A DNA stretch of 64,000 nucleotides from Escherichia coli (GTDB taxonomy: Bacteria > Pseudomonadota > Gammaproteobacteria > Enterobacterales > Enterobacteriaceae), in NCBI RefSeq assembly GCF_050920415.1, contig NZ_CP169309.1; one strand, given 5' to 3'. The first letter of the stretch is position 1. The number at the start of each line of letters is the position of its first letter. Below the pieces are notes generated by a model, which was not told the origin of the DNA, did no database searches, and worked only from the letters and a program-made list of their open reading frames with translations. Made by a program: the position numbers and the translations under genes. Of the stretch, positions 1 through 64,000 are shown piece by piece.

Positions 1-20764: not shown

Positions 20765-21043
20765 ATGATCGCGGAGTTTGAATCACGCATTCTGGCATTA
20801 ATCGACGGTATGGTTGACCATGCCAGTGATGATGAGTTGTTTGCCAGTGGGTATTTGCGTGGCCACCTGACATTAGCCATCGCAGAACTGGAAAGTGGTG
20901 ATGACCACTCCGCCCAGGCGGTACATAAGACCGTTAGCCAGAGTCTGGAAAAAGCCATTGGTGCCGGTGAGTTGTCGCCGCGAGACCAGGCGCTGGTGAC
21001 CGATATGTGGGAAAACCTGTTTCAACAGGCTTCACAGCAGTAA
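20765..21043 (+). CDS. yfcL: Small uncharacterized protein YfcL
   Basis: 92-aa translation matching YfcL. Confidence 0.88.
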
Positions 21044-21063
21044 GTTGTTGGCGTCTGGAGCGT

Positions 21064-21245
<182 letters not shown>

Positions 21246-21258
21246 CTGCCAAAGCAGA

Positions 21259-23331
<2,073 letters not shown>

Positions 23332-23340
23332 CTATTAATT

Positions 23341-23357
23341 GGCTGATCGGACTTGTT
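23341..23357. promoter_or_regulatory. Putative FadR activator site in the fabB promoter
   Basis: gctgaTCGGACtTGTTc resembles the FadR half-site (GTC-GAC-NGTT); fabB is a known FadR-activated gene. Confidence 0.45.
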
Positions 23358-23358
23358 C

Positions 23359-23374
23359 GGCGTACAAGTGTACG
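23359..23374. promoter_or_regulatory. Putative FabR repressor palindrome in the fabB promoter
   Basis: gcgtacaagtgtacgc: inverted repeat gcgtaca/tgtacgc, about 50 bp upstream of the fabB ATG. Confidence 0.5.
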
Positions 23375-23423
23375 CTATTGTGCATTCGAAACTTACTCTA
23401 TGTGCGACTTACAGAGGTATTGA

Positions 23424-24644
23424 ATGAAACGTGCAGTGATTACTGGCCTGGGCATTGTTTCCAGCATCGGTAATAACCAGCAGGAAGTCCTGGCATCTCT
23501 GCGTGAAGGACGTTCAGGGATCACTTTCTCTCAGGAGCTGAAGGATTCCGGCATGCGTAGCCACGTCTGGGGCAACGTAAAACTGGATACCACTGGCCTC
23601 ATTGACCGCAAAGTTGTGCGCTTTATGAGCGACGCATCCATTTATGCATTCCTTTCTATGGAGCAGGCAATTGCAGATGCTGGCCTCTCCCCGGAAGCTT
23701 ATCAGAATAACCCGCGCGTTGGCCTGATTGCAGGTTCTGGCGGCGGTTCCCCTCGTTTCCAGGTGTTCGGCGCTGACGCTATGCGTAGCCCGCGCGGCCT
23801 GAAAGCGGTTGGCCCGTATGTGGTCACCAAAGCGATGGCATCTGGCGTTTCTGCCTGCCTCGCCACGCCGTTTAAAATTCACGGCGTTAACTACTCCATC
23901 AGCTCCGCGTGTGCGACTTCCGCACACTGTATCGGTAACGCAGTAGAGCAGATCCAACTGGGCAAACAGGACATCGTGTTTGCTGGCGGCGGCGAAGAGC
24001 TGTGCTGGGAAATGGCTTGCGAATTCGACGCGATGGGCGCGCTGTCTACTAAATACAACGACACCCCAGAAAAAGCCTCCCGTACTTACGACGCTCACCG
24101 CGACGGTTTCGTTATCGCTGGCGGCGGCGGTATGGTGGTGGTTGAAGAGCTGGAACACGCGCTGGCGCGTGGGGCTCACATCTATGCTGAAATCGTTGGT
24201 TACGGCGCAACGTCTGATGGTGCAGACATGGTTGCTCCGTCTGGCGAAGGCGCAGTTCGCTGCATGCAGATGGCGATGCACGGTGTTGATACGCCAATCG
24301 ACTACCTGAACTCTCACGGTACTTCAACTCCGGTTGGCGACGTGAAAGAGCTGGCGGCTATCCGTGAAGTATTCGGTGATAAGAGCCCGGCGATTTCTGC
24401 AACCAAAGCAATGACCGGTCACTCTCTGGGCGCTGCGGGTGTGCAGGAAGCTATCTACTCTCTGCTGATGCTGGAACACGGCTTTATCGCACCGAGCATC
24501 AACATTGAAGAGCTGGACGAGCAGGCTGCGGGTCTGAACATTGTGACCGAAACGACCGATCGCGAACTGACTACCGTTATGTCTAACAGCTTCGGCTTCG
24601 GTGGCACCAACGCCACGCTGGTAATGCGTAAGCTGAAAGATTAA
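23424..24644 (+). CDS. fabB: 3-oxoacyl-ACP synthase I FabB
   Basis: 406-aa KAS I translation with active-site Cys (SSACATS) and His-His motifs. Confidence 0.96.
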
Positions 24645-24650
24645 TTCGGA

Positions 24651-24713
24651 GTAGGTCGGATAAGACGCGCCAGCGTCGCATCCGACGATACGCGCCAATG
24701 CGGCATTCGACAC
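24651..24713. repeat. REP element(s) downstream of fabB
   Basis: gtaggtcggataagacgcgccagcgtcgcatccgac followed by a degenerate second REP. Confidence 0.7.
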
Positions 24714-24721
24714 TAACGCAA

Positions 24722-24747
24722 AAGGGAACCCGATGGTTCCCTTTTTC
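24722..24747 (+). terminator. Intrinsic terminator after fabB
   Basis: aagggaacc-cgat-ggttccctt followed by a T-run. Confidence 0.75.
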
Positions 24748-24907
24748 ACATCATTGACAATCGCCGCCTGTTCCAGGCAAACTTCCCGCTTTGTCGATTT
24801 CCTTCTGAAAAGACGTACGCGTTAAATCCTGCCAACGCGTACCGTAACCCTGAAACCAGAGAGATGAGACGGGGAAATTCCTCGCCTCGCGCTGCATTCT
24901 GGAGTAA

Positions 24908-27081
<2,174 letters not shown>

Positions 27082-27179
27082 TACGTATCCTTATACCTGA
27101 AATCATCGCAAGTATGCCTGGCCGCGAGATTATGGCACACTTGTCCGGTTAACTCTCGTCTCATACAGGTAACACAAAC

Positions 27180-28316
27180 GTGAAAATCCTTGTTGATGAA
27201 AATATGCCTTATGCCCGCGACTTATTTAGCCGTTTGGGTGAGGTGACTGCGGTTCCGGGGCGTCCAATCCCAGTAGCTCAACTGGCAGATGCGGATGCGC
27301 TGATGGTGCGTTCGGTCACGAAAGTGAATGAATCTTTGCTGGCAGGAAAACCCATTAAATTTGTTGGCACAGCCACAGCGGGAACCGACCATGTCGATGA
27401 AGCATGGTTAAAGCAGGCGGGAATTGGTTTTTCCGCAGCACCTGGCTGTAATGCGATTGCGGTGGTGGAATATGTTTTCTCCTCACTGCTGATGCTTGCT
27501 GAACGCGATGGATTTTCACTGCATGAGCGTACCGTGGGGATCGTGGGCGTTGGTAACGTTGGTCGGCGTTTACAGGCGCGACTGGAAGCGCTGGGGATCA
27601 AAACCTTGCTTTGCGATCCGCCGCGTGCCGATCGTGGGGATGAGGGCGATTTCCGTTCGTTGGATGAATTAGTCCAGCATGCGGATATCCTGACATTCCA
27701 TACGCCACTCTTTAAAGACGGACCTTACAAAACGCTGCATCTAGCGGACGAAAAACTGATTCGTAACCTGAAGCCGGGAGCGATCTTGATTAACGCCTGC
27801 CGTGGCGCAGTCGTTGATAATACTGCCCTGTTGACCTGTCTGAATGAAGGTCAGAAGTTAAGCGTAGTGCTGGATGTCTGGGAAGGCGAACCGGAACTCA
27901 ACGTGGAATTGCTGAAAAAAGTGGATATCGGCACGCCGCATATTGCGGGTTACACCCTCGAAGGTAAAGCCCGTGGCACTACGCAAGTATTTGAAGCGTA
28001 TAGCAAGTTTATTGGGCGTGAGCAACACGTTGCGCTTGATACGTTGCTACCCGCGCCAGAGTTTGGCCGTATTACACTGCATGGTCCGCTCGATCAACCG
28101 ACACTGAAAAGGCTGGTGCATTTGGTGTATGATGTGCGCCGCGATGACGCACCGCTGCGTAAAGTCGCCGGGATACCGGGTGAGTTCGATAAACTGCGCA
28201 AAAACTATCTTGAGCGCCGTGAATGGTCATCTCTGTATGTGATTTGTGATGACGCCAGTGCGGCATCATTGCTGTGTAAACTGGGTTTTAACGCCGTTCA
28301 TCATCCGGCACGTTAA
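27180..28316 (+). CDS. pdxB: Erythronate-4-phosphate dehydrogenase PdxB
   Basis: 378-aa D-2-hydroxyacid dehydrogenase translation matching PdxB; GTG start at 27180. Confidence 0.94.
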
Positions 28317-28381
28317 TCTCTTCTTCATGCTCTCTGCTGTAACATTGGCAGAGAGCTTTGCTATTTCTGGAGTAAACCACC

Positions 28382-29395
28382 ATGTCTGAAGGCTGGAACA
28401 TTGCCGTCCTGGGCGCAACTGGCGCTGTGGGCGAAGCCCTGCTTGAAACGCTGGCTGAACGTCAGTTCCCGGTTGGGGAAATTTATGCACTGGCACGTAA
28501 CGAAAGCGCAGGCGAACAACTGCGCTTTGGTGGTAAGACAATCACCGTGCAGGATGCCGCTGAATTCGACTGGACGCAGGCGCAACTGGCGTTTTTTGTC
28601 GCAGGCAAAGAAGCTACCGCTGCCTGGGTTGAAGAAGCGACCAACTCAGGTTGCCTGGTGATCGACAGCAGCGGATTGTTTGCTCTCGAACCTGACGTAC
28701 CGCTGGTGGTGCCGGAAGTTAACCCGTTTGTACTGACCGATTACCGCAACCGAAATGTCATCGCCGTACCGGACAGCCTGACCAGCCAGCTGTTGGCAGC
28801 ACTGAAACCGTTAATCGATCAGGGCGGTTTGTCACGTATCAGCGTCACCAGCCTGATTTCTGCCTCCGCCCAGGGTAAAAAAGCGGTCGATGCGTTAGCA
28901 GGACAGAGCGCGAAACTGTTGAACGGTATTCCGATTGATGAAGAGGATTTCTTCGGTCGTCAGCTGGCGTTCAACATGCTGCCGTTACTGCCGGATAGCG
29001 AAGGTAGCGTGCGTGAAGAACGTCGTATCGTTGACGAAGTACGCAAAATTCTGCAAGACGAAGGGCTGATGATTTCGGCAAGTGTTGTTCAGGCACCGGT
29101 ATTTTACGGTCATGCCCAGATGGTCAACTTTGAAGCTCTGCGTCCGCTGGCGGCAGAAGAAGCGCGTGATGCGTTTGCCCAGGGCGAAGATATTGTGCTC
29201 TCTGAAGAGAACGAATTCCCGACGCAGGTGGGGGATGCTTCTGGTACGCCGCATCTTTCCGTTGGCTGTGTACGCAATGACTACGGTATGCCGGAGCAAG
29301 TCCAGTTCTGGTCAGTGGCCGATAACGTTCGCTTTGGCGGCGCGCTGATGGCAGTAAAAATCGCCGAGAAACTGGTGCAGGAGTATCTGTACTAA
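28382..29395 (+). CDS. usg: Usg, aspartate-semialdehyde dehydrogenase paralog of unknown function
   Basis: 337-aa translation matching Usg (USG-1). Confidence 0.9.
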
Positions 29396-30207
29396 TGTCC
29401 GACCAGCAACAACCGCCAGTTTACAAAATTGCGCTGGGCATTGAGTACGACGGCAGTAAGTATTACGGCTGGCAACGGCAGAACGAAGTACGCAGTGTGC
29501 AGGAGAAACTGGAAAAGGCACTCTCTCAGGTGGCGAACGAACCGATCACCGTCTTTTGTGCCGGGCGTACCGACGCAGGCGTACACGGTACAGGGCAGGT
29601 TGTGCATTTCGAAACTACCGCACAGCGTAAAGACGCTGCGTGGACGTTGGGCGTAAATGCGAATTTACCTGGTGACATCGCCGTGCGTTGGGTTAAAGCT
29701 GTACCTGATGATTTTCATGCCCGATTTAGCGCCACGGCTCGCCGTTATCGCTACATCATCTACAATCATCGGCTGCGTCCGGCAGTGCTGAGTAAAGGGG
29801 TAACCCATTTTTACGAACCGCTGGACGCTGAACGGATGCATCGGGCCGCGCAATGCCTGCTGGGCGAGAATGATTTCACCTCGTTCCGTGCGGTGCAGTG
29901 CCAGTCCCGAACCCCGTGGCGCAACGTTATGCATATTAATGTCACGCGTCACGGTCCTTATGTGGTGGTAGATATCAAAGCAAATGCCTTTGTACATCAT
30001 ATGGTCAGGAATATTGTAGGCAGCCTGATGGAAGTCGGTGCCCACAACCAGCCGGAGAGCTGGATAGCAGAACTGCTGGCGGCAAAGGACAGAACGCTGG
30101 CGGCAGCAACGGCAAAAGCGGAAGGACTGTATCTGGTCGCGGTGGATTACCCTGACCGGTTTGATCTTCCAAAACCGCCAATGGGCCCGCTATTTCTGGC
30201 GGACTAA
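29395..30207 (+). CDS. truA: tRNA pseudouridine(38-40) synthase TruA
   Basis: 270-aa translation matching TruA; start overlaps the usg stop (TAATG). Confidence 0.95.
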
Positions 30208-30289
30208 CGAGAATAATGCTCGGAACATTTCAGGCTGTAGCCAACGTAGTTACAGCCTGAAAGATGACGAGTACAAGGCATAGGCTAAT

Positions 30290-30949
30290 ATGGACCTGAT
30301 TTATTTCCTCATCGATTTTATCCTGCACATTGACGTGCATCTGGCAGAACTGGTCGCAGAGTATGGCGTCTGGGTTTATGCCATCCTGTTTTTGATTTTG
30401 TTCTGTGAAACCGGTCTGGTGGTAACGCCGTTCTTACCGGGAGATTCGCTGCTGTTTGTTGCAGGGGCACTGGCCTCGCTTGAAACCAACGATCTCAATG
30501 TTCATATGATGGTGGTACTGATGTTAATTGCCGCGATTGTTGGTGATGCGGTCAACTACACCATAGGACGGTTGTTCGGTGAGAAATTATTCAGTAATCC
30601 GAACTCGAAAATTTTTCGTCGTAGCTATCTCGACAAAACTCATCAGTTTTATGAAAAACACGGCGGCAAAACCATTATTCTCGCCCGTTTTGTGCCAATC
30701 GTCAGAACGTTTGCCCCCTTTGTCGCAGGGATGGGCCACATGTCGTACCGTCATTTCGCTGCCTATAACGTGATCGGCGCACTGTTGTGGGTACTGCTTT
30801 TTACCTACGCAGGCTATTTCTTCGGTACAATTCCGATGGTTCAGGATAACCTTAAGCTGCTGATCGTCGGGATTATTGTGGTTTCCATTTTGCCGGGCGT
30901 CATCGAAATTATCCGTCACAAACGCGCTGCGGCACGCGCCGCAAAATAA
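30290..30949 (+). CDS. dedA: DedA family inner membrane protein
   Basis: 219-aa membrane protein matching DedA. Confidence 0.92.
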
Positions 30950-31104
30950 AAAGTAACTCCGCGGTTCGACCACTTTTTTATCCAAAGTTTCGGGCTGTTA
31001 TGTTTTAATGTGCAACATTCATGGTCTGTTGGGGACAAAAATGGCATTATGCGTCCCCAAAGATAAAACTGGCATCGAACCAGGTTCAGACAGAAAGGTC
31101 CCTA

Positions 31105-32019
31105 ATGAGCTGGATTGAACGAATTAAAAGCAACATTACTCCCACCCGCAAGGCGAGCATTCCTGAAGGGGTGTGGACTAAGTGTGATAGCTGCGGTCAG
31201 GTTTTATACCGCGCTGAGCTGGAACGTAATCTTGAGGTCTGTCCGAAGTGTGACCATCACATGCGTATGACAGCGCGTAATCGCCTGCATAGCCTGTTAG
31301 ATGAAGGAAGCCTTGTGGAGCTGGGTAGCGAGCTTGAGCCGAAAGATGTGCTGAAGTTTCGTGACTCCAAGAAGTATAAAGACCGTCTGGCATCTGCGCA
31401 GAAAGAAACCGGCGAAAAAGATGCGCTGGTGGTGATGAAAGGCACCCTGTATGGAATGCCGGTTGTCGCTGCGGCATTCGAGTTCGCCTTTATGGGCGGT
31501 TCCATGGGGTCTGTGGTAGGTGCACGTTTCGTACGTGCCGTTGAGCAGGCGCTGGAAGATAACTGCCCGCTGATCTGCTTCTCCGCGTCTGGTGGCGCAC
31601 GTATGCAGGAAGCACTGATGTCGCTGATGCAGATGGCGAAAACCTCTGCGGCACTGGCAAAAATGCAGGAGCGCGGCTTGCCGTACATCTCCGTGCTGAC
31701 CGACCCGACCATGGGCGGTGTTTCTGCAAGTTTCGCCATGCTGGGCGATCTCAATATTGCTGAACCGAAAGCGTTAATCGGCTTTGCCGGTCCGCGTGTT
31801 ATCGAACAGACCGTTCGCGAAAAACTGCCGCCAGGATTCCAGCGCAGTGAATTCCTGATCGAGAAAGGCGCCATCGACATGATCGTCCGTCGTCCGGAAA
31901 TGCGCCTGAAACTGGCGAGCATTCTGGCGAAGTTGATGAATCTGCCAGCGCCGAATCCTGAAGCGCCGCGTGAAGGCGTAGTGGTGCCACCGGTACCGGA
32001 TCAGGAACCTGAGGCCTGA
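31105..32019 (+). CDS. accD: Acetyl-CoA carboxylase carboxyltransferase beta subunit AccD
   Basis: Track ORF 31021..32019 trimmed to MSWIERIK (304 aa); N-terminal C4 zinc finger CDSCGQ...CPKCDHH present. Confidence 0.95.
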
Positions 32020-32029
32020 TAACTGATAA

Positions 32030-32058
32030 GGGCAGGGCCACTGGCTCTGCCCTTTTGC
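32030..32058 (+). terminator. Intrinsic terminator after accD
   Basis: gggcagggcc-act-ggctctgccc followed by TTTTGC. Confidence 0.65.
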
Positions 32059-32088
32059 TATTCTCACCGTAACGAATCAGCGGATACC

Positions 32089-33357
32089 ATGATTATCAAA
32101 CGCACTCCTCAAGCCGCGTCGCCTCTGGCTTCGTGGCTTTCTTATCTGGAAAACCTGCACAGTAAAACTATCGATCTTGGCCTTGAGCGCGTAAGCCAGG
32201 TCGCGGCACGTCTTGGCGTTCTGAAACCAGCGCCATTTGTATTTACCGTTGCGGGTACGAATGGCAAAGGCACCACCTGCCGTACGCTGGAGTCGATTCT
32301 GATGGCGGCAGGGTACAAAGTGGGCGTCTACAGTTCGCCACATCTGGTGCGTTATACCGAGCGCGTTCGTGTGCAGGGCCAGGAATTGCCGGAATCGGCC
32401 CACACAGCCTCTTTTGCGGAGATTGAATCGGCACGCGGTGATATTTCCCTGACCTATTTCGAGTACGGTACGCTGTCGGCGTTGTGGCTGTTCAAACAGG
32501 CACAACTTGACGTGGTGATTCTGGAAGTAGGGCTGGGCGGACGTCTGGATGCAACCAATATTGTCGATGCTGATGTTGCGGTGGTGACCAGCATTGCGCT
32601 GGATCATACCGACTGGTTGGGGCCAGATCGCGAAAGCATTGGTCGTGAGAAAGCAGGGATTTTCCGCAATGAAAAACCGGCAATTGTCGGAGAGCCTGAA
32701 ATGCCTTCTACCATTGCTGATGTGGCGCAGGAAAAAGGCGCACTGCTACAACGTCGGGGCGTTGAGTGGAACTATTCCGTCAGTGACAATGACTGGACGT
32801 TCAGCGATGCTCACGGCACGCTGGAAAATCTGCCGTTGCCGCTTGTCCCGCAACCGAATGCCGCAACGGCACTGGCGGCACTGCGTGCCAGCGGGCTGGA
32901 GGTCAGTGAAAATGCCATTCGTGACGGGATTGCCAGCGCAATTTTGCCGGGACGTTTCCAGATTGTGAGCGAGTCGCCACGCGTTATTTTTGATGTCGCG
33001 CATAATCCACATGCGGCGGAATATCTCACCGGGCGTATGAAAGCGTTACCGAAAAACGGGCGCGTTCTGGCGGTTATCGGTATGCTACATGATAAAGATA
33101 TTGCCGGAACTCTGGCCTGGTTGAAAAGCGTGGTTGATGACTGGTATTGTGCGCCACTGGAAGGGCCGCGCGGTGCCACGGCAGAACAACTGCTTGAGCA
33201 TTTGGGTAACGGCAAATCATTTGATAGCGTGGCGCAGGCATGGGATGCCGCAATGGCGGACGCTAAAGCGGAAGATACCGTGCTGGTGTGTGGTTCGTTC
33301 CACACGGTCGCACATGTCATGGAAGTGATTGACGCGAGGAGAATCGGTGGCAAGTAA
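32089..33357 (+). CDS. folC: Dihydrofolate synthase / folylpolyglutamate synthase FolC
   Basis: 422-aa translation matching FolC. Confidence 0.95.
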   Translation: MIIKRTPQAASPLASWLSYLENLHSKTIDLGLERVSQVAARLGVLKPAPFVFTVAGTNGKGTTCRTLESILMAAGYKVGVYSSPHLVRYTERVRVQGQELPESAHTASFAEIESARGDISLTYFEYGTLSALWLFKQAQLDVVILEVGLGGRLDATNIVDADVAVVTSIALDHTDWLGPDRESIGREKAGIFRNEKPAIVGEPEMPSTIADVAQEKGALLQRRGVEWNYSVSDNDWTFSDAHGTLENLPLPLVPQPNAATALAALRASGLEVSENAIRDGIASAILPGRFQIVSESPRVIFDVAHNPHAAEYLTGRMKALPKNGRVLAVIGMLHDKDIAGTLAWLKSVVDDWYCAPLEGPRGATAEQLLEHLGNGKSFDSVAQAWDAAMADAKAEDTVLVCGSFHTVAHVMEVIDARRIGGK

Positions 33358-34009
33358 GTTTCAGAATCGGTTAGTGGGTACGATCGTGCTGGTGGCGCTG
33401 GGGGTGATTGTACTTCCAGGGTTGCTGGACGGGCAGAAAAAGCATTATCAGGATGAGTTCGCGGCAATCCCTCTGGTGCCGAAAGCGGGCGATCGCGATG
33501 AGCCTGATATGATGCCAGCCGCCACCCAGGCGTTGCCGACACAGCCGCCAGAAGGCGCAGCGGAAGAGGTGCGGGCAGGTGATGCTGCCGCGCCGTCGCT
33601 CGATCCGGCCACTATTGCAGCCAATAACACCGAGTTTGAACCGGAACCTGCACCGGTCGCCCCACCGAAGCCGAAACCGGTGGAACCGCCTAAACCGAAG
33701 GTTGAAGCAGCACCTGCGCCGAAGCCAGAACCGAAGCCGGTCGTGGAAGAAAAAGCCGCCCCGACGGGTAAAGCGTATGTCGTCCAGCTGGGCGCGCTGA
33801 AAAATGCCGATAAAGTGAATGAGATTGTCGGTAAGCTGCGCGGTGCCGGTTATCGGGTTTATACGTCGCCATCCACGCCGGTGCAGGGTAAAATTACCCG
33901 TATTCTGGTTGGGCCAGATGCCTCGAAAGATAAGCTGAAAGGTTCGCTGGGTGAACTCAAGCAGCTTTCTGGCTTAAGTGGCGTGGTGATGGGCTATACA
34001 CCGAATTAA
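33347..34009 (+). CDS. dedD: Cell division protein DedD (SPOR domain)
   Basis: Track ORF 33329..34009 trimmed to the GTG start I recall (VASKFQNRLVG, 220 aa); overlaps the folC 3-prime end by 11 nt. Pro/Lys-rich linker and C-terminal SPOR domain. Confidence 0.88.
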   Translation: MASKFQNRLVGTIVLVALGVIVLPGLLDGQKKHYQDEFAAIPLVPKAGDRDEPDMMPAATQALPTQPPEGAAEEVRAGDAAAPSLDPATIAANNTEFEPEPAPVAPPKPKPVEPPKPKVEAAPAPKPEPKPVVEEKAAPTGKAYVVQLGALKNADKVNEIVGKLRGAGYRVYTSPSTPVQGKITRILVGPDASKDKLKGSLGELKQLSGLSGVVMGYTPN

Positions 34010-34016
34010 TACGGTT

Positions 34017-34285
<269 letters not shown>

Positions 34286-34320
34286 CGCATTGCCCGATGC
34301 TGCAAAGGCATAAAAAGTCG

Positions 34321-34353
34321 ATGGCGTTGAATATTTTTTCAGCGCCATTTTTA
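34321..34353 (+). terminator. Possible intrinsic terminator closing the folC-dedD unit
   Basis: atggcg...cgccat stem with a 16-nt loop, followed by TTTTTA. Confidence 0.4.
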
Positions 34354-34377
34354 TTGAAGCGTGGGAAGGAAATCCCT

Positions 34378-34393
34378 ACGCAAACGTTTTCTT
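34378..34393. promoter_or_regulatory. PurR operator (PUR box) of the cvpA-purF operon
   Basis: acgcaaacgttttctt matches the PUR box consensus ACGCAAACGTTTTCNT, about 55 bp upstream of cvpA. Confidence 0.75.
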
Positions 34394-34449
34394 TTTCTGT
34401 TAGAATGCGCCCCGAACAGGATGACAGGGCGTAAAATCGTGGGACACAT

Positions 34450-34938
34450 ATGGTCTGGATTGATTACGCCATAATCGCGGTGATTGCTTTTTCCTCTCTG
34501 GTTAGCCTGATCCGCGGCTTTGTTCGTGAAGCGTTATCGCTGGTGACATGGGGTTGTGCTTTCTTTGTTGCCAGTCATTACTACACTTACCTGTCAGTCT
34601 GGTTTACGGGCTTTGAAGACGAACTGGTTCGAAATGGGATTGCCATCGCGGTACTGTTTATCGCTACCCTGATCGTTGGTGCTATCGTGAACTTCGTGAT
34701 AGGCCAGTTGGTGGAGAAAACGGGGTTGTCAGGCACCGACCGGGTGCTGGGCGTCTGTTTCGGTGCGTTGCGCGGTGTGTTGATTGTTGCTGCCATTCTC
34801 TTCTTTCTCGACTCCTTTACCGGGGTGTCGAAAAGCGAAGACTGGAGCAAATCACAGCTGATCCCGCAGTTCAGTTTTATCATCAGATGGTTTTTTGATT
34901 ATCTGCAAAGCTCGTCAAGTTTCTTGCCCAGAGCGTAA
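34450..34938 (+). CDS. cvpA: Colicin V production membrane protein CvpA
   Basis: 162-aa membrane protein matching CvpA. Confidence 0.92.
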   Translation: MVWIDYAIIAVIAFSSLVSLIRGFVREALSLVTWGCAFFVASHYYTYLSVWFTGFEDELVRNGIAIAVLFIATLIVGAIVNFVIGQLVEKTGLSGTDRVLGVCFGALRGVLIVAAILFFLDSFTGVSKSEDWSKSQLIPQFSFIIRWFFDYLQSSSSFLPRA

Positions 34939-34974
34939 GTGCTCTGAGATGTGGCTTAACGAGGAAAAAGACGT

Positions 34975-36492
34975 ATGTGCGGTATTGTCGGTATCGCCGG
35001 TGTTATGCCGGTTAACCAGTCGATTTATGATGCCTTAACGGTGCTTCAGCATCGCGGTCAGGATGCCGCCGGCATCATCACCATTGATGCCAATAATTGC
35101 TTCCGTTTGCGTAAAGCGAACGGGCTGGTGAGCGATGTCTTCGAAGCTCGCCATATGCAGCGTTTGCAGGGCAATATGGGCATTGGTCATGTGCGTTACC
35201 CCACGGCTGGTAGCTCCAGCGCCTCTGAAGCGCAGCCGTTTTACGTTAACTCCCCGTATGGCATCACGCTTGCCCACAACGGCAATCTGACCAACGCTCA
35301 TGAGTTGCGTAAAAAACTGTTTGAAGAAAAACGCCGCCACATCAACACCACTTCCGACTCGGAAATTCTGCTTAATATCTTCGCCAGCGAGCTGGACAAC
35401 TTCCGCCACTACCCGCTGGAAGCCGACAACATCTTCGCCGCCATCGCCGCTACAAACCGCTTAATCCGCGGTGCGTATGCCTGTGTGGCGATGATTATCG
35501 GCCACGGTATGGTGGCTTTCCGCGATCCTAACGGTATTCGTCCGCTGGTACTGGGGAAACGTGATATCGACGACAATCGCACAGAATATATGGTCGCTTC
35601 CGAAAGCGTTGCGCTCGATACCCTGGGCTTTGAGTTCCTGCGTGATGTCGCCCCAGGCGAGGCGATTTACATCACTGAAGAAGGGCAGCTGTTTACCCGC
35701 CAGTGCGCTGACAACCCGGTCAGCAATCCGTGCCTGTTCGAGTATGTTTACTTTGCCCGACCAGACTCGTTCATCGACAAAATTTCCGTTTACAGCGCGC
35801 GTGTGAATATGGGCACCAAGCTGGGCGAGAAAATTGCTCGCGAATGGGAAGATCTGGATATCGACGTGGTGATCCCAATTCCGGAAACCTCTTGTGATAT
35901 CGCGCTGGAAATTGCTCGTATTCTGGGCAAACCGTACCGCCAGGGCTTCGTTAAAAACCGCTATGTTGGCCGCACCTTCATCATGCCTGGCCAGCAGCTG
36001 CGTCGTAAGTCCGTGCGCCGTAAACTGAACGCCAACCGCGCCGAGTTCCGCGATAAAAACGTCCTGCTGGTCGACGACTCCATCGTCCGTGGCACCACTT
36101 CTGAGCAGATTATCGAGATGGCACGCGAAGCCGGAGCGAAGAAAGTGTATCTCGCCTCAGCGGCACCGGAAATTCGCTTCCCGAACGTTTACGGTATCGA
36201 TATGCCGAGCGCCACGGAGCTTATCGCTCACGGTCGCGAAGTAGATGAAATTCGCCAGATCATCGGTGCTGATGGTTTGATTTTCCAGGATCTGAATGAT
36301 CTGATCGAAGCCGTCCGTGCGGAAAACCCGGATATCCAGCAGTTTGAATGCTCGGTGTTCAACGGCGTTTACGTCACCAAAGATGTTGATCAGGGCTACC
36401 TCGATTTCCTTGATACTTTACGTAATGACGACGCTAAAGCCGTGCAACGTCAGAACGAAGTGGAAAATCTCGAAATGCATAACGAAGGATAA
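34975..36492 (+). CDS. purF: Amidophosphoribosyltransferase PurF
   Basis: 505-aa translation with N-terminal MCGIVG Ntn-hydrolase motif. Confidence 0.97.
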
Positions 36493-36586
36493 TGACTTCG
36501 CTCAGGGTGCCGGTCTGGCACCCTGACTTGCAACTCCCGCTGAAATCCTGCAAAGTCTGCCTGCAAGTCTGACAGGGCAACTATTT

Positions 36587-37156
36587 ATGAAACGACTCAT
36601 TGTAGGCATCAGCGGTGCCAGCGGCGCGATTTATGGCGTACGATTATTACAGGTTCTGCGCGATGTCACAGATATCGAAACGCATCTGGTAATGAGCCAG
36701 GCGGCGCGCCAGACCTTATCCCTTGAAACGGATTTCTCCCTGCGTGATGTGCAGGCATTAGCCGATGTCACGCACGATGCGCGCGATATTGCCGCCAGCA
36801 TCTCTTCTGGTTCTTTCCAGACGTTGGGGATGGTGATTTTACCCTGTTCAATCAAAACCCTGTCCGGCATTGTCCATAGCTATACGGATGGTTTACTGAC
36901 CCGTGCGGCAGATGTTGTGCTGAAAGAGCGTCGCCCGCTGGTGCTCTGCGTGCGTGAAACACCATTGCACTTAGGCCATCTGCGTTTAATGACTCAGGCG
37001 GCAGAAATCGGTGCGGTAATTATGCCTCCCGTTCCGGCATTTTATCATCGCCCACAATCCCTTGATGATGTGATAAATCAGACGGTTAACCGTGTTCTTG
37101 ACCAGTTTGCGATAAATCTACCCGAAGATCTCTTTGCCCGCTGGCAGGGCGCATAA
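36587..37156 (+). CDS. ubiX: Flavin prenyltransferase UbiX
   Basis: 189-aa translation matching UbiX. Confidence 0.94.
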   Translation: MKRLIVGISGASGAIYGVRLLQVLRDVTDIETHLVMSQAARQTLSLETDFSLRDVQALADVTHDARDIAASISSGSFQTLGMVILPCSIKTLSGIVHSYTDGLLTRAADVVLKERRPLVLCVRETPLHLGHLRLMTQAAEIGAVIMPPVPAFYHRPQSLDDVINQTVNRVLDQFAINLPEDLFARWQGA

Positions 37157-37337
37157 CTCCGCTGTTGCCCTGTTTCAGGGCAATTTTGCAACCGCGATCA
37201 AATCCTCAACATTTTGTTCCTGCCATTCAATCGAAACGCTGCGATCCAACCGCCATACCTGCTATCTTCAACTTCAGGACAATAATGCAACGTCTTATTA
37301 ACATATTTAACGTTGGATGTTACTGTTGTCGTCAAGA

Positions 37338-37353
37338 TGGCATAAGACCTGCA
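37338..37353 (+). promoter_or_regulatory. Putative sigma-54 (-24/-12) promoter for argT
   Basis: TGGCAT-aagac-CTGCAT fits the GG-N10-GC sigma-54 pattern, about 70 bp upstream of the argT ATG; argT is known as nitrogen-regulated. Confidence 0.5.
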
Positions 37354-37420
37354 TGAACGAGCCTGCAAACACACAACACAATACACAACATAAAAAAGCC
37401 ATTTCACTTGAGGGTTATGT

Positions 37421-38203
37421 ATGAAGAAGTCGATTCTCGCTCTGTCTTTGTTAGTCGGGATTTCCGCAGCAGCTTCCAGCTACGCGGCGCTGCCGGAGAC
37501 GGTACGTATCGGAACGGATACCACCTATGCACCGTTCTCATCGAAAGATGCCAAAGGTGACTTTGTTGGCTTTGATATCGATCTCGGTAACGAGATGTGC
37601 AAACGGATGCAGGTGAAATGTACCTGGGTTGCCAGTGACTTTGACGCGCTGATCCCCTCACTGAAAGCGAAAAAGATCGACGCCATTATTTCGTCGCTCT
37701 CCATTACGGATAAACGTCAGCAGGAGATTGCCTTCTCCGACAAACTGTACGCCGCAGACTCTCGTCTGATTGCTGCCAAAGGTTCACCGATTCAGCCAAC
37801 GCTGGATTCACTGAAAGGTAAACATGTTGGTGTGCTGCAGGGATCAACCCAGGAAGCGTATGCCAATGATAACTGGCGCAGTAAGGGTGTCGATGTGGTG
37901 GCCTATGCTAACCAGGATTTGGTCTATTCCGATCTGGCTGCAGGACGCCTGGATGCCGCTCTGCAAGATGAGGTTGCTGCCAGCGAAGGTTTCCTCAAGC
38001 AACCTGCCGGTAAAGATTTCGCTTTTGCAGGCCCTTCAGTGAAAGACAAAAAATACTTCGGTGACGGCACCGGTGTCGGGCTACGTAAAGATGATGCTGA
38101 ACTGACGGCTGCGTTTAATAAGGCGCTTGGCGAGCTGCGTCAGGACGGCACCTACGACAAGATGGCGAAAAAGTATTTCGACTTTAATGTCTACGGTGAC
38201 TGA
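37421..38203 (+). CDS. argT: Lysine/arginine/ornithine periplasmic binding protein ArgT
   Basis: 260-aa translation with signal peptide, matching ArgT. Confidence 0.95.
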
Positions 38204-38258
38204 TACGTCGCAGGGAAGCTGTACCTGATGGAATGATCATGGTGCACGCCAGGTTTGT

Positions 38259-38275
38259 TGCACTATCGTGGTGCA
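38259..38275. promoter_or_regulatory. Putative NtrC binding site upstream of hisJ
   Basis: TGCACTA-tcg-TGGTGCA matches the NtrC consensus TGCACCA-N3-TGGTGCA with one mismatch; about 150 bp upstream of hisJ. Confidence 0.45.
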
Positions 38276-38420
38276 TTAAAATGCATACTTAAGCATTTTT
38301 AATGAAAAATAATACGTCTAACGGGGCGGGATATTTTGCCTTGATGGTCAATTTTATGGCACGATAAGTGTAACAAACCTGTAAATATTCCCTATAAAAA
38401 GACTGTCAGTTGAGGACATT

Positions 38421-39203
38421 ATGAAAAAACTGGTGCTATCGCTCTCTCTGGTTCTGGCCTTCTCCAGCGCAACGGCGGCGTTTGCTGCGATTCCGCAAAA
38501 CATCCGCATCGGTACCGATCCGACCTATGCGCCATTTGAATCAAAAAATTCACAAGGTGAACTGGTTGGCTTCGATATCGATCTGGCAAAGGAGTTGTGC
38601 AAACGCATCAATACGCAATGTACGTTTGTCGAAAACCCACTGGATGCGTTAATCCCGTCCTTAAAAGCGAAGAAGATTGACGCCATCATGTCATCGCTTT
38701 CCATTACGGAAAAACGTCAGCAAGAAATTGCCTTCACCGACAAACTGTACGCTGCCGATTCTCGTCTGGTAGTGGCGAAAAATTCCGACATTCAGCCGAC
38801 AGTCGAGTCGCTGAAAGGCAAGCGCGTAGGCGTATTGCAGGGCACCACCCAGGAGACGTTCGGTAACGAACACTGGGCACCAAAAGGCATTGAAATCGTC
38901 TCTTATCAGGGGCAGGACAACATTTATTCTGACCTGACTGCCGGACGTATTGATGCCGCATTCCAGGATGAGGTCGCCGCCAGCGAAGGTTTCCTCAAAC
39001 AACCCGTTGGTAAAGATTACAAATTCGGTGGCCCGTCTGTTAAAGATGAAAAACTGTTTGGCGTAGGGACCGGCATGGGTCTGCGTAAAGAAGATAACGA
39101 ATTGCGCGAGGCACTGAACAAAGCCTTTGCCGAAATGCGCGCTGACGGTACTTACGAGAAATTAGCGAAAAAGTACTTCGATTTTGATGTTTATGGTGGT
39201 TAA
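38421..39203 (+). CDS. hisJ: Histidine periplasmic binding protein HisJ
   Basis: 260-aa translation matching HisJ; paralog of ArgT. Confidence 0.95.
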
Positions 39204-39227
39204 TCGCCATCGGTGAAAGAAAGCCCG

Positions 39228-39251
39228 CTCCCTTCGGGTAACCGGAGGGAG
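39228..39251 (+). other. Intercistronic stem-loop between hisJ and hisQ
   Basis: ctcccttcgg-gtaa-ccggagggag, a 10-bp stem with one mismatch and no U-tract; could act as a partial terminator or mRNA stabilizer. Confidence 0.5.
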
Positions 39252-39292
39252 ACAAGAGGCGGTAATTCACCACACACGACAGGACAGGCAGC

Positions 39293-39979
39293 ATGTTGTA
39301 TGGGTTTTCAGGTGTTATTTTACAGGGTGCGCTCGTCACGCTGGAGCTGGCTATCAGCTCTGTAGTGCTCGCTGTAATCATTGGTTTAATTGGCGCTGGC
39401 GGTAAGCTCTCGCAAAATCGGTTTTCGGGGCTCATTTTTGAAGGGTATACCACGCTGATTCGTGGCGTGCCGGATTTAGTGTTGATGCTGCTGATTTTCT
39501 ACGGTTTGCAGATTGCACTAAACACGGTGACGGAGGCGATGGGCGTCGGGCAGATTGATATTGATCCGATGGTCGCAGGTATTATCACTCTCGGTTTTAT
39601 CTACGGTGCTTACTTCACCGAAACGTTCCGTGGCGCGTTTATGGCAGTGCCGAAAGGGCATATAGAGGCGGCGACGGCGTTCGGTTTTACTCGTGGGCAA
39701 GTGTTTCGGCGGATTATGTTTCCGGCGATGATGCGTTACGCTCTGCCAGGCATCGGCAACAACTGGCAGGTGATCCTCAAATCTACCGCTCTGGTTTCGT
39801 TACTCGGCCTGGAAGATGTGGTCAAAGCCACGCAACTGGCAGGCAAAAGTACATGGGAACCGTTCTATTTCGCCATCGTCTGTGGCGTGATTTACCTGGT
39901 TTTCACCACCGTTTCCAATGGTGTGCTGCTGTTCCTTGAGCGCCGCTACTCCGTGGGTGTGAAGAGGGCTGACCTGTGA
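39293..39979 (+). CDS. hisQ: Histidine/LAO ABC transporter permease HisQ
   Basis: 228-aa permease matching HisQ. Confidence 0.94.
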   Translation: MLYGFSGVILQGALVTLELAISSVVLAVIIGLIGAGGKLSQNRFSGLIFEGYTTLIRGVPDLVLMLLIFYGLQIALNTVTEAMGVGQIDIDPMVAGIITLGFIYGAYFTETFRGAFMAVPKGHIEAATAFGFTRGQVFRRIMFPAMMRYALPGIGNNWQVILKSTALVSLLGLEDVVKATQLAGKSTWEPFYFAIVCGVIYLVFTTVSNGVLLFLERRYSVGVKRADL

Positions 39980-40692
39980 TCGAAATCTTACATGAATACT
40001 GGAAACCGCTGTTGTGGACCGACGGTTATCGCTTTACCGGTGTGGCGATTACCCTTTGGTTGCTGATTTTGTCGGTTGTGATAGGTGGAGTTCTGGCGCT
40101 GTTTCTGGCGATTGGTCGCGTCTCCAGCAATAAATACATCCAGTTTCCAATCTGGTTATTTACTTATATTTTTCGCGGTACACCGCTGTATGTTCAATTG
40201 CTGGTGTTCTATTCCGGCATGTACACGCTGGAGATTGTTAAGGGTACCGAGTTCCTTAACGCCTTTTTCCGCAGTGGCCTGAATTGTACTGTGCTGGCGC
40301 TGACGCTTAACACCTGTGCTTACACCACCGAGATTTTTGCCGGAGCAATCCGTTCGGTACCGCACGGAGAAATTGAAGCCGCCAGAGCCTATGGCTTTTC
40401 GACCTTTAAAATGTATCGCTGCATTATTTTGCCTTCAGCGCTGCGTATTGCGTTACCGGCCTACAGCAATGAAGTAATCCTGATGCTGCACTCTACTGCT
40501 CTGGCGTTTACGGCCACGGTGCCGGATCTGCTGAAAATAGCCCGTGATATTAACGCCGCCACGTATCAACCTTTTACCGCTTTCGGTATCGCCGCGGTGC
40601 TCTATTTAATCATCTCTTATGTCCTGATCAGTCTGTTCCGCAAAGCGGAAAAACGCTGGTTGCAGCATGTGAAACCTTCTTCAACGCACTGA
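39976..40692 (+). CDS. hisM: Histidine/LAO ABC transporter permease HisM
   Basis: 238-aa permease matching HisM; ATGA overlap with hisQ. Confidence 0.94.
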
Positions 40693-40699
40693 GAATACG

Positions 40700-41473
40700 A
40701 TGTCCGAGAATAAATTAAACGTTATCGATTTGCACAAACGCTACGGCGAACACGAAGTGCTGAAAGGGGTCTCACTGCAAGCGAATGCCGGTGATGTCAT
40801 AAGTATCATCGGATCGTCGGGATCGGGGAAAAGTACCTTTCTGCGCTGCATTAACTTCCTCGAAAAACCGAGCGAAGGATCGATCGTCGTTAACGGCCAG
40901 ACGATCAATCTGGTGCGCGATAAAGACGGTCAACTCAAAGTCGCCGATAAAAATCAGCTGCGCTTACTGCGCACACGCCTGACGATGGTATTCCAGCACT
41001 TCAATCTCTGGAGCCATATGACGGTGCTGGAAAACGTCATGGAAGCGCCGATTCAGGTGTTAGGCCTGAGCAAGCAGGAAGCGCGCGAGCGGGCGGTGAA
41101 GTATCTGGCGAAAGTCGGGATAGACGAACGTGCGCAGGGGAAATACCCGGTGCATCTGTCCGGTGGTCAGCAACAGCGTGTTTCCATCGCGCGGGCGCTG
41201 GCGATGGAACCGGAAGTTTTACTGTTTGATGAACCTACCTCGGCGCTCGATCCTGAACTGGTAGGCGAAGTGCTGCGGATTATGCAGCAACTGGCAGAAG
41301 AGGGAAAAACCATGGTGGTGGTGACTCACGAAATGGGCTTTGCTCGCCATGTTTCTACTCACGTCATTTTTCTCCATCAGGGGAAAATAGAGGAAGAGGG
41401 CGCGCCGGAGCAGTTATTTGGCAACCCGCAAAGCCCTCGTCTGCAACAGTTCCTTAAGGGATCGCTGAAATAA
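40700..41473 (+). CDS. hisP: Histidine/LAO ABC transporter ATP-binding protein HisP
   Basis: 257-aa ABC ATPase with Walker A (GSSGSGKST) and signature (LSGGQQQR) motifs. Confidence 0.96.
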
Positions 41474-41479
41474 TTCCCT

Positions 41480-41510
41480 CTCCGGTGGCTAACGCTGCCG
41501 GAGTATTTCA
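41480..41510 (+). terminator. Possible weak terminator after hisP
   Basis: ctccgg-12 nt-ccggag stem followed by TATTTCAT. Confidence 0.35.
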
Positions 41511-41668
41511 TGGGGAATTTGCGAGTCCGCTTCCGCTGAAATGTAAAAGTTGCAGTCCGCTAAAAATACTTCTGAATTCGCTCTCCAAAGATAAAAACTG
41601 CCTGCTGCATTGGGTGTAAATCGTGGTTATTGTCGCGTCATCTTAAATTTGAGGGGTGACGGAACGCC

Positions 41669-42559
41669 ATGACAATATCGACAACTTCCACGCCGCATGA
41701 TGCGGTATTTAAATCTTTTTTACGCCATCCAGACACCGCGCGGGATTTTATTGATATTCATCTTCCCGCGCCGCTGCGCAAACTGTGTGATTTAACGACG
41801 CTCAAACTGGAACCAAACAGTTTTATTGATGAAGACCTGCGGCAATATTATTCCGACCTCTTGTGGTCTGTGAAAACGCAGGAGGGAGCGGGTTATATTT
41901 ATGTGGTGATAGAGCACCAAAGTAAGCCGGAGGAATTAATGGCTTTTCGCATGATGCGCTATTCCATCGCGGCGATGCAAAACCATCTGGATGCAGGCTA
42001 TAAAGAGCTTCCATTGGTGATCCCCATGCTATTTTATCATGGTTGCAGTAGCCCTTATCCTTATTCACTCTGCTGGCTTGATGAATTTGCCGAGCCTGCG
42101 ATAGCCCGCAAAATATATTCATCAGCATTTCCGCTGGTGGATATTACCGTGGTGCCGGATGACGAGATTATGCAACATCGCAAAATGGCGCTGTTGGAGT
42201 TAATTCAGAAACATATTCGTCAGCGCGATCTGTTGGGATTAGTCGACCAAATTGTTTCGCTGCTAGTTACAGGGAACACTAATGACAGACAGCTAAAAGC
42301 CCTGTTTAATTACGTATTACAAACGGGAGATGCCCAGCGTTTCCGTGCATTTATTGGTGAGATAACAGAACGCGCACCACAAGAAAAGGAGAAACTGATG
42401 ACCATTGCTGACAGATTACGTGAAGAAGGCGCAATGCAGGGCAAACACGAAGAAGCTCTGCGTATTGCTCAGGAGATGCTGGAAAAAGGATTTGACCACG
42501 AAGTCATCCTGACGCTGACCCGACTTTCACCAGACGACCTTATCGCGCAAAGCCACTAA
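41669..42559 (+). CDS. rpnB: Recombination-promoting nuclease RpnB (YfcI), PD-(D/E)XK family
   Basis: 296-aa translation matching YfcI/RpnB from memory. Confidence 0.88.
42398..42559 (+). CDS. Candidate nested small protein (53 aa) from an internal in-frame start within rpnB
   Basis: AAGGAG at 42386..42391 sits 6 nt upstream of in-frame ATG 42398 (codon 244 of rpnB); product [53 protein letters not shown] shares the rpnB stop. Confidence 0.45.
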
Positions 42560-42606
42560 TCCTGTAACACCGGGAATTAACTGGCGGATGTTTGCAGTAC
42601 ACCACA

Positions 42607-43500
42607 TCAGTGAACAACATCCGCCAGCGCCTCTTCTAAATCGTACCAGCGAAACGCAAAACCCGCTTCTTCCAGCCGTTTAGGCAATGCTCGTTGTCCA
42701 CCTAATACCAGTACTGAAGATTCGCCCATTAACAGTCGAATAGCGGTCGCGGGGACGCGCAAAATGGCCGGGCGATGCAGCGCATGACCGAGCGCATGGG
42801 CAAATTGTTCATTGCGTACCGGGTAGGGCGAAACCATATTAAACGGCCCGCGCAGCTCGTTATCCAGCAGCCAGAGAATACCGTTGACCATATCATCGAT
42901 ATGAATCCAGGCCAGATACTGCCGACCGGAGCCAATCGGCCCGCCCAGGCCAAGACGAAACGGCGGCAGCATTTTACCGAGGATCCCGCCGTCCGGTGCC
43001 AGCACCACGCCGGTACGCAGCAGGCACACACGTGTTTTGTCGCTTTGCGCCCGACAGGCAATCTCTTCCCAACGAGCGCAGAGTTTATGGGTAAATTCGT
43101 TATGCGGCGGTTCCTCTTCAGTAACCACCACTTCACCTAAGTCGCCATAATAGCCCGTTGCCGAACCGGAAATGAGTACCGACGGCGGCGTGTCGCTGGC
43201 ATTAATTAGATCGACCAGTTTTTGCGTGATATTCCAGCGGCTTTGGCAGAGACGATCTTTTTGCTCGTGAGTCCAGCGTTTATCGGCAATCGGTTCTCCA
43301 GCCAGGTTGATTACCGCATCAACGCCATTGAGGTTGCTTTGATCTGCAAGCCCTTGCCATAGTGTCACCCGGGGGCCGAGAACGGAACTGGCTTTCTGCG
43401 GGTTACGTGTCACTACCGTGATTTGATGGCCCAGCTCCAGCAAACGTGGAATCAAATGGCGACCAATTAATCCCGTCCCTCCGGTGATCACTATGTTCAT
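42607..43500 (-). CDS. yfcH: NAD-dependent epimerase/dehydratase family protein YfcH
   Basis: 297-aa translation with N-terminal Rossmann motif ([10 protein letters not shown]). Confidence 0.9.
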
Positions 43501-43520
43501 GCAGCCTCCCGATATGGCGG

Positions 43521-43883
43521 TTAACGCTGCCAGCTTAAGGTCATGGATACCGAATCAGCGTAGCGCAGCGCGTGCAGTTTATCGATCTCTACTTCAGCAT
43601 ACGTTACCCAGTGATGTTCACGTGCGATATCGAGCACATCCTGAGTTAATTTCTCCAGCAAAGAGAAACGGTTATTCTCTACGTGCTGAATAATGTTTTT
43701 CGTTACGGTGCGATAATTCAGCGCATCGTTGATATCTTCGCTGGTGCGCGCTTTATCGGCGGGGTAGTGGATCGTCACGTTGATAACTATATCCTGACGG
43801 TTGTTAATTTCTTCTTCCTTAATTCCGATAAACGTACGTAAACGAAGGTTCTTTATACGAATAATAGCGGCAGGTTGTGCCAT
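43521..43883 (-). CDS. folX: Dihydroneopterin triphosphate 2-prime epimerase FolX
   Basis: 120-aa translation matching FolX. Confidence 0.92.
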
Positions 43884-43939
43884 TGCAGGTTCTCCGTTGT
43901 TTTACTTAGGATTAAATAATACACGAGAACCTGTTTCTG

Positions 43940-45419
<1,480 letters not shown>

Positions 45420-45422
45420 TGA

Positions 45423-45977
45423 GTGATGAAACTGATGTTTGCATCGGACATTCATGGGTCGTTACCGGCGACGGAACGTGTTCTGGAGTTGTTTGCCCAA
45501 AGCGGTGCCCAGTGGCTGGTGATCCTTGGTGACGTGTTGAATCACGGCCCGCGTAATGCTTTACCGGAGGGTTACGCGCCAGCCAAAGTCGCCGAACGGC
45601 TTAATGACGTGGCACATAAAGTTATCGCTGTGCGCGGCAACTGCGACAGCGAAGTGGACCAAATGCTGCTGCATTTCCCGATAACCGCGCCGTGGCAACA
45701 GGTATTACTGGAAAAACAACGTCTGTTTTTGACGCATGGTCATCTATTTGGTCCGGAAAATCTGCCCGCTTTAAACCAGAACGATGTGCTGGTGTACGGT
45801 CATACCCATTTGCCAGTGGCAGAACAGCGGGGGGAGATATTCCACTTCAACCCCGGCTCGGTGAGTATTCCGAAAGGCGGTAATCCGGCGAGTTATGGCA
45901 TGCTGGATAATGACGTACTGAGTGTAATCGCACTCAATGATCAAAGTATCATTGCGCAGGTCGCGATTAATCCGTAA
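45423..45977 (+). CDS. yfcE: Mn-dependent phosphodiesterase YfcE (metallophosphoesterase)
   Basis: 184-aa translation with calcineurin-like motifs (ASDIHGS, GDVLNHGPRN, GHTH); track start is GTG 45423, with an ATG at 45426. Confidence 0.9.
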   Translation: MMKLMFASDIHGSLPATERVLELFAQSGAQWLVILGDVLNHGPRNALPEGYAPAKVAERLNDVAHKVIAVRGNCDSEVDQMLLHFPITAPWQQVLLEKQRLFLTHGHLFGPENLPALNQNDVLVYGHTHLPVAEQRGEIFHFNPGSVSIPKGGNPASYGMLDNDVLSVIALNDQSIIAQVAINP

Positions 45978-46034
45978 TTTACCCACAACTCAAAATGCGC
46001 CGTAAGAGCGCCAGAAAAAGAAGGTTTCCTGATA

Positions 46035-46577
46035 ATGGAACAGCGTCGTTTGGCAAGTACTGAATGGGTGGATATTGTCAATGAAGAGAATGAAGTCATT
46101 GCACAAGCCAGCCGGGAACAAATGCGGGCACAGTGTCTGCGTCATCGTGCAACTTACATCGTCGTGCATGATGGCATGGGCAAAATTCTGGTCCAGCGTC
46201 GTACCGAGACAAAAGACTTTTTACCCGGCATGTTAGATGCGACCGCAGGCGGTGTGGTCCAGGCCGATGAGCAACTGCTGGAGTCAGCGCGTCGCGAAGC
46301 GGAAGAAGAGTTGGGCATTGCCGGTGTCCCCTTTGCCGAGCACGGGCAGTTCTATTTCGAAGATAAAAATTGCCGTGTCTGGGGCGCGTTGTTCAGTTGT
46401 GTCTCGCACGGTCCCTTCGCCCTACAGGAAGATGAAGTCAGTGAAGTTTGCTGGCTGACGCCGGAAGAAATCACCGCACGCTGCGATGAGTTCACTCCAG
46501 ACTCGCTGAAAGCGCTGGCGTTGTGGATGAAGCGCAATGCCAAAAATGAAGCCGTAGAGACTGAAACGGCAGAATGA
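46035..46577 (+). CDS. yfcD: Nudix hydrolase YfcD
   Basis: 180-aa translation with a Nudix box ([23 protein letters not shown]). Confidence 0.9.
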
Positions 46578-46581
46578 AAAA

Positions 46582-46601
46582 AGAGCCGCAATTGCGGCTC
46601 T
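46582..46601. terminator. Bidirectional intrinsic terminator between convergent yfcD and yfcC
   Basis: agagccgc-aatt-gcggctct perfect hairpin; flanked by an A-run upstream on the plus strand (a U-tract for the minus-strand yfcC transcript) and TAACATTTTTA downstream. Confidence 0.75.
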
Positions 46602-46609
46602 TAACATTT

Positions 46610-48130
46610 TTAGTGGTAGCCCATCAACTGAGCACCGATAACCACGACGCTGGACATAATAAACAGCAGTCCAAGCAGTGTCGCGCCCACCTTCAGCCAG
46701 TTACGGAAGTCCACCCGGCACACACCGAGCGTCGCCATTAACGAAGCTGAGGTCGGGTAAATGATGTGACTGAAGCCATCACCAAACTGGAACGCCAGCA
46801 CGGTAACCTGACGGTTAACACCGACCAGATCGCCAAGCGGTGCCAGTAACGGCATGGTTAACGCCGCCTGACCAGAACCGGATGTCACGAAGAAATTAAA
46901 TACCGCCTGGAATAGCAACATAAACCAGGCTGCAACTGCGTTATCCAGACCGCTAATGGCATTGGCAATGCTGTTTAGAATGGTATTTAACACACTGGCA
47001 TCACCCGCTTCACCGTTACCGACCAGCAACAAAATCCCTTTGGCGAAACCCACCAGTAGGGCAGGGGCGATCATCATTCGCGCCCCTTCGGTGAAGGATG
47101 AAGCCATGGTATTAACCGTCATACCGTTTAGGCGGAAAACAACGCCGATGATGCCAATTACTAGCCCCATCGTGAAGAACTGGCTGGCTATTTCTGGAAT
47201 AAACCAGGCATTGACGATAACGCCCCAAATTACCCAGATCATGACGGCGGTTAAAACAATCAATACCAGCCAGTCACCAAAGGTAAATGGACGCTGTTCT
47301 ACATCCGCCTGTTTTTCGCGGAAGAAACGATCAGACTCATGAACGCGTGACAACAGCGGATTCTTTTTCACCCGCGAGGCGTACACCATAGTGAAGACCA
47401 GACCAATCAGAGTAGAGATTACCCATACCACGATGCGCAAACCGGAGCCAGAAAGCACCGGAACACCAGCGATCCCCTGAGCAACAACCACACAAAACGG
47501 GTTCATCCACGAACTGGCAAAACCGATTTGCGTGGCGATATAAGTCACCAGGACGGTGGTAATACTGTCATAGCCCAGCCGGACCATTAGCGGTGCGATG
47601 ATAATGGCAAAGGCGACGGCCTCTTCCCCCATACCAAATACCGCGCCGCCAAGTGAAAAGAGAATAAACAAGGCAGGGATAAAGAGAATTTCATTCCCGC
47701 GTGTATGCCGAATAAGTGCCAGGATGCCGTTATCAATGGTTCCTGTACGCATCACGATGCCAAACGCGCCGCCAATCACCAGCATAAACATGATGATGCC
47801 AACGGCTGTCCCGTATTTCGATCCTGAGGTTAATCCTTCAAACGGGAAATTCATCAGGCCCGGGCGTTCATCGCCCGTCGAGAACAGTTGCACGCGGTGA
47901 TACTCAGGTTCGCCCGCCTCGTTAGTCAGAATGCGAAATGAGTGCGGATCTACGACTTTGCGTGTTTTTGTTTGACCATCAACCTGATACTGCACTTCCT
48001 GACTGTCAAACATCCCCACCGGAACTACCCAGGTGGCAAGGCTGGTTAAAATAGCAACAAAAAAGATAATCACCAGCGTATCGGGCATTGCCCATCTTCT
48101 GGTTGGTTTGGATTCAGTGATTGCGGACAT
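46610..48130 (-). CDS. yfcC: Putative inner membrane transporter YfcC
   Basis: Track ORF 46610..48151 trimmed to MSAITESKPTRR (506 aa); polytopic membrane protein. Start choice is uncertain. Confidence 0.88.
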   Translation of the reverse strand: MSAITESKPTRRWAMPDTLVIIFFVAILTSLATWVVPVGMFDSQEVQYQVDGQTKTRKVVDPHSFRILTNEAGEPEYHRVQLFSTGDERPGLMNFPFEGLTSGSKYGTAVGIIMFMLVIGGAFGIVMRTGTIDNGILALIRHTRGNEILFIPALFILFSLGGAVFGMGEEAVAFAIIIAPLMVRLGYDSITTVLVTYIATQIGFASSWMNPFCVVVAQGIAGVPVLSGSGLRIVVWVISTLIGLVFTMVYASRVKKNPLLSRVHESDRFFREKQADVEQRPFTFGDWLVLIVLTAVMIWVIWGVIVNAWFIPEIASQFFTMGLVIGIIGVVFRLNGMTVNTMASSFTEGARMMIAPALLVGFAKGILLLVGNGEAGDASVLNTILNSIANAISGLDNAVAAWFMLLFQAVFNFFVTSGSGQAALTMPLLAPLGDLVGVNRQVTVLAFQFGDGFSHIIYPTSASLMATLGVCRVDFRNWLKVGATLLGLLFIMSSVVVIGAQLMGYH

Positions 48131-48319
48131 AGCGCAGATATTCCCTTGCACAAAACAAAGTGGTAAGTATGCAAAGTGAGATGGCGCAATTCATTGATGC
48201 AGCGCAGTTAAGCAAGATAATCAGAAAGGATTAATGCAAATTAAGAGAATAAAAAACCGGAAATAGTGACTATTTCCGGTTCAGGTATCCGCAGCGCAAA
48301 GCTGCGGATGATGACGAGA

Positions 48320-50464
48320 TTACTGCTGCTGTGCAGACTGAATCGCAGTCAGCGCGATGGTGTAGACGATATCGTCAACCAGTGCGCCACGGGACAGATC
48401 GTTAACCGGCTTGCGCATACCCTGCAGCATCGGCCCGATGGAGATCAGATCGGCAGAACGTTGTACCGCTTTGTAAGTCGTGTTACCGGTGTTCAGATCC
48501 GGGAAGATGAACACGGTAGCGCGACCAGCAACCGGAGAATTCGGCGCTTTGGATTTCGCAACGTCAGCCATTACCGCAGCGTCGTACTGCAGCGGACCGT
48601 CGATCATCAGGTCAGGACGTTTTTCCTGCGCCAGACGAGTTGCTTCGCGAACTTTCTCTACGTCGCTACCTGCACCAGAAGTACCGGTGGAGTAGGAGAG
48701 CATTGCAACGCGCGGTTCGATACCGAAGGCAGCGGCGGAATCAGCGGACTGAATCGCGATTTCTGCCAGCTGTTCTGCGGTCGGATCCGGGTTGATCGCA
48801 CAGTCACCGTAAACGTAAACCTGTTCCGGCAGCAGCATGAAGAACACGGAAGATACCAGGGAGCTACCCGGTGCAGTTTTGATCAGCTGCAGCGGCGGAC
48901 GAATGGTGTTTGCGGTGGTGTGAACAGCACCGGAAACCAGACCGTCAACTTCATCCTGTTCCAGCATCAGCGTACCGAGAACCACGTTGTCTTCCAGCTG
49001 TTCGCGGGCAACGGTTTCGGTCATGCCTTTGTTCTTACGCAGTTCAACCAGGCGGCCAACATAGCTTTCGCGAACCACTTCTGGATCGACAATTTCAATG
49101 CCAGCACCCAGTTCTACGCCCTGAGATGCTGCAACGCGGTTGATCTCAGCCGGGTTACCCAGCAGTACGCAAGTTGCGATACCACGTTCAGCACAGATAG
49201 CGGCTGCTTTAACGGTACGCGGTTCGTCGCCTTCCGGCAGCACGATACGTTTGCCCGCTTTGCGCGCCAGTTCGGTCAGCTGATAACGGAAGGCTGGCGG
49301 AGACAGACGACGGCTGCGCTCAGAGGTGGCAGTCAGAGAGTCAATCCAGTCAGCGTTGATGTAGTTAGCAACGTATTCCTGAACTTTCTCGATACGCTCG
49401 TGATCGTCAACCGGAACTTCGAGGTTGAAGCTCTGCAGGCTCAGAGAAGTCTGCCAGGTGTTAGTGTTCACCATAAATACCGGCAGGCCGGTAGCGAAAG
49501 CGCGCTCGCACAGTTTGGAAATGCGCGCGTCCATTTCGTAGCCGCCAGTCAGCAGCAGGGCACCGATTTCTACGCCGTTCATGGCAGCCAGGCAAGCTGC
49601 AACCAGTACGTCAGGACGGTCTGCGGAAGTTACCAGCAGAGAACCGGCACGGAAGTGCTCCAGCATGTGCGGAATGCTGCGTGCGCAGAAAGTGACAGAT
49701 TTCACGCGACGAGTGTTGATATCGCCTTCGTTGATGATGGTGGCGTTCAGGTGGCGAGCCATATCGATCGCACGGGTCGCGATCAGATCAAAGCTCCACG
49801 GCACCGCGCCGAGAACCGGCAGCGGGCTGGATTCTTGCAGCTTCGCCGGATCAACATTGTTTACTTTTGCTTTGGAAGAGTCGTCGAAAATCTCGGACAG
49901 ATCCGGGCGAGTACGACCCTGTTCATCAACCGGTGCGTTCAGTTTGTTAACGATAACGCCAGTGATGTTGGTGTTTTTTGCACCACCGAAGCTGTTGCGA
50001 GTCAGTTCGATACGCTCTTTCAGCTGTTCCGGGGTGTCAGTGCCCTGAGACATAACGAAGACGATTTCCGCGTTCAGCGTTTTAGCAATTTCGTAGTTCA
50101 GAGACTGGGCAAACTGATGCTTACGTGTCGGGACCAGACCTTCAACCAGAACGACTTCAGCGTCTTTGGTGTTAGCGTGGTAGTTCGCGACGATCTCTTC
50201 CATCAGCACATCTTTCTGATTGCTGGAAAGCAGACCTTCAACGTAGCTCATTTTCAGCGGTTCAGCGGCTGTCGTGGTGGAAGAGTTCGCACGCACGATA
50301 GTCGTGGTCTGATCGGGCGCATCGCCACCGGTACGCGGCTGAGCGATAGGTTTGAAAACGCTCAGACGAACGCCTTTGCGTTCCATTGCACGGATCACGC
50401 CAAGGCTGACGCTGGTCAGACCGACGCTGGTTCCGGTAGGGATCAGCATAATAATACGGGACAC
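48320..50464 (-). CDS. pta: Phosphate acetyltransferase Pta
   Basis: 714-aa translation matching Pta. Confidence 0.97.
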
Positions 50465-50538
50465 GGTTTATCCTCTTTCGTTACCGCCGGTTTGGCGGGT
50501 TACAAAACAGCACCGCCAGCTGAGCTGGCGGTGTGGAA

Positions 50539-64000: not shown

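Follow-up and report, generated by a model that had tools for sequence, protein, structure and literature searches.

Of the two verified control sites in the Escherichia coli argT-hisJQMP locus, the sigma-54 promoter is associated with one gene of the argT/hisJ pair and the strong NtrC site with the other. Both motifs are long-known nitrogen-starvation control sites of argT and hisJQMP and do not constitute a new kind of system. The best explanation of the data, which we regard as slightly on the probable side when its parts are taken jointly, consists of a near-certain core, namely a known locus and two published binding sites, and of a less certain wiring in which one NtrC enhancer would be shared.

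The argT-hisJQMP locus and its genes

The window, i.e. the whole stretch of 64,000 nucleotides that was analysed, harbors the argT-hisJQMP transport locus of the E. coli chromosome, a classical and already known target of nitrogen regulation (Ntr). In an E. coli record with 100% identity, RefSeq annotates the genes in the order purF-ubiX-argT-hisJ-hisQ-hisM-hisP. The following genes frame the sites described below:

36587..37156, + strand: ubiX, the upstream neighbour (RefSeq annotation of the 100%-identical E. coli record)
37421..38203, + strand: argT, lysine/arginine/ornithine-binding periplasmic protein (NCBIfam equivalog NF011586, 583 bits, cut-off 440)
38421..39203, + strand: hisJ, histidine-binding periplasmic protein (NCBIfam equivalog NF011965, 599 bits, cut-off 459)
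39293..41473, + strand: hisQ, hisM and hisP, the common permease and ATPase (NCBIfam matches, RefSeq annotation)

All five proteins ArgT, HisJ, HisQ, HisM and HisP scored above the curated cut-offs of their NCBIfam equivalog models (HisQ: 478 bits, cut-off 319; HisM: 465 bits, cut-off 306; HisP: 578 bits, cut-off 466). ArgT and HisJ share 69.5% identity, and HisQMP2 has been described as one permease/ATPase serving both binding proteins (PMC6640053). Together, the identity, the equivalog assignments and the published work support the sequence-only reading of two adjacent binding-protein paralogs with one hisQMP set. Rfam families were not found between 36400 and 39400 in a permissive scan.

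The region around the finding is present in 5425 of 5426 complete E. coli genomes. Since the control regions, namely the ubiX-argT and argT-hisJ spacers, are ~99% identical to those of K-12 MG1655, experiments performed with K-12 apply to the window sequence. K-12 has the same gene order and both motifs, and the differences found in the window are allelic only. The argT-hisJ spacer allele of the strain is rare (exact in 15/5364 genomes) and is distinguished from that of K-12 by a 3-bp ATC deletion beside an upstream NtrC half-site and by a change of TTGAAA to TTAAAA. The argT-hisJQMP systems of K-12 and Salmonella Typhimurium, with their argTr/dhuA regulatory regions, represent the same locus as that of the window. 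The NtrC site of Salmonella dhuA was reportedly footprinted by Ames and Nikaido in 1985 and is said to have helped to define the NtrC consensus.

A sigma-54 promoter precedes argT

A genuine sigma-54 promoter lies in front of argT:

37337..37353, + strand: argTp, sigma-54 −24/−12 promoter ATGGCATAAGACCTGCA, with GG at 37339-40, GC at 37350-51 and a predicted start at ~37364

The motif TGGCATAAGACCTGCA at 37338-37353 matches in every letter the sigma-54 ChIP-seq site OS22, which lies upstream of argT and was obtained with a fold above threshold of 12 (Bonocora 2015). The element TGGCAT-AAGAC-CTGCAT (37338-37354, + strand) is located 67 nt 5' of the argT ATG at 37421 and carries GG and GC dinucleotides 10 bp apart in the right orientation, as in the sigma-54 consensus TGGCAC-N5-TTGCW. 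The sigma-54-type element that had been proposed upstream of argT is therefore present at the proposed place and identical to a K-12 site bound in ChIP-seq.

The strength of the motif was evaluated with a weight matrix built from the 49 other sigma-54 ChIP-seq sites, argT excluded. With 14.6 bits, argTp ranked second in the window, where ~0.7 such matches are expected; in a 110-nt promoter zone on the correct strand a match of this strength is expected 0.0006 times. The simpler pattern TGGCAY-N5-YTGCW occurred twice in the whole window versus 0.44 expected. The top sigma-54 match (14.8 bits) is found inside flk, where no binding site has been reported, and because the highest-scoring match is thus unbound, motif score alone was rejected as evidence. 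The weight-matrix scan that had been suggested as a check consequently recovered the argT element at rank 2, but with a score that is not significant for the window as a whole and below the match in flk. By itself the argT motif is not significant window-wide, and it is convincing only with its context.

Further context is provided by binding surveys and by conservation. The ubiX/argT spacer gave an RpoN peak in gSELEX both with and without NtrC (Shimada 2021). In Salmonella Typhimurium, the counterpart of the window argTp is TGGCATAAGACCTGCATG; the site was bound by sigma-54 in ChIP-chip, and argT was 3.5-fold up in the presence of a promiscuous activator (Samuels 2013, PMC3844500). argT has accordingly been described as sigma-54/NtrC-dependent (PMC6640053; PMC3844500). 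In one scan of species-representative genomes, 80 Enterobacteriaceae loci with the order ubiX-argT-hisJ-hisQ were obtained and 78 were analysed; a −24/−12 element of at least 11.5 bits was kept 46-89 nt 5' of the argT ATG in 77 of these 78 loci.

The strong NtrC site lies between argT and hisJ

The argT-hisJ spacer contains two NtrC-related sequences:

38240..38246, + strand: isolated TGGTGCA half-site, 5' of the main dyad, adjoined by the 3-bp ATC deletion of the strain
38259..38275, + strand: NtrC (NRI) binding dyad TGCACTATCGTGGTGCA, the sole strong NtrC site of the locus

The dyad reads TGCACTA-TCG-TGGTGCA, and its centre is found 154 nt 5' of the hisJ ATG at 38421. It is a 17-bp dyad with perfect TGCAC-N7-GTGCA symmetry, one mismatch in 13 specified positions, and is the only site in the 64 kb within one mismatch of TGCACC-N4-TGGTGCA; TGCAC-N7-GTGCA occurs once in the window versus 0.07 expected. 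The argT start served as the anchor for converting K-12 coordinates (U00096.2) into those of the window (offset 1977). By this mapping, NtrC ChIP-seq peak 12, which showed a 23.7-fold signal and was assigned to hisJQMP (Brown 2014), corresponds to ~38214-38291 and includes the dyad. The near-consensus NtrC site that had been noticed upstream of hisJ is present as described and lies under this strong peak.

The dyad is placed at −116 relative to the predicted start of a degenerate sigma-54-like element in front of hisJ (see below) and at ~+903 relative to the verified argTp. As dimer sites, the E. coli spacer offers one full dyad and the TGGTGCA half-site, while two to three dyads are found in other genera. 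The zone of the half-site at 38240-38246 is occupied by complete second and third NtrC-like dyads in other genera, and Escherichia is without a 22-bp segment in which a further NtrC-like dyad is located elsewhere. Efficient oligomerisation of NtrC normally needs two adjacent dimer sites, as in the case of glnAp2.

That both motifs are chance matches without a regulatory role is a negligible prospect. The numbers for the sigma-54 pattern taken across the window (2 versus 0.44 expected, with 0.7 matches of at least 14.6 bits expected) would be compatible with it, but both sites are occupied in K-12 ChIP-seq on identical sequence and both are conserved, the argT element in 77/78 loci and spacer dyads in 91% of loci. 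The chance-match reading is refuted by the published binding data.

Control sequences upstream of argT

Two further features flank argTp:

37166..37182, + strand: perfect dyad TGCCCTGTTTCAGGGCA, centre at ~−190 from the predicted argT start
37366..37397, + strand: C/A-rich part of the 5' leader of argT, targeted by the small RNA GcvB, kept across genera

An NtrC-like site with up to three mismatches was found neither in the ubiX-argT spacer nor in argT in a scan of the window, and within 400 bp 5' of argT no such site with up to two mismatches was detected in Escherichia, Salmonella or Citrobacter. NtrC ChIP signal was nevertheless reported for argT. With 5.4-fold it is the weakest in the table of Brown 2014, in which the peak is commented as 'miscalled ... 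added from visual interpretation', and it maps to 37294-37374, centred on the sigma-54 promoter, a place without NtrC motif.

The dyad at 37166-37182 forms a 9-bp stem with UUUU after it, and from its sequence it is probably the terminator hairpin of ubiX. Its sequence does not vary among Escherichia, Salmonella, Citrobacter and Enterobacter. At the homologous position, an NtrC-like sequence with one to three mismatches is found in Klebsiella, Cedecea, Siccibacter and Kosakonia, and the E. coli dyad, which departs from the NtrC consensus at four positions, may in addition be a weak remnant of an NtrC site. The peak table of Brown 2014 contains no NtrC peak over it.

argT is listed as a verified or conserved target of the R1 seed of GcvB, and the hisJ-hisQ spacer is also a GcvB target (PMC9299463). 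The action of GcvB on the argT leader constitutes a post-transcriptional control layer.

The hisJ promoter region

Downstream of the NtrC dyad, the argT-hisJ spacer contains the following elements:

38280..38318, + strand: probable ArgR box pair (18 + 3 + 18 bp), register tentative
38336..38341, + strand: TTGCCT, putative −35 for sigma-70 at hisJ, beginning 17 bp past the predicted ArgR boxes
38356..38372, + strand: sigma-54-like element ATGGCACGATAAGTGTA, 48 nt 5' of hisJ, predicted start at ~38383

The sigma-54-like element and the sigma-70/ArgR promoter of hisJ had both been missed by the sequence-only reading. In the former, TGGCAC-GATAA-GTGTA, the −24 part is perfect, while the −12 part has GT instead of GC and thus departs from the GG/GC arrangement. 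It scored 12.4 bits, which corresponds to rank 5 in the window and to the 20th percentile of the ChIP-bound sigma-54 sites. Sigma-54 binding at hisJ was not reported in the E. coli ChIP-seq site list of Bonocora 2015, and the term 'hisJ' is absent from those supplementary files of that study that are in text form. Likewise, there was no sigma-54 peak at hisJ in E. coli gSELEX with or without NtrC (Shimada 2021), and no binding in the ChIP-chip/expression survey of Salmonella (Samuels 2013, PMC3844500). A −12 sequence GTGTA is compatible with sigma-54 binding, as seen for Salmonella hydN, TGGCACGATTCGTGTA (PMC3844500).

hisJQMP is described as transcribed from a sigma-70 promoter with weak ArgR repression (PMC6640053), and binding of ArgR 5' of hisJ has been reported (PMC6640053, PMC4381063). 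Two registers of the ArgR boxes, starting at 38270 and 38280, tie with 24/32 consensus matches, a value reached by 0.2% of shuffles; the register 38280-38318 was chosen because it fits the published position of ArgR '17 bp upstream of −35' (PMC6640053). A block ATGCATACTTAAGC in the ArgR box zone is invariant across the compared genera, as is the TTTGCC block at the candidate −35, and a hot spot from an evolution experiment at −86 (38335) adjoins this −35. A different hisJ promoter, TTGAAA-16-TTTAAT at 38276-38303, was predicted by Shimada 2014. Three candidates for the sigma-70 promoter can be named: TTGAAA-16-TTTAAT, TTGCCT with TGgCACGAT, and GTAACA-17-TATAAA.

Given this proximity, the dyad might mainly modulate a sigma-70 promoter of hisJ, either by occluding it, in the way NtrC acts at glnAp1, or by interfering with ArgR, instead of acting as a sigma-54 enhancer. 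In favor of such a role, the dyad adjoins the −35 of the Shimada 2014 promoter (TTGAAA in K-12, 38276-81) as well as the predicted ArgR boxes, which it overlaps in one register, and NtrC-like dyads are kept in lineages with a degraded hisJ −24/−12 element. However, nitrogen starvation raises hisJQMP and does not lower it (Brown 2014), the two predictions for the position of the sigma-70 promoter are incompatible, and activation is the expected outcome when NtrC is bound within ~1 kb of a sigma-54 closed complex. We consider this role improbable.

In nitrogen-starved cells, RNA polymerase occupancy went up in the promoter regions of all 21 units, hisJQMP among them, whether or not rifampicin was present (Brown 2014). 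This rise favors a nitrogen-induced promoter at hisJ itself. The sequence after argT forms a weak G·U-rich hairpin without proper U-tract, and published work treats argT-hisJQMP as one operon.

Comparison across Enterobacteriaceae

Among the 78 loci, NtrC-like dyads with up to two mismatches were present in the argT-hisJ spacer in 91%, compared to 0.3% of shuffled spacers. Upstream of argT, dyads of this quality were found in 33% of the loci, none of them from Escherichia, Salmonella or Citrobacter. The orthologous hisJ −24/−12 element reached at least 14 bits in 42/78 loci and has GC at −12 in most genera. In Citrobacter, Kluyvera and Franconibacter it is ATGGCACGATAACTGCA (17-18 bits), and Buttiauxella also has a strong element of at least 14 bits, TTGGCATGAAACATGCA. 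The −12 is altered to GTGTA in Escherichia and to CCGCA in Salmonella, and further alterations were observed in Enterobacter, Leclercia and Cedecea.

Both genes have the full set, NtrC-like dyads together with a strong −24/−12 element, in 12 loci, including those of Buttiauxella and Pseudocitrobacter. At the other end, 22 loci have neither a dyad upstream of argT nor a strong hisJ −24/−12 element, and all 22 keep the dyad in the argT-hisJ spacer. Dyads thus persist where the hisJ −24/−12 element scores low, although many of these 'low' elements keep the GC dinucleotide. When the ubiX-argT and argT-hisJ spacers were compared with each other for leftover similarity, a sign of a promoter copied along with the gene, local alignments were no better than those of shuffled sequences, except for the −24/−12 motif. 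Both paralogs likely once had their own NtrC/sigma-54 module, parts of which decayed differently by lineage.

This bears on the earlier description of the locus as a duplication with retained but separately wired regulation. Retained regulation fits Buttiauxella and Pseudocitrobacter, whereas separate wiring is not established for Escherichia: argT does have its sigma-54 promoter and hisJ its NtrC dyad, but each of these is only half a module.

Wiring of the two genes

According to the explanation that we prefer, phosphorylated NtrC would assemble at the intergenic dyad 38259-38275 under nitrogen limitation and, once bound there, would act by DNA looping on argTp ~0.9 kb upstream. The 'hisJ' NtrC site would then be an enhancer common to the locus, or one mainly serving argT, and hisJQMP would be induced by read-through from argT, by weak initiation at 38356-38372, or by both. 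That NtrC at 38259-38275 is a shared enhancer that reaches argTp over ~0.9 kb is, taken on its own, close to an even call or a little short of it.

Looping onto argTp is suggested because no other promoter nearby is stably occupied by sigma-54 and because action of NtrC from remote positions is known. The weak argT NtrC signal on a promoter without motif is what a loop-mediated contact would give. A shared enhancer is further indicated by the lack of NtrC-like sites 5' of argT in Escherichia, Salmonella and Citrobacter, by the spacer dyads kept in all 22 loci without argT dyad or strong hisJ −24/−12 element, and by the three surveys in which no sigma-54 peak was reported at hisJ. Read-through into hisJQMP is suggested since no convincing terminator follows argT and since argT-hisJQMP is treated as one operon in the literature. 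With the promiscuous activator in Salmonella, argT is listed as induced and hisJQMP is not (PMC3844500), and the missing hisJQMP argues against strong read-through in Salmonella. It also counts against a shared enhancer that E. coli has one full dyad and a half-site only. An argTp-lacZ fusion placed at the lac locus was still 2.4-fold responsive to loss of GlnK (PMC4958250); if the intergenic dyad was absent from the relocated fragment, argTp would be independent of it.

Alternatively, the two genes could be wired separately, with the dyad at −116 activating a non-canonical sigma-54 hisJQMP promoter at 38356-38372 and argTp being activated independently. In such an arrangement argTp would respond to NtrC from solution or to NtrC at the weak dyad 37166-37182. 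Dyad and promoter are spaced in a way similar to glnAp2, the dyad centre being 116 bp 5' of the predicted hisJ start; orthologous hisJ elements are near-consensus in 42/78 loci, and the E. coli element, at 12.4 bits, is inside the range of ChIP-bound sites. Sigma-54 is moreover bound at promoters with −12 sequences GTGTA (Salmonella hydN) and TTGTA (pspA, pspG), the relocated argTp-lacZ is still Ntr-responsive, and nitrogen starvation raises RNA polymerase occupancy at hisJQMP with and without rifampicin. On the other hand, sigma-54 occupies its promoters ahead of activation, but in three genome-wide assays argT was detected and hisJ was not; the top-scoring match of the window (14.8 bits, flk) is unbound, so that a score proves little; and hisJp is described as sigma-70-dependent (PMC6640053). 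Separate wiring is the main alternative and a credible one, but less likely than not.

The shared-enhancer wiring can be extended to an evolutionary reading. In Escherichia, argT would have lost its upstream NtrC sites and hisJ its −12 GC, a complementary decay after duplication that would have left a single composite module with a downstream enhancer. We put this forward tentatively and with well below even confidence. Read in this way, a dyad beyond the whole argT coding sequence would activate argTp, and read-through would feed hisJQMP.

Relation to known systems

The hisJ region resembles the glnA region, which comprises the sigma-70 promoter glnAp1, NtrC sites and the sigma-54 promoter glnAp2: one or more dyads lie ~110-140 bp 5' of a −24/−12 element, and a sigma-70 promoter is close to the NtrC sites. 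The full glnA-type layout at hisJ is found in Citrobacter, Kluyvera and Buttiauxella. Unlike glnA, hisJ of E. coli has a single full dyad, a −12 GT and no reported sigma-54 occupancy, and ArgR boxes are located between the dyad and the promoter.

Regarding action at a distance, glnA NtrC sites are reported to act remotely when moved (Reitzer and Magasanik 1986, cited in Brown 2014), and a natural remote NtrC site is found at relA, −838 to −649 (Brown 2014). The locus is similar to such remote NtrC enhancers in that hundreds of bp separate a strong NtrC site from its possible target; here the site is at ~+900 from argTp. In contrast to the moved glnA and the relA enhancers, the putative argTp enhancer would be downstream of the promoter, past the whole argT coding sequence. 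The artJ/artPIQM genes form a paralogous arginine-uptake cluster with two binding proteins, one permease/ATPase and ArgR boxes at sigma-70 promoters (PMC6640053), but no sigma-54/NtrC layer has been described there.

For the most part, the observation restates the established Ntr control of basic-amino-acid and histidine scavenging in E. coli and Salmonella. Of modest value is the disagreement of the binding data and the comparative sequence with a scheme of 'one promoter and one activator site per gene'; many genera have an intact −24/−12 element on the hisJ side, which is degenerate in Escherichia and Salmonella. If argTp is indeed driven by the dyad downstream of it, the locus would offer a simple natural system for testing how enhancers are shared and how regulation decays after duplication. 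If the composite module is also real, it would represent a natural downstream, intra-operonic bacterial enhancer and a case of complementary degeneration of cis-elements after gene duplication.

Regulatory features around argT

Besides the sigma-54 −24/−12 promoter argTp (37337-37353), argT was described to have a sigma-70-type promoter, which is overlapped by the sigma-54 site and is repressed by sigma-54 in vitro (Schaefer 2015, PMC4551910). Further features were located in the ubiX-argT-hisJQMP locus:

37166-37182, perfect dyad TGCCCTGTTTCAGGGCA immediately 3' of ubiX, strongly conserved
37366-37397, C/A-rich tract in the argT 5' leader, kept across genera
38356-38372, sigma-54-like −24/−12 element 5' of hisJ
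39204-39292, hisJ-hisQ spacer with a hairpin, CTCCCTTCGGGTAACCGGAGGGAG, and behind it a CA-rich tract

The dyad behind ubiX is predicted to fold into a terminator-like hairpin. In other genera its position is occupied by an NtrC-like dyad, and a second NtrC-like dyad, which Escherichia lacks, lies 30 bp further upstream. The tracts in the argT leader and in the hisJ-hisQ spacer match published targets of the small RNA GcvB, as these include argT and hisQ (PMC9299463).

Other sigma-54-like matches in the window

When the window was scored with a weight matrix built from 49 other sigma-54 ChIP-seq sites, the highest score was obtained for a match within flk, where no sigma-54 ChIP-seq site is reported. 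Because the best-scoring match thus has no reported site, caution is needed: motif score alone does not predict sigma-54 binding. This match and one near yfcZ are:

26819-26835, (−), CTGGCGCAACGTTTGCT, 14.8 bits, within flk
4080-4096, (+), CTGGCACCTTAGGTGCA, 10.9 bits, about 20 nt 5' of yfcZ

RpoN gSELEX peaks were described in the yfcZ/fadL and dedD/cvpA spacers, the latter at about 34010-34449 (Shimada 2021); both are absent from the high-stringency list of the Bonocora ChIP-seq survey (2015). Elsewhere in the window, the yfc fimbrial cluster includes a gene for a fimbrial adhesin of the StfH/YfcO family (14876-15721), which is a pseudogene with an internal stop according to the annotation of a 100%-matching reference record.

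Sequence variation upstream of hisJ

In this strain the argT-hisJ spacer (38225-38300) is a rare allele: of 5364 E. coli genomes, just 15 match it exactly. Beside the TGGTGCA half-site three bp (ATC) are deleted, and the predicted sigma-70 −35 reads TTAAAA instead of TTGAAA owing to a G-to-A change. By contrast, the region 38330-38420 is shared without any difference by 4310 of 5421 genomes.

The latter region contains the sigma-54-like element at 38356-38372, which was not among the motifs listed in the sequence-only reading. Its −12 is degenerate in Escherichia, whereas in many other genera the element is near-consensus. Base 38335, at −86 from hisJ, lies within an invariant TTTTGCC block that has the predicted ArgR boxes (38280-38318) on one side and the sigma-54-like element on the other. 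During laboratory evolution of hisD auxotroph co-cultures, all three possible substitutions at this base were repeatedly selected, and glnG V18E also appeared in these lines (PMC6415869). Since any of the three substitutions was beneficial, the selected changes at 38335 suggest the loss of some repressive element.

Follow-up and report, generated by a model that had tools for sequence, protein, structure and literature searches.

The closest described systems to the locus analysed here are the RpnLS pairs, in which a gene for a toxic nuclease also encodes its own antitoxin from an in-frame internal start. For rpnB of Escherichia coli K-12, an internal ATG has been reported to give a signal in initiation ribosome profiling and to yield a small protein that was detected by tagging and acts as an antitoxin (Zhong et al. 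2023, PNAS 120:e2307382120, PMC10400941). Chromosomally SPA-tagged versions of both the short product (RpnB-S) and the full-length product (RpnB-L) were reported in the same study, and rpnB caused stronger growth inhibition when its internal ribosome-binding site and start codon were mutated. Loss of the small product upon mutation of the Shine-Dalgarno (SD) sequence and ATG was published both for rpnA and, with constructs carried on plasmids, for rpnB (PMC10400941). Induction of the SOS response by RpnB was blocked by RpnB-S and not by RpnA-S, and the block was lost once a stop codon had been placed at D29 of RpnB-S (PMC10400941).

The same work described the paralogous pair RpnA-LS, for which direct inhibition and complex formation by RpnA-S were demonstrated in vitro and for which a crystal structure of RpnA-S was obtained (PMC10400941). 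The two antitoxins do not cross-protect, i.e., RpnA-S fails on RpnB-L and RpnB-S fails on RpnA-L, and specificity was found to be determined by how many four-residue repeats helix 1 contains, which lie 8-20 residues beyond the methionine of the start codon (PMC10400941). A transcription start site was located inside every rpn gene by dRNA-seq, and the short transcript was more abundant than the full-length mRNA (PMC10400941). Protection against phage was shown for the plasmid-encoded RpnP2 only, and was directed against T-even phages (PMC10400941). Apart from the 2023 article and a commentary on it, a search for later literature on Rpn proteins brought up no further work.

The window examined here is a stretch of 64,000 nucleotides of E. 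coli DNA, in which rpnB (yfcI) occupies positions 41669..42559 of the plus strand. The full-length open reading frame (ORF) encodes RpnB-L, a toxic PD-(D/E)XK nuclease of 296 amino acids (34.1 kDa), and was identified from the RefSeq annotation of identical and near-identical loci and from the NCBIfam model TIGR01784 (Rpn family), which the window protein matched with 189.7 bits (cutoff 52.1) in a collinear alignment of residues 4-295 to model positions 4-291. Residues 8-209 (41690..42295, plus strand) comprise the Transposase_31/YhgA-like nuclease domain (Pfam PF04754, E 4.7e-91). The translation of this domain shows that the catalytic or essential RpnA residues D11, D63, E82 and Q84, together with R94 and P163-D-D-E-I167, are all intact; mutation of the same residues altered or abolished the activity of RpnA (Kingston et al. 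2017, PMC5350276). The Pfam name of PF04754 is ‘putative transposase’, and some records carry the label ‘ISNCY family transposase’.

The gene order, taken from the RefSeq annotation of E. coli loci that are 100% and 96% identical to that of the window, is hisP-rpnB-yfcH-folX, and only the long ORF is annotated at these loci. The region has a match in 5,425 of 5,426 complete E. coli genomes, and rpnB itself is absent from about 670-680 of the 5,426. In the one rpnB-less genome that was examined, ~30 nt stand in place of the segment from ~41579 to ~42583. A tblastn search of the 64-kb window revealed neither a second Rpn gene nor a stand-alone RpnS-like copy.

The internal initiation site was located by direct reading of the sequence and by script. 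The SD sequence AAGGAG (42386..42391, plus strand) is formed by the AAG codon of K240 and the GAG codon of E241, and is separated by a 6-nt spacer, AAACTG (42392-42397), from an ATG at 42398..42400 (plus strand). The distance between this ATG and the start of the long ORF (42398-41669) is divisible by three, which makes it codon 244 of 296; M244 of RpnB-L would therefore be M1 of RpnB-S. Translation of the nested ORF, rpnB-S (42398..42559, plus strand), gives a product of 53 amino acids with a mass of 6,045 Da (6.0 kDa) and a pI of 4.9, and its sequence is that of the C-terminal end of the long ORF. Both the SD sequence and the AUG are left unpaired in the RNA structure predicted for this region, which is no more stable than those of shuffled sequences (z +0.82). 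The sequence-only reading from which this analysis started had given the positions of the SD sequence, spacer and ATG, the codon number and the length of the product, and all of these are correct.

The internal ATG coincides with the published internal translation initiation site (iTIS). The correspondence can be established through the published stop-codon mutant: residue 29 counted from M244 is D272 in K-12, the D29 of RpnB-S in the paper is thus K-12 D272, and the published start is therefore ATG 42398. Both this internal start and the antitoxin made from it, RpnB-S, were accordingly already known, having been published in 2023 for the same gene and the same codon, and the present result is a rediscovery. 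The ribosome-binding site and start codon inside E. coli rpnB are real, and their conservation is strong. The reports to which the sequence-only reading had referred, of small proteins encoded within Rpn genes that counter the toxic full-length nuclease, correspond to those of Zhong et al. 2023 (PMC10400941), and its suggestion that rpnB is a two-product, toxin/antitoxin-like locus is supported, since the ATG is the same as the published iTIS and the SD-ATG region is identical to that of K-12.

RpnB-LS of K-12 resembles the window locus in its gene, chromosomal site, SD sequence, spacer, ATG and product length (53 amino acids); it differs from the window, which carries an O157:H7-type allele, by nine substitutions in a 12-residue patch and by four substitutions in the nuclease part. 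RpnA-LS, the product of a paralog that is ~45% identical to RpnB over the S domain, has the same architecture, and the mutations that abolish RpnA-S (K240R, E241D and M244L) affect the same residue numbers as the site in RpnB. The plasmid-borne RpnP2-LS and other plasmid Rpn genes encode homologous nucleases in which the internal methionine and SD sequence are conserved, as in RpnB. These plasmid genes are ~50-55% identical to RpnB, and their S proteins are longer (57-82 amino acids) and contain several tetrad repeats of the GxxQ/GIEK type.

Outside the family, RpnLS resembles the classical type II toxin-antitoxin operons in that the toxin is a protein and is bound and neutralised by a second, helical protein. 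Classical type II operons consist of two adjacent genes, whereas the RpnLS antitoxin is the toxin’s own C-terminal domain, produced from an internal start; toxin and antitoxin must therefore co-evolve. RpnS also appears to be released rather than degraded, unlike its classical type II counterparts. The gene-within-gene arrangement of Cas10d/Cas11d likewise yields a second product from an in-frame iTIS; there, however, the short product (Cas11d) acts together with the long one, while RpnS acts against it.

Conservation of the codon-244 start was assessed within Escherichia and among more distant homologs. Nine alleles, drawn from E. coli, E. albertii, E. whittamii and other Escherichia species, all share the sequence CAAGAAAAGGAGAAACTGATG without variation, while they differ in the third base of the nearby codon for Arg235. 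Of 5,426 E. coli genomes, 4,753 contain a 50-nt segment that includes the SD sequence and ATG, i.e., essentially all of those that carry rpnB, and the match was exact in 3,917. A scan of a genome collection with a single protein returned eight loci, nearly all of them from Escherichia; distant homologs were taken from a plasmid collection. The 12 diverged homologs obtained in this way are encoded on plasmids of E. coli, Klebsiella, Salmonella, Edwardsiella, Erwinia, Pantoea, Arsenophonus and Leptospira, and their identity ranges from 55% down to 27%.

All 15 homologs compared have a methionine in the aligned column; they include 12 of 12 diverged plasmid copies and a copy from an Erwinia genome, in which an SD core was also recognised by eye. 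A GGAG, GAGG or AGGA core lies 4-10 nt upstream of this methionine in 12 of the 12 diverged homologs, which are related and so do not constitute independent trials, compared with a background of 5.3% at all codon positions of the same genes. The residues that encode the SD core differ between homologs (EKE, HGD, HED, YED, HEG, YRE and HGE). As the core is spelled through different residues, conservation acts on the nucleotides and not on the protein sequence. Within rpnB, the AAG codon that contributes to the SD sequence is the minor lysine codon, accounting for 2 of 14 uses. Conservation of the SD sequence and ATG across Rpn homologs is a check that the sequence-only reading had proposed.

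The strength of the motif carries less weight. The pattern AAGGAG-N4-9-ATG occurs once in the 64-kb window, compared with a mean of 2.23 occurrences in dinucleotide shuffles, and at least one occurrence was found in 90 of 100 shuffles. About 0.23% of the plus-strand 9-mers of the window pair with the anti-SD sequence at least as well as the SD sequence of codon 244, and 16 of the 403 internal in-frame ATGs (4.0%) in the 61 long ORFs of the window are preceded, at a distance of 4-10 nt, by an SD core of 4 nt. The earlier claim that SD-ATG pairs of this quality are unusual inside coding sequence by chance is consequently not upheld for the bare motif, with one occurrence against 2.23 in shuffles and a base rate of 4.0%. 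The codon-244 site stands above chance because of its conservation and the published experiments, not because of the strength of its motif.

A second site within rpnB illustrates the same point. An SD core of at least 5 nt precedes four internal in-frame ATGs in the 61 long ORFs of the window, and two of these four are in rpnB, at codons 244 and 91. The codon-91 site consists of GGAGG (41929-41933), a 5-nt spacer and an in-frame ATG at 41939; its predicted pairing with the anti-SD sequence is stronger than that of codon 244 (-9.5 vs -8.7 kcal/mol), and M91 is conserved in 13 of 15 sequences. The SD sequence at codon 91 hangs on a synonymous GAG/GAA polymorphism (the window has GAG, whereas K-12 has GAA, as do five further Escherichia alleles), and it is absent in K-12 and in all of the diverged homologs compared. 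A third rpnB product starting at codon 91 was considered and rejected, the SD-ATG pair being attributed to chance: the SD sequence drifts synonymously and is missing from the diverged homologs, while the methionine is conserved.

The fold of the 53-residue product was investigated by profile search and structure prediction. A profile of 13 S-domain sequences matched chain A of PDB entry 7TH0 (recombination-promoting nuclease RpnA, 49 residues) over its full length (E 2.1e-13), and a single-sequence match placed residues 244-295 on residues 1-48 of the 7TH0 chain. The AlphaFold2 model of RpnB-S (pLDDT 77.8) contains helices at residues 3-29, 34-41 and 45-52. When this model was compared with solved structures using Foldseek, the sole confident match was 7TH0, ‘E. 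coli RpnA-S’ (probability 1.00, TM 0.68/0.78, 45% identity). RpnB-S is therefore predicted to form a compact bundle of three helices, the first of them long, as in RpnA-S. Matches to designer pentatricopeptide-repeat proteins in the PDB (E down to 5e-27) were also obtained and were rejected as an artefact, as they are made up of ten weak repeat matches to one helical hairpin, each of 6-10 bits with individual E values of 7-50.

A candidate sigma-70 promoter for a short rpnB-S transcript, ATGACA-17 nt-TTTAAT (42282..42310, plus strand), was sought and located with a position-weight scan. With approximate matrices, its score of 10.62 ranked first of 4,300 placements in the coding sequence and fell within the top 0.003% of the plus strand of the window; the best promoter-like site upstream of rpnB itself scored 6.3, against 10.6 for the internal candidate. 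Transcription is predicted to start near 42317-42319, ~80 nt before the internal ATG, the candidate promoter lying 87 nt upstream of that codon. The candidate is invariant in the nine Escherichia alleles, and the best -10-like element lies 81-87 nt before the internal ATG, matching its position in the window, in 6 of 12 homologs. The candidate -10 hexamer has T, not A, at position 2, and a strict sigma-70 consensus scan found no plus-strand promoter within rpnB. These observations are at most suggestive of an internal promoter, the exact position of which we infer to be 42282-42310, and the candidate fits the published dRNA-seq statement that there is a start site inside every rpn gene.

Comparison of the window allele with that of K-12 gave 96% protein identity over the whole of RpnB. 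The DNA is 100% identical at 42372-42476, and 90 nt around the SD sequence and ATG are the same in both alleles. Nucleotide differences amount to 3.3% over residues 1-243, with four amino acid differences (A74, I118, S127 and T233); to 1.2% over residues 244-271 (helix 1 of RpnB-S), with none; to 41.7% over residues 272-283 (15 of 36 nt), where 9 of 12 amino acids differ; and to 2.6% over the last 13 residues, again with none. The window and K-12 forms of RpnB-S thus differ at 9 of 53 residues, and all nine lie within one mosaic patch (residues 272-283, 42482..42517, plus strand; DRGLDRELVMMV in K-12), which takes in the last part of helix 1, the loop and helix 2. Of 5,426 genomes, 892 have the window type of the patch, O157:H7 and O145 among them, while 3,548 have the K-12 type.

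Helix 1 also varies in length. Alignments placed the length-variable point at A255-Q257 (residues 12-14 of RpnB-S; 42431..42439, plus strand), where other alleles carry four additional residues. Among the E. coli genomes, 1,227 carry the long allele, with four more amino acids at residue 12 of RpnB-S; the form in the window is the shortest, and plasmid homologs have from one to ~7 tetrads. No dodecamer tandem repeat was found in the window allele.

The helix-2 mosaic patch is the only element of the locus that goes beyond the literature consulted. It is conceivable, albeit improbable, that the patch at 42482-42517 is a second determinant of specificity or escape that is independent of the number of tetrad repeats; in that case, the window-type and K-12-type proteins would fail to cross-neutralise one another, or the patch would provide a surface for a phage trigger or inhibitor. 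On the basis of the work in K-12 and the conservation described above, the window allele would be expected to behave like the K-12 allele despite the 9 of 53 residues that differ.

These observations imply that rpnB, with high probability, belongs to the published RpnLS type of toxin-antitoxin locus, in which one gene lies within another and two products are made. Translation of the full-length mRNA would give RpnB-L, a PD-(D/E)XK DNA endonuclease that would damage DNA and so be toxic. Ribosomes would also initiate at AAGGAG-N6-ATG (42386-42400), probably for the most part on a shorter transcript from a promoter near 42282-42310. The resulting RpnB-S would be a 53-residue, three-helix protein equivalent to the C-terminal domain of RpnB-L, and would bind RpnB-L through the shared helical oligomerisation domain; the nuclease would thereby be blocked, with RpnB-S serving as a dominant-negative antitoxin. 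The sequence-only reading had also raised a possible role in defence against phage. This has been published for the plasmid gene rpnP2, and not for rpnB, for which an antiphage role is putative.

It could be argued that the SD-like motif lies beside an ordinary internal methionine by chance and that no second product is made. The number of motifs in the window, which is at or below the shuffle expectation, the minimal SD core found at 4% of internal ATGs and the stronger decoy at codon 91 are all compatible with such a coincidence. However, a chance pairing would not account for an SD sequence and methionine that are invariant across Escherichia and that 12 of 12 diverged homologs retain while using different codons and residues, nor for a small protein detected from the identical K-12 sequence, and this explanation is scarcely credible. 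Internal SD-like sequences have also been proposed to slow elongating ribosomes, and the site does fall at a domain boundary, after the end of Transposase_31 at residue 209. It might accordingly be a pause or co-translational folding signal at the point where the nuclease domain of RpnB-L meets its tail, rather than a signal for initiation. A pause signal would nonetheless leave unexplained the invariant methionine 5-8 nt downstream in all homologs, as well as the ribosome-profiling signal obtained with an initiation inhibitor and the tagged small protein, and merits equally little credence. The truncated inhibitor protein of Tn5 suggests another analogy, in which rpnB would be the transposase of a mobile element and its C-terminal product an inhibitor of transposition. 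The Pfam name, the ‘ISNCY family transposase’ labels and the presence/absence polymorphism all point in this direction. However, no terminal inverted repeats, flanking direct repeats or target-site duplication were found at the boundaries of rpnB presence and absence, as given by the one rpnB-less genome examined, the gene is single-copy and occupies the same conserved chromosomal site throughout the E. coli genome set, and the literature argues that Rpn proteins are not conventional transposases; a transposition inhibitor is thus very unlikely.

An alternative with a greater, if still minor, likelihood concerns the function of RpnB-S rather than its existence. RpnB-S could be made and have a main role other than antiphage abortive infection, either restraining a housekeeping or recombination-promoting nuclease or acting as a DNA-binding regulator of the helix-turn-helix type. 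Protection has been shown for RpnP2 only, and the authors of that work allow for housekeeping roles and note an HHpred similarity to helix-turn-helix motifs (PMC10400941). Overexpressed Rpn proteins promote RecA-independent recombination (PMC5350276). In addition, rpnB is flanked by housekeeping genes (those of the his transporter, yfcH and folX) and not by a defence island, and a PADLOC v2 scan of rpnB returned no matching model. Against this, the presence/absence of rpnB and the strong polymorphism of its S region (the 4-amino-acid indel and the mosaic patch) are both typical of defence genes, and direct binding and inhibition have been shown for RpnA-S (PMC10400941).

For rpnB, the result adds no new biology; it does show that a genuine gene-within-gene was found by a reading of the sequence alone. 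As the RefSeq annotation covers the long ORF only, the nested rpnB-S is left invisible to analyses based on annotation. The two sites within rpnB provide a calibration case, in which the conservation of the SD sequence at synonymous sites tells a real internal start from a chance one and the strength of the motif does not. Finally, the diversity associated with the S region, comprising the presence or absence of the gene, the 4-amino-acid indel and the mosaic patch, offers material for testing the specificity of toxin and antitoxin.

The antitoxin RpnB-S was found to carry a mosaic patch (window 42482-42517, + strand) that differs from the K-12 allele at 15 of 36 nucleotides and 9 of 12 residues, while the flanks of the patch are almost the same as in K-12. 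The patch occurs as two common E. coli haplotypes, present in 892 and 3,548 genomes. A search of E. coli genomes at the sensitivity of megablast detected no donor sequence for it at any other site.

The helical hairpin of RpnS, which the latter half of helix 1 forms together with the loop and helix 2, resembles, by sequence, the pentatricopeptide-repeat (PPR) consensus motif. The PPR-like stretch comprises RpnB residues 255-285 (window 42431-42523) and follows the pattern G-x-x-EEAL-x-x-x-x-EM-x-x-x-G-x-x-x-D-x-V. The E-values obtained for the hairpin in the PDB search are inflated, because ten weak repeat matches were summed, and the likeness is probably a convergent similarity between helical hairpins.

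A second in-frame SD-ATG pair was identified within rpnB, upstream of the RpnB-S start at codon 244. It lies at window 41929-41941 on the + strand and consists of GGAGG, a 5-nt spacer and an ATG at codon 91, directly 3' of the catalytic E82-H-Q84 motif. Initiation there would yield a predicted 206-aa product without the catalytic residues, and the pairing with the anti-SD sequence is stronger than that of the codon-244 site. The codon-91 SD depends on a synonymous GAG/GAA polymorphism, and was found neither in K-12 nor in diverged homologs; this SD-ATG pair is therefore probably the result of chance. Outside rpnB, only two internal in-frame ATGs in the window are preceded by an SD core of at least 5 nt. 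Both are on the + strand with the core AAGGA and a spacer of 6-7 nt: one at 23553 (codon 44 of 406 in the ORF 23424..24644) and one at 25658 (codon 250 of 392 in the ORF 24911..26089).

Several features of other rpn loci were also observed. The E. albertii allele (L003) has a four-residue PYPY duplication (SPYPYPYPYS, RpnB residues ~127-135) that is located in the nuclease domain and not in the S region. A convergent DUF2913-family gene is found repeatedly 3' of plasmid Rpn genes. Its overlap with the rpn stop codon is 4 nt on the Salmonella (L015) and Klebsiella (L019) plasmids; on the Pantoea plasmid (L018) the gene lies about 340 nt downstream of rpn. The copies on IncI-type plasmids (L012 and L017) instead have a 68-aa hypothetical ORF about 60 nt downstream. 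A 380-nt, low-coverage contig of Novosphingobium sp. BW1 (NZ_VIRF01000009.1, L009; coverage 0.9) contains the final part of E. coli rpnB in its K-12 form and runs into the beginning of the intergenic region towards yfcH; it most likely represents E. coli contamination of that assembly.

The window contains no tRNA genes; three matches to the Rfam family naRNA4 (RF02564) exceeded the gathering score, at 21116-21194, 34072-34142 and 34163-34233, all on the + strand.

The rpnB gene is missing between hisP and yfcH in about 670-680 of the 5,426 complete E. coli genomes. In L011, the only rpnB-less genome examined, the ~1-kb segment (window ~41579 to ~42583; L011 locus, 1573-1730) is replaced by about 30 unrelated nucleotides, and no direct or inverted repeats flanking the segment were found in this one genome. 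The right boundary of the polymorphism falls at the left arm of an inverted repeat just 3' of the rpnB stop codon, whose two 12-nt arms match perfectly and are separated by a 23-nt loop (42581-42592 / 42616-42627). The convergent yfcH ORF reaches into this repeat with its 3' end, and the repeat may form a terminator hairpin shared by the two genes.
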